A stretch of 64,000 nucleotides of DNA. Source: an uncultured Methanolobus sp. (lineage in GTDB: Archaea; Halobacteriota; Methanosarcinia; Methanosarcinales; Methanosarcinaceae). Location of the stretch: NCBI GenBank assembly GCA_963675495.1, contig OY776215.1, forward strand, positions 96,001 to 160,000. Reading direction: 5' to 3'. Within the stretch, counting starts at the first letter, position 1, and each line of letters opens with the position of its first letter. The notes below the pieces were generated by a model. It did not search any database, had not been told where the DNA came from, and was given only the letters and a program-made list of their open reading frames with translations. Made by a program: the position numbers and the translations under genes. Shown here piece after piece: positions 1 through 64,000 of this stretch.

Positions 1-1
1 A

Positions 2-892
2 GCAGCAGAACTTGCACGCGGCACCCTTGAAGAGATCTTCAAGAACTCAGACCTTGTTTTCATTACAGCTGGTATGGGAGGAGGAACCGGTACCGGTGTA
101 GCTCCTGTAGTTGCTGAGATAGCAAAGGAACAGGGCGCAATTGTCGTGGGTATGGTATCCAGTCCTTTCAGAGTTGAAAGGGCAAGAGCAGTCAAGGCAG
201 AAGAAGGTCTTGAAGACTTCCGCCGTGCTGCAGACACTGTTATTGTACTTGATAACAACAGACTCCTTGAGTATGTTCCAAACCTTCCAATAGACCAGGC
301 ATTCTCAGTTATGGACCAGATCATCTCTGAGACTGTAAAAGGAATTACAGAGACCATCACACAGCCTTCTCTTATCAACATTGACTATGCTGACATCAGA
401 GCTATCATGAGCTGTGGTGGCGTTGCTGTAATGCTTGTCGGTGAGAGCAAGAATCAGGACAAGAGCGATGATGTAGTTCGTGCAGCGCTCAACCATCCAC
501 TTCTTGATGTTGACTACAGAGGCGCAACAGGCAGTCTTGTACACATCACAGGTGGACCTGACTTAAGTCTGAAAGAAGCTGAAGAGATTGCCGCATCACT
601 TACATACGAGCTTTCACCCAGTGCAAATGTCATATGGGGCGCACGTATCTGCAATGAGTATGAAGGCAAAGTGCGTGTAATGGCTATTATGACAGGTGTT
701 CAGTCAGCACAGATACTTGGTCACCCTCAGTGTAATATTGCCAGTGAGAGCGTACCGGTTTCCAGTCGTGTATCCGAAGCACCACGCTCATACAGACGCG
801 CAGGCACATCCGTAAACAGGGTAAGCCGTCCGGTTGTTGAACCAATGCACACCGGTGCCAATGGTGGTTCAATAATAGACATAATCCATTAA
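2..892 (+). CDS. ftsZ: Cell division protein FtsZ (5' end outside window)
   Basis: Tubulin signature [24 protein letters not shown]7 loop, VIWGA; frame open back to position 2. Confidence 0.97.
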
Positions 893-904
893 ATTTAATT
901 AATC

Positions 905-950
905 GTCCGGCATAAGCCGGACCTGCCTTTCTGGCAGTTATTCTTTTTTA
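905..950 (+). terminator. Double hairpin plus T-tract after ftsZ
   Basis: GTCCGGC-ATAA-GCCGGAC and CTGCC-TTTCT-GGCAG followed by TTCTTTTTT. Confidence 0.6.
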
Positions 951-971
951 GTTTCACTACTATTTCAATTC

Positions 972-2453
972 ATGAAAATACTGATAGCTACAGGCAGATT
1001 TGCTGAGCGGACCGTAAGAAAGGCTGTGGGTGACCTTGCTGATGTGCTTATTGCTGATACCAAGGTAGCCGCATTCATTACTCCTCGTAAACTAATTGCA
1101 GCAATATCAGAAAATATTCTAAATTTTGATTACGACCTGATTTTCATTCCAGGTCTTGTGTCCGGTAATTTTGCAAAGGCTGAAAATGAACTTGGATGCA
1201 AGATACGCCTTGGTCCCAAACATGCCTATGATCTGGGTTTTGTGCTTCCATTTGCAGAAAACATGGAGTTTTCCAGAGATGTACCTGCCTGTGAACTGCT
1301 CGCAGATGTCAGGAGGGAGATGGCTCTTGACAAAGTGCAGGAACTCGAAGATGCTGCGTTTGTCCCGATTTTACTCGGAAATTTGAAAATAGGTGGCAAT
1401 TCCCGTATGAAGGTAATGGCTGAGGTAGTTGATGCCACAGGCCTGGATCCTGAAGTTCTTGCCTTGAAGGTGCGTAGTTTTGAGATGAAAGGTGCTGATA
1501 TAATAGACCTTGGTGCTTCCCTGCATGCAACTACTAAGGACATAAGACTTGCAATTGAAATAGCCAGGGAAAACACCAGTCTGCCTTTTAGTATTGACAC
1601 CCTTGATCCAGCACTTATCAGGGAAGCCCTGCATTGTGGTATTGATCTTGTGCTCAGTCTTGATAGCAATAATATTGGTGACATTGGTGCTGACATTGCT
1701 ATGGCAGGTGTGCCTGCTGTGGTCATACCTGATCAAGGAGAGGGCTTTGAAAGCCTTGCCAGCAATATAGACTTGGCGAGTTCAGTGGGTGTACAAAATC
1801 TCATTGCTGATCCGGTCCTTGATCCGATAGGCCACGGAATCGGCGGTTCAATTATCAGGTATATGGATTTCCATAAACAAAACCCTGATATGCCTATTTT
1901 CTTTGGTGTTGGCAACGTAACAGAACTTATTGATGCTGACTCAACAGGTGTCAATGCAACATTATGTGGTATAGGTGCAGACGTGGGCGCAAGTATCCTC
2001 TTCACTCCTGAGTACAGCAACAAGACCCAGGGTTCTATCACTGAACTGAAGAAAGCATCCCAGATGATGATGCTCTCAAAGGAGCGTCAGAGTTCTCCAA
2101 AGGACCTCGGTATTGACCTGATCGAAATAAAAGAGAAAAGAAGGCGTACAGATTCCATTCTTCCGGAAAACTTTGTCAGGGCAGAAAAGCACAAGATGTG
2201 GACTCTTGACCCAAAAGGCAGTATCGTTATAAGCATAATTCCAGATATCCACGGGAAAAAAGAAGGTTGTATCCTTGCTGAACATGATAATACATCCATT
2301 GTTGGCAATACAGCAAGAGAGGTCATGGACACAATTCTTAAAATGGAACTTGTTTCAAGAATGGAACATGCAGCCTATCTGGGACAGGAACTCAAAAAAG
2401 CTGAACTTGCCCTGAAAATGGGAAGGAGTTACTCTCAGGATGATGCTTTTTAG
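972..2453 (+). CDS. Dihydropteroate synthase-like protein (pterin-binding barrel, C-terminal DUF4346-like domain)
   Basis: GADIIDLG, SIDT, ADPVLDP, GNVTELIDADS; C-terminal HAAYLGQELKKAE. Confidence 0.85.
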   Translation: MKILIATGRFAERTVRKAVGDLADVLIADTKVAAFITPRKLIAAISENILNFDYDLIFIPGLVSGNFAKAENELGCKIRLGPKHAYDLGFVLPFAENMEFSRDVPACELLADVRREMALDKVQELEDAAFVPILLGNLKIGGNSRMKVMAEVVDATGLDPEVLALKVRSFEMKGADIIDLGASLHATTKDIRLAIEIARENTSLPFSIDTLDPALIREALHCGIDLVLSLDSNNIGDIGADIAMAGVPAVVIPDQGEGFESLASNIDLASSVGVQNLIADPVLDPIGHGIGGSIIRYMDFHKQNPDMPIFFGVGNVTELIDADSTGVNATLCGIGADVGASILFTPEYSNKTQGSITELKKASQMMMLSKERQSSPKDLGIDLIEIKEKRRRTDSILPENFVRAEKHKMWTLDPKGSIVISIIPDIHGKKEGCILAEHDNTSIVGNTAREVMDTILKMELVSRMEHAAYLGQELKKAELALKMGRSYSQDDAF

Positions 2454-2578
2454 GAACAGTATTATTCTTTTTTTACAGACAAACGCCGAATGGAATGGTT
2501 GGATGTGCCTTTTTCGAATTGCTTGTCCAATATAGCTAGGCAAGTTTATATAAATGTAATATTATATTGTAATTAGCT

Positions 2579-4051
2579 ATGTCTTCTAAATACAAGATTC
2601 TGATTGTAGATGATGAACCATTAAATGTTGAATTACTTTCAGTTTATCTTAGGGATACATATGATATTTTAACTGCTTACAATGGTAAGGATGCACTTGA
2701 AAAAGTTCAAAATGAGAGCCCAGATTTGATTCTTCTTGATGTAATGATGCCAAACATGAATGGTTATGATGTTTGCCGTACTATCCGCGAAGAATTCAAG
2801 ATGGATTTCATACCAATAGTAATGGTTACAGCTTTGACTGGTAAGGCTGATCATCAGAAAGGAATCGATGCAGGTGCAGATGAATTTTTAAAGAAGCCCG
2901 TAGGCAAGTTCGAACTTGACAAAAAGATTTCCTCTCTTCTGAGAATAAAGAAGATGCATGATGATCTTCTTACAGAAAAGAACACAGCTTATCATTATCT
3001 TGATTATGTTGGAGTACTTGTTGTAGTACTTGATCTTGATTACAGGATTCTGCGCATTAATAAAACAGGATCTGATCTGCTGGGTTACAGTTCTGAAAAA
3101 TTGATAGATCGTGAATGGCTAGGGTCTTTTGTTCCTATTGGTTCGGTAAATGATGTGCGTAATCATTATGATGGCCTTGTATCAGGAACAGTAAAACCAT
3201 ATAGGCATCGTGAATCCCCCGTTATCATAAGCACTGGTGAAGAGCGACTTTTCAGATGGTATGATTCTCCATTGCTTGACAATGCAGGTAACACTATAGC
3301 CATTTTGATATCAGGGGAAGATATTACTGAAATAAAAACGGCTGAAAAACAACTTAAAGAGTACGCTGTGCAGCTGGAACGTTCAAACGATCTAAAAGAG
3401 CTTTTTACAGATATTATGCGACATGATCTTGTAAACCCTCTAAGTCTTATTAAGTCTTTTACGGAATTACTCTCTGAAATTGAGTCAGATGAGTATAAAA
3501 AAGAGCTGCTTGGAAATATTAATGAAGCCACTGGAAAACTAATTTCAATGGTAGATGGTGCAGCACATCTGGCAAAGCTGGAATCTGTGGATGATATAAG
3601 TTTTGTGAAAATCGATATTTGCTCAGTAATGGCCGATGTGATCAATGATTTTACGACTCAGATCCGCAACAAGAATATGGATGTTACTATTCAAGTAGAA
3701 AATGAGTGTTATGCTGTTGCAAATCCTATGATAGAACGAGTATTCGTTAACCTGTTATCTAATTCAATCAAATATAGTCCCCCGGGCAGCACCATAGTAA
3801 TAGATGTTGTTGATATGATGGATAAATGGAAGATAAGCTTTACAGATCAGGGTGATGGAATACCTGATGCCAGTAAATCATCTGTTTTTGAACGTTTTAA
3901 ACGTTTGCATAAAGAGGATATACGTGGTACGGGGATTGGTCTGGCCATCGTCAAAAAAATTATGGATTTGCACAAGGGACACATAGCCGTTGATGATAAC
4001 CCTGAGGGCAAGGGTAGTATCTTCTGGCTGACTCTTAAAAAAGACATCTAA
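2579..4051 (+). CDS. Hybrid sensor: REC-PAS-histidine kinase
   Basis: ILIVDD, LLDVMMP, PAS ending GEDITE, H-box RHDLVNPL, N-box NLLSNSIKY, G-boxes DQGDGI and GTGIGL. Confidence 0.93.
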   Translation: MSSKYKILIVDDEPLNVELLSVYLRDTYDILTAYNGKDALEKVQNESPDLILLDVMMPNMNGYDVCRTIREEFKMDFIPIVMVTALTGKADHQKGIDAGADEFLKKPVGKFELDKKISSLLRIKKMHDDLLTEKNTAYHYLDYVGVLVVVLDLDYRILRINKTGSDLLGYSSEKLIDREWLGSFVPIGSVNDVRNHYDGLVSGTVKPYRHRESPVIISTGEERLFRWYDSPLLDNAGNTIAILISGEDITEIKTAEKQLKEYAVQLERSNDLKELFTDIMRHDLVNPLSLIKSFTELLSEIESDEYKKELLGNINEATGKLISMVDGAAHLAKLESVDDISFVKIDICSVMADVINDFTTQIRNKNMDVTIQVENECYAVANPMIERVFVNLLSNSIKYSPPGSTIVIDVVDMMDKWKISFTDQGDGIPDASKSSVFERFKRLHKEDIRGTGIGLAIVKKIMDLHKGHIAVDDNPEGKGSIFWLTLKKDI

Positions 4052-4640
4052 TTTTTCTTTTTAAGGAATGTTCCTACTGTTTTACCTAATGTTTTTAGTC
4101 CAGATGTAGTTCAATTCAATTTCCATAGCTGCTTGTTCATCTTACTGGCATATTTCTTGTATCATGCAGACAATGTAAACTACTGAACAAAACAAAAGAA
4201 GATAGATGCTAAGCAAGGGCACCAATGTCCTGATATGGCACCCAGGGCGCACTCGATGTGCGTTTTTGAGAAGCGATTTTTTTTGGGGTTACTTATGAGG
4301 GTGTCTTTTACCCAGTCCATACTAGTATTATCTCTTATTTAGTTGTGAGCAATGGAATCTATGCAGGCTTACATTGAAATTTCCTGTTATTTTCTCTAAT
4401 GTGCGTCCGTGCCACCTTTACAGCTTTGGGTTTTTCATTGGTGGTTTTTGTGTTCCTGTGAATATTATTGCTTTTTGTCCGGTAATCTAAAGTGAGGTTG
4501 TATATGTGCTGTTTAGACTTATAACATTTGAACTCATTTAATAATATTGTAGAGTCATGTGAATTGGTCAGTCAATCAACCGAAACTTTATATTCTTGAC
4601 TGCCCAATGTCCACTCGATCAACAGGTTAAGAGTGATAAC

Positions 4641-5603
4641 GTGATAAGTGTTAACGAAAAGGGATTAGCAATAATCGATGAGATGCTTGACTGGGAAGAA
4701 GAACTGAAAGTCCAGTCTACAGAGCTTGAGAACGGTGCTACTATAATTGACTGTGGTGTGAATGTAGAAGGTGGATACGATGCTGGAATGTATCTGTCCC
4801 GTCTTTGTCTTGCAGATCTTGCAGACATAAGCTACACCAAGTTCGATCTGAATGGCCTTCCAGTACCTGCTATTCAGGTAGCTACCGATAATCCCACCAT
4901 TGCATGCATGGGATCTCAGTACGCAGGCTGGAGAATTGCAGTCGGCAAATATTTTGGTATGGGTTCAGGTCCTGCAAGGGCACTCGGACTTAAGCCAAAG
5001 GAACTGTACGAAGAGATAGGTTACAAGGATGATTCTGAATTTGCAGTCCTTGTTATGGAATCAAGTGAATTACCGAATGAAGAAGTTGTCGAATACATTG
5101 CAAAACACTGCAGTGTCGATACTGAGAACATTTACATTGCTGTTGCACCTACAGCTTCAATTGCAGGTTGCGTCCAGATCTCAGCACGTGTAGTCGAGAC
5201 AGGTATCCACAAGCTTGAATCGATCGGATACGACATCAACACTATCAAGAGCGGTTTCGGTGTTGCTCCAATTGCACCAGTTGTCGGTGACGATACAAAA
5301 TGTATGGGCTCCACAAATGACTGTATCATCTACTGTGGTGAGACATACTACACAGTTGAGTACGGAGATGCAGAGAAATTGGCAGAGTTTGTCAAGAAAG
5401 CTCCATCCACAACCTCAAGGGACTTTGGTAAGCCATTCTACACAACCTTCAAGGAAGCTGAATTTGACTTCTTCAAGGTCGATGCAGGTATGTTTGCACC
5501 AGCCAAGATAACAGTGAATGATACCAAGAGCAAGAAATCCTTTACAAGTGGAAGGATCAATCCAGGAATTCTTCTGGAATCATTTGGCGTAAAAGAAGTC
5601 TAA
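4641..5603 (+). CDS. mch: Methenyltetrahydromethanopterin cyclohydrolase
   Basis: GTG start giving MISVNE; [39 protein letters not shown]. Confidence 0.96.
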
Positions 5604-5676
5604 TTCTCTAACAGGCTTAAATTATACCGATACAACCTTAAAGGTTGTATTGCTTTTTTTCTTTCGGAGACAGTCA

Positions 5677-6150
5677 ATGGATATAATAAGTACTTCAAAA
5701 GGTATTGGTGGCCAGCTTACGGAATTCAGGAAAATAGTGAAAGAATCCAAGCGGATCACTTTTATCGGTACTGTCGGTTTCTGCACACCATTTGCGGAAT
5801 TGATGGCATTTGTCCTCAGGGGCACAGGTAAGGAGGTAGTATTCCTCCCAAATTTGCAATCTGATGAAGCACGTATGATAGTTTCATCTTCACAGGGAAT
5901 GCAACTTGGTGACATAACAGACCCTTCTGCAGACACGGTTGTCCTGCTTGGCGGACTTGCAATGCCAAAGATAGGCGTTGAACCTGAAAAGATGAAGGAG
6001 CTTGTAGATGGTCTATTGCAGGAAGCTGAAAAGAAACTTGTTATAGGTGTTTGTTTCCAGTCAATGTTCATGAATCAGAAATGGCCGGAACTAATTGATT
6101 TTAATTATATCATAGATGCAGACCTAACAAATGAGGTTAAAAAAGTATAA
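5677..6150 (+). CDS. DUF2124 family methanogen protein
   Basis: GFCTPFAEL, VLLGGLAMP, GVCFQSMF; ATG after GGAGA. Confidence 0.8.
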   Translation: MDIISTSKGIGGQLTEFRKIVKESKRITFIGTVGFCTPFAELMAFVLRGTGKEVVFLPNLQSDEARMIVSSSQGMQLGDITDPSADTVVLLGGLAMPKIGVEPEKMKELVDGLLQEAEKKLVIGVCFQSMFMNQKWPELIDFNYIIDADLTNEVKKV

Positions 6151-6203
6151 TCCAATTTGTTCAAAATTGATTATTGCTTTTGCTTATCTCTCCCATTTTC
6201 GAT

Positions 6204-7217
6204 TCAATTTATCCGGGCATCTACTACCACATGCCAGATGCCGGGAGAATATTTCTTGATCTTCCTGCACTCCAGTATTTCCACCTTTCTGCCAGATTTT
6301 GATGCTACATCCTTGATACGCTTAATTGGCCTGGAAAATATCAGGCTTTCCGGTGTAGTTTCATGGTAATGCAGGATTCCACCACTTTTTTTCAGGGCTT
6401 TGATGCCATGTTCAAGATAATGGTGTGTGGTACCCACATATCCCATAAGCACTCTGTCAGCGATCCCCTCAGGAGTAAGTTCGGCACAATCACCATTCCT
6501 TGCTTCAACTATGTCTTCCACATGGTTCAGGACTATGTTTTCCCGAAGGTATGCACAGGACTGCGGATTTATCTCAATAGCGATGATCCTTGCAGGTTTT
6601 GCGTGAACTGCCATAGGAATGGTAAAGTATCCTATCCCTGCAAACATATCAACTATGGTTTCATTAGTCCCGATACTGCTCATGAGTGATTTTTCATGCA
6701 GGTTTCCTTTTGAGAACATCACTTTTGTGACATCGAGTTTGAATAAACATCCGTTTTCCTTATTGATGGTTTCAGTGTTGTCGCCCAGAAGTATTTCTCT
6801 TTCAGGAAGTCTGAACTGACCATTTATTCCAAGGTCACGTACCACAGTATTGCATGATGGGTACATCTTGATCAATGACTCTGCAATCCTTTCTTTTAAA
6901 TGGTCAATAGAGGGGTCAATAGTAACAACAATTATGTTCCCAAGAATTTGCCATCCCGAAGGCAACATACTCAGTTCTGTTTCTGTAATGCTTTCACCGA
7001 GTATTTCTTCAAGTGAGCGCCATTTGTTGTAGAAAAGAGCATCTTCCTGTTCATATGTATCAAATCCCTTTATATCCTCAGTAACAGGTATTTCAAGAAA
7101 GCGTTCTTCGTCATCAATGACCTTTATCTTTCTTTCAAGGTCAAGCTTACCATTTTCTATTATACTAAGCCTTACGGTTTCTGCTTCTTTTACCGGTACA
7201 CGAATAACTTTCATCAT
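6204..7217 (-). CDS. Trm5/Taw2 (Met-10+) family tRNA wyosine-pathway SAM-dependent transferase
   Basis: LDVTKVMFSKGN, DMFAGIGYF, EINP, ADRVLMGY, IKKYSPG. Confidence 0.88.
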   Translation of the reverse strand: MMKVIRVPVKEAETVRLSIIENGKLDLERKIKVIDDEERFLEIPVTEDIKGFDTYEQEDALFYNKWRSLEEILGESITETELSMLPSGWQILGNIIVVTIDPSIDHLKERIAESLIKMYPSCNTVVRDLGINGQFRLPEREILLGDNTETINKENGCLFKLDVTKVMFSKGNLHEKSLMSSIGTNETIVDMFAGIGYFTIPMAVHAKPARIIAIEINPQSCAYLRENIVLNHVEDIVEARNGDCAELTPEGIADRVLMGYVGTTHHYLEHGIKALKKSGGILHYHETTPESLIFSRPIKRIKDVASKSGRKVEILECRKIKKYSPGIWHVVVDARIN

Positions 7218-7338
7218 AATGACCTGAGTTCTGATTTTTTAATCTTTATTAAATGATATAGCAGGTTTTAAGTATTGATACCAACTCATTCGCTTAACAG
7301 CGAACATTTAAATACATTGTTGGTCTATTGGATACTGC

Positions 7339-8079
7339 ATGAACAACGGAGATAACACTGCCATTTTTTCCACTGATATTGGGTTTATTGCTCTTAATGG
7401 TTCTGTAAAGATTAAAATACTTGACTTTCTCAAAGGTGGCTGCAGATCATTTGATGAAATAGTCCAGTACACAGGAAAAGCTAAGTCCACAATTTCCGTT
7501 CATCTTAACGACCTGAAATCCCAGAATCTACTCGAAGAAGCTATTGATGCAAATGATAAAAGGAAGAAAGTCTACTTTTTGAAATGTCAGTACGTTGCAT
7601 GTTCTCAGGAACCTGGGGTGAAAAATTATTGTGAGATGCTTGGAGTTATAGGCTCTCCTGATATGAATTCATTTGGTTGTCTGAAATGTTTGTTCCATGC
7701 TGTGCAGTATGGTTTCCGTGCCTACGGGGTAAATTGTGATCCCATCATGAGAAAAATAGGGAACGATGTAGGAGCCAGTCTTTCCAGAAATTTTGTTTCA
7801 AATGAAAAGGAACAGATATTGAACGAAATGATGGCTTTCTGGGAAGAGCACGACATCGGAAATTTCAAAGTCCTGAGCAACGATCCCATAAAAATAGCTG
7901 TTCATAACTTTTTTGATTGCCGTTCAATTCCAATTGAAGAAAAGACCTTATGCTCTTTTGCACAAGGTGTTTTTGAAGGTGTCTTCAATGAGAAATTAGG
8001 CATTGAATGTGTAATGCAGATACTTGGCAAATGCGATAAGAATTGTGAATCCTGTCATTTCCAGATGGTTCTGCTTTAA
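7339..8079 (+). CDS. ArsR-type wHTH plus Cys-rich V4R domain regulator (MsvR-like)
   Basis: KAKSTISVHL helix; C-terminal FDC, LCSFAQG and C-x3-C-x2-C. Confidence 0.8.
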   Translation: MNNGDNTAIFSTDIGFIALNGSVKIKILDFLKGGCRSFDEIVQYTGKAKSTISVHLNDLKSQNLLEEAIDANDKRKKVYFLKCQYVACSQEPGVKNYCEMLGVIGSPDMNSFGCLKCLFHAVQYGFRAYGVNCDPIMRKIGNDVGASLSRNFVSNEKEQILNEMMAFWEEHDIGNFKVLSNDPIKIAVHNFFDCRSIPIEEKTLCSFAQGVFEGVFNEKLGIECVMQILGKCDKNCESCHFQMVLL

Positions 8080-8762
8080 TTTGATGCTTTTATAACTCCA
8101 AGCTCGCCTTTTACAAATCTGCCAATCGCAGCAACAATTCCCGGTCCGTCACTCGTTTCCCTGCAAGTTATCATGTGTTCCATGAGTCCCAGTCTTTCTA
8201 TTCCGTAGATATCCCTTGCGTGACCGGTTCTTTTGACAGCTGCTTTAAGTTCAGAGCGTGTAACTGCATTGGCAATCACTCTGTCCTGCTCTGATTTTTT
8301 CCAGCTCCACCATAGGTCCACCTGTAATTTTGTAAAAGCACCCACGTTTTCTACTTCATCAGTTATCTCTATTTTTACAGGTAAACGTTTGATCAGTCCA
8401 AAACGAGTTGCTATCTGTTTTGCAGTTCCAACTCCAAGAGGTGTGAGGTTCTTTTTTGGGATGCTTACAAGAGTTCCTACGTCAACGATTATTTCCTTTT
8501 CCCGTATTTGATGTATTACGCCGGAATACACTTCATTCTTTTTAAGTTCTGTGACAGGCGTACCAAATTTACTGACGAGGAAATTGGAAACGAATTCGCT
8601 GTCCTCTCCGGTAATGTCAACCTTAAGCCAGTTATCTTCCGATATTGAAAATTCTGCTGAAGCATCAAGCTCTTTTAATTCATTGCCTACAAACATTTCT
8701 GCTGAATGGAATGCTCTTTCACGGTTGCCATATATTTTTAATAATAGATTTACAGTGACCAT
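8076..8762 (-). CDS. DUF2110 family protein
   Basis: GHARDIYGIERLGLMEH and DGPGIVAAIG motifs. Confidence 0.75.
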   Translation of the reverse strand: MVTVNLLLKIYGNRERAFHSAEMFVGNELKELDASAEFSISEDNWLKVDITGEDSEFVSNFLVSKFGTPVTELKKNEVYSGVIHQIREKEIIVDVGTLVSIPKKNLTPLGVGTAKQIATRFGLIKRLPVKIEITDEVENVGAFTKLQVDLWWSWKKSEQDRVIANAVTRSELKAAVKRTGHARDIYGIERLGLMEHMITCRETSDGPGIVAAIGRFVKGELGVIKASN

Positions 8763-8778
8763 TTTATTGTCCTTTCAA

Positions 8779-9360
8779 TTATTGCTTCATTACCAGGTCA
8801 AAGATATTCTGTATCTCGTTGAGTTTATCCAGACCTTCGTCATCGATAAGGTCTTCATTCTCTTCTATTGAATTTAAAAGTAACTGGATATCCCGGCTAA
8901 AAGGACCAATTTTCATCTTCATTTCCTGAGGCTCTGAATTCTTATTGAAAAGATTATCATACGTAGTTACTATTTGCTCGTGTAACCTGCTAATGTGTTC
9001 CAGCGTTGATTTTTTCTCATTCTCTGAGGTTTCTGTGTTCTGTGCAGTGGCTTCATCAGCCTCTTTCTCTTCTACACTATCTGGTGATTCTCCTTCAATT
9101 GCCATTATCAGGTTTTTAAGAGCATCAACTACGTTGTACCCATGTTCAGTAAGTTCCACATATTTCACACGTCCTTCAATTGTAAATTGTAAGAGACCGT
9201 GTTCTTCCATTTTTGAAAGTATTTTGGTTGTGTGGGCAAAAGTTGAATTTATTTCTTTTGTGATAACTGAAGCGTACGTTTTCTGAAGGGACCATATAGC
9301 CAGAAGGGCAAGGGTTGGTTTCTCCTGTAAAAAAAGCTGCTCAGCATATTCTTTTGTCAT
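8779..9360 (-). CDS. Winged-helix (MarR-like) transcriptional regulator
   Basis: STFAHTTKILSKME, GRVKYVELTEHG wing. Confidence 0.75.
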   Translation of the reverse strand: MTKEYAEQLFLQEKPTLALLAIWSLQKTYASVITKEINSTFAHTTKILSKMEEHGLLQFTIEGRVKYVELTEHGYNVVDALKNLIMAIEGESPDSVEEKEADEATAQNTETSENEKKSTLEHISRLHEQIVTTYDNLFNKNSEPQEMKMKIGPFSRDIQLLLNSIEENEDLIDDEGLDKLNEIQNIFDLVMKQ

Positions 9361-9469
9361 GAAAGTTCCCCTTTATGTATACATTTTGAACCCTTGATTG
9401 CAAAAACATCATCATACCTTACATTATATATTATAATATATATCAATAAAATAAAAATAGTATATAATT

Positions 9470-10657
9470 CTATCGGATGTCAGCTATAATAAGTTCAATG
9501 TCCGATATATTTGCATCCGTTTTAAAGGATGTACCGCTAAAATGTGTCCTTGAAGCTAAAAATCCCTGGTTTTGAAGTTCCTGAATGACCGTTTCGATCC
9601 GTGAAGCAGAAACTCCTATTTTTTTGCATATAAGGTGCTGGTCATAGAACATAGGTATGTCCAGTTCATCTCTGCATAATTCAAGCATTTTGACAGCGAA
9701 CTGTTTGGTGCCGCAGTTGCGTGTTTCCAGTTCATTGATGGTTTCACTGCAAAAATCCGGACTATGCAATTTGCCGAGCCACAGAGGACCTGCAATCATG
9801 TTATTTCCACCACAATAGCTACATTTGTTATCAACATGAACTGCAAGACCATGAATACTTTCCCGATTTCCACATTGCGGACAATGTGCGATAAAACCCA
9901 TGTTCTTCAGCATTGTATCAGCCCGCTTTGCTCCTTTTTTTATTTCAAGGTATGTGCGCACGTAATGCCTTGTAGCATGGGTCAGGAGTGGATTCATAGC
10001 TTTATCGTGGAGTGATAATTCCCTTGCTATTTTTCCAAGTAGTATACGCACTCCCATTTCACTGTGGTATTCGTTATTGAAAGGTATTGCAGCATATTTT
10101 CGTATGCCTGAATTTAAATGTGCACCACAAAGAGGTGCAGTATCCGTTGCTGTCACTTCGAGCAGATTGATCACAGAGCGGGCTGCTGCAGCCAGGAAAG
10201 GTCCGGGAGTGCCGAATGGATCAAGGTCAACTATATTGAAATGCTTCTCATGAAGAAGTACATTCGCATTCTTGTGGCTTGCAACGGTATTATGGCCGAT
10301 TTCCAGATTATCTATGTTCTGTTGTATAAGGGTGCAGGCTTCTTCACTCCAGTCATTAAGGGTTGTGTGGATACCTATCTCATTGGATATCCTGAGTCCG
10401 CGAATACCAGAGGCTGAAAGAGCATCCACATAAGTGATGACCTTCTCCGGGTCAGGTTCCATTCTCTTAACAAAAGCAGATGTTGCAGCTACGGAGATAT
10501 CACGATTCATCTCCATGACCGGATTATAAAAAACAGGGGCTGCAGATGGTGCAAAATTAGCTCCTTCCGCAGGGATGGGAACCAGGATATCAGTATCTCC
10601 TTCCTTTACAGATCTTACTTTCATCCGGTTCCCTGAAGATTCATTCTTATTTAACAA
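9470..10657 (-). CDS. trm1: tRNA (guanine26-N2)-dimethyltransferase
   Basis: [33 protein letters not shown], zinc ribbon, GPLWLG. Confidence 0.95.
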
Positions 10658-11138
10658 TAATGGTTCCCTTCATTTTGTCCCATGTTAGCACATTATATGC
10701 GTATGTGCCACTTTCATTGAAAGTATATTTGAAACTCCTCCTATTTACTATACTTTCATTTTCCCAGAGGCCTTCATTACTTACAAGTGTGAAAGTCCTT
10801 ACAGGATCGTTATCGTTGAACCACATAACTATATCTCCTGTATTAATTGTGAGATTGTTTGGTTGGGCATTGAAATTTTTCAGGTATATCGTATAGATTT
10901 TAGGATCAGTAGATTCGATTATCTCAAGTGGCTCGTTATCTTCTTCCTCCTCAGACACTTCTTCCTCAACAACAGTTTCATTCATATCTATGTCATCAGT
11001 AATAGTTTCATTGACAACTTCTTCTGCTGTTTCATTTAGCATATCGGTCTCATTAATTACTTCTTCAGTATCATCTACACATCCGATGACTGAAAAAGTG
11101 AGTAATATCAGGAATATAAGCAATAATTTTACTTTCAT
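10647..11138 (-). CDS. Cupredoxin-fold lipoprotein
   Basis: Lipobox VIGC, acidic linker, [33 protein letters not shown]. Confidence 0.75.
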
Positions 11139-11171
11139 TTGTTCACCTGGATTAGAATATATTTTCGATGG

Positions 11172-11840
11172 TTAAATATCTTCTCGATGGGCTTCTATAA
11201 GCTGTATATTTATATTATGTCCTGCATTTTCCATGTCTATATCTATTAGAGCTGCGAAACCCAATGCAGCCATTCCTGGATTTACAATAATTGTTTTGCC
11301 AGATCTCTTTATACCTCTGGCTTCATGGATATGTCCGCATACAATAAGGTCAGCCTTATCAAGGAAAGAACTCAGGGCTTTGCATCCTACATGCATATCG
11401 TTCACCTCGTCAAGTACTCCGTATGGTGGTGAATGTGTAAGGAGAACCAATGGTTCATCGGATTCTGCAGTTTCACCGATAAGATTATTGAGATTAGTAT
11501 CAAAATCGCATTCTTCTATCTCAAAAGGAGTGCAGAATGGTGTAGGATTAGACCCACCCATACCTACAAATTTGACTCCATCTATTTTTACAGCTTCATT
11601 ATGAAGGTTAGTAGCTCTGGATTCTTCGATCACTTTCAAAATAGATTTATGGTCGCAGTTTCCCGGAACTGCAAGTATTGGTGGCTTGAACAAGTCCAGA
11701 AGTTCCAGCGCCTTTTCATCCGGGCCAAAATTGGTTATGTCCCCAGCGATCAGAACGACATCAATATCCCCTGATTGTTCAAGTAACTCTTCTATTTTAG
11801 AATAATTGCCATGCGGATCTGCAATAGCAAATAGTCTCAT
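11172..11840 (-). CDS. Metallophosphoesterase (calcineurin-like)
   Basis: DPH, GDIT, GNCD, THSPP, GHIHE motifs. Confidence 0.92.
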   Translation of the reverse strand: MRLFAIADPHGNYSKIEELLEQSGDIDVVLIAGDITNFGPDEKALELLDLFKPPILAVPGNCDHKSILKVIEESRATNLHNEAVKIDGVKFVGMGGSNPTPFCTPFEIEECDFDTNLNNLIGETAESDEPLVLLTHSPPYGVLDEVNDMHVGCKALSSFLDKADLIVCGHIHEARGIKRSGKTIIVNPGMAALGFAALIDIDMENAGHNINIQLIEAHREDI

Positions 11841-11882
11841 TTTTATGATCTCTCCATTTGTTGAACTTGCAACCTTCTATTT

Positions 11883-12665
11883 TTAATAAGAGCGGTCTCC
11901 GCCCAGAATGGCTCCAAGTGCACCGCCGCCAATTCCGGCCACTCCGGTTGATTCATCTCTTCCACTGCCACCCTGGTATTTTGATGCTGCAACGATTCTG
12001 TCTGCAAGGCGTGAGAACGGGAGGCTCTGAAGATATACTTTTCCAGGACCTGTCAGGTTTGCAAGCACAAGCCCTTCTCCTCCGAAGAGTGCATTCTTGA
12101 ACCCACCTGCCAGTTGTATATCATATTTCACACTTTCAGCAAAGGCAGTTATACAGCCGGTGTCAACCCTGATAGTTTCTCCGGCAGCAAGGTCTTTTTC
12201 AACGATGGTCCCACCTGCATGTACAAACGCAAGCCCATTACCCTTAAGTCTTTGAAGAATAAAACCTTCGCCTCCAAATAGTCCGGCTCCTATCTTTTTG
12301 GTAAGTGCGATCTCAATATCTATACCGTTTGCTGCACAGAGGAATGAATCTTTCTGGCACAGGAAGCTACCTCCTGTTTTACCAAGGTCAAGTGGTATTA
12401 TCTTTCCGGGATACGGGGCTCCGAATGCAACATATCCTTTTCCTGAGCCTTCGTGGATAAAATTTGTAATAAAGAAACTCTCACCGGTCACTGCGCGTTT
12501 AAGACCTTTAAGCAGGCCTCCGCCTGTGGATGTCTCCATTTTGATCCCCGGGCCCATATACATCATTGCGCCTGCTTCTGCTCTTACTGCTTCATTTGTA
12601 TCAAGTTCTATCTCTACAAGTTGCATGTCGTCGCCGATTATGTTATAATCTATTTCATCTGCCAT
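11883..12665 (-). CDS. TIGR00266/AIM24 family protein
   Basis: AEAGAMMYM, GESFF, GGEGF repeats, YLQSLPFSRLA. Confidence 0.9.
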   Translation of the reverse strand: MADEIDYNIIGDDMQLVEIELDTNEAVRAEAGAMMYMGPGIKMETSTGGGLLKGLKRAVTGESFFITNFIHEGSGKGYVAFGAPYPGKIIPLDLGKTGGSFLCQKDSFLCAANGIDIEIALTKKIGAGLFGGEGFILQRLKGNGLAFVHAGGTIVEKDLAAGETIRVDTGCITAFAESVKYDIQLAGGFKNALFGGEGLVLANLTGPGKVYLQSLPFSRLADRIVAASKYQGGSGRDESTGVAGIGGGALGAILGGDRSY

Positions 12666-12819
12666 GAGAAAATCTCCAGTAAATACACTATATCGTTGTG
12701 CAATACATCATTATAGAACTTTTGATAGATCTGGATTGTGAATAATACGGGTTTAGGGTTTGGGCTTTAAAATAATGGACATTTGCGCAACTAAACTTGA
12801 ATAGTTTAATATATCTCCT

Positions 12820-14334
12820 GTGCGTAACCACATGTTGATAAGTGTGTGCCAAAAAAATTTTCCACCTCATTTGAAGTATTATTTACTTGCATTGCAAGTT
12901 AAAAAACATGGTGTAAGGGTTCATGAATCAGCTGAAAAATATAACCTGTCTGAATCAGATATTCTTGATTTTAGTTCAAACACAAACCTTTTGGGTACAC
13001 CGTTCGATTTTCAGGAAAGTAAACTTGACCAGAAGCAAATAGTCTTTACTTCTATTGATAGATCAGAACAGTACCCTGATAACAGGTATCTGGAATTAAG
13101 AACCGCTGCTGCTGGTTTTCTCGGTCATGGCATCAATTTTGAAAATATAGTTCCTGGTAATGGTTCATGTGAACTGCTGCGTCTGCTGATAGGATCCGTT
13201 GTAAATGAAGGCGATATGGTAATAGTTCCATCTCCTTCATCCGGCCAGTATCGCCATATAGCTGAGATATTCGGTGCTCGTGTACATTCATTTACTTCGA
13301 AGGAATTACTGTCCCTTCCAAAGATGACATTGAATAAGGCAAAAATAGTCATTATTGAGAATCCGAACGACCCCACCGGTGAGCTCACATCAAGAGATTC
13401 GCTAGTGCGATTCGCAGAGAAATGTGCTGAACATAACACTTTGCTTATAGTTGATGAGTCATCCATTGAACTTGCTGACCCTGATATGAGTGTTGCTGAC
13501 ATTACGCTGGATAATGATTATCTTTTTGTTATAAGATCAGTATCAAATATTGTTGGCATGCCTGGTATGAGAATGGCATATGGTATTGGTTCGTGTTCTT
13601 TGGCAGGTGTGCTGAATTCTGCCCGGCTGTCATGGAATATCGGTGCGGTAGATGAAGCTATTGGAATTGCATTTTTGAATATGGAAGGTGGCACCAATTG
13701 TAAATACCTGAATGATTCAAGGGCTTTGATCAAAGAAGAAAGAAAATATATAACCAAACGTTTTTTGGGCATATATGGTTTCGATCCTGTTGAAAGTAAT
13801 GCCAATTATGTGCTTGTGGATGTGAAGGATCTTTTTGTGGATTCTGTAAGACTTACAGAGGGACTTGCATCTCATGGGATAGTGATCCGTGAATGCGGTG
13901 ATTATTTTGATGGTTCCAAAAGATATGTCAGGATATCTGTTCGTCCCAGGGAAGAATTCGAGAAGCTTATAAGTACCCTTGATGATGTATTCGCTAAACT
14001 TAGCAGGGAAGATGCCAGGGAAAAGCTTGAGGAAACCATTGAACATGGTGGTGCAACTGCTGCAGGTCGTGGTTCCTGCGAATACTACCCATGTCATTTC
14101 ACAGGTCAGGATTGTACATTCTGTTTCTGTCCTTTTTATCCATGCCAGAACGAGAATACAGGTGGCAAATATATAGAAAGCTCCACAGGCGGACAGGTCT
14201 GGAGCTGTGAAAATTGTACTTTATTGCATAGACCAAAGGTCGCCAAAATGGTGCTTGATGCACTTATGGGTGACGGAGACACTGATGAGAACATAAGGAG
14301 GGCATGGAAGGAAATAATTGAGCCTCTTCTCTGA
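12820..14334 (+). CDS. CobD paralog (class I/II aminotransferase fold plus Cys-rich C-terminal domain) lacking the PLP lysine; start may lie downstream
   Basis: LDFSSN, YPD, GNGS, NPNDPTG; RSVSN where the paralog has RSLTK; CEYYPCH and CTFCFCPFYPC. Confidence 0.85.
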   Translation: MRNHMLISVCQKNFPPHLKYYLLALQVKKHGVRVHESAEKYNLSESDILDFSSNTNLLGTPFDFQESKLDQKQIVFTSIDRSEQYPDNRYLELRTAAAGFLGHGINFENIVPGNGSCELLRLLIGSVVNEGDMVIVPSPSSGQYRHIAEIFGARVHSFTSKELLSLPKMTLNKAKIVIIENPNDPTGELTSRDSLVRFAEKCAEHNTLLIVDESSIELADPDMSVADITLDNDYLFVIRSVSNIVGMPGMRMAYGIGSCSLAGVLNSARLSWNIGAVDEAIGIAFLNMEGGTNCKYLNDSRALIKEERKYITKRFLGIYGFDPVESNANYVLVDVKDLFVDSVRLTEGLASHGIVIRECGDYFDGSKRYVRISVRPREEFEKLISTLDDVFAKLSREDAREKLEETIEHGGATAAGRGSCEYYPCHFTGQDCTFCFCPFYPCQNENTGGKYIESSTGGQVWSCENCTLLHRPKVAKMVLDALMGDGDTDENIRRAWKEIIEPLL

Positions 14335-14387
14335 TATTTTTGAGGTGCAATTAAACAGGTTAATATATTTCCTATTTACTACATGCT

Positions 14388-15890
14388 TTGATTATTGTGA
14401 CAGAACAAAGATCATCTCTCCCGGTAAAGAAATATCTTCTAAGTCTTGAGCCATGTGCGCATGGCGGACTGATCCGAAAAAGTTCCCAGAGATATGGGAT
14501 ACCTGAGTCAGATATATTGGATGCAAGTGCAAGCTTGAATCCTTTTGGAACTCCGTTTGAGCAGGCTGATTCGGAACTTGATCTACAGGATCTTCTTAAT
14601 ACCGGACTTGAAAAATTAGAACAGTATCCTGATAACCGTTATATGGAATACAGAACAGCAGCAGCTGATTTTGTTGGTATGGGCACAACATATGAGAACA
14701 TTATTCCAGGCAATGGATCAACTGAGATCATCCGGCTGGTTGCTGAATGTACAATAAGCGAAGGAGATATTGTACTTATCCCCACGCCCACATTCAGTGA
14801 ATATGAGATGCAATGCAAGGTCATGGGGGCACAGATAAAATACGTTGCTCAGGAAGATATTTTCCATCTTGACGATGAATTGCTTAATGAAGCTAAGATT
14901 CTCTTTGTGTGCAATCCCAATAATCCTACAGGAAAATTACTCTTAAAGGAGCAAATAGAAGGACTTGCAGAGATATGTGCAGCCCATAAGACCATTCTCT
15001 TTGTGGATGAAGCATTCATAGAGCTTTCAGACCCTGAGCAGAGTGTTGCATATCTTCTTGAGGAAAATGATTATCTTTTTATCCAGCGCTCCCTCACAAA
15101 GGCTTTTGCTATTCCTGGTATCAGGATGGGTTTTGGTATAGCTTCAAAGAACTTTGCCGGTGTACTTAACAATGCCAGGCTTTCCTGGAATATGGGATGC
15201 ATCGCAGATACTGTTGCAACTGCACTTTTGAATATGGAAGGGGGAGTAAACAGTAAGTACCTGCTAGAATCCAGGACTTTCATAAGAAAGGAATGTGAAT
15301 TCCTCATGGAAAAACTCTCACGTCGGGGTTTTAAGCCCATTAAAAGCAGTGTGAACTATATTTTCGTGGATATATCCGATCTTGCCATGAGTTCATCCGA
15401 GCTTTCAGAGCGTATGGCTTCCCATGGTGTGTTGATACGTGATTGTAATTCATTCCAGAATATAGGTCCTAATTTCATTCGAATAGCTATACGCAAAAGA
15501 GAAGAAAATGAACGTATCGCATCTACCATTCGTCAGGTAATATATGAATGGGGTCGGGAACAGGCAAAAATACAACTGGAAGAAAATATCAAAGCGGCAT
15601 CAGAATGTGGACGTAGGGGTAGCAATACAGAATGTGATTATTATCCCTGTCATTTTGAAGGACAGGACTGCACATTCTGCTTCTGTCCATTCTATCCGTG
15701 TGAGGACAATCTTACTGGAGGCAACTGGGTTGAGAGTTCCAGTGGTGGACAGGTATGGAGCTGCCTTAAATGTACTATAGTTCATCAGGAAAAGATTGTT
15801 GATGAACTGTTATCTGTGTTTACAGTAGATGGACTCAATAATGAAAGTATTGAGAAGGCCTGGAAGGAAGTAATGGAGAATAACTTATGA
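14388..15890 (+). CDS. cobD: Threonine-phosphate decarboxylase CobD with Cys-rich C-terminal domain
   Basis: HGG, GNGSTE, CNPNNPTG, DEAF, RSLTK-x5-GIRMG; in cob cluster. Confidence 0.9.
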   Translation: MIIVTEQRSSLPVKKYLLSLEPCAHGGLIRKSSQRYGIPESDILDASASLNPFGTPFEQADSELDLQDLLNTGLEKLEQYPDNRYMEYRTAAADFVGMGTTYENIIPGNGSTEIIRLVAECTISEGDIVLIPTPTFSEYEMQCKVMGAQIKYVAQEDIFHLDDELLNEAKILFVCNPNNPTGKLLLKEQIEGLAEICAAHKTILFVDEAFIELSDPEQSVAYLLEENDYLFIQRSLTKAFAIPGIRMGFGIASKNFAGVLNNARLSWNMGCIADTVATALLNMEGGVNSKYLLESRTFIRKECEFLMEKLSRRGFKPIKSSVNYIFVDISDLAMSSSELSERMASHGVLIRDCNSFQNIGPNFIRIAIRKREENERIASTIRQVIYEWGREQAKIQLEENIKAASECGRRGSNTECDYYPCHFEGQDCTFCFCPFYPCEDNLTGGNWVESSSGGQVWSCLKCTIVHQEKIVDELLSVFTVDGLNNESIEKAWKEVMENNL

Positions 15891-16861
15891 TGCTGCCGGT
15901 ACAGGCTGACGCAAGTGAACTTGCTATAGTGCTTCTGTTAGCCTATGCCCTGGATCTGGTATTTTGCGAACCACCTGCTGCAATTCATCCAGTTGTCTGG
16001 ATGGGAAAATTGATAGCTATTTTCAAGAAAAATGTTCCAAAGACCCACAGAAAGCTCTATGGGATATTTATGGGTCTTAGCACTATACTGTTTGGCAGCT
16101 TTATAGCTTATCTTGTATTGCTCTTTATGGGAGTTGAAAATATTCCTGCTCCATTGCGTTATATCGTTGCTGCTTATTTTCTCAAGGCAACATTTGCTGT
16201 ACGCTGTCTCTATGGTGCTGCAGATGAGGTTCGAAAAGAGCTGGATGCAGGAGAGCTTGATGGTGCAAGGCAAAAACTGTCTATGTATGTAAGCAGGGAT
16301 ACATCAAAACTGGATGAAAGCCATGTATCTTCTGCTATTATTGAAACAACATCAGAGAACTATGTGGATGGCATTCTTTCTCCGCTTTTGTTCTATGCAT
16401 GTTTTGGTCCTTTCGGGCTGATCGCAGCATATGTTTTTAAAGCGACAAGCACCCTTGATTCTATGGTAGGGTACATGGATGAACGTCACCGGGACATGGG
16501 CTGGTTCTCTGCAAAGCTGGATGATGTACTCAACTGGGTGCCTGCCCGTTTGTCCGTTCTCTTTATTTGCGCAGCGACTCTAATAATCAGATTGGTCTAT
16601 CGCGGGACCAAAGTACCGGATTACAAAACTGCATTAAAAAGCGGACTTGCGGATGGTTTGAAAACACCATCTCCAAACTCGGGTTTTCCCATGGCATCAG
16701 TTGCCGGTGCGCTCAGGATAAAGCTTGAAAAACCTAATACATATGTATTGGGTGAAGGCTTCGTTTATCCTATGTCTGAAGATATCAAGCTGACATCGTG
16801 GATTACTCTTGTAGCATCATTATTTGCAATTATTGTATCTTTACTTATAATTTTGACATGA
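15887..16861 (+). CDS. cbiB: Adenosylcobinamide-phosphate synthase CbiB
   Basis: HPVVWMG, VSRDT, SENYVDG, TLDSMVGY, DDVLNWVPARL, SPNSG. Confidence 0.95.
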   Translation: MMLPVQADASELAIVLLLAYALDLVFCEPPAAIHPVVWMGKLIAIFKKNVPKTHRKLYGIFMGLSTILFGSFIAYLVLLFMGVENIPAPLRYIVAAYFLKATFAVRCLYGAADEVRKELDAGELDGARQKLSMYVSRDTSKLDESHVSSAIIETTSENYVDGILSPLLFYACFGPFGLIAAYVFKATSTLDSMVGYMDERHRDMGWFSAKLDDVLNWVPARLSVLFICAATLIIRLVYRGTKVPDYKTALKSGLADGLKTPSPNSGFPMASVAGALRIKLEKPNTYVLGEGFVYPMSEDIKLTSWITLVASLFAIIVSLLIILT

Positions 16862-16900
16862 TATTGACAGATTAAATTTAGTTAAATAAATCTCTCCAAA

Positions 16901-17512
16901 GTGATCGCAATGAAATTATCGGATATAGAATCAGAAGACCGGAAAAAAGACCAGTCTAAAGAGCTGGAAGGTGATGTCACCAGGGATATCATTGATATTC
17001 TTGAAGAGGAAGGAATAACAGTTCAGATGCTTGTTGACACTGCATTGGAGTTATATGTTCCACACCCGGGTATCGAAACAAGGGAGCTTGCAGAGGAAAA
17101 ATTCCTGTACGAACTTAATATTGCCCTATTTGATGCAAATCTCTGTATGCTTGTCTATTCCGGGATATTACTTGAAAAAGAAGGTCGTGCAGGCAGATTG
17201 CCTAATATCAGTAAAAGTTCATATGAAAAGGATCTGACCTTCATAATTGCAGATGAAGTTCTTGGCATGAGCATCTCCAAATATATCAGTGGTGACAAAG
17301 GAATGTTCGAATTCGTACGCTTTGACAAGCAAAAACCCGGAATTCTCTCAAAGCTTGGGCCTTTCATGGATGATATAATCGGTGGGCTTATCGGTGGTGT
17401 GTCTGCTAGTATGTATACAAGGGCTATGGCAGAATCGGCAATTTCATCCGATAAAACTAAGAAAGAAGATAAAAAAGACCTGAAAAACAAAAGTGATGTG
17501 ATAGCAGGATGA
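16901..17512 (+). CDS. cobZ: Alpha-ribazole-5'-phosphate phosphatase CobZ
   Basis: IADEVLG, FEFVRFDKQKPGIL, LGPFMDD; lies between cbiB and cobS. Confidence 0.88.
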   Translation: MIAMKLSDIESEDRKKDQSKELEGDVTRDIIDILEEEGITVQMLVDTALELYVPHPGIETRELAEEKFLYELNIALFDANLCMLVYSGILLEKEGRAGRLPNISKSSYEKDLTFIIADEVLGMSISKYISGDKGMFEFVRFDKQKPGILSKLGPFMDDIIGGLIGGVSASMYTRAMAESAISSDKTKKEDKKDLKNKSDVIAG

Positions 17513-18330
17513 CCGGGTTCTTGTTAGCTCTTCGCTCCAGCTTCGGATTTTTGTCAACCATCCCCGTGGGAATTACCATGGAGGGTCTTGATGAGTTCTT
17601 CAAAAGGACCTACCTGCATCTGGTCGTAGGTATTGTACTTGGTCTATTGATGGGTGTGGTAGCCTATATTCTCATAAGCTTCCTGCCAATTTCCATAAGT
17701 GCAGTACTTATCATTGCTTTTGTTTACTATATTACCGGTCTGAATCATCTGGATGGGATAGCTGATCTTGGTGATGGTCTGACAGCCCATGGCTCAGTGG
17801 AAAAGAAATTAAAAGCCCTGAAGGATATGTCCCTGGGGATAGGAGGGGTAGCATATGCAGCTCTTATTATCATTGCATTCTACGCGACCCTTACATCACT
17901 TTATGGTGAATCCATTGTTCTGTATTCAACTACCGCAGATGTAGCACGTATATTCTTCTTTGCGATGTTCGTATCTGAGGTAAGTGCAATGCAGTCTATG
18001 CTGACAATTGCTGCATTTGGCAAACCTATCCATGAAGGACTGGGTTCTATACTCGTGAACAAAACCACAGTACCTAAATATCTTATAGGTTTTGTAATTG
18101 GTAGTATTGCCTGTCTTGGATCATCTTTTTATCTTGGCCTTGGAATTACCGGTATCATTCCATTTATAGCAGCGATTGCAGCAACACTGATATTACTTAA
18201 CGTAAGTAACAGGCATTTTGGTGGTGTCAATGGTGATGTCATTGGTGCTTCCAATGAGATTGGCCGAATAGTAGCATTGATGACCATCACATTGGTATTA
18301 ATGTATGGAGGTATTATTTGGACGCTATAA
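17509..18330 (+). CDS. cobS: Adenosylcobinamide-GDP ribazoletransferase
   Basis: FLSTIP, TGLNHLDGIADLGDG, LKD, FGGVNGDVIGA. Confidence 0.95.
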   Translation: MTGFLLALRSSFGFLSTIPVGITMEGLDEFFKRTYLHLVVGIVLGLLMGVVAYILISFLPISISAVLIIAFVYYITGLNHLDGIADLGDGLTAHGSVEKKLKALKDMSLGIGGVAYAALIIIAFYATLTSLYGESIVLYSTTADVARIFFFAMFVSEVSAMQSMLTIAAFGKPIHEGLGSILVNKTTVPKYLIGFVIGSIACLGSSFYLGLGITGIIPFIAAIAATLILLNVSNRHFGGVNGDVIGASNEIGRIVALMTITLVLMYGGIIWTL

Positions 18331-18953
18331 TAATGGCAGGAGGATTTGGAAGCAGGCTTGATATGGGTGAAAAACCCTGTGTTGACCTACTGGGAAAACC
18401 TCTCATAACCTATGTGATCGATACTCTGCTAAGAACCGAGAGCATTGGTGACATATATGTTGCTGTTTCCCCTGCAACCCCCAGGACCGCATCTTTTATC
18501 CAGGAAAAATATGATGACAAGGTAATGGTTATCCCCACAGGCGGGGGTAACTATGTGGGTGATATGGTGTATGCGGTAAAGGTTGCTTGTATCACGGAGC
18601 CACTTCTTATTCTTATGGCAGACCTGCCTCTTTTGACACCAGAACTTCTTGAAAAGGTAATAGAAGAGTATAAGGTATGTGGAAAACCGGCAATGTCTAT
18701 TTTTTCCCCTATATGTGTTTGTAAAAGTCTCGGTATCCGTCCTGATACGGTTTTTAACTGGGAGGGGAAAGGGGAACTGATAGTTCCTTCGGGAATCAAT
18801 ATAATGGATGGCAATGATGTGGATCATGAACAGGATTATGTAAGTCTTGTACTGGATGACATTGAACTGGCACTCAATATCAATACAGTTGAGGACTTGC
18901 AAAGGTGCAAAGATATACTTCTTGAGAGAAAAGCAGAATCTCTTAGCAACTAG
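18318..18953 (+). CDS. cobY: GTP:adenosylcobinamide-phosphate guanylyltransferase
   Basis: MAGGFGSRL, EKP, ADLP, NINTVEDL; last gene of cob cluster. Confidence 0.88.
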   Translation: MDAIIMAGGFGSRLDMGEKPCVDLLGKPLITYVIDTLLRTESIGDIYVAVSPATPRTASFIQEKYDDKVMVIPTGGGNYVGDMVYAVKVACITEPLLILMADLPLLTPELLEKVIEEYKVCGKPAMSIFSPICVCKSLGIRPDTVFNWEGKGELIVPSGINIMDGNDVDHEQDYVSLVLDDIELALNINTVEDLQRCKDILLERKAESLSN

Positions 18954-19069
18954 TTTTATCAATATAAGTTGGACAAAATTGCTTGTGAAGGGGTTGGAGT
19001 TTTATGAGGTACCTCTCAATCCAACAAAAGGGTGCCTGTTAACTTTATTATGTAAATGGTCCTTTTTCT

Positions 19070-19258
19070 TTTTCTGTAGAAATCCTTATTTTGACAAAAA
19101 ATAACCTTGAAATACTCATAAGTTTTCCCCTCACCTCTTTTTTTTAACATGAGTCCCTATAATGGTTTTTCTAATCTTCATTTCATATGATGTAAAATTA
19201 CACCTAGAAAACCCATTAGTTTCTTTCTTACCTGAATACCGAGGAGTTCTAAAGAGCC
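19070..19258 (+). mobile_element. MITE-like repeat copy A (core partly deleted)
   Basis: TCTGTAGAAATCC left end, TTCTAAAGAGCC right end; body aligns by eye with the 46176 copy. Confidence 0.7.
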
Positions 19259-19386
19259 ATTTTTTTAATTAATTCATTATATTTTTTATTTTTAGTTTTA
19301 CACATGGCACAAACCAAAGAATTTAAATTATGTGTCGCAATAAAATCTAATATTGTTTAGGTTGTTATATGTAAGAGGATAGGTCT

Positions 19387-20241
19387 ATGAACAAAAGATT
19401 ATACATGACAATTATTATGAGTCTCATTCTTATGGTTGCGATTATTGGCAGTGGATGTGCTGATTCCCAGGATGCCGATGTTGATGACGAATATGTGGAA
19501 TCTACAGAAGTTGATTCTGTCCCAGAGGAACCAGAGGTCGATGATTCTACTTTTACCAATTCTATTGGTATGCAATTTGTGAAAATCTCAGAAGGTTCCT
19601 TCCTTATGGGGGCACAGGAGGAAGAACTGTACAGTGACAAAGATGAAAGACCTGTACGTGAAGTAACTATTGGCGATGATTTCTATATAGGTATATATGA
19701 AGTAACTCAGGAGCAATGGGAAAAAGTAATGGAGTCCGAGCCATCTTACTTTGAAGGTGCTGATCTGCCTGTTGAGAAAGTTTCCTGGGTTGATGCTAAT
19801 AAATTTATTGATAAGCTCAATAAAATGGAAGACACTGACGCATATCGTCTGCCCACCGAAGCTGAATGGGAATATGCAGCTAAGGCAGGTACAAGTACAG
19901 CTTTCTCATTTGGTGACGATGAATCTATGCTGGAAGCTTATGGTTGGTATGATGATAATTCAGAAGACAAAACACGTCCTGTTGGCATGAAAGAAGCAAA
20001 TCCCTGGGGTCTTTACGATGTTCATGGCAATGTCGCTGAATGGGTGGCTGATGAATACCACAGCAACTACCAGAAAGCACCAACCGATGGAAGTGAATGG
20101 ACTGGTGGAGTTGATAGAAGAGTTATTCGTGGTGGGAGCTGGGAAAATGCAGAATCAAACTGCCGTTCATCTGACAGGGATAGTATCGGTGATGGAAGCC
20201 ACAAGAATTACATTGGTTTCCGCCTTGTGAAAGAGCTTTGA
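19387..20241 (+). CDS. Formylglycine-generating enzyme (FGE-sulfatase) family lipoprotein
   Basis: Lipobox GSGC; FLMG, YEVTQ, RLPTEAEWEYAA, NPWGLYDVHGNVAEW, RGGSW, GFRL. Confidence 0.92.
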   Translation: MNKRLYMTIIMSLILMVAIIGSGCADSQDADVDDEYVESTEVDSVPEEPEVDDSTFTNSIGMQFVKISEGSFLMGAQEEELYSDKDERPVREVTIGDDFYIGIYEVTQEQWEKVMESEPSYFEGADLPVEKVSWVDANKFIDKLNKMEDTDAYRLPTEAEWEYAAKAGTSTAFSFGDDESMLEAYGWYDDNSEDKTRPVGMKEANPWGLYDVHGNVAEWVADEYHSNYQKAPTDGSEWTGGVDRRVIRGGSWENAESNCRSSDRDSIGDGSHKNYIGFRLVKEL

Positions 20242-20486
20242 TATCCATTGTGGATATCTGGCTTCTATTTTTTTTTATCTTATTTGCTCTCATTTTTTCA
20301 GGATAATCATTCAATTCGAAACTTTTAAGTATCATTCATGATGCCCTTAGTTGAAAAGGAATTCAGTTAGATGAAGAAAAATGGTTTATCATGATGCAAT
20401 ATATTTAAATTGAATATTGCAGTAGGAATATCACAATTACTCTTACACTTATATTTACAATTAACTTCCAGCATGGAGAATCCCAT

Positions 20487-23400
20487 ATGATAGAGGAGAT
20501 TACCAATCAATACGACCCACAGAAAATAGAGAAGAAGGTACATGATTTCTGGACAGAGGTCGATGCCTATTCCAAGGTACGTGAGCACAGAAAGGGTGGA
20601 AAAAAGTTCTTTTTCGTGGACGGTCCACCATACACCACCGGACATATACATCTGGGGACTGCCTGGAATAAGATAATCAAGGATTCCATTTTAAGGTACC
20701 GTTCTATGAATGGTCATGATATCATTGACCGTGCAGGCTGGGATATGCATGGACTTCCAATAGAGGTTAAAGTTGAAGGAGCTCTTGGTTTTACCTCCAA
20801 GAAAGATATTGAGACCTATGGTGTCGGCAATTTTATCGAGAAATGTAAGGAATTCGCTCTTACTCAGAAGGATGATATGACAGGTCAGTTCCAGATGCTT
20901 GGTGCATGGCTTAACTGGGAAGATCCTTATATGACACTCAAAGATGAGTACATCGAGGCTGCCTGGTGGACCCTCAAGCAGGCTCAGGATAAAAATTTGC
21001 TGGAGCTTGGAAAACGTGTGGTCAACTGGTGTCCGCGCTGCGAAACAGCAATTGCGGATTCTGAAGTCGAGTACGAGGAACGCAAAGACCCTTCCATATT
21101 CGTCAAATTCAAGATAAATGGTGAAGAGAATACTTTTGTTGTTATATGGACCACAACCCCATGGACGATTCCTTCAAATGTTGCAGTGGCAGTACATCCG
21201 TCATTTGAGTATTCAAAAGTAAAAGCTGTGGCTTCAGATGGCAAAGAGGAAGTACTTATTGTAGCCTCCGAACTTATGGAAGCTCTGCTCAGGAAAGGAA
21301 GATATGTTGATTATGAAGTGCTCGGTACAATGCTTGGCGAGGACCTCACCTCACTTACCTACGAAAGTCCGCTGTCTGACATGGTGCCAAAACAGGCATC
21401 TATGGAACATGGCATCTATCTTGCTGATTTTGTGACCGCTGAGAATACTGGTTGTGTACACATTGCCCCGGGGCATGGTATGGACGACTTTGAGGTCGGT
21501 AAGAAGAATGGTCTTCCTATCTTCTGTCCAGTGGGTCCTGATGGACGCTACACTGAGGAAGCCGGGGAATATGCAGGTATGCATATACGTGAGGCAAACA
21601 AGGTTATAATCGAGGATCTTAACGAGCGTGGAAACCTTCTTTCAGAAGGGACTATCGAGCATAGGTACGGACATTGCTGGCGCTGTAAGACTCCTATTAT
21701 CTATCTTGCTACTAAACAGTGGTTCATTAAAATAGGTGACCTTAAGGAAGAGATGCTTTCAGAGATCGCTAAAGTAAGCTGGTATCCTGACTGGGCAGGT
21801 TCTGCAAGGTTCAAGGACTGGGTAGAGGGAGCACGTGACTGGTGTATATCACGCCAGAGATACTGGGGTATACCCATACCTGTCTGGATGTGTAATAGCT
21901 GTGACAGGTTGCATGTCATGGGTACAAAAGAAGAACTTCAGGAAATGTCAGGCCTTAATGAAGATATTGAACTTCATAGGCCATACGTAGATGAGGTTTT
22001 GCTGGACTGCGAATGCGGCGGTAAGATGAAACGTGTGGAAGATGTCTTTGATGTCTGGTTCGATTCAGCAGTAGCTTCATGGGCAACCCTGCGCTTCCCG
22101 CAGCAAAAGGAAGAATTTGATAAATGGTGGCCTGCAGACTTCATTACAGAAGGACAGGACCAGACTCGTGGATGGTTCTATTCACAGCTTGGTGCCAGTA
22201 TGGTGGCTTTCGGTAAGGCTCCTTACAAGAGTGTGCTTATGCATGGTTTTACTCTTGATGACAAAGGCAGGAAGATGTCAAAGAGTCTTGGCAATGTCAT
22301 TGCACCAGGTGAAGTCATAGAGAAGTTCGGTGCGGACACGCTGCGTAGTTTCGTGCTCTCTTCAAGTGCACCATGGGATGACCTGAAATTCGTTCAGGAT
22401 GAACTTGGGAATATCAACAGGACACTAAACATCCTCTGGAATGTGTATCGTTTCCCGTTGCCTTACATGGTGCTTGACAAGTTCGATCCTTCAAAGGTAT
22501 CACTTGAATCTGTCAGACCGCACCTTCGTAAAGAAGACAGGTGGATGCTTTCAAGGGCACAGTCACTCATTGCTGATGTTGATGATTCCATGGCCAAGTG
22601 TACACTGCACAGGGCACTGAGGTCTGTAAATGAGTTCGTTCTTGAGGATCTTTCCAGATGGTATATTCAGCTCATCAGGCCAAGAACATGGGTAGAGGCT
22701 GACGATCCGGACAAACTTGCAGTCTATCGTGTACTGTATGATGTATTCGTCCTGACCGCAAAGGTGATTGCACCATTCATGCCACACCTGGCTGAAGAGA
22801 TGTACCAGAATCTTGTGAAGAATGTTTATCCTGATGCTCCGGTATCAATTCACATGACAGACTGGCCGCTTATCGATGAGAGCCTCGTGGACAAGGATCT
22901 TGAAGCTCACATGAAAATGGCTCGTTCAATTGTGGAATCTGCATCAAATGCCCGTCAGAAAGTAGGCAGGAAGCTTAGATGGCCTGTAACACGCATAGTG
23001 CTCACTCCTGAGAACCAGCAGGCAGCTGATGCTGTGATGGATCTCAAGTCTGTGCTCATGGATCAGACCAACTCCAAGGACATTGTGCTAACAGGCATAG
23101 GTGAGTCATGGGATGAACTTGGATTTGAGGTAAATCCAGAACATGGTGCAATTGGTCCTGCATTTAAAGGCGATGCCGGCAAGGTAATTGGAGCTATAAA
23201 GCAGGCTGATGTTACAGAGTTGAAGACTGCACTGGCCCTTGAAGGGCAGTTCGAACTTGAGATGCCTGGCGGAAAAGTCACAATTAAGCCTGAAATGGTG
23301 AACTTCACCGAAACATTGCCTGAAATGGTTGCGAGTGCTCAGTCAAGTGCAGGTATCATTTATGTGGATGCAAACCTCACCCGTGAGATCGAATCTGAAG

Positions 23401-23663
23401 GGTTCACGAGGGAAGTTATCCGCAGGGTACAGGACATGCGAAAAGAACTCGATCTTGCAGTTGATGATAACATCAGGTCACACATACAGATCAATGACGA
23501 AAGAGTCCTGGATCTTGTGCTTGATCGTGAACAGTTCATCGCAAAAGAGACCCGTTCAAATGTTCAGGTGATAGGTCTTGATGTCGACACTTCTGGTTCC
23601 CTTGAGAAAGATTGGAATGTCGAAGGCATATCCATGAAGATCGGTATATCAAAGGTTAACTGA
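20487..23663 (+). CDS. ileS: Isoleucine--tRNA ligase
   Basis: [42 protein letters not shown]. Confidence 0.98.
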
Positions 23664-23669
23664 GGATAT

Positions 23670-24299
23670 ATGGACTTTAATGAATGGGAGCCCATTTACG
23701 AGTCCATATTAAAAGACATGGGCTTTAACAGGGAAGATGATGAGCAGGCCGCTCTCATCCTTTCTTGTATGCTCAAAGCCTCAAATACCATTGGTGTTCT
23801 TAAGCTTCATCAATTGATCGAAGGAAAAGATGTACTTGTATGTGGCAATGCTCCAGTTCTTCATGATGAACTGGAACTTATTAACGCAGGTGATTTTATC
23901 ATAATAGCTGCAGATGGAGCAGCTGCTGTGCTTGTTGACCATGATATCATTCCTGAAATTATAGTGACTGATCTTGATGGCGATGTTGAAAAGGAAATGA
24001 TTGCCAACCAAAGAGGGTCTTTGATGGTCGTGCATGCACATGGTGACAACATCGATAAGTTAAAGATGTATGTTCCTCTGCTGACAAAGATGGTTGGAAG
24101 TACACAGGCAAAACCTTTGGATAATGTGTATAATTTCGGAGGTTTTAGCGACGGTGACAGGTGCGTTTATCTTGCAAAAGAATTTGGTGCTGCCAGTATA
24201 ACTATCATAGGTTTTGATTTTGATGATGAAAATGTCGATCCTATCAAGAAAAAGAAACTTAAATGGGCTCGCTTGCTTATTGATAATATAATTCCTTAA
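23670..24299 (+). CDS. mptE: 6-hydroxymethyl-7,8-dihydropterin pyrophosphokinase MptE
   Basis: AADGA, VTDLDG, HAHGDN, NFGGFSDGDR, GFDF. Confidence 0.9.
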   Translation: MDFNEWEPIYESILKDMGFNREDDEQAALILSCMLKASNTIGVLKLHQLIEGKDVLVCGNAPVLHDELELINAGDFIIIAADGAAAVLVDHDIIPEIIVTDLDGDVEKEMIANQRGSLMVVHAHGDNIDKLKMYVPLLTKMVGSTQAKPLDNVYNFGGFSDGDRCVYLAKEFGAASITIIGFDFDDENVDPIKKKKLKWARLLIDNIIP

Positions 24300-24399
24300 A
24301 ATCATTGGATGTTTTATTTATCTTTTTTTCAAGTTCTTTACAGATACTGATTTATCAGAATCTATTTATATTTTCGTTATAAATATCTACAGGAGTTTC

Positions 24400-25503
24400 A
24401 TGCAAACACTGGTAATCTGCATAGACAGGGATAATGACCTTGGGGACAAAGCAAATGTTCAGGTGCCTCTGATAGGCAAAGAGGCGAATATAGAGGCAGC
24501 AGTCAAGCTTGCAACAGCAGACCCTGAAGATTCTGATACTAATACTATCTTCGGAGGTGTCAAGATACTTGACGAGTTGCTTGAAAGGGGAATAAATGCG
24601 GAAATAATTACTTTTGCAGGCGACAGGAACATTGGTATAATCTCTGACCAGAAGATAGCCAACCAGCTTGACATGATCCTGAAGAAATTTCCGGCAGAAT
24701 CTGCGATATTCGTATCCGATGGTGCTGAGGATGAAACGCTGTTACCCATTGTCCAGTCAAGGATCAAGATCGATTCTGTAAGAAGAATCGTGGTTATGCA
24801 GAGTGCCAATCTGGAAAGTACCTACTACATAATCAAACATGCTTTTAATGACCCAAAAATATCCCAGACATTCTTTGTTCCGCTGGGACTTGCGTCTCTA
24901 ATCTATGCTTTCTTCCTGCTGATAAACTATTCTCAGGGTGCTATCATAGGTATTCTGGCGGCTGTGGGTCTCTATATGCTTTATCGTGGATTCAGCGACA
25001 CGGTTACTTTCTACTGGGAACAGTTAAAAGACTCTTTCCATTCAGGAAGGATGACATTTTTCACTTATTCAACGGCGGTTTTCTTAATATTAGTGGCTAC
25101 TTTGTTAGGTCTTATGGATGTGTGGTCATTTTACACAGCAGAAGGCATATGGTACTATGGAGTTATTCCGCTGTTCACGGCTTTTATTAATAAGACTATC
25201 TGGATCTACGTTCTGGCAATCCTTTTTGCAGATGCGGGAAAGATCATAGATTGTAAGAAACGCGGTGATTCTTTTAAACGGTACCTGATACCTGCTTTCT
25301 TTGTGGTGTCCATAGGTTTCCTTTTCTGGGGATCCACCAGTTATATTATGTCAATGAGCCCGGTGCTTGGAAACGGCATAAGTGATCCGCGTGCAGGACT
25401 GGAATTATTCGTATATTCAATCGTATTTGCTATCATCCTTGCACTGACGGGAATCAAAGTATCAAATAGTCCGCAGGCGACCGGGAAAAAGTCTAAAAGG
25501 TAA
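24400..25503 (+). CDS. DUF373 family membrane protein
   Basis: CIDRDNDLG, DPEDSD, VSDGAEDE; multiple TM segments. Confidence 0.88.
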   Translation: MQTLVICIDRDNDLGDKANVQVPLIGKEANIEAAVKLATADPEDSDTNTIFGGVKILDELLERGINAEIITFAGDRNIGIISDQKIANQLDMILKKFPAESAIFVSDGAEDETLLPIVQSRIKIDSVRRIVVMQSANLESTYYIIKHAFNDPKISQTFFVPLGLASLIYAFFLLINYSQGAIIGILAAVGLYMLYRGFSDTVTFYWEQLKDSFHSGRMTFFTYSTAVFLILVATLLGLMDVWSFYTAEGIWYYGVIPLFTAFINKTIWIYVLAILFADAGKIIDCKKRGDSFKRYLIPAFFVVSIGFLFWGSTSYIMSMSPVLGNGISDPRAGLELFVYSIVFAIILALTGIKVSNSPQATGKKSKR

Positions 25504-25507
25504 AACT

Positions 25508-26302
25508 ATGCAGGAAAAAGACAATATGCATCATGATCTGGATCTGCATGCTGCTCTAATAGGCGGGGTTGCTTTCACTTCAGAGGGGTCATATCAGGAA
25601 TTGCCTGTGAGTACTCCTTATGGTGATGTCCTCGTCTATATTTTGGAAATTGGGGGTAGGAATGTTGCATTGGTACCCAGACATGCAGATGGTGACCGGC
25701 ATGTTCCTCCTCACATGCTTAACAATCGGGCAAATATTCATGCCATACATGAATTGGGTTTGAAGAGGGTAATTGCCACAAATTCTGTAGGTACTATGAA
25801 AAATCATCCTGTTGGAAGTTTCTTTTTGCCCAACGATTTTATAGATTTTACTAAGAACCGGCCTTCAACATTCTTTAATGAAAAGACGATACATGTAGAC
25901 GTAAGTGAACCTTATTGTCCTCAGATGCGCCAGCTAATGGGTGATTCCCTTACTAAACGAAATATTGGTTTTTCAGAAGGTGTTTATGCCTGCACCGAAG
26001 GCCCAAGATTTGAAACAAAAGCGGAAATACGTATGATGCGACAATTCGGGGATGTCGTGGGTATGACCGGTCTGCCTGAGCTTGTGCTGGCAAAAGAGCT
26101 GAACATGTGTTATGCATCCATCTGTACCGTAACCAATGATGCATGCGGGCTGGGAAAGGGCAAGATGACCGTCAGTGAAGTGCTTGAGACTCTCGACGGC
26201 AGAAAAGACAGATTAAGGGACGTATTATCAGATGTTATACGCTCGTTTCCAAAAAAGGATGCCTGTAATTGTTCTCTGGCAACCTCGGATGCGGAGCTTT
26301 AA
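25508..26302 (+). CDS. MTAP-family purine nucleoside phosphorylase
   Basis: TPYG, PRH, PPH, EGPRFETKAE, VVGMT, VTN. Confidence 0.9.
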   Translation: MQEKDNMHHDLDLHAALIGGVAFTSEGSYQELPVSTPYGDVLVYILEIGGRNVALVPRHADGDRHVPPHMLNNRANIHAIHELGLKRVIATNSVGTMKNHPVGSFFLPNDFIDFTKNRPSTFFNEKTIHVDVSEPYCPQMRQLMGDSLTKRNIGFSEGVYACTEGPRFETKAEIRMMRQFGDVVGMTGLPELVLAKELNMCYASICTVTNDACGLGKGKMTVSEVLETLDGRKDRLRDVLSDVIRSFPKKDACNCSLATSDAEL

Positions 26303-26321
26303 AAATTAGGATTCAGGTGTA

Positions 26322-27155
26322 TCATGCAATATCCCTGGATGTATCGATCTGTATACCCTCGCTAATCTTGAATTTTATGATCTCGGCGCTGGGGATCATT
26401 CCTCTTATCTTTGGAATTGCAAGTTTGCATGCTACTTTATCAGCTCCTTTTTCGAGCATCGACTCAAAGATAACATCGCATACATTGAAAGTAAAGCCCT
26501 CAATATCCTGTGCGTTAGTGTTGTTCAACCCATACAGGTATGTCAGGCATCCAAGATCCTTTGTTGTTTCATAGAGCACATTAACAAGTTGCTTAATGTG
26601 TCCTTTGTTAACAGTAAGCTCCATGAAGAATGAGAATGAATCGAAGATTATGTTCACTTCTTCACCACTTGAATCATTTGCAATGTTGCGCAGGTTGAAC
26701 TCTGTGAAATCTATTATTTTTGCATCTATGAATTCGTTACCTACGTTATCGGATTTATCCCCACATACAGTACAATAGTACTCACTGTATATGTCCACAA
26801 AGATGATGTTTGTTGGATCAAATCCAAGTTTTATCACATCATTGAGCACAAACCTTGGTTTCCTGCTTGTTGTGAAATAATAGGTTTTGCGTGATTGTGT
26901 GAATTGATAAAGAAAGACCTCAGACATTGAACGTGGGTCAGCTGAAAAGTATGTAAGCGATCCAGCTGGCAAACCTCCTCCCAGTATCCTGTCAAGAGCT
27001 AAAATTCCAGTTGAAATCATATGGAATATATCTTCTACTACCTGATCAGGTTCCTGTTTTTTAAGGCTTTGATAAAGGGAAGGTTCTGTCTCATCTCTGG
27101 ATTCGGCTTCAAGGCTAATGGTTCCAGTTTCCATCATGTTTTTAGAATCCAGCAT
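26322..27155 (-). CDS. RAD55/KaiC-like RecA-superfamily protein (degenerate Walker A)
   Basis: STGILALDRILGGGLP, IIFDS, IPKIRG; P-loop replaced by ADPRSMSE. Confidence 0.82.
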   Translation of the reverse strand: MLDSKNMMETGTISLEAESRDETEPSLYQSLKKQEPDQVVEDIFHMISTGILALDRILGGGLPAGSLTYFSADPRSMSEVFLYQFTQSRKTYYFTTSRKPRFVLNDVIKLGFDPTNIIFVDIYSEYYCTVCGDKSDNVGNEFIDAKIIDFTEFNLRNIANDSSGEEVNIIFDSFSFFMELTVNKGHIKQLVNVLYETTKDLGCLTYLYGLNNTNAQDIEGFTFNVCDVIFESMLEKGADKVACKLAIPKIRGMIPSAEIIKFKISEGIQIDTSRDIA

Positions 27156-27264
27156 TTTTCATCCTCAATTATACTAAGTTATTATATATTGTTTAATGTT
27201 ATAAAATACTTCTTTCAGGTAAATACAATAGTATTTATAGACTATCAGTTATCAAAGAGCATCA

Positions 27265-29742
27265 ATGACTCTCTGGATACTTGCAAGCACCGAAAGGTCC
27301 AAAATTATTATCCTGCCGATACGGGATAAAAAGAAAAAGCCTCTTTTTGTCGGTGAACTTGTCCTGAGACAGACTGACGCAGGTCCGCGTCCGCATAAAT
27401 TCAAGGTCAAAACCGATGGGAAAGGAGAGTACAGACCACCATCGGAATTTGTTGACCTTATAAGAATAGCTGATCGTATAATGATAGCAAGGGGCGGTGA
27501 CGATGAACAGGCTGCCAGGTTTGTCGAAATGCTTCAGGGTTTCCAGCTCAGTGCAGATCTTGTAAATGCATGCAGATTCTGTTTGCTGAAGAACAAGTTC
27601 AATTTCCTGAACAGACGCTCAATAAAATATCATCGGGGCAAAATATGTGAGGAATGTGCACGGGAGGAACTCTTCCGTACGCTCAAAAGTTCCCACGTGA
27701 ATTATGGGGATGACGTGTGTCAGCGGTTTGAAGATATAATGCTCAAGACAAAGGACCTTGACAGAACCATGGCTATGATAAGCCCTGATGAGCTGGACCG
27801 TGAGCTTACAAAATTTGATTCCATTGCTGCCAATACTTCCGTATCAAAGGAAATGATAAAGAACCTGCCTCTTCACAAGAGCTTTAAAAAGTTGCTTCTT
27901 GCAAAATCTGAAACTCTTCTGCCGGTACAAGCTCTTTCAGTGGAAAATGGTCTTCTTAAAGGACAGAACCAGCTTGTTACGTCTGTTACAGCTACAGGTA
28001 AGACTTTGATAGCTGAGTTGGCAGGCGTTGAGAATATTCTAAGAAAGAAGGGCAGAATGCTCTATCTTGTACCGTTGGTAGCACTTGCTAACCAGAAATA
28101 TGACCAGTTCACAAAACGATATTCGCCCATTGGTATCAAAACATCTATCAGGGTGGGTAGTGCACGTATCAAAACCTCAAAGAATGCTTCAATGACGCGA
28201 ACCCTGGATTCGGATATAATAATAGGGACTTATGAAGGGCTTGACTATATCCTCAGGACAGGTGGTGCTGACCTGCTGGGACATGTTGGAACAGTTGTAA
28301 TAGATGAGGTTCACACAATTGAGGATTCTGAAAGAGGTCACCGACTGGATGGTGCTATTGCGAGGTTGAAGTATATTGCACCAGATGCGCAATTCATCTA
28401 TTTATCGGCAACCATAGCCAAGCCGCAGTTGCGTGCGAAACAGCTTGGTGCGAAGCTCATTGAATATGAGTATCGTCCCGTACCTATTGAAAGACATCTG
28501 ATACTTTGTCCTGAACATTCCAAGACAAAGATAATGGCAAAACTTGTAAGAGAAGAATTTTCTGTAATGTCTTCAAAAGGGCATAAAGGGCAGACTATAA
28601 TATTCACTAACTCAAGACGAAATTGCCACCGCATCTCTGAAGCGCTGCCGATATCTGCTGCTCCGTATCATGCTGGTCTTACAAGTCAGGAACGCAAAAA
28701 AATAGAGATCGCGTTTGTCAAAGGCAAACTTCCTGTTGTTGTAACAACAGCAGCCCTTGCAGCCGGGGTGGATTTCCCGGCATCACAGGTTATATTTGAA
28801 TCTCTGGCAATGGGTATTTCATGGCTCACAATGCAGGACTTCCTTCAAATGCTGGGGCGTGCAGGAAGACCTGATTACCACGACCGTGGTGAGGTTATAG
28901 TGCTTGCTGTTCCGAACAAAAAATATTCGGGAGATAAGGATGATACCGAGGATGCTGTTGCCCTGAAATTACTTAAAGGTGAGATGCTGCATACCAAGGT
29001 CCAGTATGGTGACGATGAACAACTGGAAGAAGTTCTCGCATCAGCTGCTGTGACTTCTTCACGGAAGGACCTTGAAAAGATCCATTCCAACATGCTGGCT
29101 GATTATAACGTAGGTATTTTGCTTAAAAAACTTGCAAGAAATAAGTTCCTGCATGCAAAAGGCGATCTTATTTCGCTTACAAGATTTGGAAAGATCGCAG
29201 CCGGGCATTTTCTTTCAGTTTCAACAGCATTTCTGATACGTGATTCCGTTCTTGTTGAGCAGGATCCACTGGTTACTGTTTCCAATCTGGAGTTCTTTGA
29301 TTCGGTCTATTACAAGTATGCTCCTCGTATATCTGCTGCTCTAAATGTGAATCTTCCTTCCAGGGTGTTTCAGGGAGCTTCTCTGGATATTTTGTTTGAA
29401 GGAGAAAATATGGATAAACTGGATATCACGCTGCGTGACCAGTTGTTCGAGTTTGCTGCTGATTTTCTGACATGTAATTGTCGTGATTCTCCTTATTGTG
29501 GTTGTGCTGAGCGTAAGTTCTCAGAGAAGATAATTTCTATAAGGGCAGAAGGCTACGAGCCGGATGGGATTGTAAGGAAACTTGAAAATCTTTATGGCAT
29601 AACTGCTTACCCGGGTGATGTGCTTGGATATCTTGATAATGTGGTACGTAATCTCGAGGCTGTGGAAATGATCGCCGCAGCACATTCCAAAAGAGAGGTC
29701 TCTTTAAGGGCAAGGGGTCTTAGGAAACTCGTTGAGGGCTGA
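27265..29742 (+). CDS. Archaeal SF2 DEAD/DEAH helicase (DUF5814-type N-terminus)
   Basis: TATGKT, DEVH, LSAT, YHAGL, QMLGRAGRP; C-terminal Cys cluster. Confidence 0.9.
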   Translation: MTLWILASTERSKIIILPIRDKKKKPLFVGELVLRQTDAGPRPHKFKVKTDGKGEYRPPSEFVDLIRIADRIMIARGGDDEQAARFVEMLQGFQLSADLVNACRFCLLKNKFNFLNRRSIKYHRGKICEECAREELFRTLKSSHVNYGDDVCQRFEDIMLKTKDLDRTMAMISPDELDRELTKFDSIAANTSVSKEMIKNLPLHKSFKKLLLAKSETLLPVQALSVENGLLKGQNQLVTSVTATGKTLIAELAGVENILRKKGRMLYLVPLVALANQKYDQFTKRYSPIGIKTSIRVGSARIKTSKNASMTRTLDSDIIIGTYEGLDYILRTGGADLLGHVGTVVIDEVHTIEDSERGHRLDGAIARLKYIAPDAQFIYLSATIAKPQLRAKQLGAKLIEYEYRPVPIERHLILCPEHSKTKIMAKLVREEFSVMSSKGHKGQTIIFTNSRRNCHRISEALPISAAPYHAGLTSQERKKIEIAFVKGKLPVVVTTAALAAGVDFPASQVIFESLAMGISWLTMQDFLQMLGRAGRPDYHDRGEVIVLAVPNKKYSGDKDDTEDAVALKLLKGEMLHTKVQYGDDEQLEEVLASAAVTSSRKDLEKIHSNMLADYNVGILLKKLARNKFLHAKGDLISLTRFGKIAAGHFLSVSTAFLIRDSVLVEQDPLVTVSNLEFFDSVYYKYAPRISAALNVNLPSRVFQGASLDILFEGENMDKLDITLRDQLFEFAADFLTCNCRDSPYCGCAERKFSEKIISIRAEGYEPDGIVRKLENLYGITAYPGDVLGYLDNVVRNLEAVEMIAAAHSKREVSLRARGLRKLVEG

Positions 29743-29834
29743 TACAATAATTTGTTGAGTAAAGCAATTATTATTGGCATCAAAAATTATAATAGTTATG
29801 TCTGCAGATAGATGCCCATTAAGAGTGTGATTAG

Positions 29835-30239
29835 ATGGGCACAGAAGAACAAGAAGGTGACGTGATGACCGATAAACCGGAAGAGATTAAGAAAAAGAAG
29901 AATGTCAGGATAGAACTGCATAAACCGGATGATTTTAAGCAGGTCTATTCCATTGGCGCAGTGGGTGGACACAGTCCTTATGATTTCAGGATTGGGTTCT
30001 ACAATGATATGCCTATGGCTGTTAGCAAGAAAGGTGATGAGCAGGTTATTCAGAGAAGGCTTGAGACTGAAGTTATACTTTCTCCACTGGCAACTGTTGA
30101 ACTTGTGCGCTGGCTCAATCAGCATATACAAAACTATGAAGCCACATTTGGTCCAATTGCAAAACCCCAAATGGGTGTAAAAAAGACGAAGAAACCAGAT
30201 GCTGTGCAGGATAGTACTGAACTACAAGGTTATATGTGA
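29835..30239 (+). CDS. DUF3467-like protein
   Basis: VYSIGAVGG, DFRIGFY, EVILSP, YEATFGPI. Confidence 0.7.
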   Translation: MGTEEQEGDVMTDKPEEIKKKKNVRIELHKPDDFKQVYSIGAVGGHSPYDFRIGFYNDMPMAVSKKGDEQVIQRRLETEVILSPLATVELVRWLNQHIQNYEATFGPIAKPQMGVKKTKKPDAVQDSTELQGYM

Positions 30240-30363
30240 CCTTGCAGTAAGTATTTATGTGCAAATCGTCAAGAATAAATATGATATTGGCTATTTTAAT
30301 TAGCCTGAATATAGAATGGCATATAGATAATATTATTCTTTTAAATGAAAGCGAGGATTAATT

Positions 30364-30588
30364 TTGTTCCCTAGTAAGAAAGTCCAGAAATTAGTTGGAT
30401 CTAAAGTCCAGGTAGAGATGAAAGGTGACCTTCACCTGCTCGAAGGAACTTTAAAAAGTGCAGATGATTATATGAACCTGCATATGGTGGATACTGTAGA
30501 GATAGCAGACGGCGAGCGCCTGCGTTCCCTTGGTTCTGTCGTATTGCGTGGAAATAATATTATTCTTGTTGTTCCGATGGAAGAATAA
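30364..30588 (+). CDS. Sm-like (Lsm) RNA-binding protein
   Basis: GTLKSADDYMNL (Sm1), VVLRGNNI (Sm2); TTG start. Confidence 0.93.
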   Translation: MFPSKKVQKLVGSKVQVEMKGDLHLLEGTLKSADDYMNLHMVDTVEIADGERLRSLGSVVLRGNNIILVVPMEE

Positions 30589-30607
30589 ACACCCAGTGGA
30601 AACTAAC

Positions 30608-30958
30608 ATGAGTATCGAAGAAGATGCATTGAATATTATTCGAGACAGTAAAGAAGGCGTTTTCCAGAATGAACTCTGGAAAATGCTTAATATCGACAGC
30701 CGTAAATGTTCCCGAGTTGTATCGAAGCTTTTGGATGATGAAGTAATCACCCGGGAGCAAGCTGTTTCTAACGGAGCCAGGACTTACCTTCTTAAGGTTA
30801 AGGAAGAAGAGATTCCTTGTTTTGATCTCCTGTTATCTGGGGATATGTTTTCACCCTGTGCAGGTTGCAGGGATGCATGTCAGCCAGAGTCCTGTGAAAA
30901 GCTCACTGCGTGGGTTGCAAATCTCAATGACAGTGAGAAAGCAGAGGAAATGTGTTGA
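30608..30958 (+). CDS. TFE-beta / RNA polymerase III C34-like protein (wHTH plus Cys/FeS motif)
   Basis: GVFQNELWK-x5-SRKCSRVV wHTH; C-terminal PCAGC-x3-CQP-x2-C; next to Lsm. Confidence 0.72.
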   Translation: MSIEEDALNIIRDSKEGVFQNELWKMLNIDSRKCSRVVSKLLDDEVITREQAVSNGARTYLLKVKEEEIPCFDLLLSGDMFSPCAGCRDACQPESCEKLTAWVANLNDSEKAEEMC

Positions 30959-31025
30959 CACAAGCGAAAGGTTTAATAACGATGTCTGTTATGTTGGAGT
31001 CGCTTCACTAAAGCGAAATCAACGT

Positions 31026-31103
31026 GCTCCGGTAGTGTAGTCCGGCCAATCATTCCGGCCTTTCGAGCCGAAGACTCGGGTTCGAATCCCGGCCGGAGCA
31101 CCA
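31026..31103 (+). tRNA. tRNA-Glu (TTC), CCA encoded
   Basis: Acceptor GCTCCGG/CCGGAGC-A-CCA, anticodon loop CT-TTC-GA, T-loop TTCGAAT. Confidence 0.96.
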
Positions 31104-31337
31104 TACAATTTTTCAACTAATTCTTTGAAGTTAACATTCATGTTTTCTCACAAATTAATAACTGTTCAACTGTATAGATGTCGTTTTTGTAAAAATTAAT
31201 TAAAATTCAATTTATAGATGTTTTACTGTACGAAAATAATCATAGAGTTCGGCTTTCATCCTGATGAGATGTTCTTTTTGGGTAAGGTAAGTCGGATATA
31301 ATTTCTAATGATCTTTGTACTGTAAGCAGAGGTTTAC

Positions 31338-32771
31338 GTGTCATTTGATAATCTTAATTTAATACACCCGCTGAAGCGGGCTTTGTCCGAAAAAGGGTAC
31401 ACTACTCCTACTCCGATACAGAAACTATCCATTCCACATTTGTTAAATGGTAAAGATATGATCGGTATCGCTCAGACAGGTACAGGCAAGACTGCCGCGT
31501 TCTCATTACCAATCCTTCAAAATATGTCTGCATCATACAAGTCTCCACGTCCGGGAAAACCACGTGTTCTTGTACTTGCACCCACCAGAGAACTTGCAGC
31601 ACAGATCGGGGATAGTTTTGCAACATATGGTCAGTTCACACGATTCAAGCATACGGTCGTATTTGGCGGCGTTGGCCAGAGTCCTCAGGTCAGGGCCCTC
31701 TCAAAGGGCGTAGACATCCTTGTAGCGACTCCGGGCAGATTGCTTGACCTTATGGACCAGGGACATGTGAGACTCTCAGGTGTGGAGTATTTTGTCCTTG
31801 ATGAAGCCGACAGAATGCTTGACATGGGCTTTATTAACGATGTATACAAGGTCGTTGATCTGCTGCCAAACAAACGTCAATCACTTTTCTATTCAGCTAC
31901 TATGTCCCCTGATGTATCCGCGCTTGCCAGGAAATTGCTTACAAATCCTGTTACAGTAGAGGTAACACCACAGGCAACAACAGTGGAACTTATAGACCAG
32001 TATGTCTTTTTCGTGGATTCAGAGGATAAGAACGAATTACTTCTGCAACTCCTAAGAGGCAAACATCTGGAATGTATTCTTGTTTTCACACGCACAAAGC
32101 ACCGTGCAAACAAGGTTGCTCAGACACTTAACAAGAATAGGATCCCTGCTGATGCTATTCATGGTAACAAGTCCCAGACCCATCGCACAAAGGCACTCCA
32201 TGATTTCAGGTCAGGGAAACTTCGAGTGCTTGTTGCAACAGATATTGCAGCTCGTGGAATTGATATTCCGGATATATCCCATGTCATAAACTATGACCTG
32301 CCAAATCTCTCTGAAAGCTACGTACACCGTATCGGGCGTACTGCAAGGGCAGGCGCTGAGGGAACAGCATATTCTTTCTGTGCTGCAGATGAGCGTGATT
32401 TCCTCCGTGGGATCGAAAAGCTCACCAGAACAAAAATCGAGGTTGCTGAACACGAGTATCATTCAGAAAAAGCTAGAACCGCCACTGGTGATGCAGCAAA
32501 ACCAGCTCCAAGACAACAGCGGGGACAGAAAAACCCAAGAGGAAGTTCAAAATCCAGGGGTACAAGCAGAGGTAAAAAAGGTGAGAGTAAAGGCCATAAA
32601 AATAAGCCTGCACACTCAGGTGCCAAAAAAAGCCAGGGTAATAATGCAAACAAGAGCAGCAGTTCTGGCAATAAGAGCAGTAGTAAAACAGGTGTCAAAA
32701 AGGGTAGCAAAACAGGCACCAGAAACCACTCTGCTAACCGAGGCTCTGGTCAGTCCAGAAGTCGACAGTAA
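31338..32771 (+). CDS. DEAD-box RNA helicase, RhlE-like, basic low-complexity tail
   Basis: AQTGTGKT, PTRELA, DEAD, SAT, HRIGRTAR. Confidence 0.95.
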   Translation: MSFDNLNLIHPLKRALSEKGYTTPTPIQKLSIPHLLNGKDMIGIAQTGTGKTAAFSLPILQNMSASYKSPRPGKPRVLVLAPTRELAAQIGDSFATYGQFTRFKHTVVFGGVGQSPQVRALSKGVDILVATPGRLLDLMDQGHVRLSGVEYFVLDEADRMLDMGFINDVYKVVDLLPNKRQSLFYSATMSPDVSALARKLLTNPVTVEVTPQATTVELIDQYVFFVDSEDKNELLLQLLRGKHLECILVFTRTKHRANKVAQTLNKNRIPADAIHGNKSQTHRTKALHDFRSGKLRVLVATDIAARGIDIPDISHVINYDLPNLSESYVHRIGRTARAGAEGTAYSFCAADERDFLRGIEKLTRTKIEVAEHEYHSEKARTATGDAAKPAPRQQRGQKNPRGSSKSRGTSRGKKGESKGHKNKPAHSGAKKSQGNNANKSSSSGNKSSSKTGVKKGSKTGTRNHSANRGSGQSRSRQ

Positions 32772-32882
32772 TCGTATCACCTCCTATAATTTTATTTTTT
32801 TGATATTTGAAGGGTTTAACAAGCCTGAAGAATAGAATCACTTACAATAAGTTTATGTTTGGATGCGATGAAGATTACGAGT

Positions 32883-33230
32883 TTATCCTAAAGTATTTTT
32901 CTTTATTACCATTATCTGTGCCCAGACCCATTTTTTACATTTGGGGCATTTGAGATACTTTTTAGTTATGTTATTAGGACCCAGAAAGTTATCGGTGACT
33001 GCTATCTCGAATATCTCGTTGCAGTTGGGACATTGATATGCAAAGTTCTTTGTATGCCAAATCACGATTAAATAAGTGCTGCCAACTATCATCACCGTCC
33101 AGATATACCAATGTTTTGGTAGCAGAGACACAGAGGCGAGAGTTATTAACAGTATGAATAGCAGGATAAGCCAGATACCTCTGTACCAATCGGATTTTTC
33201 AATATCCCTGTAGCGGTCTGCTCCCATCAT
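32883..33230 (-). CDS. Small membrane protein with zinc ribbon
   Basis: Two TM segments followed by CPNC and CPKC. Confidence 0.7.
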   Translation of the reverse strand: MMGADRYRDIEKSDWYRGIWLILLFILLITLASVSLLPKHWYIWTVMIVGSTYLIVIWHTKNFAYQCPNCNEIFEIAVTDNFLGPNNITKKYLKCPKCKKWVWAQIMVIKKNTLG

Positions 33231-33391
33231 AAGAGCACCTCCCTAAATACATTATTATGAACTGAGTTGTTCATAAATACATCGGGGGTATTCCCCATGC
33301 ATGAACCGAAAGCAATAAAAACTCCAACTAAAGTTACATTCGTTTAACATAATGTATCATTAATTCCTTTAAAAACGAAAGTGATCTCAAA

Positions 33392-33748
33392 ATGAAGTAT
33401 CTCATCCAATTCGCTATAATTTTTGCTATATGCTTTATGGGTGACTTGCTCCAGAGTTACTTTAATCTGCACATTCCAGGAAATGTTCTGGGAATGATGC
33501 TGTTATTATTATTTCTTCTGACAGGTATCATTAAACTGTCCATGATAGAGGATGTAAGCAACTTCCTGCTGAAGCATCTCTCGTTTTTCTTTATTCCAGC
33601 AGCAGTGGGTTTGATTACCTGCTTCTCGATACTTGAAGGAAAATGGACTGCTCTGATGTTCATATCAGTAGTTTCGACCTTTATTATTGCAGTTGTGACC
33701 GGTGCAACAGTACAGATTCTTATGAAAAGGAGGCAGTCCGTTGAGTGA
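33392..33748 (+). CDS. lrgA: CidA/LrgA family protein
   Basis: IPGNVLGM, LSFFFIPAAVG; overlaps the lrgB start. Confidence 0.92.
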   Translation: MKYLIQFAIIFAICFMGDLLQSYFNLHIPGNVLGMMLLLLFLLTGIIKLSMIEDVSNFLLKHLSFFFIPAAVGLITCFSILEGKWTALMFISVVSTFIIAVVTGATVQILMKRRQSVE

Positions 33749-34445
33749 GCTTATTTCTCTGTTCGTGGAGTCTCCTGTTTTTGGAATAGGGATATCTCTG
33801 TTGACGTTCTATGCTGGCGGGTTGCTATACAAAAAAACGGGCTCACCTCTTATGAATCCGCTTGTGATCAGTATGGTGATGATAATCATTTTTCTTCTGG
33901 GCTTCCATATCAGTTTTGAAGATTACAACCGGGGCGGGCAGTTCATATCATTCTTCCTGGGTCCGGCTACCGTTATTCTTGCCGTTCCCCTGTACAAGAA
34001 AATAAGCTTGTTGAAAGAGAATGTCGTTCCCATTCTTGCTGGTATCAGCATCGGATCTGCCGCAGGCATTGCGAGTATTATTGTCATGTGCAAGATGTTT
34101 GGTCTCAATGAGCTGGTGAGCATCTCCATGATTCCCAAATCAGTCACCACTCCAATTGGAATTGAGATATCCAGCCAGCTTGGAGGTTTGCCATCCATAA
34201 CCGTTGCAGCCATAGTCTTTACGGGCATAGCTGGTGTTCTTCTAGGTCCTATGGTCTGTAAGTTGTTCAGGATAGATAACAAGGTGGCAGTAGGGGTTGC
34301 CATAGGGACATCATCTCACGCACTTGGCACGACCAAAGCCGTTGAACTGGGAGAGATCGAGGGAGCTATGAGCGGTCTGGCAATAGGTATTGCCGGTTTG
34401 ATAACCGTGTTCCTTGCTCCGATACTGGCTAAACTGTTGATGTGA
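33741..34445 (+). CDS. lrgB: LrgB family protein
   Basis: LGPATVILAVPLY, PKSVTTPI, GTSSHALGT. Confidence 0.93.
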   Translation: MSELISLFVESPVFGIGISLLTFYAGGLLYKKTGSPLMNPLVISMVMIIIFLLGFHISFEDYNRGGQFISFFLGPATVILAVPLYKKISLLKENVVPILAGISIGSAAGIASIIVMCKMFGLNELVSISMIPKSVTTPIGIEISSQLGGLPSITVAAIVFTGIAGVLLGPMVCKLFRIDNKVAVGVAIGTSSHALGTTKAVELGEIEGAMSGLAIGIAGLITVFLAPILAKLLM

Positions 34446-34533
34446 GCAGTTTTTGTTTGACTCCTGCTTTTCTGAAGATAGGATGGAAATGGTTATCTCT
34501 ATAAACTAAACTATATCTTAATGGGGAATTTTC

Positions 34534-34761
34534 ACGATTATTATACAAAAAAGATATCAGGATGTAGCTGACGAGATAAATGAGGAAGAAATTGACCGTG
34601 TAAAGCTGAATCTTACCATCACAAGGAAGATATGCTGCGGTGGAATGGACAAAAAAGAGTATGACCTGGGCTGGGTTGAAAATCCCAGGGATATGAAGAT
34701 AACCACTGTTAAGGATTATGAGATCAAGGACAGGGTGCTTGAGGTCTGGGTCGAGCCTTGA
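34534..34761 (+). CDS. Small unannotated protein (~75 aa) with ACG at the expected start
   Basis: Open frame xIIIQKRYQDVADE, RKICCGG, LEVWVEP-TGA; GGGGA RBS 7 nt upstream of ACG. Confidence 0.6.
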   Translation, partial: TIIIQKRYQDVADEINEEEIDRVKLNLTITRKICCGGMDKKEYDLGWVENPRDMKITTVKDYEIKDRVLEVWVEP

Positions 34762-34791
34762 TCGACAATTGAGTATTTCTACAAATCCTGT

Positions 34792-35082
34792 TTATTCAAC
34801 TTCTATTTCCAGACCGCCTATTATTCCTGTTGCTGCATTGAACACCAGTGCAGTGATTATGCCGGTAATTAAACCGAGAATTCCATAGAAAATAGGCAAT
34901 ATTATAATTGCTCCTGCTCCGAAAAACATTCCTCCCATTCCGGGATGGAACGCCATAGAACCAATTGTCAGGGAAGCAAGGGTCATGAAAGCTCCTAGTA
35001 TGAGGCCCATTATTGCGTAAAGAACTCCCACGATCTTTCCAAGTGAAAGCACACCAATTTTTTTAATGTATCTTGTTGCCAC
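34792..35082 (-). CDS. Small membrane protein (DUF3566-like)
   Basis: IKKIGVLSLGK start and GGLEIEVE end, two TM segments, GGAGG RBS. Confidence 0.75.
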   Translation of the reverse strand: MATRYIKKIGVLSLGKIVGVLYAIMGLILGAFMTLASLTIGSMAFHPGMGGMFFGAGAIIILPIFYGILGLITGIITALVFNAATGIIGGLEIEVE

Positions 35083-35276
35083 AGATTAACCTCCGTAATT
35101 GTGCATTAAACTCTATTGCTGGGATATAAATGGGTATCTGTTGTGAGTTTGTTAGGAGAGGATATTGTTCGAAGTTTTGATAGAATTAATCCTTTCTTAA
35201 GATAGATAAAGACGATGAGACTGTTTTAATTGCTAAAAGCAGCAATGATTTTATTTTTAGATTTGTGCTTCATTTT

Positions 35277-35577
35277 GGTTCTATAGATTTCCTCATTTTA
35301 ATAAAAAACAACCTTGAAATTATTTCAATAGGATTTTCCCCTCTCCCCCAAACCCCGTCACCCCTTTTTTTTTATTCACATGACCCCTGTAATAGACGGC
35401 TTCTGCTCCTCATTCCACTTAAATGGTGAACACATACGTGATTAGCAAAGTTACTGGTTTTAAAAAAATGGTTGTTTGTTCTGTAAAATACGAAAAAAAA
35501 TTTTTAATATCGGACAGTACACTTAAACCAATCCTTAATTTCACATTCGTCTAAATATTGAAAATTTCTACAGAGCC
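35277..35577 (+). mobile_element. MITE-like repeat copy B
   Basis: Ends GGTTCTATAGATTT and AAATTTCTACAGAGCC; shared AACCTTGA and C-tract core. Confidence 0.75.
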
Positions 35578-35616
35578 GAAAAAAATAGAATATATAATTT
35601 TACAGTTTGAACAACA

Positions 35617-36168
35617 TTAAGCATCTCTTGATCTGAGATATTCTTTAAAAGGTGCCAGAGTCTTAATTTTAATAGTTAACATGGGAATGGGTAAACCCTT
35701 TTCCAGCTTGCTCTCAAAAGAACGATGTGATTGTTCAAAGTCATCGATCGTTTTTGCAGGAATAGGTTGCTTTAGTATATTCTCTGAATATTCCACATAG
35801 TCTTTGAATATATCTGCCCCCATATCACCTGGAAAGAGAAGCAATACATCTGACACATTGCAAATGTTAAACGGAAACATTCGACATATTGTTGGTCTCC
35901 ATTCATATACGCTGCACATATCAGATTCTAAAAAAGGGCAAGGAGGTTGTATTTTATACGGATATTCTCCTTCTTCATCGCAGGATTCAATCACATCGGC
36001 CTTATAGTTTGGTGCCTGCATTAATAGATCCAGATCATTTTCATCCAGATTTATATCTGCTATTTTGCAGCAAAGTGCAGGACACGTAGGTGGATATGAA
36101 TAGTGTGAAAGTATTTCCTGAACAGTATCAAAAAAAGGTAAATCACTTAACATTCTTTTTTCGGACAT
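35617..36168 (-). CDS. YkgJ family cysteine cluster protein
   Basis: CPALCC, PCPFL, CSVYEWRPTICRMFPF. Confidence 0.85.
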   Translation of the reverse strand: MSEKRMLSDLPFFDTVQEILSHYSYPPTCPALCCKIADINLDENDLDLLMQAPNYKADVIESCDEEGEYPYKIQPPCPFLESDMCSVYEWRPTICRMFPFNICNVSDVLLLFPGDMGADIFKDYVEYSENILKQPIPAKTIDDFEQSHRSFESKLEKGLPIPMLTIKIKTLAPFKEYLRSRDA

Positions 36169-36290
36169 AATAAAAATGTCAATGGATTTCTATATGAACA
36201 TTTCTAAATGTTCTTGTCAGGCATTATTCAGAATTAAATGGAATTCAGGGGAGAATAGTTTAGCCTATTATTTATTGATATTCAGAAAGA

Positions 36291-36569
36291 CTACTTATAT
36301 TTCAGTAACCGGAACATCCCTCTGGATGGTTTATAGATCCTGTCAGGAAACCTTTCGACAAGTTTCCAGATGCATCCGTTGACAGTCTTTGGATGAAAAG
36401 AAGAATCTGATGCCTTGATCATTGAGAGCAGTTCTGACCAGCGCAGACCTTGCGGATGCTTCTCAAGTAATTCAAATGCTGTTGCGTTTATGCGTTCAGT
36501 GACTCTGGATGATCGCATATTTGGTTTTGGTGTTTTTACCATATTAAAATTGTTTAGTTTCAAAATCAT
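36291..36569 (-). CDS. Small wHTH-like hypothetical protein
   Basis: PQGLRWSEL, IYKPSRGMFRL; start uncertain. Confidence 0.6.
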   Translation of the reverse strand: MILKLNNFNMVKTPKPNMRSSRVTERINATAFELLEKHPQGLRWSELLSMIKASDSSFHPKTVNGCIWKLVERFPDRIYKPSRGMFRLLKYK

Positions 36570-36610
36570 AAATGTTTTGTTGAAAAGCGCCTGAATTGAA
36601 TATCATATAG

Positions 36611-36930
36611 AGAGCTAAGAAAGTAACTGAGGAGTTCAATAACTGGATGAACAAGAAAGTTCCCTACAAAAAGCAGTCTGTTATGTGGAGCTATGCCCTG
36701 TTATTGAAATCAAGAGAGTTAGCTAAATATCTTGTTGGTAAAAGGAAAGATATTGCTTTTTGTAATCCTGCTTATGTTGTGGAAAGGGAGGATTCAAAAG
36801 AGATTATGAAGAAGATATTGAGTATTGCTTATACTGATTGGGAAGAGATGGGGTTTTCAAAGGGTGCGCTCTATTGCATGAGGAAGAATGCTAAAGCAGA
36901 TAAAGCATTTACTCTTATTGCTCATGCTAG
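36611..36930 (+). pseudogene. C-terminal fragment of a solo/casposon-type Cas1 (HTH tail)
   Basis: AKKVTEEFNNWMNKKV, LKSRELAKYLVGKR, KILSIAYTDWEEMGFSKGALY, KAFTL resemble Methanosarcinales Cas1 C-termini from memory; no N-terminal part. Confidence 0.65.
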
Positions 36931-36983
36931 CGAAGGGGGTGGAAATAACTCGGATCCATATATGATAATGCAATGGCAATTAT

Positions 36984-37048
36984 TAGTTTCATGCGTAACT
37001 ATTTAATGAATAAATTGTAATATGCTAATATAGTTTCATCTGGAACTA
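36984..37048 (+). promoter_or_regulatory. Two 18-bp imperfect palindromes, putative MarR operators
   Basis: TAGTTTCATGCGTAACTA (36984-37001) and TAGTTTCATCTGGAACTA (37031-37048). Confidence 0.6.
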
Positions 37049-37093
37049 TTTGTTTAATTATTCTAACTGCTACAATATAATGAGGAGATTACC

Positions 37094-37711
37094 ATGGATT
37101 ATGAAATTCTGTCAAAAATCACAGCAAATAGAAGGTCAATCAGAAAATTCAAAGAAGATGCTGTATCCAGAGATTACATTGAGAAAATAGTGAAAATAGG
37201 TATGCAAGCTCCCTCAGGATTTAACGCGCAGCCATGGGAAATTGTTGTGATTGACGATAAAGAGCTAAGGAATGAAATAACCCAGTATTTATTAGATGGG
37301 ATTGGAGAAGGTAAGACCTCAAAAGCTTTTAGAAAAGCACCGGTGTTCATCATATTATATGGAGATGAAAGAACCAGAGACTATGGGCCTGCTGGCAAAA
37401 AAGATAATGACAAGTGGTGGGAATTTACATTGAATACTTCTTTGGGGTGTTCTTTTATGAGTATGCAAATGGCTGCTTCGAGTTTGGGACTAGGATCAAT
37501 GTGGGTCTCAGCATTCAGAAACCCCGATGTTGATAGTCGGGCCAGGAAACTTTTGAAAATACCAGAACACCTTAAAGTTTATGAAATGATGGCAATTGGA
37601 TATCCCGATATGAAACCAGGGACAAAGAAGCTTAGAGAACTGACTGATGTAATTCATTACAATCAGGATGAAAATTATCGAACAAACGACGATCTTGAGA
37701 ATTGGTTCTGA
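37094..37711 (+). CDS. Nitroreductase family protein
   Basis: RRSIRKF, APSGFNAQPW, LGLGSMW, IGYP. Confidence 0.92.
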   Translation: MDYEILSKITANRRSIRKFKEDAVSRDYIEKIVKIGMQAPSGFNAQPWEIVVIDDKELRNEITQYLLDGIGEGKTSKAFRKAPVFIILYGDERTRDYGPAGKKDNDKWWEFTLNTSLGCSFMSMQMAASSLGLGSMWVSAFRNPDVDSRARKLLKIPEHLKVYEMMAIGYPDMKPGTKKLRELTDVIHYNQDENYRTNDDLENWF

Positions 37712-37716
37712 TATAC

Positions 37717-37744
37717 AAATAAATAAATAAATAAATAAATAAAT
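37717..37744. repeat. (AAAT)7 microsatellite
   Basis: Seven perfect AAAT units after the nitroreductase stop. Confidence 0.9.
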
Positions 37745-37901
37745 CGATATATGGGGTTGCTAATGCAAAAATCCAGGCTCGAATCATTTTCTGATGCTGC
37801 TCTAGCCATTTTTATCACCTTTTTTTGATTGTGGTGCTGGAATGATTGAGGATTAAATATATGAAAAAAGATGCTAAAAATATGGCAAGGATGTAAAGCA
37901 G

Positions 37902-38381
37902 ATGAAGAAACCTGGAGCTGAGTTAAAACCAACTGAGATCTTAGTACCAATAGTGGAGATGTTCAGAAGTCATCTTGTATATATGTCCAGATATTTGAAA
38001 TCTTATGGGTTTAACTGGGTTCATTTTGAATTTTTGATGTATCTCTACCATAAAGAAGAAGGAATATCTCAGGAGAATCTTGCAAAGGTTTTCATGGTTA
38101 GTAAAGCAACAAGTACACGTACCATACAAAAACTGGAATCTGAAGGCTATGTATCCAGAACCAGGGATGAAAGTGACAGAAGGGCATACAAAGTCTATCT
38201 CACAGATAAAGGAAGAGATATACAAGAAATAATTTGGCCGAAACTTCTTGATTGGGTTGATATAGTCTTTTCAGACTTTGATTATGAAGAAAGAGAGACT
38301 TTCAAGAAGATGTTAAAGAAAGCATGCTACAAAGCACGCATCGTAAGAAATTCTATTTTAGCAGATGACACTATGAAGTGA
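37902..38381 (+). CDS. MarR family regulator
   Basis: ISQENLA, SKATSTRTIQKLE, DESDRRAYKVYLTDKG. Confidence 0.92.
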   Translation: MKKPGAELKPTEILVPIVEMFRSHLVYMSRYLKSYGFNWVHFEFLMYLYHKEEGISQENLAKVFMVSKATSTRTIQKLESEGYVSRTRDESDRRAYKVYLTDKGRDIQEIIWPKLLDWVDIVFSDFDYEERETFKKMLKKACYKARIVRNSILADDTMK

Positions 38382-38613
38382 CTGGACATAAGGATTAAAA
38401 ACTGAGTCTTATGCAACTTATCCAAAATTAATTTACTTAATATGCATTTTTACTTGTAATACATTAAAATTATACACTATAATATTTATTACAAATTAAT
38501 TTTCATTAAAAGAGCGTACAAAAAATTACAGTTACCTATATCCCAAAAATGAGGTGCTACAGAAAATATTTGAACCATTACTATCCAGAACTAAATCAAA
38601 GAGGGAAGTTATT

Positions 38614-41025
38614 TCACCTCCCCATCCCCTTCTCAACCTCCAGCACTTTCAGCGCGATCTTCATCACTGAATCAGGGTTCAGTGATATTGAATCGATGCC
38701 TTCCTTCACCAGAAACTCAGCGAATTCGGGGTAATCACTGGGGGCCTGGCCGCAGAGGCCGATGTGTCTCTTGTTTCTTTTAGCTCCCTGTATTGCCATT
38801 GAGGTCATTTTTTTGACAGCTTCGTCACGTTCGTCAAAAGAGGTGGCAAGTATCTCGGAATCCCTGTCCACGCCAAGAGTTAGTTGTGTCAGGTCATTGG
38901 AGCCGATGGAGAAACCATCGAAGTACTTGCTGAATTTGTCTATCAGCAGGACATTGCTGGGAATCTCGCTCATCATGTAGACCTGCAGGCCGTTCTCTCC
39001 CCTTACGAGGCCATTCTTCTTCATTTCCTCAATGACCTTCTTGGCTTCCTCTATGCGCCTGCAGAAAGGGATCATAAGAATGAGGTTGGTCAGTCCCATC
39101 TCATCTCTCACTTTTTTCATGGCTTTGCACTCAAGAGCGAAGCCTTCCCTGTAACGCTCATCATAGTAGCGTGAAGCACCCCTGAAACCAAGCATTGGAT
39201 TGCTCTCTTCGAGCTCAAAGTACTCTCCACCTAAAAGGCTTGCGTATTCGTTGGATTTGAAATCGCTCATACGCACCACCACGGGCTTCGGGTGGAATGC
39301 AGCTGTAATGGTTGCAACACCCTCTGCGAGTCTCTCCACGAAAAAGTCTGTTTTGTTCGCGTATTTACCTGTGAGTTTGTTAATATCTTCCATTACTTGT
39401 GGATTCTCTATTTTTTCAGGATGTACAAGTGCCATGGGATGCACTTTGATATAACTAGTAATGATGAATTCCAGTCTTGCAAGCCCTATACCATCATTTG
39501 GTATCATGGACATCGCAAAGGCTTCCTCGGGATTGCCCAGATTCATCATTATCTCTGTCTTTGTCTTCTCCAGTCCCTTGAGGTCAACAGTTTCAATGTG
39601 AAACGGAAGCATGCCTTCATGCACTTTGCCTGCATCTCCTTCTGCGCAATTAACTGTGACATCCATGTCATCTCTCAGTTTTTCCGTGGCATCCTCTGTG
39701 CCCACAACAGCCGGGATGCCAAGTTCACGGCTCACAATAGCCGCGTGGCAGGTTCTTCCGCCTTTATTCGTAATGATGGCTGCTGCCTGCTTCATTACAG
39801 GCTCCCAATCGGGGGTGGTGGTATCGGCCACCAGTATCTCCCCTGCATTGAAATCCGGAAGTAGTGCAACATCTGAGATAACATGGACCTTACCAGCAGC
39901 TATCTTTGAGCCAACACTTCTTCCTGTAACGATCACATCCGAACTCTCATCCAGGTAATATGTCTCAAGCACGTCCTTCTTTTTCAGGGACTGCACCGTT
40001 TCCGGCCTTGCCTGAACGATGAACAGCTCTCCGGTTTCGCCATCCTTGGCCCACTCAATATCCATTGGCACATGCTTGCTTCTCTTTTTGGAATAGTGGT
40101 CCTCAATTGTCATTGCGAATTTTGCAAGTTGTAATATCTCATCATCAGTGACACAATACTCTTTCCTGTCCGCTTCAGGCACATCCACATTACGTGTCAG
40201 CACACGGGAATCACCACGTCCGTATATCATTTTGATATCTTTGCTACCCAGTTTCTTTTTTATTATTGGGCGGTGGCCTTCTTTCAGTGTGGGTTTGAAA
40301 ACATAGAACTCATCAGGATTGACAAGTCCCTGCACTACATTCTCTCCGAGACCGTAGGCTCCAGTTATGAATACCACATTTTCAAAACCTGATTCTGTAT
40401 CGATGGTAAATATCACGCCACTTGATGCAAGGTCCGAACGCACCATTTTCATAACGCCTATTGAAAGGCCAACTGTGAAGTGGTCGAATCCGTTGTTCAC
40501 CCTGTATGAGATCGCCCTGTCAGTGAAAAGTGATGCAAAACATCTGTTACAGGCATCCTTCAGTGAGTGGTATCCATGTACGTTCAGATAAGTTTCCTGC
40601 TGCCCTGCAAAAGAGGCATTCGGAAGGTCCTCTGCAGTCGCTGAACTGCGCACCGCCACATCTGTGTCCTCTCCATACTGCTCGCAGAGTTTGTCGTAAG
40701 CCTCCTTTATCTCTTCCCAGAGGTCATCGGGGATACCTGCATCAAGCACGATATTCCTGGCTTTCTTGCCTCTCTGTGAAAGATCAGTGATATCATCGAT
40801 ATCCAGTCCTTCAAGTACTGCCTTGAGTTCTTCCAGCACTCCTGCTGCCTTGAGAACATGCCAGTAGGCATCTGCAGTTATGGCAAAACCATTGGGAATT
40901 TTGATACTTTTGTCTGTAAGTTCCCTGTACATTTCTCCAAGGGATGCATTTTTTCCTCCAACTGAAGGCACATCATCTATTGTTATTTCTTCAAACCACC
41001 GGATATACTCGCTATTTATCGTCAT
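38614..41025 (-). CDS. ppsA: Phosphoenolpyruvate synthase
   Basis: VGGKNASLGEM, AVRSSATAED, GGRTCHAAI, GFSIGSNDLTQ, CGQAPSD. Confidence 0.97.
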   Translation of the reverse strand: MTINSEYIRWFEEITIDDVPSVGGKNASLGEMYRELTDKSIKIPNGFAITADAYWHVLKAAGVLEELKAVLEGLDIDDITDLSQRGKKARNIVLDAGIPDDLWEEIKEAYDKLCEQYGEDTDVAVRSSATAEDLPNASFAGQQETYLNVHGYHSLKDACNRCFASLFTDRAISYRVNNGFDHFTVGLSIGVMKMVRSDLASSGVIFTIDTESGFENVVFITGAYGLGENVVQGLVNPDEFYVFKPTLKEGHRPIIKKKLGSKDIKMIYGRGDSRVLTRNVDVPEADRKEYCVTDDEILQLAKFAMTIEDHYSKKRSKHVPMDIEWAKDGETGELFIVQARPETVQSLKKKDVLETYYLDESSDVIVTGRSVGSKIAAGKVHVISDVALLPDFNAGEILVADTTTPDWEPVMKQAAAIITNKGGRTCHAAIVSRELGIPAVVGTEDATEKLRDDMDVTVNCAEGDAGKVHEGMLPFHIETVDLKGLEKTKTEIMMNLGNPEEAFAMSMIPNDGIGLARLEFIITSYIKVHPMALVHPEKIENPQVMEDINKLTGKYANKTDFFVERLAEGVATITAAFHPKPVVVRMSDFKSNEYASLLGGEYFELEESNPMLGFRGASRYYDERYREGFALECKAMKKVRDEMGLTNLILMIPFCRRIEEAKKVIEEMKKNGLVRGENGLQVYMMSEIPSNVLLIDKFSKYFDGFSIGSNDLTQLTLGVDRDSEILATSFDERDEAVKKMTSMAIQGAKRNKRHIGLCGQAPSDYPEFAEFLVKEGIDSISLNPDSVMKIALKVLEVEKGMGR

Positions 41026-41075
41026 AACCCCACTCCATTTTTAATTCAATTTGATCGTGTAATTCAAGATTGGTT

Positions 41076-41306
41076 TTAGCCATCATTTCCTATTGCATCG
41101 ACCGGACAAATACTCAATGCTCTTTCGCAATCATTCTTTTCATCATCATTTTCCGGCTGTTTGAAAACATAAGCTCCCCTATTATTATTGGCCATTTTGA
41201 AATGGTTTGAAGCTTCATCCGCACATACCTGACATGCTATGCAATTCCCATCAACATAATAAGGGCCTGGAACATTATCCGGCATTTTGCTATTTTTATC
41301 TGCTAT
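41076..41306 (-). CDS. Ferredoxin (single cluster); RBS-preceded codon is ATA, in-frame ATG at 41285
   Basis: CIACQVC and CPVDAI; GGGGGAG upstream of ATA-GCA-GAT-AAA. Confidence 0.85.
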   Translation of the reverse strand: MADKNSKMPDNVPGPYYVDGNCIACQVCADEASNHFKMANNNRGAYVFKQPENDDEKNDCERALSICPVDAIGNDG

Positions 41307-41478
41307 ATTGACTCCCCCTTAAACTAATGGTAATTATTTGAGGTGCATAGTACATAAGATATTAGTCATGGAAGTAAAAGCAAATTATCATGCATTTTGG
41401 AATACCACTATAAACCAGAATAACCATTGAAAGCAAATTACCAATGGATAAAAGGAATACTAAAAAAGGAAGGTCATC

Positions 41479-42501
41479 ATGGGCACACAAATAGGAGCAT
41501 TACTCACAAAGAACCCTATCACTTACGAAGAACTCAGCGGCAAAGTGATTGCTATCGATGCATACAATACCATTTACCAGTTCCTTAGTGCTATTCGCCA
41601 GCGTGATGGTTCACTGCTCACAGATTCCAATGGAAATCCCACATCCCATCTTACCGGCATGTTCTCAAGAACCAGCAAACTGAGGGATGCAAACATCAAA
41701 CCGGTCTTTATCTTTGATGGTAAACCGCCGGATATGAAGAGGGAAACACTAGATAAACGTAAGGAATGCAAAGAGAATGCAGCCCGTAAATATGAGATTG
41801 CCAAGGATGAAGGCAACATTGAGGACATGAAGAAATTTGCACAGGGAACTTCCCGAATAACCCCGCAGATACTTGATGAATCAAAAAAACTCCTTGACCT
41901 TATGGGTATTCCTCACATTCAGGCAGAATCCGAAGCAGAAGCACAGGCGGCGTTCATGGCTTCCCGAGGGGATGCGGATCTTGTTGGTTCACAGGATTAC
42001 GATGTTTTTCTTTTCGGAGCCGAAGATGTCGTTCGCAATCTGGGAAGCAGTGGAAAGAGAAAGGTCCCTGGGAAGAAAGAGTACGTTGTAAAGACCCCGG
42101 AGCATATTTCCCTGACAGGTTCCCTTGAGCAGTTAGACATAACCCGTGAACAACTTATTGATCTTGCCATCTGCATTGGTACGGATTTCAATGAAGGTAT
42201 CCATCGTGTAGGTGCCAAGACAGCCCTTAAGCTTATTCGTAAACACGAGGACATTGATACTATTATCAGGGAAGAGAACAAGGATATCAGGGCTTGTACT
42301 TCAGTAGAAGAAATTAGGCAATTCTTCCTGGATCCACCCGTAACTACTGATTATAATCTCAGTTGGAAGAAGCCGAAGTCAGAGACCTTGTGTGATTATC
42401 TTGTTGAAAGGGACTTTTCGGAAAAGCAGGTGCTCAAGAATACTGAGATCTTAGAGAATAAAGCGAATGATGAGTGTCAGTCCTGTCTTGGAGATTGGTA
42501 A
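41479..42501 (+). CDS. fen: Flap endonuclease FEN-1 (possibly a second copy)
   Basis: IDAYNTIYQFL, FDGKPP, EAEAQAA, SQDYD, GTDFN; degenerate PIP box QSCLGDW. Confidence 0.93.
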   Translation: MGTQIGALLTKNPITYEELSGKVIAIDAYNTIYQFLSAIRQRDGSLLTDSNGNPTSHLTGMFSRTSKLRDANIKPVFIFDGKPPDMKRETLDKRKECKENAARKYEIAKDEGNIEDMKKFAQGTSRITPQILDESKKLLDLMGIPHIQAESEAEAQAAFMASRGDADLVGSQDYDVFLFGAEDVVRNLGSSGKRKVPGKKEYVVKTPEHISLTGSLEQLDITREQLIDLAICIGTDFNEGIHRVGAKTALKLIRKHEDIDTIIREENKDIRACTSVEEIRQFFLDPPVTTDYNLSWKKPKSETLCDYLVERDFSEKQVLKNTEILENKANDECQSCLGDW

Positions 42502-42761
42502 GGTTGAATATCAAAAGTATATAATAGATGCTATTTGGCAAAAGTGACATCTAAAGGTGGACTGGCAACTGAGGTTAAATGTTTTGTCCATTCCACAAAT
42601 AGGTGGCTGAATTTGTGGGAACCTTTGCTTTCATATTTTTATATTGTGGAAATGGCCGAATACCTTTTCCAGATTTTTTTGTTTGATCTTGTTACAAAGC
42701 TATTCCCTGCAAAAACTAGAAATCTAATGCACACAGATTTAATTTTACAGAGGTGTTCTAA

Positions 42762-43397
42762 GTGGATAAAGAAGTCAAGCCTTCAATAAAGGTATCAAAG
42801 AATGGACCATATATTGTAAAAGATCTTAAATTATTCAGGAACTCAAAGAGTGTTTTCATCGAGACAAAACCCGTTATGACACTTTGCAGATGTGGAGGCT
42901 CGGTAAATATGCCATTCTGCGATGGAACACATACAAAGAACGGTTTTTCCGGTGACAATGAAAAAGACCGTGTTGCCAGCAAAGTTGAAACTTACGTCGG
43001 GAAAAATATTAGCATCCACCGTAACAAAGATGTGTGTTGCCATGTAGGTCATTGTGTTCGTACTCTGCCTTCTGTTTTCAAAAAGGGTGAAAAACACTGG
43101 GCATATCCGGATGCTGTAAGCCCGGAAGAGATCGCAAAACTAATCAAGACATGTCCTTCTGGCGCATTGAGCTATACTATTAACGGAGAAATGCATAAAG
43201 AATATCCACATGAGCCGGAAATCTTTGTTCTGAAGGATGGACCTTACAATGTTACAGGGATAGAGCTTAATGACCCCGATGGTTCAGAACCCGAAACCCA
43301 GGACCATTATTCCCTTTGCAGATGTGGAGCCTCTAAAAATAAACCATTCTGTGACGGCAGTCACCGCGATGTTGAATTCAAAGATGATAAGAATTGA
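42762..43397 (+). CDS. CDGSH iron-sulfur protein with central ferredoxin-like domain
   Basis: Two CRCG-x5-PFCDG(T/S)H motifs flanking CCHVGHC and CPSGAL. Confidence 0.92.
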   Translation: MDKEVKPSIKVSKNGPYIVKDLKLFRNSKSVFIETKPVMTLCRCGGSVNMPFCDGTHTKNGFSGDNEKDRVASKVETYVGKNISIHRNKDVCCHVGHCVRTLPSVFKKGEKHWAYPDAVSPEEIAKLIKTCPSGALSYTINGEMHKEYPHEPEIFVLKDGPYNVTGIELNDPDGSEPETQDHYSLCRCGASKNKPFCDGSHRDVEFKDDKN

Positions 43398-43532
43398 ATC
43401 TCCTTGATCTTTTGATATAATATTCAAAAGATAACTCTAAGGGCAATAAAACTGCTCTGGATGGTCTTTCTCAAGTAATTTACAGTCATAGGACCGCCAG
43501 TACCTTATATTATAAAGCACATATAGTCACTT

Positions 43533-43781
43533 GGTTACAAGGGAGTAAGCTGTAAAATGGAGCAGCGTTCAGGGCGGGGAGCACATTGGAACCGTACCAT
43601 AACAAACTTCATTTACGCGTCGTTTGGATGAAGCAAATATTAGGTGAATATAAAGTAAATTTCAGAACGGGATAAAGCTCGTTCACACAGTCGCTTCATC
43701 AACGTATAGCCGAAATGAAGTGAAATTCAGGACGGGATAAAACCCGATCCCGTAATAACCTTCAACACCTTGTGACCACCA
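43533..43781 (+). ncRNA. Candidate structured non-coding RNA with 3' ACCA
   Basis: TATA-like CTTATATT ~25 nt upstream; 10-bp end pairing GGTTACAAGG/CCTTGTGACC; long internal helices; two related ATAAA-loop hairpins. Confidence 0.6.
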
Positions 43782-44587
43782 TATTGCTTTTCTGATCGAG
43801 CTTTTGATGTTACACTATTCAGCCTTGCGTTTATTATCTGGCAGACCGGTAAAAATGTAGTTATCGGATTACAAAAGTGGGAATGAGCAATAGAATAAAA
43901 AAATTAAAAATGATTTGTATTCGGATGTAAAGCAATTTATTTTATCTTTGTATGTGATATCCAATTTAATCACCTAAATCAAAACGTATATTTGTTTTTT
44001 GCAACAGAAATTGCGAATATATATCGCTTGAACGTCATTTTTCCTCAATTGTGAAAGTGATATCAAAAGTACGGTTGGACTGCAACACAAGCATTTGCTG
44101 AAATTGTAAATAGCAAAGCAAGAATTTAGAAAATCATCACAGCCTGTACAACATGTTATACATCACATTAGTATATTAAAAATATATGATTAGTGGAGAA
44201 TGAAGATTATCTCTCAGTATCCGATTTTCATATTTATCTTAAAGGATCATTGAGTATGAGTTGCATTACTATGGAGCTGGTCAGTTGTTTGGGGCATAGA
44301 GCATCTATGAGTTATGTGTATATATTTCCAGGTGAATTTTCAGGAGCAATCCTTCCCAGTTGAATCAACTCTCACTTTTATTGATACTTATTCTTTCAGT
44401 AATGACTACTCACAGCAAAAAACAGTGGAGAAGCAAATCATACATACACGCCGGTTACTGTCGATAATAAAACTGTAAGAGAATAATAATAGAGAGTACT
44501 TTTTTCAGAAAATGTAAAAAAGAGTCACGATATCGATTAGCCCACTAAATATTGTGGAGATCCAAAAAAAAGAGAAATGGTAGAGAA

Positions 44588-46051
44588 TCACTCTCTCCAT
44601 TCGTATATGTAGTTCGTTCTGTAGGTTGCTCCATTGCTGTATGTGTAAAGAATTCTGAATGAGCCTCCAAATGCGTTTTCCCACGGTGCATTTGCCTTGA
44701 ATGTACCTTCTTTGATGGTGCCTGTTGCATCCTGCCAGTCCATCTTGAAGTAAGCTCCATACGTTTCATCTTCCAGCTTGTAGTGGCTTGAGGAACCTCT
44801 ATCAATTGGCATTTCAGCCATATCTATGTCAATAGCGCTTGTATCACCAAGTCCAAGTCCGCCAGTTTCCATGAAGGTGGCTTCTTTTGTTACTTTGATT
44901 GAAATCTCTTCTTCAGCAGCATAGAAGTCCTTTGGTTCTTCAGAGATCGTTCTTACCTGTGCAGTTTCGCCTTTGTCCCCGATGTCACTGGTCCAGACAT
45001 TAGCTCTTTCGTAATCTACATCGTAGCTATAGTAGTCATGCGTGCTTACCACCTTGTCACCGTAGTCTTCAACTGTTGTAAGATACCAGCCAGGTACTGT
45101 GTCTGATGTGCTTGTACTAGATGACGATGCTACTCTGGTTCCTGTCCAGCCACCGCTCCATCCTGCACTATCAGAGCCATATCTCCAGTTTCCGGTGAAT
45201 GAATTACCATCACTGCTCAGTTTTAGTTCTGCGTCACCTGCATCGTTTGGTTCTGCGTATGAAGGACTTTCGGACCAGGTTCCTATGAATACATCACCGT
45301 TTACAACACCTTCAAGTCTTCCCTCATCATGTGTGTATTCACCGATGATCTTATCGCCTGATTGTGTGAATGTCATATCGCCCCAGTTCGAAGTCCATTC
45401 TCCTACGAAGCTGTGCGATGTGCTTTCTGCTGTGAATCCGCTTTGTGGAGTTGGTATTTCTTCTGTTGAATCTGCGTTTTCAAAATCTGCTTGCTGGCTG
45501 CCTATCGTTGTACCGTCCAGCAGGTCCAGTGGTATTGAGACTGTTGCTCCGTCTATTATCTCAAATTCTACGGATTCTTCAACTCCTGCTCCACTTATTA
45601 TTACTTTGTAGTCTCCAAGTGGCCAGCCTTCATCTGGTTTTTCAAGAATGAATGTTCCACGTCCAAAGTCTTCACCTGTTTCAGATTCGAAAGTGTGGAT
45701 CGAGTAATCTGTGTCAAGGTATATCCATTCTATACTTATTATGTCGTTCTCGAAGTTATCGTAAATGAACCATGCGTACAATTCTTCTGAATCCTTTGAA
45801 TATTTCAGTACTTTATCGACTGGTATGAAGTTTTGTGTTGCTGATGTCATCATCACTTCAAGAAGTCGTGGTTCGCCTGTGGCTGTCATGTCACCATATT
45901 TATCCGTTACTGCCTCTACGATCTGCTGTTCTTCTTCGGTTGCTCCGAAGCTTCCAGGTTTATATGAGTCACTTATATCCGTACATCCTGAAAATGCTAT
46001 TATGCCTATCAAGAGTAATGCTACTACTATTTTTGATTTCATTTTTACCAT
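44588..46051 (-). CDS. Secreted/lipoprotein hypothetical multidomain beta protein
   Basis: Lipobox FSGC; acidic; Ser/Thr linkers; beta-barrel-like GEWTSNWG to FTGNW segment. Confidence 0.8.
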   Translation of the reverse strand: MVKMKSKIVVALLLIGIIAFSGCTDISDSYKPGSFGATEEEQQIVEAVTDKYGDMTATGEPRLLEVMMTSATQNFIPVDKVLKYSKDSEELYAWFIYDNFENDIISIEWIYLDTDYSIHTFESETGEDFGRGTFILEKPDEGWPLGDYKVIISGAGVEESVEFEIIDGATVSIPLDLLDGTTIGSQQADFENADSTEEIPTPQSGFTAESTSHSFVGEWTSNWGDMTFTQSGDKIIGEYTHDEGRLEGVVNGDVFIGTWSESPSYAEPNDAGDAELKLSSDGNSFTGNWRYGSDSAGWSGGWTGTRVASSSSTSTSDTVPGWYLTTVEDYGDKVVSTHDYYSYDVDYERANVWTSDIGDKGETAQVRTISEEPKDFYAAEEEISIKVTKEATFMETGGLGLGDTSAIDIDMAEMPIDRGSSSHYKLEDETYGAYFKMDWQDATGTIKEGTFKANAPWENAFGGSFRILYTYSNGATYRTNYIYEWRE

Positions 46052-46175
46052 CCAACCATTTTATTTGGTAATTTATTGTCCATTTTATGTTACACTATTT
46101 ATTTATTAACTTTTTGATTTTAATCCGGTAAATGGATTACACGTAATTTAGTAGCATAAGAAATACCGATTTTAT

Positions 46176-46365
46176 GCCTCTGTAGAAATCCTTATTTTAA
46201 CAAAAAATAACCTTGAGATAACCATAAGCTTTTCCCCTCTCCCCCAAACCCCCTCACCCCTTTTTTTTATTACAGGAGTCCCAATAGTAAATGTTTTCTC
46301 ATCCTCATTTCATTTAGTGTAAAACTACACTTAGAAAACCCACTAGCTTTCTTTCTTACCTGAAC
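46176..46365 (+). mobile_element. MITE-like repeat copy C (left end intact, right end unclear)
   Basis: GCCTCTGTAGAAATCC, C-tract core, CTAG/TTAGAAAACCCA and TTACCTGAA shared with copy A. Confidence 0.75.
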
Positions 46366-46471
46366 TTTTGAAAATTCCGATGTTTTCGTCCTTGCCCGGT
46401 AAATTTCTTCGAGAAATCCTATGTATTAAGCAATATTTTAGTGATTACTTTTCAATTCATTGCAATCATTT

Positions 46472-48628
46472 CTACTTCACCATTTCAAGAGAGACTCTCT
46501 TTAAGGCAACATCAACATCCAAAACCTTGACAACTACAGTATCGCCAACAGAAACTATATCGTTGGGATCTTTTACAAAGCTGTCATTCAATTTTGAAAT
46601 ATGGATAAGTCCGTCCTGATGAACACCTATATCGACAAAAGCACCGAAATTCGTCACATTGGTTATATTACCTTCAAGTATCATATCCTCTGCCAAATCC
46701 TCCAGATGGTTGATCTCTGAAGAAAATTCCACGCTTTTAAACTCTTTTCTAGGATCAATACCCGGCTTCTTCAATTCATTCAGTATATCTGTCAACGTAG
46801 GAATTCCGAAATCTTTTGTTACATATTTATCAATATCTATCAATGATATTAATTTCTCATTCCCAATTATCTGATCGAGACTGACTTTTCTGTCGGCAGC
46901 CATTTTTTCGACAATATGGTACGTCTCAGGATGGATCGCAGAATTATCAAGTGGGTTAGAACTAGCCCGTATTCTCAAAAAACCGGCACATTGCTCAAAT
47001 GTTCTTGGGCCCAGTCTGGACACCTTATTAAGCTCCTTTCTGCTCTTAAAAGAGCCGTGTTCAGTTCTGTATAGTACGATATTCTCAGCAATTGCTCTTT
47101 TGATACCTGATGCATATGACAACAATTCAACTGAGGCAGTATTGAGCTCGACCCCCACATAGTTAACGCAGGATTCAACTGTCATATCAAGGAATCTCTT
47201 TAATTCTTTCTGGTCAATATCATGCTGATACTGGCCCACACCTATTGATTTAGGATCAATTTTTACCAATTCCGCAAGCGGATCCTGTAGTCTTCTGGCA
47301 ATACTGATAGCACCCCTGACTGTTACGTCCATATCAGGGAATTCTCGAATGGCATTTTCAGATGCAGAATAAACCGACGCTCCTGCCTCACTGACCACAA
47401 CTGACCTTACGTTGAGCTTGTGCCTGTTTATAATATCCCTGACAAAAATATCGGTTTCCTTAGAAGCAGTACCATTTCCAATTGAGATAAGCTCGACTTC
47501 ATATTGCTCAATTAGATTCTGGAGAATTCTGGATGCTTCATCCTCTCTTTTTTGAGGCTCATGTGGATAGATTACATTAAATTTCTTAAAATCGCCTTTT
47601 TTGTCGATTACAACAACCTTACATCCTGACCGGTAACCGGGGTCTATACCCATTATTATTCTACCGCCGGCAGGAGGCGATAGAAGCAGATTTTTGAGGT
47701 TCCTTGAAAACACCTTTATGGCTTCTTTTTCAGCATCCTCCATCTTGAGGTTGAATACTTCTTTTTCAATGGAAGGGAATATCAGTCTTTTAAAACTATC
47801 TTTTACTGAATCCTTGATTTCCGCGGTGAATAAAAAGTCACTTCTTTTAACAATATCTGACTCGATCAGCCCTATTATGCGCTCTTCATCAACTTCAATC
47901 TTCCAGGTGAGTACACCCTCTGCTGATCCACGTCGAATCGCAAGCATCCTGTGAGATGGTGATTTTCGTATTAATTCAGAAAAATCATAATAATTCTGGA
48001 ACTTTGATTTTTTTTCGATCCAGTCTTTCTTTGCTTTTGAGGAGATAAAACCCCTTTTCTGAATAATATTTCTTACCAATCCTCGCGTGGACTCGTTGTT
48101 TGATATCAGTTCAGCAATAATGTCCAAAGCGCCGGTTAGGGCATCTTCGTATGTCTGTACTCCTTTTTTTGGATCAATATATTTTGAGACGATTGATTTT
48201 TTTGTTCCCTTTATATTTTGCTGAAGGTATATCAGATCAGCAAGCGGCCCAAGACCCTTTTCTTTTGCAATGGTAGCCCGTGTCATTTTTCTGGGCTTGA
48301 AAGGGAGATACATGTCCTCAAGCATGTTTTTATCGGTACAACCAAGTATCTTCTGCTTAAGTTCAAGGGTTAGCTTATCCTGGCCTTCAATTGTCTTTAA
48401 AATGATTTCTTTTCTTTTTTCGAGCTCTTTATAATATTCATATTTTTCAGATATGGAGCGGATATCAGTCTCATCCAGACCCTGGGTTTTTTCTTTTCGG
48501 TACCTTGCAATAAAAGGGATGGTTGCCCCATCTTCTAAAAGTTCAATTGTATATTTAATTGAAAGGCCATTTAATCCAAGATCTTTTGCAATATTACTTA
48601 TAATAAATTGTGAACTCATCCGGCACAT
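46472..48628 (-). CDS. tex: Tex family RNA-binding transcriptional accessory protein
   Basis: GATIPFIARYRKE, GIDPGYRSGCK, SEAGASVYSAS, SIARRLQDPL, C-terminal S1 domain. Confidence 0.95.
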   Translation of the reverse strand: MCRMSSQFIISNIAKDLGLNGLSIKYTIELLEDGATIPFIARYRKEKTQGLDETDIRSISEKYEYYKELEKRKEIILKTIEGQDKLTLELKQKILGCTDKNMLEDMYLPFKPRKMTRATIAKEKGLGPLADLIYLQQNIKGTKKSIVSKYIDPKKGVQTYEDALTGALDIIAELISNNESTRGLVRNIIQKRGFISSKAKKDWIEKKSKFQNYYDFSELIRKSPSHRMLAIRRGSAEGVLTWKIEVDEERIIGLIESDIVKRSDFLFTAEIKDSVKDSFKRLIFPSIEKEVFNLKMEDAEKEAIKVFSRNLKNLLLSPPAGGRIIMGIDPGYRSGCKVVVIDKKGDFKKFNVIYPHEPQKREDEASRILQNLIEQYEVELISIGNGTASKETDIFVRDIINRHKLNVRSVVVSEAGASVYSASENAIREFPDMDVTVRGAISIARRLQDPLAELVKIDPKSIGVGQYQHDIDQKELKRFLDMTVESCVNYVGVELNTASVELLSYASGIKRAIAENIVLYRTEHGSFKSRKELNKVSRLGPRTFEQCAGFLRIRASSNPLDNSAIHPETYHIVEKMAADRKVSLDQIIGNEKLISLIDIDKYVTKDFGIPTLTDILNELKKPGIDPRKEFKSVEFSSEINHLEDLAEDMILEGNITNVTNFGAFVDIGVHQDGLIHISKLNDSFVKDPNDIVSVGDTVVVKVLDVDVALKRVSLEMVK

Positions 48629-48799
48629 CCTGTATTAATAAATAGTATTTTTGTAAAAATACTCTACGTTTTCTAATTCTTCAATTGTTGATGTACTTGC
48701 ATCCATTGCATTACCTATTTTTATAGATTGGTATTTTCCATAGATGTCTGGGGAATGATTCGCATATATGTACAGCCCACCACAAAAAACAGGCACAAT

Positions 48800-48947
48800 T
48801 TGAACAAAAAAAACAACCTTGAAATCTTCTCAATAGGATTTTCCCCTCTCCCCCAAACCCTCTCACCCCTTTTTTTTTATTTACAGGAGCACCCATAGTA
48901 AACGTTTTCTCATCTCTCGTCGAAATATCGAAGATTTCTACAGAGCC
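48800..48947 (+). mobile_element. MITE-like repeat copy D (right end intact)
   Basis: AACCTTGAAAT, C-tract core, GATTTCTACAGAGCC. Confidence 0.75.
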
Positions 48948-48999
48948 TGAATATAATTGAAACTCAACCTCTACTATTTGTATTGCTTATGGGTAACAG

Positions 49000-49169
49000 G
49001 CTTCTGAACTCATTTTTTTGCATTAGACTATTTGAGGAAGATGCTGGATTCAGAAGGGTTTGAGAACATCGAATGTTTTGATGATGTGCTGCCGGATATT
49101 GATATGTGGAATGGGAGAATGTGTTGTTTTGTAAAGCTAGGAAGGTTATTGGGGAAATGGATGCCTGAG
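49000..49169 (+). pseudogene. Degenerate copy of the 3' end of the SAM methyltransferase at 53493-53662
   Basis: Shared TTTGAGGAAGATGCTGGA, ACATCGAATGTTTTGATGATGT, ATTGATATGTGGAA, GAATGTGTTGTTTTGTA. Confidence 0.85.
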
Positions 49170-49356
49170 TGTGTCTGTTTCTTGTTTTTTCAGACTAAAT
49201 AAGGATCACTGGCTATGAAACAGACAATAATCATGATTTCTCTGACATTCATGGAAGCAAACAAGGCATACCGATCCCTATATTATAATATGTATAGATT
49301 ATATCTACGTTAAATTTTTAACAGAATATATATATCATTACTTTGATAGGCAATAT

Positions 49357-50655
49357 ATGCTTAAAATTAAGACTGTTCTATTAATTATAATTACCACGTT
49401 TGTTTTGATTAGTGCAGGCTGCATAGAAGATTCTGTTTCAGATATCAAGAGTGCAATAAGTACAGATTCAACTGTGGATATCACTACAACATTAAATGCA
49501 AACTCTGCTGAAAATTATGAGATGGCAGCAGCAAACAATGCTTTTGCTTTTGATATGTATGGCAACCTGAAGAATAACAGTGAAAATGTTTTCTTTTCCC
49601 CTTACAGCATATTCACTGCAATGGCAATGTGTTATGATGGTGCTGAAGGTTCTACAAAAGAACAGATGGCAAATGTATTCTATTTTCCTCTCAACAAGAA
49701 TGTTTTAGAAATGAGTTTTGGTGAAATGATCGCTACGACTAATTCAAAATCAGATTACTATGGACTTGAAAGCTATGAACTTGAGACTGCAAATGCATTG
49801 TGGATAAACGAATTTTATCCAATAAAGGAACAATACATTTCCAGTGTTGAAGATCATTTTTATGGGAATGCAAGGAGTATGGACTTTGCCGGTAATCCTG
49901 GAGGTTCAAAGGATACTATCAATAAATGGGTAGAAGAAAAAACGAATGATAAAATAAGTAATATCATTCCAGATGGTATGATCAATAAAAATACCCGATT
50001 AATAATCACAAACGCAGTTTACTTCAATGGAAAATGGAAATACGAATTTGATGAAGACTACACATCTGAAAGAGAATTTTATCCCTCTGAGGATGAGACG
50101 ATCCTTGCTGAAACAATGTTTATACAAAAACATTTTAATTATGGTGAAAGGTCAGGTGCAAAGATATTGGAATTACCATACAAAGGCAACGATCTTACCA
50201 TGTATGTTGTTCTTCCAGATAATAATGATATCAAAAATTTTGAGGCTGATTTCTCAGTCAGGGAATATGAGAAACTTAAATCCAAGATAGATTCAGAATA
50301 TGATGTCAAGGTATGGATACCCAAATTCAAGTTTGAGACCAAGACTGAATTATCTAACTCACTTCAGGAAATGGGAGTCACAGACGCTTTTGGTCCTGCA
50401 AACTTCTCTGGTATTTCGGATAAGGATCTGGTAATATCCGAGGTAATCCATAAGGCTTTTGTGGATGTCCAGGAACAAGGAACTGAAGCAGCAGCAGCAA
50501 CAGCCGTTGAATTTGAAATAGACGATGCAATGGGACCCGAACCTGAACAAAAAATAAGGGAATTCAAAGCTGACCATCCATTCATTTTCTTCATTGAGGA
50601 TAAGAGAACAAATTGTATACTTTTCATGGGAAAGATTGAATATCCTGAATATTAG
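49357..50655 (+). CDS. Serpin family lipoprotein
   Basis: Lipobox SAGC; NVFFSPYSI, NAVYFNGKW, hinge EQGTEAAAAT, FKADHPFIF. Confidence 0.95.
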   Translation: MLKIKTVLLIIITTFVLISAGCIEDSVSDIKSAISTDSTVDITTTLNANSAENYEMAAANNAFAFDMYGNLKNNSENVFFSPYSIFTAMAMCYDGAEGSTKEQMANVFYFPLNKNVLEMSFGEMIATTNSKSDYYGLESYELETANALWINEFYPIKEQYISSVEDHFYGNARSMDFAGNPGGSKDTINKWVEEKTNDKISNIIPDGMINKNTRLIITNAVYFNGKWKYEFDEDYTSEREFYPSEDETILAETMFIQKHFNYGERSGAKILELPYKGNDLTMYVVLPDNNDIKNFEADFSVREYEKLKSKIDSEYDVKVWIPKFKFETKTELSNSLQEMGVTDAFGPANFSGISDKDLVISEVIHKAFVDVQEQGTEAAAATAVEFEIDDAMGPEPEQKIREFKADHPFIFFIEDKRTNCILFMGKIEYPEY

Positions 50656-50715
50656 GAAATGTCATTATGATATTTTCAATTTTATGATTGCATATAAATT
50701 TAGACAGAGGTAAGC

Positions 50716-52599
50716 ATGGGTTTAAGCAATATGAATTTAAAAAAAGTTAGAATGCTAATAATTCTGATTCTTTCTATAATGCTTTTTGCTTCGACGATTA
50801 TTGTCGCATCGGCAGCTACAACTTATGAGTTTCAGGACCCTGAGGGGAAATATATTTTCAAGCTTACTTTTCCCGATGGGGATATAGTAGGATATGATCC
50901 TGTCTGTCATGTTGAAAATTGGGGTGATTATGTCAAATTATCTGTTGATCAGACAGGGGAAAATCAGGAGGATGGAGTTAATGCCAAAATTGAAGTTGAA
51001 GGAGTAGATGCTAAAGAATGGCAACTCATCAAGCGAAGTGCTCCGATAAAGCGATATTATGATTCAAATAACGAGTTTACTTTACCCTATAGTTCAGGTT
51101 GTGAGGAGCTTCATCACTGCGGAGTACATGCACTTTACTCTGTGCAGGTAGCGAGTAAAGCATCCAATGGTCCTGCAGTTTTCCGTTTTACCTTAGTGGC
51201 TTCAGAGGATGAAACGGATGATTTCTTTATTGTTCCGGCATATGAAGAGATAAAATGCGGTGAAACGATTGATTTCACCCTGAAAAAAGAAAGGAATGGC
51301 ATCTATTCAGATGTAGATGACAGTGATGTCGAATGGATTATTAGACAATCCAGATCGCTTAGTGATTTTAGAATGAACGTAATTATAGGAACAATTGATA
51401 ATGCAGGTATTTTAAAATCAGATGCTGGTGTTTTCACTTCTCAGGATCTCGGTAGCTGCACTGTTTTTGCCAGAATGGATGGGGAGATCAAAGCCTATGC
51501 TGAAGTAGATGTAAAATGTCCCTGTGAAGATGAAGGAGATCTTGATGAAGTAATTCGCCTCTATAAGCTCCGTATTTCAGAAGGTCCGTATCAAAAAGAC
51601 CTGATAGACGGAAAAGAATGGACTACTCTTGGTCTTGGTCCTGGCAGAGTAACAAACATGTATTCTATCATCGATAGTGACTACGGAGATTTTGTCTGTG
51701 GAGCATATCAGTACAAAGTTTTGGTGTTTCTGAGCAATATGAGGTCCACACCAGAAGAATGCCATCTTTTGAACGGATATGATTTCGGACCGATAGAAGG
51801 CTCATTCAGTGGACACCATGCGGTGGTGGTTTACCCAAGAGGTACTGACTGGAAGAAGACCGGAACGGTATTTGATCCATGGCCTCAACAGAAACCGGAG
51901 GTAATGTCCATTGGTGACTGGGAAAACACCTTCTGGACTATTGCAGGTGATACATCTCCTGCCTATAGGAATGAATATAACACCACCAAAAATCCGGATG
52001 ATTACGACTATGCTTATTGGAATAGAGCTTGGAATGCTTTTAGTGTTGCTGGAGAATTTGCCCAGAGAACAGGTGCATTGGTGGGCTTTGGACAATGTCC
52101 GGTAAACATTCTGATCACTGACAGTAGTGGCCGTCAGATGGGTGCTGTTGGCGATGATGATATGGTATTTGATATCCCAGGTGCTTTCATTACAAGAATG
52201 TCTGATGAAGAAGGAGGATATCTATGGTATTTTACTCTCCCGGCAACAGATGAATATGATGTTGATATAACAGCATTTGATGACGGCGAGTTTGACTTCT
52301 TTGTTTTGAACAGCAATACAGAACAGTTACAACTGTATGGTGAACATCCAATTCAAAAAGGTGAGACCGCAGAAGTTGAACTGAGCTCAGATGACCCAAC
52401 AACGCCAATGACATTGCCTGATAACTCAGAAGTAATTCCAATTCTGGAAGAAATTGTCGTTCCTGAAATATCCGATAAATCTAATAGCCCTGATAACCCA
52501 AATAATCCTTCAGTGGTCAAAGATAAAGGGCTTCCGGGTTTTGAACTCTGGATAGCGACTTTTATGATTTTTCTGGTGATGCTGGTAAGAAGACCATAA
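50716..52599 (+). CDS. PGF-CTERM surface protein with possible papain/transglutaminase-like domain
   Basis: Signal peptide; C-terminal LPGF, TM, RR; internal VCGAY, GHHAVVV, VFDPW. Confidence 0.8.
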   Translation: MGLSNMNLKKVRMLIILILSIMLFASTIIVASAATTYEFQDPEGKYIFKLTFPDGDIVGYDPVCHVENWGDYVKLSVDQTGENQEDGVNAKIEVEGVDAKEWQLIKRSAPIKRYYDSNNEFTLPYSSGCEELHHCGVHALYSVQVASKASNGPAVFRFTLVASEDETDDFFIVPAYEEIKCGETIDFTLKKERNGIYSDVDDSDVEWIIRQSRSLSDFRMNVIIGTIDNAGILKSDAGVFTSQDLGSCTVFARMDGEIKAYAEVDVKCPCEDEGDLDEVIRLYKLRISEGPYQKDLIDGKEWTTLGLGPGRVTNMYSIIDSDYGDFVCGAYQYKVLVFLSNMRSTPEECHLLNGYDFGPIEGSFSGHHAVVVYPRGTDWKKTGTVFDPWPQQKPEVMSIGDWENTFWTIAGDTSPAYRNEYNTTKNPDDYDYAYWNRAWNAFSVAGEFAQRTGALVGFGQCPVNILITDSSGRQMGAVGDDDMVFDIPGAFITRMSDEEGGYLWYFTLPATDEYDVDITAFDDGEFDFFVLNSNTEQLQLYGEHPIQKGETAEVELSSDDPTTPMTLPDNSEVIPILEEIVVPEISDKSNSPDNPNNPSVVKDKGLPGFELWIATFMIFLVMLVRRP

Positions 52600-52805
52600 G
52601 CAAAAATGCAGGAAGTGGCATTTTATCGGACCACTTTCTTTTTATCCAGAAAATAATATTCTGTCCTGTACACCACAAATATTATAGTATTCACTGACCT
52701 ATTCATTCTGATGAACAACAACTAAGCATCCTGTTCTATTGAAGTTGTCAGCGGTTAATCGAAGATTTAGAGTCCCGGGACTTATCCCTAAAGGAGGGCT
52801 CACTT

Positions 52806-53653
52806 ATGAATTTAACAGATATTATTGAATTTACACAGAAGCCACAGCTATACGTTGAAGGAAATGCAGTTATGTGGACAGATGCCCACATTTCAGAACA
52901 GTTGTTGAACATCCATCTTAACCCGGATATCGATCTGGCAAGCCGGAGAAAATCAAGTATTGAGAGTACGGTTGACTGGATTCTCAATTCGGTGAAAAAA
53001 AAACAGATGACCATACTAGACCTCGGATGCGGCCCGGCCTGTATTGTGAGATGATGGCTGAAAAAGGTCATAGGATCACAGGCATAGATTTCTCAAAGAA
53101 TTCCATCGAGTATGCCAGAAAGGAAGCCACAAAGAAAAATCTGGACATTGAGTATGTGAACCAGAACTACCTCGAACTCAACGAGGAGAACAGGTGTGAC
53201 CTTGTGATAATGGTCTTCACCGATTTCGGTGTCCTGAAGCCACATGAAAGAGATATACTCATCAGGAACGTCCAGAGGGCTTTAAAGCCGGGGGGAAACT
53301 TTATCTTTGATGTCCTGAGCGACAGAAATCTTGACAAGAAAGTTTCGGACAAGACATGGGAGATGGAAGAGAGCGGTTTCTGGAAGGACAGTCCATATCT
53401 GTTACTCTCAGATTCTTTCCTGTATTCAGATGAGAAGCTAATACTGTATCAAAATATAGTGATGGATGAATCCGGTATTTTCGATGTCTATCGCTTCTGG
53501 ACTCATTTCTTTGTGTTTGAGGATTTGAGGAAGATGCTGGAACCAGAAGGCTTTGAGGACATCGAATGTTTTGATGATGTATTGCCGGAGATTGATATGT
53601 GGAACGGGGGGAATGTGTTGTTTTGTAGGGCGAGGAAGGTTGTTGGGAGATGA
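52806..53653 (+). pseudogene. Class I SAM-dependent methyltransferase split by a 1-nt frameshift in motif I
   Basis: ILDLGCGP in the first ORF continues as GLYCE, GIDFS, LKPGG in the second; GGCCCGGCCTG lacks one G. Confidence 0.85.
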
Positions 53654-53715
53654 ATGCTCGAGGGCATCTATTTATCATTTCTTTTAGAACAAACAACTTC
53701 TGAAAATTCCAAATG

Positions 53716-53919
53716 TCACAGTTTGTTTTCTTTGATTTTCAAGAGATAAGTCCTGGCTCCGTTAGAAACAGCTTGCTCCCGGATGATAAGTTCATCATCC
53801 AAAAGCTTCGATACAACTCGGGAGCATTTACGACTGTCTATATCAAGCAGTTTTCATAGTTCATTCTGGAAAATACCTTCTTTACTATCTCGAATAATAT
53901 TAAATGCGTCTTCCTTGAT
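53716..53919 (-). repeat. Inverted diverged copy of the 5' part of the TFE-beta-like gene (~30614-30805)
   Basis: Identical runs such as TCCCGAGTTGTATCGAAGCTTTTGGATGATGAA and CCGGGAGCAAGCTGTTTCTAACGGAGCCAGGACTTA. Confidence 0.92.
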
Positions 53920-55667
53920 GGCATCACTTACTTCTTCTGATTTTGGAATTTTGCTAATATTGGATAGTGGCAATTTAACTATTGGTGAAACAATGAGCAA
54001 TTTGTCATAGTCTAACTCATCTAAAGAATATATTTTAGCATTTTCTGAATTGAAAGATTCGTCTATGTTAAAACATCCGTACTTTAAAAGTTCAATTAAT
54101 TTTGTTTGTTCTGACCAATATGTCAACTTAGAATTATCTTTTATTCCTTCTATTGTAGACTGTTGATTTAAGGCGATTTTTTGTAAATAATGGAACAATG
54201 CTTTGTTTGAAGCAAGATGAGTTATTAATAATGGCCATTTTATACTTATAGCAATAAACTTGGCAAGTTTTTTTGTATTCCATCTTTTTTCAATTGTCGC
54301 TTTTTTATTATAAACAAATAAGTTTGTTTCCATTGATATATACAATTTAAGCCGGAGTAAATTAATGAACTGTTTTAAACGTCGTGGGTTATTGTCTAAA
54401 GCATCAGAAACCATACTAATTAATTCTGTGAATGAGTTATCTTCTTCTCCAGTTTCTATTTTTTCACAAGCTAATAAATCTTTAAACTCTTCGTCTAGTA
54501 TTCTATTAGAACTTTTATTAATTTCCTCATAATCATCTTCATCCAATTGATTTGCTTTTGGACTTGTTTTTTCATCAGGTAAACAACTATTAAGTTTATC
54601 AAGAAATTCTGTTATGCTTTTTTCATCAGGTTGCGGTACTAAAAATGGGATTTGAATAAATTTCTCTATAAATTCGAAACCATATTCTAAACCTTTTAAC
54701 GAAAGATTGCTGGTATTTGCAGATTCGGTTATAGAATTATTTGGATAAAGGTATGGTAGCAATTTTTCATTTTTAGCTGCAATACCTGCAGCTATTTTAG
54801 TTCTATCCATTCCTATTATGAAAATTAGATTTGGACTATCATCTATTAACATGTTTATTGCACGCATTAATTCAACAGCTTTTGGAATGTCACAACGATC
54901 CAAATCATCTATAAAAATGTAAACTCTTGAATTATCAGAATAAGCAGATACTATGTTAGCAAAATCATGATGAAGTTTTTGAATAAACTCTGTATGGATT
55001 TCATAATCAGGCGATGTTAAACATTTATTTAGATCAACTTCCATAGATGTATCAAAAAAGTTCCGAATAGTATCACTGAATGAAATAATAATTCCCAAAG
55101 ATGCAATGATACCTATTAAAGTCGTAAATAACGTTTTATCACTTAATGCATCACTAATTGCTTTAACTAAATTTTGAATAGAGAATGAATATTGTGATAA
55201 GAACAGAATTATCACAATGATGATACTAGCTAAAGAAAGTAAAAAAATTGAAACTCTTATTATTTCGAAAATGAATTTTTTAAGTTAAGTCTTAATCGCA
55301 GCAATCTAAAATACCCTTTTAAACGTCCTTTGTTTGATGTTTTTTCGGACAGTTGTGATATCAAATCTGAAATGAAGGTTGCCCAGAGTGCTTCTGCTTT
55401 ATCATGTCTCCATGCATTAAAATGTACAATTTTTCCATTTTTATCTTCAATTTTATCTTCTAGTTGTAGAATAAAAGAAGATTTGCCACTTCCCCATTCT
55501 CCTTCAATGGACATAGTAACGGGTGGATTTGTATTTTTATTTGTAAGGAAATCTACGATTGCCTTAACATACGGCTTGAAACCTAGTAGATCTTCTCTTG
55601 TAGCTAAATCATTAATATTCGAAGGCGATATTTTGGTAGTATTTAATTTATTCAACAATTTCACCAT
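53716..55667 (-). pseudogene. KAP-family P-loop NTPase with TM insert and C-terminal wHTH; frameshift near 55265 and TGA at 53854-53856
   Basis: GEWGSGKS, FNAW, IDDLDRC, FIEKFIQIPF, NPRRLKQFIN; AT-rich. Confidence 0.85.
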
Positions 55668-55816
55668 GATGATTGATTATAAATTCAGCCTAACTATTTT
55701 TAAAATGCAATTCTCTTTTAAAAGTCTGTCGAAATTAAAAAGGATTAAATTGACTGGGTGATAGTCACATTCCTATACAATACCCTTAAATACCACTTCC
55801 ACCCTCCAATTAAATA

Positions 55817-55885
55817 ATGTCTTACCCTACCTCAACTCGCACTTTACGCAATGTGTCTGTAGTAGTGGTAGTGTTACACGCTTGA
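55817..55885 (+). CDS. Putative ilv leader peptide MSYPTSTRTLRNVSVVVVVLHA
   Basis: ATG ~25 nt after TATA-like CTTAAATA; GTG TCT GTA GTA GTG GTA GTG TTA run; upstream of acetolactate synthase. Confidence 0.75.
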   Translation: MSYPTSTRTLRNVSVVVVVLHA

Positions 55886-55930
55886 GCACGATAATCGGAA
55901 CTTTTCTGGCTCAAGTGCGCTGTTTTTGGT
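55838..55930 (+). promoter_or_regulatory. Putative attenuator: alternative pairings plus U-tract
   Basis: CGCTTGAGC (55879-87) with GCTCAAGTG (55909-17), versus CGCACTT (55838-44) with AAGTGCG (55913-19); then TGTTTTT. Confidence 0.65.
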
Positions 55931-55988
55931 TAATTTACTGATTAGTGTATCCTGTGTCGGAATTGTTTCTTTCCACGGAGAATTGAAA

Positions 55989-57719
55989 ATGGAAGAAATG
56001 AATGGAGCAGAGATCTTAGTTAAAAGTCTGGAGGACCTTGGGGTCAAACATATCTTTGGTTATACGGGAGCGGCAATACTCCCGGTATTCCATGCGCTTG
56101 AGCAGAGTGATATTGAGATCGTAGTCAATTCCAACGAGCAGTCATCGGCGTTCAGTGCAGCGGGGTATTCCCGGTCAAGCGGCGAGGTCGGTGTAGCCAT
56201 AGTCACATCCGGACCTGCAATTACCAACACACTCACTAGCGTTGCTGATGCTTTTGGTGACAGCATTCCTATGCTTGTTTTTGCAGGGCAGGTCCCCGAG
56301 CATAAGATAGGCACCGACTCTTTCCAGCACATCAATGTCAAGGGAGTCTTCGGGGATGCAGCCAAGAAGGTTATCCAGCTATCCAATGACGATGACATCG
56401 AAGCAATAATCAAGGACGCCTACTATTTTGCAATGTCTGGGAAACCAGGGCCTGTTGTCATAGATGTTCCTCTGGACAAACAGCAGAAGATGCATGAATA
56501 CCAGGATATGAACGTCCTGAGATTCGAGGAAAGTTACCACGATGACCGGCACCTATGCGAAGAACAATGTGAAGAGTTCTTCCAGATGTTCCTTAACTCC
56601 AAAAGACCGCTCCTCTATCTGGGTGGTGGTCTGAACTCAGAAGCAGGAAGTCATGCTATCAGGGAGTTCAATGAGTATTTCGGGGTTCCTTCAGTTAATA
56701 CTCTCATGGCAAAAGGTGTCGTTGACGAACGAAAAGACCTGAACCTCGGGATGCTGGGGATGTTTGGCACACCATCCGCTAATATGCTCATACAGGAGAA
56801 CGATTTCTTCTTCGCCATTGGTGTCCGCTGGGATGACAGGGTTGCGGAAAAGGTCGGGTTTGCAATAGGCACCGACATAGCCTACATCGATATAAATCCC
56901 GAGAAGATGCACCAGATAAAGATAGAACGAGGACCTAAATTCTCATTTATCGGGGATTCTGCCACAGCTATACGGGACCTGCTGAACTATGCTAAAAAGC
57001 ATAGCATCACATTGAATATCCATGATTGGCAGGAACGTGCCAGATTCCTGAAGAGGTCCTGGCCTCTGGATTACAACCGACAGTCCCAGCATATCCAATC
57101 AGCCGAGGTCATGGCACTGCTGGCAACTTATGTTGACGGGAACACAAGGATAACCACAGGTGTCGGCAATCACCAGATGCTGGCCGCACAGCACCTTCCA
57201 ATGCAGAAGGCAAAATCCTTCATGACCTCTGGCTCCTTTGGAACAATGGGCTTTTCCATGCCAACGTCCATCGGTGTTCACTATGCAAACCCGGATTCAA
57301 AGGTTATTGCCATCGATGGTGACGGCAGTCTTAGAATGAATCTGGGAGAACTGCACACTGTTGCTTCACTGGACCTGCCCATCAAGATACTCATGCTGAA
57401 CAACAGGAGTGACGGCATGGTTCAGAACCTGCAGGATGCGGCTTATGATGGAATTCGTACCGGAACACAAAGACCAAAGGATGTTCACTTTGCTGAGATC
57501 GCAAGTTCATTTGGCTTCAGTTATGCAGAAAGGATAAGCGACAGAAGTGATTTAAAAGCCGGTATGGAAGCCTTCCTTAATGCAGACGGACCTTGCTTCC
57601 TGGAAATCTGCACGGATAGGGAAGAAATTCTGTATCCAAAGGTTCCGGCAGGTGGAGCATATAAGGATATGATATTGGGGCCGTATATTAAGGAGGTACC
57701 CGGTAATAACATCGAGTGA
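55989..57719 (+). CDS. ilvB: Acetolactate synthase large subunit (ThDP enzyme)
   Basis: MNGAEILV, NEQ, TSGP, TDSFQ, GKPGPV, LGMLGMFG, GVGNHQM, GTMGF, GDGS-x24-NN; GGAGA RBS before ATG 55989. Confidence 0.88.
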   Translation: MEEMNGAEILVKSLEDLGVKHIFGYTGAAILPVFHALEQSDIEIVVNSNEQSSAFSAAGYSRSSGEVGVAIVTSGPAITNTLTSVADAFGDSIPMLVFAGQVPEHKIGTDSFQHINVKGVFGDAAKKVIQLSNDDDIEAIIKDAYYFAMSGKPGPVVIDVPLDKQQKMHEYQDMNVLRFEESYHDDRHLCEEQCEEFFQMFLNSKRPLLYLGGGLNSEAGSHAIREFNEYFGVPSVNTLMAKGVVDERKDLNLGMLGMFGTPSANMLIQENDFFFAIGVRWDDRVAEKVGFAIGTDIAYIDINPEKMHQIKIERGPKFSFIGDSATAIRDLLNYAKKHSITLNIHDWQERARFLKRSWPLDYNRQSQHIQSAEVMALLATYVDGNTRITTGVGNHQMLAAQHLPMQKAKSFMTSGSFGTMGFSMPTSIGVHYANPDSKVIAIDGDGSLRMNLGELHTVASLDLPIKILMLNNRSDGMVQNLQDAAYDGIRTGTQRPKDVHFAEIASSFGFSYAERISDRSDLKAGMEAFLNADGPCFLEICTDREEILYPKVPAGGAYKDMILGPYIKEVPGNNIE

Positions 57720-57888
57720 AAACGATACATATCTCGATCGTGATTGGGGAGTACGAAAATCCCCATCAATCATCATCCATAAAACAGTGAGTTCATGAAG
57801 TTGCATCTCATCGCCTTAATTTAAGGAAAAAACTCTTCCGCTGAACGTAACCCATAAGGTTTATGACCTCAATAACCTGAGTAATCCT

Positions 57889-58080
57889 ATGGACTCAAGA
57901 AAGGCAGTATTTCTTAATATCGTAATTTCCATAATATTTGCAGTTTCGATCGTCGTTTCAAATTACTTGCTTGACGGCACACCGTATGACCAAACGGTAT
58001 TGTACATACTTATCGCTTTATGGTGGATTCCTTTCATGTTATTATCAATGGCAGGAGTGAAGGAACAAAATAATCCCTGA
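57889..58080 (+). CDS. Small two-TM hypothetical protein
   Basis: 63-aa ORF with two hydrophobic segments. Confidence 0.6.
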   Translation: MDSRKAVFLNIVISIIFAVSIVVSNYLLDGTPYDQTVLYILIALWWIPFMLLSMAGVKEQNNP

Positions 58081-58286
58081 TTTTTTCCATCATATAATTC
58101 TACCTGGATATTGAACTTAAAAGTACACAAGGATTCAAATCCGGGCCTGCTGAAATTGTGTGCATACCAATGGCATAACAAAGTAGTATATGGAATTAAT
58201 TATATAGTAACCTGTAGTACTTGGCACCAGCTAAAAACGTTATAAGACATCTGAACAATGTCTTAAGCTAATGAGATGAAATAATT

Positions 58287-58568
58287 ATGACAGACGACTC
58301 AATCGATGAACAGGTAAAATGGATTGTAAGTGTTGACCGCAGGCTTATTTTAATGGAATACATGACAAACCACTTAATAGCCAAAGCTTCTGAAATAGCT
58401 CATGATACCCAGAGATCGACCCAGAATATCAGTCGTGCCTTAAAGGAATTTGAAGAACATGGACTTATTGAGTGTCTCACACCCGCAAAGACCACATGGA
58501 AAAAATACGTACTGACTGATATGGGGACCAAGGTCTTGGAAAAGATGGATGGCAAGTTTTTCAACTAA
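58287..58568 (+). CDS. Small wHTH transcriptional regulator
   Basis: ASEIAHDTQRSTQNISRALKEFEEHGLIEC, YVLTDMG. Confidence 0.82.
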   Translation: MTDDSIDEQVKWIVSVDRRLILMEYMTNHLIAKASEIAHDTQRSTQNISRALKEFEEHGLIECLTPAKTTWKKYVLTDMGTKVLEKMDGKFFN

Positions 58569-58769
58569 GCAGGAAAGTATATTGCTATCATTTTTATTTC
58601 ACTATATATGATTTTTCCAGGCTCTGTAGGAAGTGTGATGACAATGATTTTTGAGATAGATGAATGCATATAATAGCAGGTATGAGTAAACATAAGCTAT
58701 ATGCATTTGTAGCCCCTGATCGATTCATACCTCTAATTTCTACCAGGCCAATAGTTTATTCTTAATAGG

Positions 58770-59219
58770 ATGATAACCTATACAGCAAATCAAAAAAAGG
58801 TGTTTTATGTGGATAAGGATGAACATGAAATTAAATTAGCAAACTGGCTGTCTACGGAAATAATTGCATATTCTAAACAGTTGTTCCCATTGATGGAGTT
58901 TGTAGAAGCTGAGGGAGAAAGTGACGGTCCATCAAAAATATATCGCTATGGTGAACCAATACCTGAAGCCAAAGAGATTCTTGACATATTGCCTGGTAAA
59001 TATGAAGAATGGAGTACAAAATGCAGGCCACTGCTCGAAAAATACTTTCCGGGAGAGCTTGAAGATTTCAATTGTTCATATGAGGTCGTAAAGAATGTCC
59101 TCAGCTCTGACTACAGAACAAAAATCCCAAACACAAACAAAGCATATATGGAATTTCACAAGCATATAATGACTCAGGTGACCATTGCATCCCACCTATC
59201 TAAACAGTTAAAGAAATGA
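58770..59219 (+). CDS. Hypothetical protein
   Basis: 149-aa ORF with no recognised motif; true start may be internal. Confidence 0.55.
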   Translation: MITYTANQKKVFYVDKDEHEIKLANWLSTEIIAYSKQLFPLMEFVEAEGESDGPSKIYRYGEPIPEAKEILDILPGKYEEWSTKCRPLLEKYFPGELEDFNCSYEVVKNVLSSDYRTKIPNTNKAYMEFHKHIMTQVTIASHLSKQLKK

Positions 59220-59445
59220 TTCATGTATAATTAATTCTACAGAGTCCTTTTTTTATTAATTTTCTGTGTCTCAGTTTTAGCTATGGTACTTTGCAGCCTG
59301 AAATCTGTATCTCCATAAGTAATAGAACAAACAAAAAAAAGTAGGGATTTAAATTACAGATATATCAAAAAATAATGGGAAATAACTGGAAAAATCATAT
59401 TAAACATATTTTTCCATTTTCCTAGCATAAACTCTCACTTTTTAG

Positions 59446-60003
59446 TCAGGCTTCCTGAGGGAGAGCTTTGTAACCATCGACCAGTTCTACATTAGCATTG
59501 ATAACAGAACTCTTGAACTTGACAAGATCGGATGTTATATCCTCAAGACTTTCCACGTCTTCCTGCTTTGTGACCACTTTACCGTCTGATACGACCTTTT
59601 GAGGAGGTATTTCCACAGTGCGAACTGTTGCATTATGTAAAATCACTACATCATCACCGATATTACAGTCAAACACTACAGCACCGAATCCTACAAAGCA
59701 TCTGCAACCGATACTGCATGGTCCATGAACAATACATCCATGTGCAAGTGAAGTATTCTTTTCTATGATTACCTCTGAATTGGACAATGCATGAATTATT
59801 ACATTATCCTGCACATTACAGTTGTCTCCTATTGTAACTGAAGAACCGGGTTCATCTGCCCTAATAATAGCGTTGTGAGCTACGTATACGTTATCTCCAA
59901 TTGTTACATCTCCGACAATGATCGCAGTTTCAGAGATCCATGCCTTTTTACTGATTATTGGATGTTGATTTTGGGGATTTGGATAGAGCATTTTGATTAC
60001 CAC
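59446..60003 (-). CDS. Gamma-class carbonic anhydrase (CamH-like)
   Basis: Hexapeptide repeats, IRADE, NVQDNVIIH, LAHGCIVHG. Confidence 0.9.
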   Translation of the reverse strand: MVIKMLYPNPQNQHPIISKKAWISETAIIVGDVTIGDNVYVAHNAIIRADEPGSSVTIGDNCNVQDNVIIHALSNSEVIIEKNTSLAHGCIVHGPCSIGCRCFVGFGAVVFDCNIGDDVVILHNATVRTVEIPPQKVVSDGKVVTKQEDVESLEDITSDLVKFKSSVINANVELVDGYKALPQEA

Positions 60004-60331
60004 CTTTTATTTAAGATTAATTTTCTGAAGGATAACCTCAGATGTGACTGTATATGAGAATATATGAGAACTTATTTAAACGTATTGATGAAAATGCATC
60101 ACTGTGTGATTTTTACCATGTGCAAAACAATAAAATATGATATGTCATGGAATTTCAACTTCATAGTAGTACAGAATTCATCAGAAATCCCACTGTGAGA
60201 TATACTATGTTGATACTTACATCAATGAACCAAGTCCAATACAGGGGAAATATTGTGATGTTCTGGTAATTCTTGTTTCCATTTGTTTCCGGGAACTTTG
60301 TGCTTTGCTTGCCGGAAAAGCAGGTTGCGGC

Positions 60332-61147
60332 TTAGGAATTCATGATTTCAGGTGTGCCAGCGGATTCATCCACCGATCTCAGATAATTCTTAGCTGCATC
60401 TTTCTCTGCGTTTCTTTTACTGTTGCCTGATCCTGTTGCAAGTAACTCTTCATCCAGATAAAGCCCGACAGTATAGTGCTTATTGTGATCTGGTCCTTCC
60501 TCTCCTATAAGCTTATAACGCGGGCTCCCTGTTCCACTCTTATGGAAGAGCTCCTGTATCCTTCCCTTTGGATTGGAAACTGGTATTTTTTCAAGGGCAT
60601 CATCTATGTCAAAGAACCTGTAAACAAATTCCTTTGCTATTGAATAATTGTTATTGGAATTATTGTCTTTTTTGGCATGGCCACCATCAAGATAAATTGC
60701 TCCAATAAGTGCCTCGATTATATCCGAAAGCTTTCCGTCAATATTTACCAGCTCTTCAGACAATACAAACCTTGAGAGCTTGATTTTTTGGGCTACTGGT
60801 TTGAGGTTCTTGTTCGAAGCAAGCACTTCCCTGATCTTTGTGGAAACACCTTCGATTGTAAGTCCATTTGATCTTGCATACTCATCGATCTCTTCACTAT
60901 GGTATGCATACTCAGCAACTATAAGGCCCAGTACCGAATCTCCAAGGTATTCAAGTTTTTCGTAATCCTTGTTCTCAAGACCATTCACTTTTTTAAAAGC
61001 ACTCAGTTTATCCTTATTGCCACTAAAAAGTGAACCATGTAACAATGCCTGTATCAGGTATCTTGTATCATTGAACCTGAATTGTATGATTTCCTGGAAT
61101 TCCTCAAGTTCATTCTGATTCACACTCAGGTCTGGATTAACTCTCAC
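60332..61147 (-). CDS. rnc: Ribonuclease III with dsRBD
   Basis: YEKLEYLGDSVL, SDIIEALIGAIYLDGG, NPKGRIQE, GPDH, GSGNSKRNAEKDAA. Confidence 0.92.
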   Translation of the reverse strand: MRVNPDLSVNQNELEEFQEIIQFRFNDTRYLIQALLHGSLFSGNKDKLSAFKKVNGLENKDYEKLEYLGDSVLGLIVAEYAYHSEEIDEYARSNGLTIEGVSTKIREVLASNKNLKPVAQKIKLSRFVLSEELVNIDGKLSDIIEALIGAIYLDGGHAKKDNNSNNNYSIAKEFVYRFFDIDDALEKIPVSNPKGRIQELFHKSGTGSPRYKLIGEEGPDHNKHYTVGLYLDEELLATGSGNSKRNAEKDAAKNYLRSVDESAGTPEIMNS

Positions 61148-61174
61148 TTTTTTCCCTCATTCTTTTCAGTTTGA

Positions 61175-61711
61175 TTATTCAAGCAGCAGTATTCCTATAC
61201 ATTTGACCCTTTCAAAATTACAATACTCAATGTCAAGTCCTTTTTTCTCCATGAGTTTGGACAGGTTTACTCCAACTGCTTCAGGAGGAAAACGTCTCAT
61301 TTCCGGTTTCCTGCATTCATCACCGCAAGTATCGCATTCGTTGCAAGCACCCGGACGAAGTAATTGTGCATAGATGAACCCATTTCTGAAAGCTTCATAT
61401 TCCAGTTCCAGCATCTTGTGGAAAGAACCTTTGCGCAGCCGTGACCAGGCTTTGAATATATCTTTTTCATCAGAAGTATCATGTTCTTCGATAAGCAGGA
61501 TGGCAGAGTTATATTCTTTCACTATCTCCCTGAACTCATCAATAGAAATAATATGCGGTGGGCAGCTCAGACGTTTTCCATATCCTCTGCATCCATAGGC
61601 ACATTTGAGTCTGGCTCTGTTCTCAACATCTATTTCAGAGGCATCCAGCAAGTATGCTGCAAGCCCAAGTTCTTCTGCTTTATCCAGTATTATATGGGTA
61701 TCTTTTGGCAT
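61175..61711 (-). CDS. DUF2284 family metal-binding protein
   Basis: KCAYGC, SCPP, GACNECDTC, PEAVGVN. Confidence 0.88.
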   Translation of the reverse strand: MPKDTHIILDKAEELGLAAYLLDASEIDVENRARLKCAYGCRGYGKRLSCPPHIISIDEFREIVKEYNSAILLIEEHDTSDEKDIFKAWSRLRKGSFHKMLELEYEAFRNGFIYAQLLRPGACNECDTCGDECRKPEMRRFPPEAVGVNLSKLMEKKGLDIEYCNFERVKCIGILLLE

Positions 61712-61831
61712 AAGATATCCCTTTTAATAAGAACTATTTATTAAAAAAGAATTGTGTTGTCTTTACTCGGTAAAGAAGGTGTAAATGTTGTCTTTATAGT
61801 AAAGTTTTATATTGATTGTAACAAATGGAGC

Positions 61832-62146
61832 ATGTCGATGATCGACTACAGAACACAACTTAAAAACACAATGTCAAGAATTGTAAATGAATATGATAAA
61901 AAAATCCTGATGAAATACATTCGATGGATGCAGGACAAAGCTTATTCTGAAAAAACAATTGCTGAAAAAATTAGAGTTAATTCAAAAATGATAAGTTTCT
62001 TTGAAAAACCTGTTGAAGATGTCACTATCGATGATATGGAAGACTATATCTATTCTGATGATTTCTGCATCCACTATAGGACTGGAAAACCAATGGCAAA
62101 ATCATCAATTGACACATACAAAGCAGAAATAAGATACTTCATGAGA
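61832..62146 (+). pseudogene. N-terminal (SAM-like) fragment of a tyrosine integrase
   Basis: YSEKTI, KPVEDVTIDDMEDYI, AKSSIDTYKAEIRYF; no catalytic domain. Confidence 0.6.
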
Positions 62147-62401
62147 ATGAAAAGTAGAAATTGTAATTCCGGTTCCAGTACCTATTTTTTTCTCTATTCT
62201 GTTTTGCATCTCATCTGCTGCTTTTTCCGAGAACGTGAGTGCAAGTATCTTTTCGGGAGGAAAACCACTTTCTATTAACTGCAGTACTTTTTCGGTTATC
62301 GTTAAGGTTTTTCCGGAACCAGGTCCTGCAAGGATCAGAAGAGGTCCATCAGTATAAGACACTGCATTTAATTGATCATCGTTAAGTTCTGTAGTTTTCA
62401 A
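62144..62401 (-). pseudogene. N-terminal fragment of a UvrD/Rep helicase
   Basis: LNDDQ, AGPGSGKT, LALTFSEKAA, STFHS, then homology stops. Confidence 0.88.
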
Positions 62402-62525
62402 TATTACCTCTCCTTACCACATACTTTGCATTGTGTCGTTTTATTCTGTATAACAATAGACCTATTATAAAATATATTAATGTATTGAATTTATTTTCGG
62501 TGAGGAGAGAGTAATCCTTTGGATT

Positions 62526-62696
62526 ATGGAATTTGTCTTGGTCCTTGAGGACCAGATGTGTGACTGGGTTCCGGAAGAGGGAAGTATTCCGGATAGAGTG
62601 GATGCACTTGTATGGGTATTGTCGGAGCTTAGTAAATCAAGATCTGGACCGCAGAAACTGAACATGTCAGCACTTATCAAAACAAGACCGAGGTAA
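62526..62696 (+). pseudogene. C-terminal fragment of a phage terminase large subunit
   Basis: LEDQMCDW and PDRVDALVWVLSEL, a pattern typical of terminase nuclease C-termini. Confidence 0.65.
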
Positions 62697-62698
62697 TT

Positions 62699-62905
62699 AT
62701 GAGACCAAAACTCTATGCAACTGTTAGCAAGAATACGACCGCAGTACTTCACAGGGTGATGAAAGAGCAGGACTGCAACAAGAGCCAGGCTGTGGACTTT
62801 ATTGCATATTATTATTCGAAGATGCAGAATAATCTCAGGGAGAAGCAGGTAGAAGAGACTGCAGAGCTTGTGATAGAAAAACTCAAATTGAAGAAGTTGG
62901 TGTAA
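62699..62905 (+). CDS. Small ribbon-helix-helix-like protein
   Basis: LYATVS strand followed by NKSQAVDFI helix; starts 2 nt after the terminase fragment. Confidence 0.55.
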   Translation: MRPKLYATVSKNTTAVLHRVMKEQDCNKSQAVDFIAYYYSKMQNNLREKQVEETAELVIEKLKLKKLV

Positions 62906-63084
62906 AGATTCGAATTAGATGCTCGCACTTTAATGAAGGGATATATACAAGTGGAAAAAAGTATATGCTAAAAACACATCAGTAAATATTAATATAAGTT
63001 ATAGGAATATTGTGAGGATACATTTTTAAAAAATATGCCAGAGAGAATTTTTGCTCCTGACATTATTCCATTTGCAGATCAAGG

Positions 63085-63270
63085 TCAAACTCTTTTCCAA
63101 ATCGCTGAAATCTTAGCTATTTCAATATGCGTGTATTCATCCCCTGAATCCCACTTCAGGCTTAATACATCATCAGCACATTCAGCAACCATACCATTGT
63201 ATGTTGTACCATCAGCGTTTAAAGATACATTCTTTCCCATGTAGTATTTTTCTATAAAAGACTGTTTCAA
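63085..63270 (-). CDS. Small MM0924-like protein
   Basis: TTG start after GGGG; YNGMVAECADDVL, IAKISAIW. Confidence 0.6.
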   Translation of the reverse strand: MKQSFIEKYYMGKNVSLNADGTTYNGMVAECADDVLSLKWDSGDEYTHIEIAKISAIWKRV

Positions 63271-63525
63271 ATTTTAACCCCCTATATTAACAGAGGATTA
63301 TTTTCTGTTTTTCTCGCTAATCAATTTATTGAAACAAAGTTTCTTACTTTAGTTAATTAACAAGCACAAAATGTTTTAAAAACTGCTTCAGCAGAATATA
63401 ATTATGAATAATCTTCTTCTGAAATACCCCTATAAAGAACTATATAGTAGTATATACAAAATTAAAGTGCAATACAATTAAATAAGGCCTAAAACAGAAA
63501 ATCAAAATTAGGAGGAGTGGAGTAA

Positions 63526-64000
63526 ATGAAATTATTGAATATTTTGATATGTTTGCTAGTTGCAACATGTTTACTCTTGTCAGGCTGTGCAGAACAAGCC
63601 CAAGAAGAAAGTATGGAAACTGAAGAAATGGTAACTGAAGAGATGGAGACCGAAGAGGAAGAAGAAGTAGAAATGAACATTGTTGAGACAGCAGTCGCTG
63701 CAGGTTCGTTTGATACTCTGGTAACCGCAGTTCAGGCAGCTGGACTTGCTGAAACCTTAAGCGGAGAAGGACCATTTACAGTTTTTGCACCAACCGATGA
63801 AGCATTTGCCGCATTACCTGAAGGCACACTTGATGGATTGCTGGAAGATGAGGAAGCACTTGCATCCGTACTTACATACCATGTGGTCGCAGGAAAAGCA
63901 ATGTCAGGTGATCTGTCAGATATGATGGTACTTGAAACCGTACAGGGTGAAGAAGTTACTATATATATAACCGATGGAAATGTAATGGTCAATGATGCAA
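63526..64000 (+). CDS. Fasciclin (FAS1) domain lipoprotein, 3' end outside window
   Basis: GGAGG RBS, lipobox [38 protein letters not shown]. Confidence 0.92.

Follow-up and report, generated by a model that had tools for sequence, protein, structure and literature searches.

Which product, if any, is specified by a stretch of DNA that carries a promoter-like sequence and several inverted repeats, yet no recognizable protein-coding gene? The question is raised by a locus of an uncultured Methanolobus sp. (assembly GCA_963675495.1, contig OY776215.1), of which the window, the whole stretch of 64,000 nucleotides that was analysed, covers positions 96,001 to 160,000. Between positions 43428 and 44192 of this window there is no open reading frame of at least 40 amino acids in any of the frames. 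A reading made from the sequence alone had proposed a stand-alone structured small RNA at this place, and the proposal stood up to the analysis: the locus has its own archaeal promoter, a supported secondary structure and very deep cover in RNA libraries. Positions 43533-43781 of the + strand thus constitute a stand-alone, promoter-driven gene for a folded, stable non-coding RNA of roughly 249 nt.

Promoter and borders of the gene

The TATA-like sequence CTTATATT was confirmed at positions 43504..43511 (+). Of the 45 delimited elements of the family, 41 have a TATA hexamer that begins 28-30 nt ahead of the 5' stem (28 nt in the window); in one element the spacing is 36 nt, and in the other three no hexamer was recovered. 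Archaeal transcription starts around 25 nt 3' of the TATA box, and the start of the RNA is predicted at 43533. Alignment of the upstream flanks revealed a second conserved promoter box at 43488..43500 (+), which reads ATAGGACCGCCAG in the window. Its family consensus, ATATGACCGTCAG, encloses the palindrome TGACnGTCA, and the box is possibly the site of a regulator. The sequence TGACCGTCA was found, with at most two mismatches, in 22 of the 45 elements. The organism's own genome contains 23 GACCGYCAG sites, and the combination of box and TATA ahead of a gene-free stretch is unique to the RNA locus; at genome position 84745 there is one further GACCGYCAG site that is accompanied by a TATA-like hexamer. 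A scan of the window for bacterial promoters and terminators was uninformative because the host is an archaeon.

The RNA region forms a sharp island of conservation. It shares 66.5-80.5% identity with the loci of congeners, over the full length in eight of the 11 loci compared and partially in the other three; the 806 nt that follow on the 3' side match one locus only (L016), close to the next gene. The own genome holds a single copy of the RNA gene, and the site near ppsA is syntenic in several species.

Modules and linkers

A covariance model that was built from 113 modules of other loci gave three matches on the + strand of the window, the best match on the - strand scoring 6.0 bits. The sequence-only reading had noticed two equivalent loops. 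Equivalent loops indeed recur and define the module of the family, but they number three in this RNA and from 1 to around 15 elsewhere. The consensus module is a long irregular hairpin, with a 7-bp closing helix of (A)AUGRAG with CUUCAU(U), a conserved internal loop, an upper helix of 6-7 bp with a bulged A and an 8-nt loop that contains an invariant U followed by A's (nnUnAAAn). In the window RNA the three hairpin modules measure around 55-75 nt. Tandem Repeats Finder found nothing in the window, since the three modules have diverged too far.

Module 2 (43713..43766, +) is the canonical and most conserved one (model match 43709-43775, 60.3 bits, E 8.6e-14). Its closing helix joins UGAAG (43716-20) to CUUCA (43760-64), the conserved internal loop reads AAAUUCA / CGUAAUAA, and the upper hairpin pairs GGACGG (43730-35) with CCG-A-UCC (43744-50), including the bulged A, around the loop GAUAAAAC. 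Module 0 (43555..43614, +; match 43551-43622, 43.3 bits, E 1.2e-9) is closed by AAAUGGAG (43555-62) and CUUCAUUU (43607-14), a helix in which 97.9% of the cells are paired and two pairs have changed on both sides; its upper hairpin (43574-77 with 43592-95) has diverged and the loop is enlarged. The most diverged is module 1 (43627..43700, +; match 43644-43708, 19.5 bits, E 7e-4), in which UGAAG (43629-33) pairs with CUUCA (43694-98) in 97.8% of the cells, with one change on both sides. It carries a 22-nt insertion (around 43635-43656) that is absent from all 17 aligned congeners, and its upper hairpin is GAACGGG-AUAAAG-CUCGUUC (43665-84). The compensatory differences that had been pointed out between this hairpin and that of 43730-50 were recovered as a double change of A-U to G-C, a replacement of G-U by G-C and the bulged A.

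The modules are connected by short segments that are predicted to pair with each other. In the RNAalifold consensus of 18 sequences, the leader GCUGU (43549..43553, +) pairs with AUAGC (43706-43710) of linker 2 (ACGUAUAGCC, 43701..43712, +); 96.6% of the cells of this helix are paired, although the support it receives is weak because the helix is almost invariant. Linker 2 is also the predicted partner of linker 1 (43615..43626, +), via GCGU (43617-20) and ACGU (43702-05). This helix is 93.1% paired and varies more, pair 93:189 being GC in 10 sequences, GU in five and AU in three, and pair 95:187 GC in 15, AU in one and unpaired in two.

Terminal clamp and 3' end

The two ends of the RNA are joined by a helix, P0, that encloses all modules. 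As had been described, GGTTACAAGG (43533-42) is complementary throughout to CCTTGTGACC (43768-77), with one G-U pair, and ACCA follows at 43778-81. The strands of this 10-bp clamp are GGUUACAAGG (43533..43542, +) and CCUUGUGACC (43768..43777, +). All of the 178 lettered cells in 18 congeners are paired; column 4 has changed on both sides (CG 14, UA 2, UG 2) and G-U or U-G wobbles occur at five positions. Between genera, GUUCAC/GUGAAC is found in place of GGUYAC/GURACC, and position 2 is GC in 17, GU in three and UA in 25 elements, a count made on elements that had been selected for pairing. A less biased test, in which the best 10-mer pairing between the flanks of an array was determined, yielded 10 out of 10 pairs in 36 of the 56 arrays versus nine of the 56 with shuffled flanks, a signal for the terminal stem that is real but blunt.

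Beyond the clamp, the single-stranded tail ACCA (43778..43781, +) marks the observed end of the RNA. In RNA run X2, which stems from a second study, a contig reaches 43781 and then continues into the Illumina adapter, without a U tail; the observed 3' end is therefore 43780 or 43781, as the adapter itself begins with an A. In line with this, the depth in run X8 drops from around 131,700 in the bin 43756-79 to 0.98 in the bin 43780-803. The view that an acceptor-like ACCA end is a defining feature found no support in the comparison, as only the window and one congener (two of the 18) encode it. ACC follows the stem in 14 of the 18 congeners, and within the set of 45 elements the triplet at this position is ACC in 15, CCT in 11, CAC in eight and another in 11 (including CCC, AAC, ACT, ATC, AAA and ACA). 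A T-run 2-4 nt past the stem is present in 38 of these 45 elements.

Support for the structure and competing folds

The predicted fold of the + strand has a free energy of -76.7 kcal/mol (z = -4.5), and none of 200 shuffled sequences folded as well. The homolog alignments supported the structure both for 113 non-redundant modules and for 18 full-length congeners, against slid as well as shuffled controls. For the modules, 87.1% of the cells were paired, versus 26-45% with the partners slid, and for the congeners 97.0% versus 28-46%, a comparison that favours the consensus structure as it was derived from the very sequences then counted. In none of 500 shuffles of the 113 modules was the observed number of paired cells, the number of double-change cells or the covariation score reached; the count of pairs with a double change was reached in 184 of the 500. 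As an example of the variation, module pair 27:38 is AU in 65, GC in 30, GU in 15 and unpaired in three of the modules. Among the congeners nine pairs have changed on both sides, versus 3.5 +/- 1.2 in shuffles (0/500). The G-U wobbles, together with the covariance-model scores of the three modules (60, 43 and 19 bits on the + strand versus at most 6 on the -), fix the + strand as the one that is folded.

The arms of the modules can nevertheless be combined in more than one way. The perfect pairings of a nested rod that had been reported were confirmed, namely ACTTCATTT (43606-14) with AAATGAAGT (43713-21) and GATGAAGC (43627-34) with GCTTCATC (43693-700). In fact, the minimum predicted for the window RNA is this nested rod (-76.1 kcal/mol), the family consensus fold reaching -66.0. 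The competing folds are thus real in the sense that all three pairing schemes are possible in the 18 congeners, but the comparison does not separate them: a test of the arm flanks gave the same figures for the module-closed and the local-hairpin fold (0.88 versus 0.84 at the nearest flanking position, and low values farther out). The module-closed fold has slightly more support than the alternatives. The interchangeable arms and self-complementary linkers might allow switching between folds or the linking of molecules.

Distribution and module number

The same RNA design recurs in Methanolobus, Methanosarcina and Methanomethylovorans, and among the genomes searched the family is confined to four genera of the Methanosarcinaceae; the genomes of 12 further genera of this family yielded neither module nor RNA in these searches, and those of five sister families in the order yielded no module. 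Two single pattern matches on viral contigs were not upheld by the covariance model. Within its own genus, 22 of the 34 genomes sampled gave a module match, while in the other 12, most of them 93-100% complete, the RNA was not found; it is therefore dispensable. A second genus, which we take to be Methanosarcina, showed module matches in 32 of the 34 genomes sampled. The highest count in a single genome was 30 module matches.

The number of modules varies widely, from three per RNA in Methanolobus to between 1 and around 15 elsewhere, where near-identical units of 68 nt form arrays (e.g. 8.4 copies with 97% identity). The 45 delimited elements span 98-837 nt and contain 1-15 anchor matches, or 1-11 when parsed more strictly. 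A CRISPR array was considered and is not supported, given that the whole 68-nt unit repeats at 97% identity and without variable spacers. Synteny of the gene neighbourhood holds at the level of the genus only. The neighbours in Methanosarcina include hsdR/hsdS/hsdM, a PRC-barrel protein and a hypothetical protein of around 476 amino acids, and those in Methanolobus a CDGSH/Fer4_19 protein and ppsA, without restriction genes.

Abundance

The RNA is very abundant in a sediment metatranscriptome (run X8), in which 76 contigs match the stretch examined. Over 43588-43779 the word depths add up to 11,000-412,000, with the exception of a low bin at 43636-59 (7), versus 34 for the neighbouring coding sequence; these depths are sums over the contigs of relatives, from which strand and 5' end cannot be seen. 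The depth peaks over module 2 and is around 1 beyond 43780. The conserved 3' part is thus present at about a thousand-fold or more of the depth of the neighbouring gene. The initial 55 nt of the RNA are without cover in all four runs (X2, X4, X8 and X14), which may be the result of divergence and has no bearing on the position of the 5' end. Run X4 yielded one piece of low depth, which runs on into the sequence of another array, and in run X14 no contig matched.

Relation to known RNAs

The family is previously uncatalogued. With the gathering thresholds of Rfam 15 the sole match in the whole window was a tRNA at 31026-31100; the RNA itself matched no known family. Also at E <= 10, none of the matches within 43350-44250 overlapped 43504-43781, the six weak ones being C/D-box-like and situated at 44086-44148 (-). 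The accessible parts of the literature contained no account of such an RNA; the supplementary sRNA tables for M. mazei and M. psychrophilus, and the 'cold box' figure of PMC5378194, lay outside this survey and may number the locus among their entries.

A close likeness in design is found in the bacterial CsrB/CsrC, RsmX/Y/Z and CrcZ RNAs, which are also stand-alone, abundant and non-coding, carry many copies of one hairpin motif in a number that varies by species, and have their own regulated promoter. By analogy, the logic could be alike too, i.e. the titration of several copies of one protein. There is no homology in sequence or structure, however, and the host is an archaeon. The Csr/Rsm RNAs present GGA or CA motifs in the loops of short stem-loops, whereas the modules of the present family are irregular helices of 50 nt with U-N-A-A-A loops, in an array that is shut by a terminal clamp. 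None of the hairpin loops (nnUnAAAn) contains GGA, which occurs within the upper helix only, and CsrA (PF02599) was not detected in the complete own genome, with a control that was positive in three of 14 reference genomes. Membership of the Csr system is therefore not supported by either loop motif or CsrA gene; the varying number of repeated hairpins that is shared with Csr/Rsm (1-15 modules in 45 elements) concerns the working mode, not membership.

Y RNAs and the bacterial YrlA, which are associated with Ro60, resemble the RNA in having paired ends, a short 3' overhang, a length of a few hundred nt, and in being abundant and stable. The interior of the window RNA is made of repeated modules, though, no Y-RNA family of Rfam was matched, and a search of the own genome for TROVE/Ro60 (PF05731) was negative (the control matched in two of 14), so that a Y-RNA/Ro system is not supported either. 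The sRNA154, sRNA162 and sRNA41 of M. mazei, which are around 100-200 nt in size, are likewise intergenic small RNAs of archaea and come from the same organism family. As far as the accessible descriptions go, these are base-pairing regulators and not tandem-module RNAs of variable number. Two functional loops have been described for sRNA154 (in the accessible part of PMC5867862).

A candidate multivalent protein-binding RNA

What could an RNA of this design be for? Given that equivalent loops are the defining repeated module of the family, a multivalent role is the most economical reading: the RNA could well be a sponge or scaffold that binds protein at a number of sites that differs between species, an explanation we prefer while granting it somewhat less than an even chance. 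The occurrence of the same unpaired nucleotides in every module is what would be expected of a repeated protein site. The strongly conserved promoter (box and TATA) drives a transcript whose two ends pair as the 10-bp clamp. In the proposed scheme the modules would all expose an identical surface for protein, so that several copies of a single RNA-binding protein would be sequestered or scaffolded on one RNA, much as CsrB/RsmZ or CrcZ titrate proteins in bacteria. Transcription from the regulated promoter would determine the dose, and module number the valency. The clamp and the lack of a long 3' tail would shield the RNA from exonucleases, which may explain its abundance. A more specific version, to which we attach less belief and which is rather doubtful as a whole, holds that this is the first archaeal sponge or scaffold RNA of adjustable valency, on which a conserved hairpin of around 50 nt docks an RNA-binding protein of the Methanosarcinaceae, with evolution adding or deleting modules and the palindromic site in the promoter setting the dose.

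A search for the partner was made in the gene neighbourhoods and the own genome. Comparison of the neighbourhoods across genera revealed no conserved RNA-binding gene beside the RNA loci, and the RRM and cold-shock (CSD) domains had no match in the own genome. The hypothetical protein of around 476 amino acids is tightly linked to the RNA in Methanosarcina, and some of its homologues contain DUF4352; PADLOC, NCBIfam and the atlas gave no lead to its function. It was rejected as a general partner, as it was not found in the own genome and is multi-copy in Methanoperedens, an organism that presumably belongs to one of the five families searched in which no module was found.

In bacteria, RNAs that titrate proteins hold a central place among the global regulators. 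We know of no archaeal counterpart that has been described, and none was encountered in the accessible parts of the literature. Methanosarcina, Methanolobus and Methanomethylovorans are major producers of methane, and the main genetic models among the methanogens belong to Methanosarcina. An abundant, conserved and structured RNA outside the catalogues would mean that part of the cell biology of methanogens is unaccounted for, and if the sponge reading is true, it would constitute a new layer of regulation. The natural series of 1 to around 15 modules is a ready-made valency experiment, and in view of the module matches in 32 of the 34 genomes taken to be Methanosarcina, knock-outs and pull-downs should be feasible.

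Alternative explanations

The nearly invariant pair of complementary words in every module, AUGRAG and CUUCAU, allows an alternative in terms of base-pairing. CUUCAU(U) is complementary to AUGAAG/AUGGAG, that is, to a start codon and a common second codon, so that the RNA could be a regulator with many seeds in which these words, or the A-rich loops, bind mRNAs or an sRNA, the internal AUGRAG copies compete, and alternative folds switch the seeds on or off. The pairing of the arms in three registers (88-98% of the cells) and the difference between the predicted minimum of the window RNA and the family consensus fold agree with this, and anti-RBS sRNAs are present in Methanosarcina (accessible part of PMC5867862). 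Nevertheless, the explanation is unlikely, considering that the antisense matches in the own genome are 11-mers, extending to around 14 nt at most among the matches listed, which is chance level for a genome of 2.9 Mb, and that the seeds of 6-7 nt are sequestered in the best-supported fold.

Also improbable is a precursor that is cut to small RNAs of unit length, like ToxI of type III toxin-antitoxin systems, possibly with a link to defence islands. Here too a promoter precedes head-to-tail RNA repeats of variable number, the occurrence within the genus is patchy, and some Methanosarcina copies adjoin restriction-modification genes: in Methanosarcina, 10 of the 45 loci are preceded by a type I restriction R subunit gene of the same orientation, and S or M genes are situated close by. 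However, the units of ToxI are around 36 nt and those of the present family 68 nt, and a same-strand toxin gene is lacking downstream: there is no + strand open reading frame of at least 40 amino acids in 43782-44192 (around 410 nt), and then only two of 54-56 amino acids. A search with ToxN (PF13958) gave no match, nor did its positive control. There was no PADLOC match among the neighbours tested, the Methanolobus locus is without restriction genes and viral contigs gave no confirmed match to the RNA. The clamp joins both ends of the complete array, which speaks for a functional molecule of full length.

About equally improbable is an architectural RNA that assembles with itself into multimers or condensates via interchangeable arms and self-complementary linkers (ACGCGU, AGCU). 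All 18 congeners have interchangeable arms, the linkers pair as GCGU/ACGY with one pair varying (GC 10, GU 5, AU 3), the word ACGCGU recurs in linkers across genera and the abundance is high; yet one molecule can satisfy all of these pairings by itself, and the linker words are short.

Two further explanations are very unlikely. The first is an array of micro-ORFs, or dual-function RNA, in which the AUG of each module would start a peptide of around 19 amino acids that ends at a UAA in the linker. Small RNAs of M. mazei with small ORFs have been reported (accessible part of PMC3432209), 60 of the 194 modules stay open for 19 codons exactly and 67 as far as the examined segment of 66 nt reaches, and in-frame loop variants read Leu/Ile/Val/Phe followed by Lys. 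The frame, however, is not kept across copies and species, and a conserved ORF is thus not supported: the distance from AUG to 3' arm falls into one mod 3 class in 132 of the 194 modules (132/31/31) and in 66 of the 114 non-redundant ones, in 28 of the 194 the third codon is a stop, and the frame of the 3' arm varies among Methanolobus species, module 2 of the window reading AUG AAG UGA. In addition, UUU hardly ever takes the place of UUC in the 3' arm, as demanded by pairing but not by coding, and the changes in the upper helix are compensatory at the level of the RNA. The second is a tRNA-like end, in which clamp and ACCA would mimic an acceptor stem and serve as a substrate of CCA-adding or other tRNA-end enzymes. 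The window and one congener do encode a stem followed by A and CCA, 14 of the 18 congeners have ACC and the RNA contig stops at ACC(A) without a U tail, but ACC is present in only 15 of the 45 elements, the T-run past the stem (38/45) fits plain termination, the first A of the adapter masks whether the last A is templated, and no tRNA or tRNA-like Rfam match was obtained in the region at E <= 10.

Finally, a mere DNA-level element, either a satellite repeat or else a miniature transposon bounded by terminal inverted repeats, without RNA function, would account for the inverted repeats at the ends, the internal tandem repeats and the several loci per Methanosarcina genome, but is hardly credible given the one syntenic copy near ppsA, the tolerance of G-U wobbles on one strand only, the covariance-model scores (60 versus 6 bits), the conserved promoter at fixed distance and the very high depth in RNA libraries.

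Organization of the RNA locus

The RNA at 43533-43781 on the forward strand (~249 nt) is a promoter-driven, clamp-closed series of repeated hairpins with covarying helices, and the number of hairpin modules varies between species. The RNA lies downstream of the gene for a CDGSH/Fer4_19 iron-sulfur protein (42762-43397, +) and upstream of the next sizeable gene (44588-46051, -); no ORF of at least 40 aa was found in any frame between 43428 and 44192. In Methanolobus the gene order is ppsA, a ferredoxin gene, FEN1, the CDGSH protein gene and then the RNA locus. The stretch is single-copy in the organism's 2.87-Mb genome. The sequence elements pointed out in the sequence-only reading are present: the TATA-like CTTATATT at 43504-43511, the complementarity of GGTTACAAGG (43533-43542) to CCTTGTGACC (43768-43777), which is followed by ACCA, the perfect alternative pairings of 43606-43614 with 43713-43721 and of 43627-43634 with 43693-43700, and the compensatory A-U/G-C exchange that distinguishes the two GNACGGG hairpins.

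The ~800 nt that follow the RNA (43782-44587) are AT-rich, lack an ORF of 60 aa or more and were compared with 11 congener loci, 10 of which show no conservation here. Within them, 44086-44148 on the reverse strand gave weak C/D-box-like matches, namely SNORD11B (21.9 bits versus a gathering score of 50, E 0.51) and five weaker ones, all far under threshold; a UGAUGA box is present, and a clear D box was not seen in that segment.

Structure of the module and of the three-module RNA

To define the module, 113 non-redundant sequences (<90% identical) were aligned from the 194 modules found. A closing helix of (A)AUGRAG with CUUCAU(U) is followed by a short AUU/AAU helix and by an upper helix of GGAC-R-G with C-Y-G-(A)-UCC, which contains a bulged A and carries an 8-nt loop with an invariant U, a variable base and three A's. 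Of 1998 cells, 87.1% held standard pairs; with the 3' partners slid by 1-3 columns the figure was 26-45%. The cells paired, the double-change cells and the covariation score were each higher than in any of 500 shuffles, but pairs with a double change were not more numerous than by chance in these 113 modules (184 of 500 shuffles reached the observed value). The clearest covarying pair, 27:38, was AU in 65 modules, GC in 30, GU in 15 and unpaired in 3. Considering that the closing helix hardly varies among the 113 modules, it says little for or against the fold.

On the window, R1, the covariance model of the module, matched the forward strand at 43709-43775 (60.3 bits), 43551-43622 (43.3 bits) and 43644-43708 (19.5 bits), and nothing above 6.0 bits was obtained on the reverse strand. 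The repetition noted earlier as a duplicated module thus stands, with a count of three instead of two. The upper loop of module 0 is enlarged, and module 1 has a 22-nt insertion (43635-43656) that occurs in none of 17 congeners. Within this insertion the 5' arm recurs in degenerate form (AUAAAG). The forward strand folds at -76.7 kcal/mol (z -4.5; none of 200 shuffles as good), the reverse strand with a z of -3.0.

The RNAalifold consensus of 18 distinct three-module Methanolobus elements, mapped to the forward strand of the window, comprises the clamp P0 (43533-43542 with 43768-43777), the closing helices of module 0 (43555-43562 with 43607-43614), module 1 (43629-43633 with 43694-43698) and module 2 (43716-43720 with 43760-43764), the upper helix of module 2 (43730-43735 with 43744-43750) and two helices outside the modules. 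One of these joins linkers 1 and 2 (GCGU 43617-43620 with ACGU 43702-43705) and has some real support from sequence variation, one of its pairs being GC in 10 elements, GU in 5 and AU in 3. The other, between leader and linker 2 (GCUGU 43549-43553 with AUAGC 43706-43710), is almost invariant and is predicted only, hence unproven. In the 18 congeners 97.0% of 842 cells pair versus 28-46% in the slid control, a comparison that is flattered because the consensus was predicted from the same sequences. Nine pairs were changed on both sides versus 3.5 +/- 1.2 in shuffles (0/500), so that the covariation named as a check in the sequence-only reading is seen above shuffles in the congeners and, by the covariation score, in the 113 modules. 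P0 is paired in every lettered cell, with wobbles that are tolerable on the forward strand only.

Since all AUGRAG/CUUCAU arms are interchangeable, a nested rod and local hairpins (CUUCAU with the next AUGRAG) are also possible. They pair in 88.1% and 88.8% of cells, respectively, both without covariation, and the arm flanks do not separate the competing folds. For the window sequence alone the rod is even the predicted minimum (-76.1 versus -66.0 kcal/mol for the consensus-constrained fold). The competing folds proposed earlier can therefore form, but three points favour the module-closed fold instead: arrays open with an AUGRAG that lacks an upstream partner and close with a CUUCAU that lacks a downstream one (one exception seen, locus L011); double changes from G-C to A-U occur inside module 0 of one congener and module 1 of another; and it matches the RNAalifold consensus. 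The RNA may be a conformational switch.

A family of modular elements in the Methanosarcinaceae

When 61 genomes of the family were searched at the DNA level, Methanolobus gave full-length relatives (67-80% identity) and three other genera gave tandem arrays of a ~50-nt stretch equivalent to 43713-43764, one of which consists of 8.4 copies of a 68-nt unit with 97% identity. All loci read share a common design, in which a conserved promoter is followed by the 5' clamp strand (GGUYAYAAGG; Methanosarcina-type loci have GUUCAYRAGG instead), a brief leader, a variable number of modules and the 3' strand. The linkers between modules are ~18 nt long (consensus UGACGCGUAAGCUGUAAA); the 3' strand is complementary to the 5' strand and is succeeded by 2-4 A/C bases and a T-run. 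Of 48 distinct complete elements that we delimited, 45 were used; those dropped were an alternative end call, an upstream-truncated element and one on a doubtfully binned contig. The 45 measure 98-837 nt and contain 1-15 anchor matches, or 1-11 under a stricter parse; as they were chosen by a TATA box and 10/10 clamp pairs, their 100% clamp pairing is by construction.

R1 modules were recovered from 68 of 151 sampled family genomes: 22/34 in Methanolobus, 32/34 in g7 (taken as Methanosarcina), 6/6 and 7/11 in the genera g13 and g16, and 0/65 in the other 12 genera. An order-level sample gave 28/48 for the own family and 0/102 for five other families. The filters were strict and weak copies may escape, so that these counts mean 'not found in those searched' and not absence. 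The RNA appears dispensable, because modules were not found in 12 Methanolobus genomes, most of which are 93-100% complete. The highest count was 30 matches in one genome. An exact-pattern scan of species-representative genomes matched at least 119 stretches; among the 80 listed, loci with two or more matches belong, by record title, to Methanosarcina, Methanolobus, Methanomethylovorans and uncultured Methanosarcinaceae/-ales, and bacterial single matches are at about chance level for a pattern of ~17 specified bases in 596 Gb. The module was not found on viral contigs, where two single pattern matches were not confirmed by the covariance model. One locus labelled Candidatus Cloacimonadota (L063; JAQVBK010000341.1, 3273 nt) has three pattern matches and a seven-module array by R1 (53-87 bits); the contig is probably a mis-binned Methanosarcina contig.

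Promoter, RNA ends and expression

In 41 of the 45 elements the distance from the start of the TATA hexamer to the first clamp base is 28-30 nt. With the usual archaeal TATA-to-start spacing, the start site would be at or beside the first G of the clamp. Around 5 nt before the TATA box we found a box with the palindrome TGACnGTCA (window 43488-43500; upstream flanks of the relative loci L002-L143), present with at most two mismatches in 22/45 elements and not common to other promoters in the own genome. The box resembles a site for a dimeric regulator. A dRNA-seq study of M. psychrophilus mentions a "cold box" that precedes nine conserved sRNAs induced by cold (PMC5378194).

Congeners are conserved from ~30-45 nt upstream of the TATA box to 43781; the 806 nt beyond match a single locus (L016), near the next gene. 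TT begins 2-4 nt past the stem in 38/45 elements. The acceptor-like ACCA, on which a tRNA-like end would depend, did not hold up: it occurs in 2/18 congeners (ACC in 14/18), and the triplet after the stem is ACC in 15, CCT in 11, CAC in 8 and another in 11 of the 45 elements. ACCA is thus coincidental here or, at the very most, a habit of the genus.

The index search turned up no RNA run from this organism. Fifteen runs recorded as RNA share a small part of the sequence words; the stretch was compared with four of these, each from a different study. In a sediment metatranscriptome (X8; 76 contigs on the stretch) the summed word depth over 43588-43779 ranged from 11,490 to 412,370, save for a low bin at 43636-43659 (7.05). 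Past 43780 the next bin dropped to 0.98, and a contig of the neighbouring CDS (43300-43417, 8 mismatches) had a depth of 34.2. DNA carry-over would not account for a thousand-fold or greater gap in depth between two adjacent conserved segments. In a seagrass metatranscriptome (X2), one contig of depth 137 spans 43659-43781 and then enters Illumina adapter. The module-1 sequence at loose ends of X8 is that of a congener and agrees with locus L055, so that what is seen are relatives. The RNA is present at very high relative depth with a sharp 3' boundary, in strandless contigs of relatives.

Novelty and possible function

Rfam had been proposed as a check on novelty: the RNA matches no Rfam 15 family, neither at gathering thresholds nor at E <= 10, and the sole match of the window at the gathering threshold is a tRNA gene (31026-31100, +; 55.3 bits). 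A full-text literature search (including passages of PMC5378194, PMC5867862, PMC3432209 and PMC11456600) gave no description, nor did passages of two bioRxiv surveys from 2026 on non-coding elements in prokaryotes; supplementary sRNA tables may list the locus by number. We rate it as a new RNA family.

Every module would display the same conserved unpaired bases, namely those of the U-N-AAA loop and of the internal loop (AAAUUCA / CGUAAUAA) together with the bulged A, and 1 to ~15 repeats would most simply mean that one ligand, most likely a protein, is bound repeatedly. The RNA could then be a sponge or scaffold, its capacity scaling with module number and its level set by the regulated promoter. 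We put this forward tentatively, as a possibility that falls somewhat short of being probable. Bacterial sponge RNAs have a similar design, yet are unrelated. Rival readings, rated lower, are a multi-seed base-pairing regulator (an extended antisense target was not found in the own genome), a processed precursor, a self-assembling RNA, a DNA element, the tRNA-like end and micro-ORFs. A conserved ORF was rejected, as AUG and the 3' arm are spaced in a single frame class in only 132/194 modules and a stop occurs at codon 3 in 28/194, window module 2 reading AUG AAG UGA.

Of known systems, a CRISPR array (no spacers in the repeat array), Csr (CsrA not found in the own genome) and Ro/Y RNA (TROVE not found in the own genome) were likewise rejected, and an obvious ToxIN system is unlikely (no toxin ORF downstream). 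RRM and cold-shock domain proteins were not found in the own genome.

Neighbouring genes in relatives

One paralogous locus type of Methanosarcina sits among type I restriction-modification genes, where 10/45 loci examined have a co-directional hsdR upstream and hsdS or hsdM nearby; this proximity could mean that they share a genomic island or are functionally linked. The arrays of these loci (L012, L018, L032, L041, L053, L065, L067, L085, L090 and L122) lie inside or beside the clusters. A PRC-barrel protein is encoded upstream in 6/45 loci examined. Comparison of coordinates further placed a convergent gene for a hypothetical protein of ~476 aa within a few hundred nt behind the arrays of several Methanosarcina genomes (e.g. 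G126:C14:27898-29136, G116:C1:2534173-2535411 and G110:C1:4115362-4116600, as genome:contig:positions). Considering that this protein was not found in the own genome and that Candidatus Methanoperedens encodes many paralogues of it, we rejected it as a general partner of the RNA and read its position as island synteny. Some of its homologues contain DUF4352, and some are labelled Cloacimonetes.

Follow-up and report, generated by a model that had tools for sequence, protein, structure and literature searches.

The locus described here lies within a 64,000-nucleotide stretch of a Methanolobus genome (the window) and comprises a gene for a KAP-family P-loop NTPase (55667..53857, minus strand, up to an internal TGA) that continues into a winged helix (WH) closely resembling the N-terminal domain of a conserved gene elsewhere in the window. 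The NTPase is split over two frames. An N-terminal fragment (55260..55667, minus strand; an ORF of 135 codons plus stop) carries the Walker A motif GEWGSGKSS and is collinear with full-length homologs in an alignment, while a 476-aa open frame (53857..55284, minus strand), delimited by Pfam and homolog alignment, encodes the remainder and appears in the ORF list as a second ORF of 453 aa (55215..53854, minus strand). Both parts scored well above the 20-bit cut-off of Pfam KAP_NTPase (PF07693): the N-terminal fragment at 62.1 bits (6.6e-17, profile positions 1-86 of 293) and the C-terminal frame at 65.7 bits (5.4e-18, profile positions 96-287 of 293). The C-terminal frame features two hydrophobic (membrane) segments, the Walker B motif IFIDDLDRC, the motif NNPRRLKQFIN and the conserved KAP end LDYDKLLIVSP, followed by a ~25-residue linker and then by the WH copy up to its residue 26. 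Alignment with full-length homologs indicated that all KAP motifs of the window gene are intact, and the GC content of the KAP part is 27.7%, compared with 40.5% for the genome.

By inspection, VSIFLLSLASIIIVIILFL and LFTTLIGIIASLGIIISF are hydrophobic stretches that line up with a hydrophobic insert in homologs, and the window gene thereby appears to have the transmembrane segments between Walker A and Walker B that are a feature of the KAP family. This arrangement is common to QatA (of the QatABCD anti-phage system) and PifA (of the F plasmid), and PADLOC and NCBIfam returned weak matches to QatA, PDC-S20 and PifA. The window gene is not a QatA ortholog: the NCBIfam equivalog model NF041923 requires 600 bits and the two parts reached 56.6 and 51.9, and the adjacent genes encode a methyltransferase and an acetolactate synthase rather than QatB, QatC or QatD. 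It further differs from QatA in belonging to a subfamily with swappable end modules and in being a pseudogene.

The captured WH (53716..53931, minus strand) was delimited by DNA homology and by a match to Pfam B-block_TFIIIC (7.2e-7), and has its own stop, ending NKL-TGA (53718-53716). When the internal TGA is read as X, the frame continues to this final TGA, and its translation closes with IKEDAFNIIRDSKEGIFQNELXKLLDIDSRKCSRVVSKLLDDELIIREQAVSNGARTYLLKIKENKL. DNA homology to the conserved gene at 30608-30958, hereafter the core gene, extends over about 53721-53919, corresponding to core codons 3-66; the copy spans the entire winged helix (~64 codons) and excludes the Cys-rich C-terminal domain. 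The domain boundaries are clean, with a stop codon five codons past the last aligned WH residue. A search of the 2.87 Mb genome revealed exactly two WH copies, which share 90% DNA identity over 176 nt. Comparison of the captured copy with the core genes of genomes G000 and G003 gave 90-91% over 176 nt, and overall it is traceable to the host gene at 87-91% DNA identity. A sequence-only reading of this locus had proposed that an AT-rich KAP gene runs in frame into a near-copy of the winged helix at 30608 without its Cys domain, and both the ORFs and the DNA alignment bear this out.

The core gene (30608..30958, plus strand) encodes a 116-aa protein with a WH and a C-terminal PC-x2-C-x3-C-x4-C domain. 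An Sm-like gene (30364-30588) lies directly upstream, a synteny also found in genus g29, and a search of 151 family genomes matched the core gene in 142, in most of them as a single copy. We annotate it as a putative tfeB, encoding a TFE-beta-like basal transcription factor, based on sequence features; TFE-beta itself heterodimerises with TFE-alpha and stimulates open-complex formation. The WH followed by four Cys resembles the architecture of archaeal TFE-beta and eukaryotic RPC39 (Blombach et al. 2015), and phmmer indicated homology to ~128-aa Sulfolobales proteins with a C-x2-C-x5-C-x10-C motif (P0101, P0102). The four Cys residues are conserved across the genus; their spacing is shorter than that published for TFE-beta (C92/C95/C101/C112; PMC4495717). 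Divergent euryarchaeal homologs of TFE-beta are mentioned in PMC4495717 and in PMC5861453 (Haloferax tfeB).

The core WH matched both B-block_TFIIIC and MarR-type WH domains in Pfam, and an AlphaFold model of the protein had a pLDDT of 94-98 over residues 1-60, with an H-H-H-E-E layout, and of only 52-59 over the Cys domain. Foldseek with the core WH matched MarR proteins and, at rank 27, the RPC39 WH (2dk5). Among solved structures, phmmer, a 35-sequence profile and Foldseek recovered mainly MarR-type regulators and did not single out TFE-beta or RPC39. In Sulfolobus TFE-beta, the FeS domain is reported to be essential for TFE-alpha binding and the WH to be dispensable (PMC4495717); in contrast to TFE-beta, the fused copy has the WH and not the FeS domain.

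Members of the KAP family are expected to have an intact reading frame, whereas the window gene is interrupted twice. The first lesion is a frameshift within 55263..55284 (minus strand), an interval that holds an A6 run (55276-55281) and is the sole overlap of the two frames: the N-terminal frame ends at a TAA (55262-55260), the C-terminal frame opens after a TAA (55287-55285), and aligned homologs are uninterrupted across it. The second is the TGA (53854..53856, minus strand) at the conserved Trp of the WH motif NELWK, where the core gene has TGG and read-derived contigs agree with the TGA. A Logan contig of 8381 nt covers 53794-55900 with 0 differences and 0 gaps, and another covers 53500-53776; these contigs come from three runs of one sample in one study, possibly the same material as the genome assembly, and are a check on the assembly rather than on other strains. 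A fourth run (second sample, same study) provided short pieces only. Since the contigs match exactly, both lesions are real in the organism's read-derived data, as is the KAP/WH junction, and an assembly artefact or homopolymer sequencing error over 53794-55900 was ruled out. The genome encodes 50 tRNAs, one of them for Pyl, and features neither a tRNA-Sec nor a tRNA with a TCA anticodon, which rules out decoding of the TGA as Sec or Trp; the TGA is therefore a stop. The window KAP-WH gene is a young pseudogene whose two lesions are fresh and few. Inactivation had already been proposed from the TGA, but the frameshift in the KAP part had gone unnoticed.

The WH copy itself has evolved like a protein. 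Over 63 aligned codons, it differs from its own core gene by 15 synonymous and 9 non-synonymous changes (dS 0.51, dN 0.064), and from the G003 core gene by 15 and 7, respectively. The resulting dN/dS of ~0.1 comes from pairwise and tree distances only, and the branch-specific value is approximate. At the protein level, the copy shows L>F, V>I, M>L, N>D, V>L, T>I and V>I, together with W>stop and, at the junction, E>K; none of these falls in helix 3 or the wing. A binomial test against neutrality gave p = 3e-5 to 0.05, where the range is set by the number of synonymous changes assigned to the copy's branch. The earlier suggestions that the differences apart from the TGA are mainly synonymous or conservative, and that the copy was kept as protein for a time, therefore hold, and the dN/dS of the fused domain, named at that stage as a check, shows that its divergence is not neutral. 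The low dN/dS could, however, have arisen earlier, while the segment was still part of a core tfeB in an unsampled donor species. A tree placed the copy outside the clade of G000, G003 and G143 with a support of only 54%, so constraint from the time of the fusion and constraint from the time as a core gene are inseparable.

The position of the WH within the protein follows a pattern seen across this KAP subfamily. An alignment of full-length homologs revealed a common end motif, L..L..KLLQ(V/I)SP, after which differing modules are found: FGE-sulfatase-like domains (L005, L007), a Zn ribbon (P0204), a helical domain (P0155), a generic wHTH (P0159) and an unrelated domain in a same-genus relative (G115). 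The window WH occupies the same slot, a ~25-residue linker past the end motif. Among the 120 listed of 467 homologs (E<=1e-20), Pfam domains included FGE-sulfatase, GUN4, TIR, CheY, LRR, WD40, SCP2 and AraC-HTH. The KAP proteins with FGE-sulfatase (SUMF1/CLec) ends, from Methanosarcina and Microcystis (P0178, P0194; L005, L007), share 40-45% NTPase identity with the window gene and have the same conserved end motif ahead of the variable module, but the window module is a 64-codon WH from a housekeeping-type host gene rather than a CLec fold that binds a ligand. For STAND and KAP NTPases, FGE/CLec ends have been proposed to act as sensors (10.1101/2023.09.22.558884). The subfamily is highly modular, of a type found in conflict systems, and family resemblance together with this modularity suggests an immune role.

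In another reading, which we consider unlikely, the WH was a generic, interchangeable nucleic-acid-binding or output wHTH of the NTPase and its tfeB origin is incidental. Such a module could have sensed incoming DNA at the membrane, mediated autoregulation, or formed part of a membrane-tethered, NTPase-switched regulator like the STAND+HTH regulators. The MarR-like profile and fold of the core WH are in keeping with this, as are an AraC-type HTH at the N-terminus of P0161 and, in particular, P0159, an intact KAP protein of the same subfamily (43% identity) that has a different wHTH (Pfam DUF7343) in the C-terminal slot. The P0159 domain resembles the tfeB-like profile only weakly (hhalign probability 73%, 24% identity), and an unrelated, generic wHTH at this position would suit a module that simply binds DNA. 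What argues against an incidental origin is the identity of the captured domain in other proteins.

One of these is P0042, an intact protein of 727 aa in which the WH (residues 1-65) precedes the KAP domain. Its KAP part is 38% identical to that of the window gene over 394 aa (E 6e-78) and is closest to a genome of genus g29 (G220, 57-62%). Its WH has 83% amino acid identity to the 115-aa tfeB-like gene of g29 (G245, G248), and only 45-56% to the Methanolobus genes. Because the P0042 WH matches the tfeB-like gene of another genus, its capture was independent of the capture in the window. The same host domain has therefore been integrated recurrently and independently, C-terminally in the window gene and N-terminally in P0042, and in both proteins the integrated domain copies a domain of a host protein. 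Both captures took the WH alone (codons 3-66 in the window copy and 1-64 in P0042), from the tfeB-like gene of the host lineage rather than from one of the many other wHTH regulators, which speaks against a generic module. A further protein, P0031 (690 aa), has two N-terminal WHs and a KAP domain. The search for intact KAP+wHTH fusions elsewhere, named at the outset as a check, thus had a positive though altered outcome: P0042 and P0031 exist, yet both belong to other lineages and carry the WH N-terminally. No second fusion of the P0042 type was found (1 of 33 candidates, P0042 itself), and no KAP match started before P0042 residue 52 in the 392 class genomes.

A third group, a 12-member protein family, ends in the same WH, which again speaks against an incidental choice of domain. 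One member, P0004 in G139, is the last gene within an element that has 30-nt terminal inverted repeats, Cas1 and PolB. This placement, together with the low GC content of the KAP part, is compatible with a scenario in which KAP-WH was cargo of a casposon or other element, hooking into or interfering with host transcription initiation or excluding competitors, and survives here as a remnant. We regard this as very unlikely: of the four P0004-type loci examined, only one has a clear location within a mobile element (an integrase lies 6 kb away in G103, and none was found within 3.8 kb in G133 and G049), and the window insert consists of this gene only. Casposon cargo lies between terminal inverted repeats along with Cas1 and PolB, whereas no inverted or direct repeats flank the window insert. 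A wHTH-ending protein in a Cas1/PolB element is comparable to the two conserved HTH proteins that have been described for family-2 casposons (Krupovic et al. 2014, PMC4046053), and P0004 may be one of them. The C-terminal HTHs of the casposon Cas1 and PolB were also considered as relatives of the tfeB-like WH; they had no similarity to its profile in a profile comparison and were ruled out.

The insert itself is a 2.1-kb single-gene segment including the upstream region (53689..55775) that is missing from every other searched genome of the genus. Homology to the genus genomes stops at ~53680-53696 on the left flank and resumes at ~55774-55785 on the right, with the methyltransferase gene on one side and the acetolactate synthase gene on the other. 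In G003, G070 and G033, this intergenic slot holds genes for a protein of unassigned function, a metallo-beta-lactamase, a CAAX protease, an RsgA GTPase and a subtilase, which is no defence island, and a defence-island hotspot at this site was unsupported. Duplication of an attachment site as the origin of the WH copy was ruled out, as the two copies are 23 kb apart in inverted relative orientation and the insert lacks flanking repeats. The WH lies within the insert and not at its flank, which indicates that it arrived together with the KAP gene.

Within the genus, the window fusion is unique to this genome. None of the 35 other genus genomes has a second WH copy, and no intact ortholog of the C-terminal KAP-WH fusion was found: 5 of 416 candidates matched, and the sole KAP protein among them was the window ORF. 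Each known type of KAP-WH fusion is a singleton; short-lived accidents would give the same picture. It had been recognised at the outset that a fusion confined to this assembly, diverging neutrally or with a junction not spanned by reads, would count against a functional origin. The fusion is indeed confined to this genome; it has, however, not diverged neutrally, and read-derived contigs reproduce the junction.

This uniqueness, along with the double breakage of the gene, is what would be expected of a non-functional recombination scar, in which chance attached a tfeB fragment at the 3' end of the KAP gene, either in place of or behind the gene's own end, and gave a chimera that never worked and is now decaying. 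In-frame joining would occur by chance in one of three events, and the region appears prone to rearrangement because the adjacent methyltransferase gene carries a frameshift as well, and its 3' end is partially duplicated at a distance of 4.5 kb. Nevertheless, we consider a scar unlikely. A chance junction would not be expected to have the clean boundaries and nearby stop described above, to place the WH exactly in the family's module slot, inside the insert, or to leave mostly synonymous substitutions and a full set of KAP motifs, and the same two partners also occur in fusions that are intact and independent. Because the capture was made a second time in another genus, by a related gene that is intact, the pairing of KAP and TFE-beta WH is probably functional rather than accidental.

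Our preferred explanation, to which we give about an even chance, is that KAP-WH was a formerly working NTPase that carried a mimic of the TFE-beta WH in its variable C-terminal slot as a recognition or docking module, and is now a pseudogene. On this explanation, the window gene is a horizontally acquired single-gene cassette that encodes a membrane-inserted KAP-family P-loop NTPase. Its variable slot would have been filled by the WH of a Methanolobus-lineage TFE-beta-like factor, which may have mimicked the WH of the host factor and lent its binding specificity to the NTPase. As bait or sensor, the WH would be specific for a protein of a virus or mobile element whose normal partner is TFE-beta; as a docking or effector module, it would be specific for promoter DNA or for the site in the pre-initiation complex that the host WH occupies. 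In either case, the NTPase switch at the membrane would be linked to this binding. We lean slightly towards the bait or sensor role.

Integrated decoys are known from plant NLRs, which feature integrated domains such as that of RRS1-WRKY. The KAP-WH proteins resemble these in combining an NTPase chassis that has a variable end with a domain taken from a transcription factor of the host, in carrying that domain at either terminus, and in having acquired it independently in more than one lineage. They differ in that the immune role of the KAP subfamily is one that we infer, the window copy is dead, a paired helper gene is absent and no TFE-beta-targeting effector is known to us; the literature searched yielded no virus or element factor that targets TFE-beta. 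An integrated decoy has also been proposed for bacterial bNACHT11, in that case without a traceable host domain (PMC11702601). A decoy role for the WH is plausible. We are doubtful of the broader proposition that KAP NTPases of Methanosarcinales repeatedly integrate the host TFE-beta WH as a decoy that detects virus or casposon proteins hijacking transcription initiation. If true, it would provide the first integrated decoy from a prokaryote with a host origin traceable to the single base, and would imply that TFE-beta is a target in archaeal host-parasite conflict, with the casposon-borne, WH-ending proteins on the opposing side.

To our knowledge, immune NTPases with swappable sensor ends are well known, and the source of the sensor domain is rarely traceable. 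In the window gene, the end module can be followed back, at ~90% DNA identity, to a conserved transcription-initiation factor of the host. Even as a scar, the fusion would still document that the module slot of a defence-type NTPase accepts host DNA. If the WH is a mimic of TFE-beta, it would represent a concrete and testable case of an integrated decoy outside plants, give access to the role of the TFE-beta WH in euryarchaea, which is poorly understood, and hint at an action of archaeal viruses or casposons on transcription initiation via TFE-beta.

The KAP NTPase gene lies on the minus strand in two pieces. The N-terminal piece (55667..55260) encodes 135 aa with Walker A GEWGSGKSS and a Pfam KAP_NTPase match of 6.6e-17 at profile positions 1-86; the C-terminal piece (55215..53854) encodes 453 aa (5.4e-18, profile positions 96-287), and its frame stays open as far upstream as 55284, for 476 codons in all. 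Alignment showed that the pieces are collinear with full-length homologs and jointly complete, so the KAP gene is intact apart from a single 1-nt shift that divides it. The two frames overlap only at 55284-55263, which includes an A6 run at 55276-55281; this lesion was missed in the sequence-only reading. Together, the pieces carry Walker A, FNAWRHDK, two hydrophobic segments, Walker B IFIDDLDRC, NNPRRLKQFIN and KFIAISIKWPLL, and the KAP end motif is LDYDKLLIVSP. Approximately 25 residues past this motif, in the same frame, a winged helix (WH; 53716-53931, minus strand) reads IKEDAFNIIRDSKEGIFQNEL-TGA-KLLDIDSRKCSRVVSKLLDDELIIREQAVSNGARTYLLKIKENKL-TGA, where the conserved Trp of NELWK, TGG in the core gene from which this type of WH derives, has become TGA. 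Neither a tRNA-Sec nor a TCA anticodon was found in the organism's own genome (50 tRNAs, one tRNA-Pyl). With these two lesions, the KAP-WH gene is a pseudogene in this strain.

The stretch is present in four runs of one study, and coverage was taken from the three that belong to one sample. An 8381-nt read-derived contig matches 53794-55900 without a difference or gap, 53500-53776 is covered by a 4946-nt read-derived contig, and a 77-nt copy-specific unitig bridges 53747-53823. The KAP/WH junction, the TGA and the frameshift are therefore all in reads-derived data, which bears out the in-frame fusion and the TGA first read from sequence alone; these runs may be the assembly's own material, and the check addresses assembly error, not strain variation. 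Variant letters at 53824-53875 reflect the core gene's contig aligned onto the copy (12 differences).

The core gene, a putative tfeB (30608-30958, plus strand), encodes 116 aa, a WH followed by a Cys-rich tail, and sits directly behind an Sm-like gene. The WH occurs exactly twice in the organism's own genome (2.87 Mb, one contig), with 90% identity over 176 nt, and DNA homology is limited to ∼53721-53919, or core codons 3-66, in agreement with the earlier description of a near-identical WH without its Cys domain. A WH DNA match was found in 26 of 36 genus genomes; the other 25 matched at one place only, the core gene, and the best match to the copy in another genome is that of G003 (91%). GC content is 27.7% in the KAP part (GC3 18%), 37.6% in the WH copy (GC3 33%), 41.3% in the core WH and 40.5% in the genome.

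When P0004, a protein whose C-terminal WH matches the core gene, was used as query, 142 of 151 family genomes matched (111 of the 115 high-quality ones), and in nearly all of these the sole match was a WH in an open frame of 110-160 aa. Scanning all 1.84 billion representatives with the 68-aa WH in HMMER returned 166 matches at E<=0.001, and 102 of the 150 WH matches listed are at most 170 aa long. Aligned, 35 short members feature the WH plus PC-x2-C...C...C, and some members (P0101, and P0102, attributed by a source to Sulfolobales MAGs) have C-x2-C-x5-C-x10-C. This is the spacing of the Sulfolobus TFE-beta FeS ligands C92, C95, C101 and C112 (PMC4495717), while most euryarchaeal genomes encode an hRPC39-like gene and several euryarchaeal orders have divergent tfeB homologs (PMC4495717, PMC5861453); the label "TFE-beta-like" is thus reasonable for the core gene, although putative. 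Its Cys spacing is shorter than in published TFE-beta, and the model of its Cys domain has low confidence (pLDDT 52-59). Searches of the PDB by sequence, profile and fold with the core WH returned chiefly MarR-type regulators; the RPC39 WH came no higher than rank 27 in Foldseek. The WH of Sulfolobus TFE-beta is reported to be dispensable for TFE-alpha binding, for which the FeS domain is required (PMC4495717), and this bears on the TFE-alpha test proposed in the sequence-only reading. The Sm-like (LSm) gene is directly upstream of the tfeB-like gene in both Methanolobus (30364-30958) and genus g29 (locus L065, 1270-1839), which suggests a stable two-gene arrangement across two families. Genus g12 of the same family as Methanolobus has the tfeB-like WH within open frames of 342-580 aa, and P0015 (332 aa) is an extended putative TFE-beta form in which the WH and Cys domain follow a long N-terminal stretch rich in Lys and Pro.

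Comparison with 35 other genus genomes showed conserved flanks, a methyltransferase gene on the left and an acetolactate synthase gene on the right, around a 2.1-kb insert (∼53689-55775) that is missing from all 35. The WH lies inside this insert, so KAP and WH most likely arrived together as one unit. No flanking repeats were found around the insert, and the same intergenic slot holds no recognisable defence gene in three relatives. The neighbouring SAM-dependent methyltransferase (52806-53653, plus strand) is itself read as two ORFs (52806..53054 and 53027..53653) owing to a 1-nt shift inside its DLGCGPG motif (ggcccggcc near 53030-53040), seen in the assembly sequence. A partial duplicate of its 3' end (53493-53696) lies 4.5 kb upstream at 49000-49202 (plus strand, 81% identity), and a read-derived contig holds the same two copies 4.3 kb apart; this region is prone to rearrangement.

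Among 34 other genus genomes in the family sample, a strong KAP match was found only in G115 (4.9e-63, 54% identity). That gene (L014, G115:C2:2192311-2195856) has a different C-terminal domain and is broken up by an IS66-like transposase gene, with its halves on opposite strands, and is another dead copy of this KAP family. Relatives in two other genera (40-45% identity, 800-900 aa) have the same end motif followed by an FGE-sulfatase-like domain. From a 5.8-billion-protein set, 467 of 7999 scored proteins are KAP homologs at E<=1e-20 (best 46% identity), and the 120 listed add FGE-sulfatase, GUN4, TIR, CheY, LRR, WD40, SCP2, S-layer or AraC-HTH domains, a variety that matches the build of NTPase-centred conflict systems. 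In STAND and KAP NTPases, terminal FGE/CLec domains have been proposed as sensors (10.1101/2023.09.22.558884). PADLOC/NCBIfam gave weak generic matches to QatA, PDC-S20 and PifA, well under equivalog cut-off.

Over 63 codons, the copy differs from its own core gene by 15 synonymous and 9 non-synonymous changes (dS 0.51, dN 0.064, ratio 0.13), so the differences are mostly synonymous, as first noted; against G003 these counts are 15 and 7 (ratio 0.10), while dS between the two core genes is merely 0.136. The non-synonymous deficit against neutrality has p = 3e-5 with all synonymous changes on the copy's branch, 6e-4 with the tree's proportion and 0.05 with half. Neither helix 3 (SRKCSRVVSKLL) nor the wing (SNGARTYLL) has changed, and 15 of 25 differences are G/C to A/T. 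In a maximum likelihood tree, the copy falls outside the G000+G003+G143 clade, which includes the organism's own genome (G000), with 54% support, on a branch around four times the length of its own core gene's. Its divergence may have arisen while the segment was the core gene of an unsampled donor species, so the selection may predate, in part or in whole, its time as a fused domain; that the fusion is a scar is a live alternative.

Intact KAP+WH fusions were sought elsewhere, as had been suggested, and were found with the WH at the N-terminus, but no intact ortholog of the C-terminal fusion was found: among 416 candidates of 275-875 aa, residues 415-499 matched only five, of which one is the window's own ORF and the other four are long, unrelated proteins. 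The long matches of the representative search include two KAP NTPases, P0042 and P0031, and Pfam agrees for both. In P0042 (727 aa), a WH at residues 1-65 precedes a complete KAP (38% identity to the window's over 394 aa, E 6e-78). Over 63 residues, this WH shares 83% identity with the tfeB-like gene (115 aa) of g29 (G245, G248), a genus of another family in the same order where this gene is likewise behind an Sm-like gene, versus 45-56% with Methanolobus genes. The closest relative of its KAP part (57-62%) is in g29 genome G220, whose own KAP lacks a WH. On sequence comparison, P0042 captured its tfeB WH independently and from a different host lineage; this WH comprises codons 1-64, likewise lacks the Cys domain and sits at the terminus opposite to that in the window's fusion. 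P0031 (690 aa) has two N-terminal WHs before its KAP (32% identity, E 9e-47); the pair matches the 200-aa tandem-WH protein P0013 (74% and 62%) and derives from this kind of protein. Tandem-WH proteins with 2 to 5 copies comprise P0007 (696 aa, five matched WH stretches), P0008, P0010-P0014, P0021, P0024, P0027, P0029, P0039, P0050 and P0140. A further protein, P0151 (721 aa), features a TFE-beta-like WH mid-protein and a C-terminal Dual-OB (DuOB, PF22557), a possible conflict-system domain. All KAP fusions found are singletons; a search for P0042-like proteins returned P0042 only, and no KAP match in 392 class genomes begins before P0042 residue 52.

The same WH, without the Cys domain, forms the C-terminal end of a family of Zn-ribbon and coiled-coil proteins with twelve representatives (P0002, P0004-6, P0022, P0032, P0037, P0045, P0073, P0081, P0091 and P0152). 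P0004, assigned by a source to Methanolobus bombayensis, is identical in the same-genus genome G139, where it is the last gene of an 8.5-kb element (L049, G139:C1:432000-450000, 1487-10005) that also encodes a DUF2971 protein, Cas1, small ORFs and a family-B polymerase. The 30-nt terminal inverted repeats (93% complementary), Cas1 and the polymerase make this element casposon-like. Of three other P0004-type loci, one lies 6 kb from a tyrosine integrase and two have no element hallmark within 3.8 kb. Family-2 casposons encode conserved HTH proteins, and one casposon carries a KAP ATPase (PMC4046053). That the KAP-WH gene is element cargo is also a live explanation.

We argue instead that the KAP-WH fusion worked as a unit until recently, because the copy is clean, in frame and domain-exact, the WH occupies the variable module slot of the family, the substitution pattern is protein-like, KAP and WH came as one cassette, and the same KAP subfamily independently took another lineage's tfeB WH, in a fusion that is intact. 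No description of a KAP NTPase fused to a TFE-beta-type WH, nor of a prokaryotic integrated decoy of traceable host origin, was found in the literature searched; bNACHT11 is discussed as an integrated decoy, as a hypothesis only (PMC11702601). The WH could also be read as a plain DNA-binding module, a live alternative for which P0159 (673 aa, KAP 43% identical) speaks, as its corresponding C-terminal slot is filled by a generic wHTH. Since the tfeB WH was taken twice among the many wHTH regulators in these genomes, we infer that mimicry of this WH in particular may be what matters. Such a mimic would serve to bait a factor engaging TFE-beta or, alternatively, would dock onto a site that TFE-beta occupies.

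Follow-up and report, generated by a model that had tools for sequence, protein, structure and literature searches.

Leader-peptide attenuation is a textbook bacterial mechanism, which needs a ribosome close behind the RNA polymerase and a termination event steered by RNA structure. Archaea possess a eukaryote-like polymerase and eukaryote-like initiation factors and terminate transcription at U tracts and through aCPSF1/FttA, so whether they put the coupling of transcription and translation to regulatory use is in question. A concrete case is offered by a locus on the forward strand of a 64,000-nucleotide stretch of contig OY776215.1 from an uncultured Methanolobus sp. (the window), in which a first-pass annotation had read a leaderless, valine-sensing upstream open reading frame (uORF) in front of an acetolactate synthase gene. 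A search of the literature found no precedent for an archaeal leader-peptide attenuator, in agreement with the annotation's remark that none was experimentally established. The locus is presented here as a strong candidate for the first one. It is fairly likely to be the first archaeal attenuator of this type that senses amino acids, in which the position of the ribosome on a leaderless Val/Leu uORF would pick the RNA fold and hence the extent of read-through.

Layout of the locus and identity of the downstream gene

Alignable conservation at the locus begins with the TATA box CTTAAATA (55785..55792). The leader uORF of 22 codons, MSYPTSTRTLRNVSVVVVVLHA, extends from 55817 to 55885, and its putative sensor codons (55853..55876) comprise a GTG at 55853, five consecutive Val codons (GTA GTA GTG GTA GTG, 55859-55873) and the Leu codon TTA (55874-76). 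The stop codon TGA (55883-85) lies inside CGCTTGAGC (55879-87), the 5' arm of the hairpin P1 (55879..55917), which pairs with the 3' arm GCTCAAGTG (55909-17) over 9 bp, one of them a G-U pair. A 3-nt spacer, CGC (55918-20), separates P1 from the U tract T1, TGTTTTT (55921..55927), which is situated inside the apical part of a long imperfect hairpin, P2 (55897..55969). Another hairpin, P0 (55827..55871), lies within the uORF. The U-rich tail T2, GTTTCTTTCC (55965..55974), forms the 3' base of P2 and an overhang, and ends 2 nt before the Shine-Dalgarno (SD) sequence GGAG (55977..55980) of the putatively regulated gene (55989..57719). The TATA-like box, the Val-run uORF, the 9-bp stem holding its stop codon and the TGTTTTT tract were all found where the first-pass annotation had placed them.

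The downstream gene encodes a protein of 576 aa, in which a profile search revealed three Pfam domains of thiamine pyrophosphate (TPP) enzymes, and its best solved relatives are the catalytic subunits of anabolic AHAS (E = 1e-106). Its score against TIGR00118 is 492 bits, under the cut-off of 538.35, as compared to 867 bits for the true IlvB of the genome, which is adjoined by IlvN; the two proteins are 34% identical. No ilvN partner follows the AHAS-like gene among the ORFs of the window in a domain search. The sub-cut-off score, the low identity and the absent ilvN rule out ilvB proper, and the earlier assignment of acetolactate synthase at 55989 stands as regards a TPP-enzyme ORF of the AHAS family and falls as regards a canonical ilvB. 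On homology, the gene is a stand-alone AHAS-like paralog with a predicted activity; the database name is only 'thiamine pyrophosphate-binding protein'. The canonical leuA-ilvB-ilvN locus, located elsewhere in the genome, is without a leader of this kind. The AHAS-like enzyme clade is common to Methanosarcinaceae and Omnitrophota/Planctomycetota-type bacteria.

Conservation of the uORF and of the RNA structures

Upstream regions of the orthologous genes were compared, and the 51 distinct leaders came from Methanolobus, Methanosarcina, Methanomethylovorans, Methanococcoides, Methanohalophilus, Methanohalobium and metagenomic relatives. The Val-run uORF is kept in frame in 49 of these 51, a tally which includes one leader (L049) taken from a separate comparison of further loci; the start codon is not in its usual place in two (L010 and L058). 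Among the other Methanolobus genomes, 24 were searched and 23 carry the paralog, and all 24 Methanolobus loci (these 23 and that of the window) have the Val-run ORF, with the ATG at -168 to -179 in 23 of them; the ORF also occurs at 36 of 37 further loci from six genera. Over 21 Methanolobus comparisons, mean identity is 81% in the leader, 66% at the third positions of the gene's codons and 34% in the DNA preceding the leader, which indicates a leader more conserved than synonymous sites. Judged by comparison across relatives, the feature is beyond chance. A strict P1+T1 pattern was matched in 54 of 177 Methanosarcinaceae genomes, with 0 matches for the reversed-pattern controls; with the exception of extra copies in two genomes (G024 and G107), the paralog follows every match at a distance of 60-130 nt, and variant leaders were found in all eight further paralog-bearing genomes. 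By this distribution the leader is strictly linked to the AHAS-like gene.

The variation within the uORF follows its reading frame. Its length falls into classes of 66, 69, 72, 75, 78 and 81 nt, one further leader having 84 nt from an upstream ATG, and the insertions in 3-nt steps include extra Val codons (5-9 Val codons per uORF); the non-coding spacer between the uORF stop and the gene takes any length from 92 to 131 nt. In several lineages the extra Val codons come before the core run. Of 48 leaders, 44 have Leu at codon -3, encoded by CTA, TTA, CTG or CTC, mostly the first two, which are the two rarest Leu codons of the genome. In an AT-rich clade the run is recoded as ...NVVLLVVLVLVA with GTT/GTC/GTA/GTG and TTA/CTT/TTG, and a Woesearchaeota-labelled contig likewise keeps the V/L codons with different nucleotides. 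In four divergent clades the V/L codons extend to codon -2, up to P1 (LVA-stop). Except in the V/L run and at the Ala-stop, which P1 fixes, the residues vary freely, and a duplicated leader copy without the gene has lost both the ATG and the Val run. The 3-nt length steps, the synonymous Leu codons, the recoded AT-rich run and the decay of the gene-less copy together point to selection on the codons of the uORF and not on its nucleotides alone.

The TATA box and the uORF ATG are 29-31 nt apart, and TTAAATA is located 30-31 nt upstream in 40 of the 45 leaders measured; from this fixed spacing the uORF is probably leaderless, or has a 5' UTR of a few nt. In M. psychrophilus the TATA box lies ~19-22 nt from the transcription start site (TSS) and 15.6-16% of transcripts are leaderless (PMC5378194). 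Metatranscriptome contigs of relatives from two runs span 55826/7-56011, although assembled contigs cannot show ends or levels; one contig of 192 nt ends ~2 nt inside the uORF and another reaches 255 nt further upstream. One run gave no contig over the locus, and one probably represents the source DNA.

The RNA structures were located with RNAalifold. P0 joins CTACCTC (55827-33) in the Thr-rich codons to GTGGTAG (55865-71) in the Val codons, with one U-U mismatch in the window; 96.6% of cells are paired across leaders, two pairs are changed on both sides and 5 of 500 shuffles scored as high. For P1, 96.9% of cells are paired with one compensatory pair and five of the nine pairs invariant, the predicted energy is −14.6 kcal/mol, and the A-rich loop is variable in length and sequence. 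P2 consists of 27 pairs with 94.9% of cells paired, against 36-48% for slid controls; both-side changes occur in 11 pairs, none of 500 shuffles scored as high, and the predicted energy is −25.3 kcal/mol. P1 and P2 are mutually exclusive, the segment GCUCAAGUG being common to both (the 3' arm of P1 within the 5' strand of P2). By these pairings the true competitor of the stop-codon stem is P2, rather than the 7-bp pairing of 55838-44 with 55913-19 that had been proposed earlier as the antiterminator. The latter is perfect in the window (CGCACTT/AAGTGCG) but was rejected as a conserved element, since it is paired in 70.1% of cells (46 leaders) and 276 of 500 shuffles equalled it. The alignment, a check proposed in the first-pass annotation, bore out a conserved Val/Leu uORF with synonymous variation and stem covariation.

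Of the 49 aligned leaders, 48 have 4-6 consecutive T at T1, the exception being L008 (TGTTGTT), and the tract is found in divergent leaders too; it may be a pause site or a termination site. T2 is U-rich in all genera, as GUUUCUUU, GGUUUUUC, AUUUCUUUUU or, in the AT-rich clade, U6. It pairs with the A tract in Methanosarcina, and in Methanolobus it is U-rich beyond the need for pairing, yet amounts to just U3CU3. With its A tract, GC-rich stem and U-rich tail directly before the SD, P2 is terminator-like in all genera, and its apical sequence is conserved far beyond what a plain terminator needs. A simple terminator scan limited to loops of 3-8 nt gave 0 sites. The leader fold of the window sequence is by itself insignificant (z = -1.29; 24 of 200 shuffles fold as well), and predictions of the P1/P2 balance conflict, the minimum free energy structure favouring P2 and the ensemble P1. 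Folding constrained by a ribosome with its A site on the fifth Val codon or on the stop codon replaces P1 by P2.

Sequestration of the ribosome-binding site is not supported as the mode of control by the folding model. The mean unpaired probability of SD and AUG, calculated for 42 of 45 leaders (three were skipped), is 0.65 for the free RNA, 0.65 and 0.61 with the ribosome on the first and last Val codon, and 0.62 at the stop. A sequestering hairpin P3, formed by GUUUCUUUC and GGAAGAAAU in the first codons of the gene, looked attractive but was dropped as a main component, as the predicted exposure of SD and AUG does not depend on where the ribosome stands. The wobble bases of gene codons 2-3 are invariant.

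Two readings would dispense with a sensing ribosome, and both have to be weighed against this conservation. A regulator of RNA only, that is a riboswitch or a protein site in P2 and its apical region with the small ORF as an untranslated by-product, would suit the conservation of the P2 apex beyond the need of a plain terminator and the Val-run nucleotides GTAGTAGTGGTAGT, which are near-invariant at the wobble position in most genera and paired with Thr codons in P0. It is nevertheless improbable: the frame-preserving indels are found only inside the ORF, Leu varies synonymously, the AT-rich clade and the Woesearchaeota-labelled contig retain V/L with other nucleotides, and the ATG keeps a fixed distance from the TATA box. 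No Rfam family speaks for it either, the window having nothing at gathering score except a tRNA and only three chance-level matches at E values up to 10. That the ORF instead makes a functional hydrophobic micropeptide, for example an enzyme partner or modulator co-expressed with the gene, is very improbable. The hydrophobic C-terminal V/L stretch is indeed conserved and the ORF strictly gene-linked, but such a peptide would have to tolerate free residue variation outside the V/L run and the Ala-stop and a run of anything from 5 to 9 Val, while pairing with the Val codons accounts for its Thr-rich half, and leader peptides typically have their stop codon within a switch helix.

Possible modes of control

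The idea of a leaderless, Val-sensing uORF has kept its conserved uORF, its mutually exclusive structures and its U tracts before an AHAS-family gene, and has lost the pairing first proposed and the ilvB identity. Some form of ribosome-read Val/Leu sensing likely operates at the locus. Its wiring is a more tentative matter: the arrangement favoured here, with P1 as antiterminator, P2 as terminator and expression ON when Val/Leu-tRNA is scarce, is held with slightly less than even confidence. What we infer in this scheme is that the uORF is translated, where the TSS lies, which hairpin terminates, what T1 does and in which direction expression responds.

The attenuator would sense Val (and Leu), with a build like that of the trp and C. 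glutamicum ilvBNC leaders. Transcription would begin at the uORF AUG or a few nt before it, and a ribosome would occupy the 22-codon leader while RNA polymerase makes the remaining leader. With plentiful Val-tRNA and Leu-tRNA, the ribosome would reach the UGA and cover the 5' arm of P1; with P1 masked, its 3' arm would join the downstream strand and complete P2, and P2, with its A-rich 5' flank and its U-rich 3' tail at the SD, would terminate transcription and keep the gene OFF. With little charged tRNA, the ribosome would stall in the Val/Leu run upstream of P1, and P1 would form once transcribed, withholding half of P2 and acting as an antiterminator, with read-through and the gene ON. T1, just after P1, would be a pause that sets the timing. 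P1 being made earlier and weaker (−14.6 kcal/mol) and P2 later and stronger (−25.3 kcal/mol), the energy order would be as in trp. The addition of Val codons upstream of the core run fits a starvation signal given by a ribosome that does not get as far as P1. With no overlap between P0 and P1, the favoured model predicts an ON state without translation, unlike trp.

Two observations tell against this wiring: as an archaeal U tract, T1, which comes after P1, is better than T2, and in some clades V/L codons abut P1, where a stalled ribosome would mask it as a terminating one does. In addition, mapped 3' ends in M. mazei are described as U-rich tracts with little evidence of a required hairpin (PMC13675443), so hairpin-dependent termination at P2 cannot be assumed for the lineage.

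In a wiring close to the view of the first-pass annotation, P1 with T1 would be the terminator. A ribosome halted at the end of the Val/Leu run would cover the 5' arm of P1 and cause read-through, which P2 would then lock by hiding the U tracts; a ribosome that had finished would leave, and P1 would form with an end near 55927. The Val run stopping 5 nt short of P1, the V/L codons up to codon -2 in four divergent clades, the constrained folds with P2 in place of P1 and the 4-6 T of T1 in all but one aligned leader argue for such direct occlusion. A ribosome would reach ~12-13 nt beyond its A site, on which this masking argument depends, and by that measure P1 would be masked just from the Leu codon and the final one or two Val codons. 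Stalls further upstream would give termination in severe starvation, yet Val codons have repeatedly been added upstream; a ribosome at the stop would mask P1 too, so that the OFF state would need very fast release; and the 3' strand of P2, made after T1, cannot decide the outcome at T1. U tracts are reported to serve as the archaeal termination signal (PMC13675443; PMC8716108), and P2, by pairing T2 with the A tract, could hide T2 from a U-tract-binding factor. On balance direct occlusion is unlikely. Somewhat less likely still is an inverse coupling logic, in which fast decoding of Val keeps the ribosome near the polymerase, brings it to the stop codon and blocks termination at P1/T1, with expression ON in abundant Val and OFF in starvation. 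The gene would then make a Val-insensitive AHAS without a regulatory subunit, rescuing Ile/Leu synthesis when Val shuts IlvBN, in keeping with a paralog that stands alone without ilvN, the canonical ilvB-ilvN being elsewhere. The stop codon within the 5' arm of P1 would suit this logic, upstream Val codons would suit a delay-line design, and the ~41-46 nt from the last sense codon to T1 are close to the ribosome-polymerase coupling distances of bacteria. In E. coli pyrBI/pyrE and tnaC the leader ORF ends at or inside the terminator, and a close or terminating ribosome blocks termination; these leaders sense UTP or free Trp and not tRNA charging via a codon run, and the likeness bears on the inverse logic only. 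To our knowledge, every characterised leader with a cognate-codon run before a biosynthetic-type gene is ON in starvation, which the inverse logic contradicts, and it would leave P2 without a role despite strong covariation.

Relation to known systems and significance

In trpL, ivbL, ilvL, hisL and leuL the run of cognate codons stops 2-4 codons before the stop codon. In these enterobacterial leaders the antiterminator has its 5' arm covered once the ribosome is at the stop, and the terminator is stabler but made later; the leu leader has rare codons at the sensor positions. The proposed leader is alike in the cognate run near the stop and the rare sensor codons, and would be alike in the masking by a ribosome at the stop and in a later and stabler putative terminator. 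Enterobacterial leaders have an SD and a 5' UTR, and their region 1 sensor codons pair with region 2, so that lack of translation results in termination. Here, in contrast, the partners of the sensor codons are Thr codons that precede them (P0), the default would be read-through, and the transcription and translation machineries are archaeal.

The leader peptide of C. glutamicum ilvBNC is reportedly Val-rich. That leader ORF also precedes an AHAS gene; it lacks an RBS and starts one nt from the TSS, and the leader has three hairpins, an anti-antiterminator, an antiterminator and a terminator, the last two overlapping as P1 and P2 do (PMC11857589). The first of them competes with the second there, whereas P0 and P1 do not overlap here. 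The C. glutamicum attenuator works with bacterial polymerase and intrinsic termination and controls the canonical ilvBNC operon, as opposed to an archaeal system and a stand-alone paralog, and no sequence similarity to its leader was seen. The polycysteine sORFs of mycobacteria share a leaderless run of one amino acid and, as proposed here, a stalled ribosome that alters mRNA structure, which there controls biosynthetic genes downstream; they differ in that the RBS is sequestered for translational control, predicted SD/AUG accessibility being nearly unchanged here (0.61-0.65), and in forming a regulon of several loci, as compared to one locus per genome (bioRxiv 10.1101/834739).

The expectation that cognate-codon uORFs would precede other amino-acid operons was not borne out in this genome. 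A scan for intergenic ATG ORFs with at least four of six identical residues (ATG starts only, crude gene mask) yielded 262 candidates, mostly L/I/F/K runs in AT-rich spacers, and none of the 10 whose downstream genes were checked precedes a cognate gene. A VSIVVVSVL ORF in two bacterial-type relatives (L114 and L116) was considered as a leader peptide and rejected; from the hairpin and T run behind it, it looks like the end of an upstream gene. A transferred bacterial leader was looked for before the gene in its bacterial-type relatives and found in 0 of 31. As these relatives are without the leader, the device, if real, would have been born inside Archaea and then spread with the gene as a cassette among the genera of Methanosarcinaceae.

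The locus flags an uncharacterised clade of AHAS-like enzymes tied to the supply of branched-chain amino acids. At ~175 nt it is a small test system for which natural variants exist and exact predictions can be made, bearing on hairpin-sensitive termination or pausing by the archaeal polymerase, on leaderless translation as a sensor and on regulatory coupling. If the proposal is true, the coupling of transcription and translation would serve gene regulation in methanogens.

The leader and its downstream gene

The TATA-like element, the Val-rich ORF and the stop-overlapping stem described by the first-pass annotation are all present in the window. The TATA box CTTAAATA (55785-92, +) is followed by an upstream ORF (uORF) of 22 codons, MSYPTSTRTLRNVSVVVVVLHA (55817-55885, +), containing five consecutive Val codons (55859-73, +) and then Leu. 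Its TGA stop lies within CGCTTGAGC (55879-87, +), which pairs with 55909-17 to form the stem P1 (9 bp, one of them G-U), and TGTTTTT (55921-27, +) comes after it. The single-sequence fold of the leader is ordinary (z = -1.29; 24 of 200 shuffles equally good), so that the case for the feature depends on comparison with relatives. By this comparison, the feature is genuine and far from chance.

The long TPP-enzyme ORF starting at 55989 (+) had been named ilvB. Its membership of the AHAS family stands, as the protein has three TPP-enzyme domains and, among solved structures, is closest to the catalytic subunits of anabolic AHAS (E = 1e-106). However, its TIGR00118 score of 492 bits is below the cut-off of 538.35, its identity with the genome's own IlvB is 34%, it has no small-subunit gene behind it, and a canonical leuA-like/ilvB/ilvN cluster (IlvB 867 bits, IlvN above its cut-off) occurs at another place in the genome. 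Such sequence evidence identifies the regulated gene as an AHAS-like paralog, not the canonical ilvB; in source records it is called 'thiamine pyrophosphate-binding protein' or acetolactate synthase large subunit. No Val ORF was found in the 91-nt spacer before the canonical ilvB. The genome is archaeal by the SSU rRNA model (1555 bits). Just before the leader's promoter lies a gene that seems to be split or broken, a KAP-family P-loop NTPase profile being divided over two adjacent ORFs, 53854-55215 (-; profile positions 96-287) and 55260-55667 (-; positions 1-86).

Alignable sequence starts exactly at the TATA box, and TTAAATA is located 30-31 nt upstream of the ATG in 40 of the 45 leaders measured. 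Over 21 Methanolobus comparisons, the 205-nt leader has a mean identity of 81%, whereas third codon positions of the gene show 66% and the region further upstream 34%. The accessible portion of a TSS paper on M. psychrophilus places promoter elements ~19-22 nt from the TSS, records 15.6-16% of transcripts as leaderless, and mentions neither this gene nor attenuation (PMC5378194). Transcription of the leader probably starts at the uORF AUG or a few nt before it. In relatives, the leader is covered by assembled metatranscriptome contigs, which carry no information on ends or levels.

Conservation of the uORF and RNA helices

The paralog is present in 23 of 24 other Methanolobus genomes searched and absent from all 16 genomes examined in the order's other families. 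A Val-run-terminated ORF occurs at all 24 Methanolobus loci (the window's own included), with its ATG at -168 to -179 in 23 of them and only a displaced ATG in the remaining one (L010). A named-genome scan, which added Methanococcoides, Methanosarcina, Methanomethylovorans, Methanohalophilus, Methanohalobium, other Methanosarcinaceae and one Woesearchaeota-labelled contig, detected the uORF in 36 of 37 loci. An in-frame ATG is found in 48 of 51 distinct leaders, and leader L049 is intact too, with its stop one codon early; conservation of the uORF thus extends to 49 of the 51.

The exception in the named-genome scan, a Methanomethylovorans MAG locus (L058:1266-1506), keeps the Val run, SVVAVVVVVVFA and P1/P2, and has no in-frame ATG, GTG or TTG; GGAG a few nt upstream of an in-frame ATT may represent a non-canonical SD-led start, or an assembly error. 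A second leader copy in one genome (L091, G107:C1:3138500-3142100, -; around G107:C1:3141545-3141589), 4.4 kb from the real one, is decayed. It retains recognisable versions of P1, T1 (the U tract after P1) and part of the long hairpin P2; no AHAS-like gene follows, and the uORF has lost its ATG and part of the run, now reading VFAVVVMLNA.

The uORF falls into length classes of 66, 69, 72, 75, 78 and 81 nt, one more leader having 84 nt from an upstream ATG, and some of the codons inserted are Val. Between the stop and the gene, the non-coding stretch measures, for example, 92, 93, 96, 99-103, 111, 113, 123 or 131 nt. Leu occupies codon -3 in 44 of 48 leaders (CTA 21, TTA 13, CTG 6, CTC 4), CTA and TTA being the genome's two rarest Leu codons. 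Val codons of the uORFs number 207 GTA, 105 GTG, 13 GTT and 4 GTC, as compared to genome usage of 0.29, 0.20, 0.34 and 0.18, respectively. The uORF of an AT-rich metagenomic clade, MLNKHMSYSLNVVLLVVLVLVA, uses all four Val and three Leu codons, and hence the amino-acid pattern outlasts its nucleotides. As read from these alignments, selection is acting on the uORF codons.

Helix statistics were obtained from 46 distinct leaders, over which three helices are conserved. The hairpin P0 inside the uORF joins Thr-rich codons (CUACCAC) to Val codons (GUGGUAG), with pairing in 96.6% of cells and two pairs changed on both sides; 5 of 500 shuffles reach this level. This pairing explains why the N-terminal half is rich in Thr and why GTA/GTG are chosen almost invariably. 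P1, at 96.9% pairing, hardly varies; a single compensatory change, from G-C to A-U, occurs, and the loop differs in length and sequence. P2 (55897-55969; 27 pairs), derived by RNAalifold from a subset of the same sequences used to score it, reaches 94.9% pairing, against 36-48% for slid controls; both sides are changed in 11 pairs and 24 cells, a level that none of 500 shuffles attains. The stem covariation looked for is strong in P2 and slight in P1. As the 3' arm of P1 is inside the 5' strand of P2, the two are mutually exclusive. The antiterminator pairing of the first-pass annotation lacks conservation, being paired in 70.1% of cells and equalled by 276 of 500 shuffles.

Conservation extends to two U-rich tracts, T1 (55921-55927) and T2 (55965-55974), the latter made up of the 3' base of P2 and its tail immediately ahead of the SD; T2 pairs with the A tract of the P1 loop in Methanosarcina and other genera. 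The leader matched no Rfam family. The first four gene codons, ATG GAA GAA ATG (55989-56000; A3 columns 98-110), are near invariant across genera, wobble included, and complement GUUUCUUUC at the P2 base. Sequestration of the RBS by this pairing was not supported by accessibility calculations, which predicted 0.61-0.65 in all ribosome states. The window also encodes an RNase III of bacterial type that carries a dsRNA-binding motif (60332-61147, -; Pfam Ribonuclease_3 and dsrm; TIGR02191 141 bits, below the cut-off of 166); this is unusual for archaea and could affect processing of structured leaders.

Distribution of the cassette

The paralog is held by 62 of 177 Methanosarcinaceae genomes, and the strict P1+T1 pattern by 54 (reversed control pattern, 0). 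All strict matches lie 60-130 nt upstream of the paralog, the exceptions being one extra copy each in G024 and G107, and the remaining eight paralog-bearing genomes have variant leaders that retain the uORF. The nearest outside relatives (60-70% identity) come from MAGs labelled Omnitrophota, Planctomycetota, Woesearchaeota and Nanoarchaeota. Among the 43 of 80 returned metagenome loci with at least 320 nt upstream, a V/L uORF occurs in 12 of 12 archaeal-type loci (at least 67% identity to the window's protein) and in 0 of the 31 others.

A tree of chosen representatives (19 leader-bearing and 16 leaderless rows plus the genome's own IlvB, with ~30 leader-bearing and 15 leaderless loci left out) needs one label change, as do 200 of 200 bootstrap trees; branch support is 76/97. 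Accordingly, the leader did not come with a bacterial gene. By these comparisons it is a feature of the archaeal clade and moves together with its gene. The gene-plus-leader cassette also seems to move between genera. The paralogs of Methanococcoides alaskense (L046) and a Methanolobus genome (L021) group as sister rows (branch lengths 0.06 and 0.012).

Mechanism and significance

Ribosome-mediated sensing of Val, as first interpreted, is well supported by the comparison and probable, with the gene label and the antiterminator corrected; both the wiring and the direction of regulation are inferences. Constrained folding with the A site at the stop or last sense codons, where a ribosome would cover the 5' arm of P1, leads to P2, while a ribosome held on the upstream Val codons would leave P1 free. 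P1 (-14.6 kcal/mol) is made first, and the more stable P2 (-25.3 kcal/mol) later, the same energy order as in the trp antiterminator and terminator. P1 would then be the antiterminator, P2 with T2 the terminator and T1 a pause, the gene being ON in Val/Leu shortage. This wiring is favoured tentatively, at slightly less than an even chance. The A-rich 5' flank, GC-rich lower stem and U-rich tail beside the SD make P2 look terminator-like, and repeated addition of Val codons upstream of the core run fits late arrival at P1 as the starvation signal.

Some points speak against this wiring. T1 is a better U tract than T2; mapped 3' ends of M. mazei, in the accessible portion of the source, show U-rich tracts and hardly indicate that a hairpin is needed (PMC13675443); V/L codons extend right to P1 in some clades; and P0 is no competitor of P1, so that absence of translation would mean ON. 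Among the rivals, a P1+T1 terminator directly occluded by the ribosome is unlikely, and an inverse, coupling-type logic is a shade less likely still. An RNA-only element, set beside the codon pattern of the uORF, is improbable. Residues beyond the V/L run and Ala-stop vary freely, and a functional micropeptide is the least credible reading.

The closest known system is the C. glutamicum ilvBNC attenuator, whose leader peptide, in the portion of the source available, begins one nt from the TSS and whose three hairpins have been assigned the roles of anti-antiterminator, antiterminator and terminator (PMC11857589). Mycobacterial polycysteine leaderless sORFs, as far as the available text describes them, have a comparable design, with the RBS as their target (10.1101/834739). 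The proposed cognate-codon uORFs of other amino-acid operons were not found in the window's genome within the limits of the scan. Two tandem near-identical ORFs, MLVYVRSLVV(F/L)LLLLRC (L075:1609-1662 and 1751-1804, -; G000:C1:477944-477997 and 478086-478139, beyond the window), precede a multi-haem cytochrome gene by 45 and 187 nt and form a repeated leader-like unit. A full-text literature search returned no archaeal leader-peptide attenuator; in their accessible parts, the M. mazei Ribo-seq and H. volcanii small-proteome papers treat uORFs in general terms only, and neither 'attenuat' nor 'leader peptide' occurs in a review of termination from 2026. If this is confirmed at the bench, Archaea would have their first leader-peptide attenuator here.
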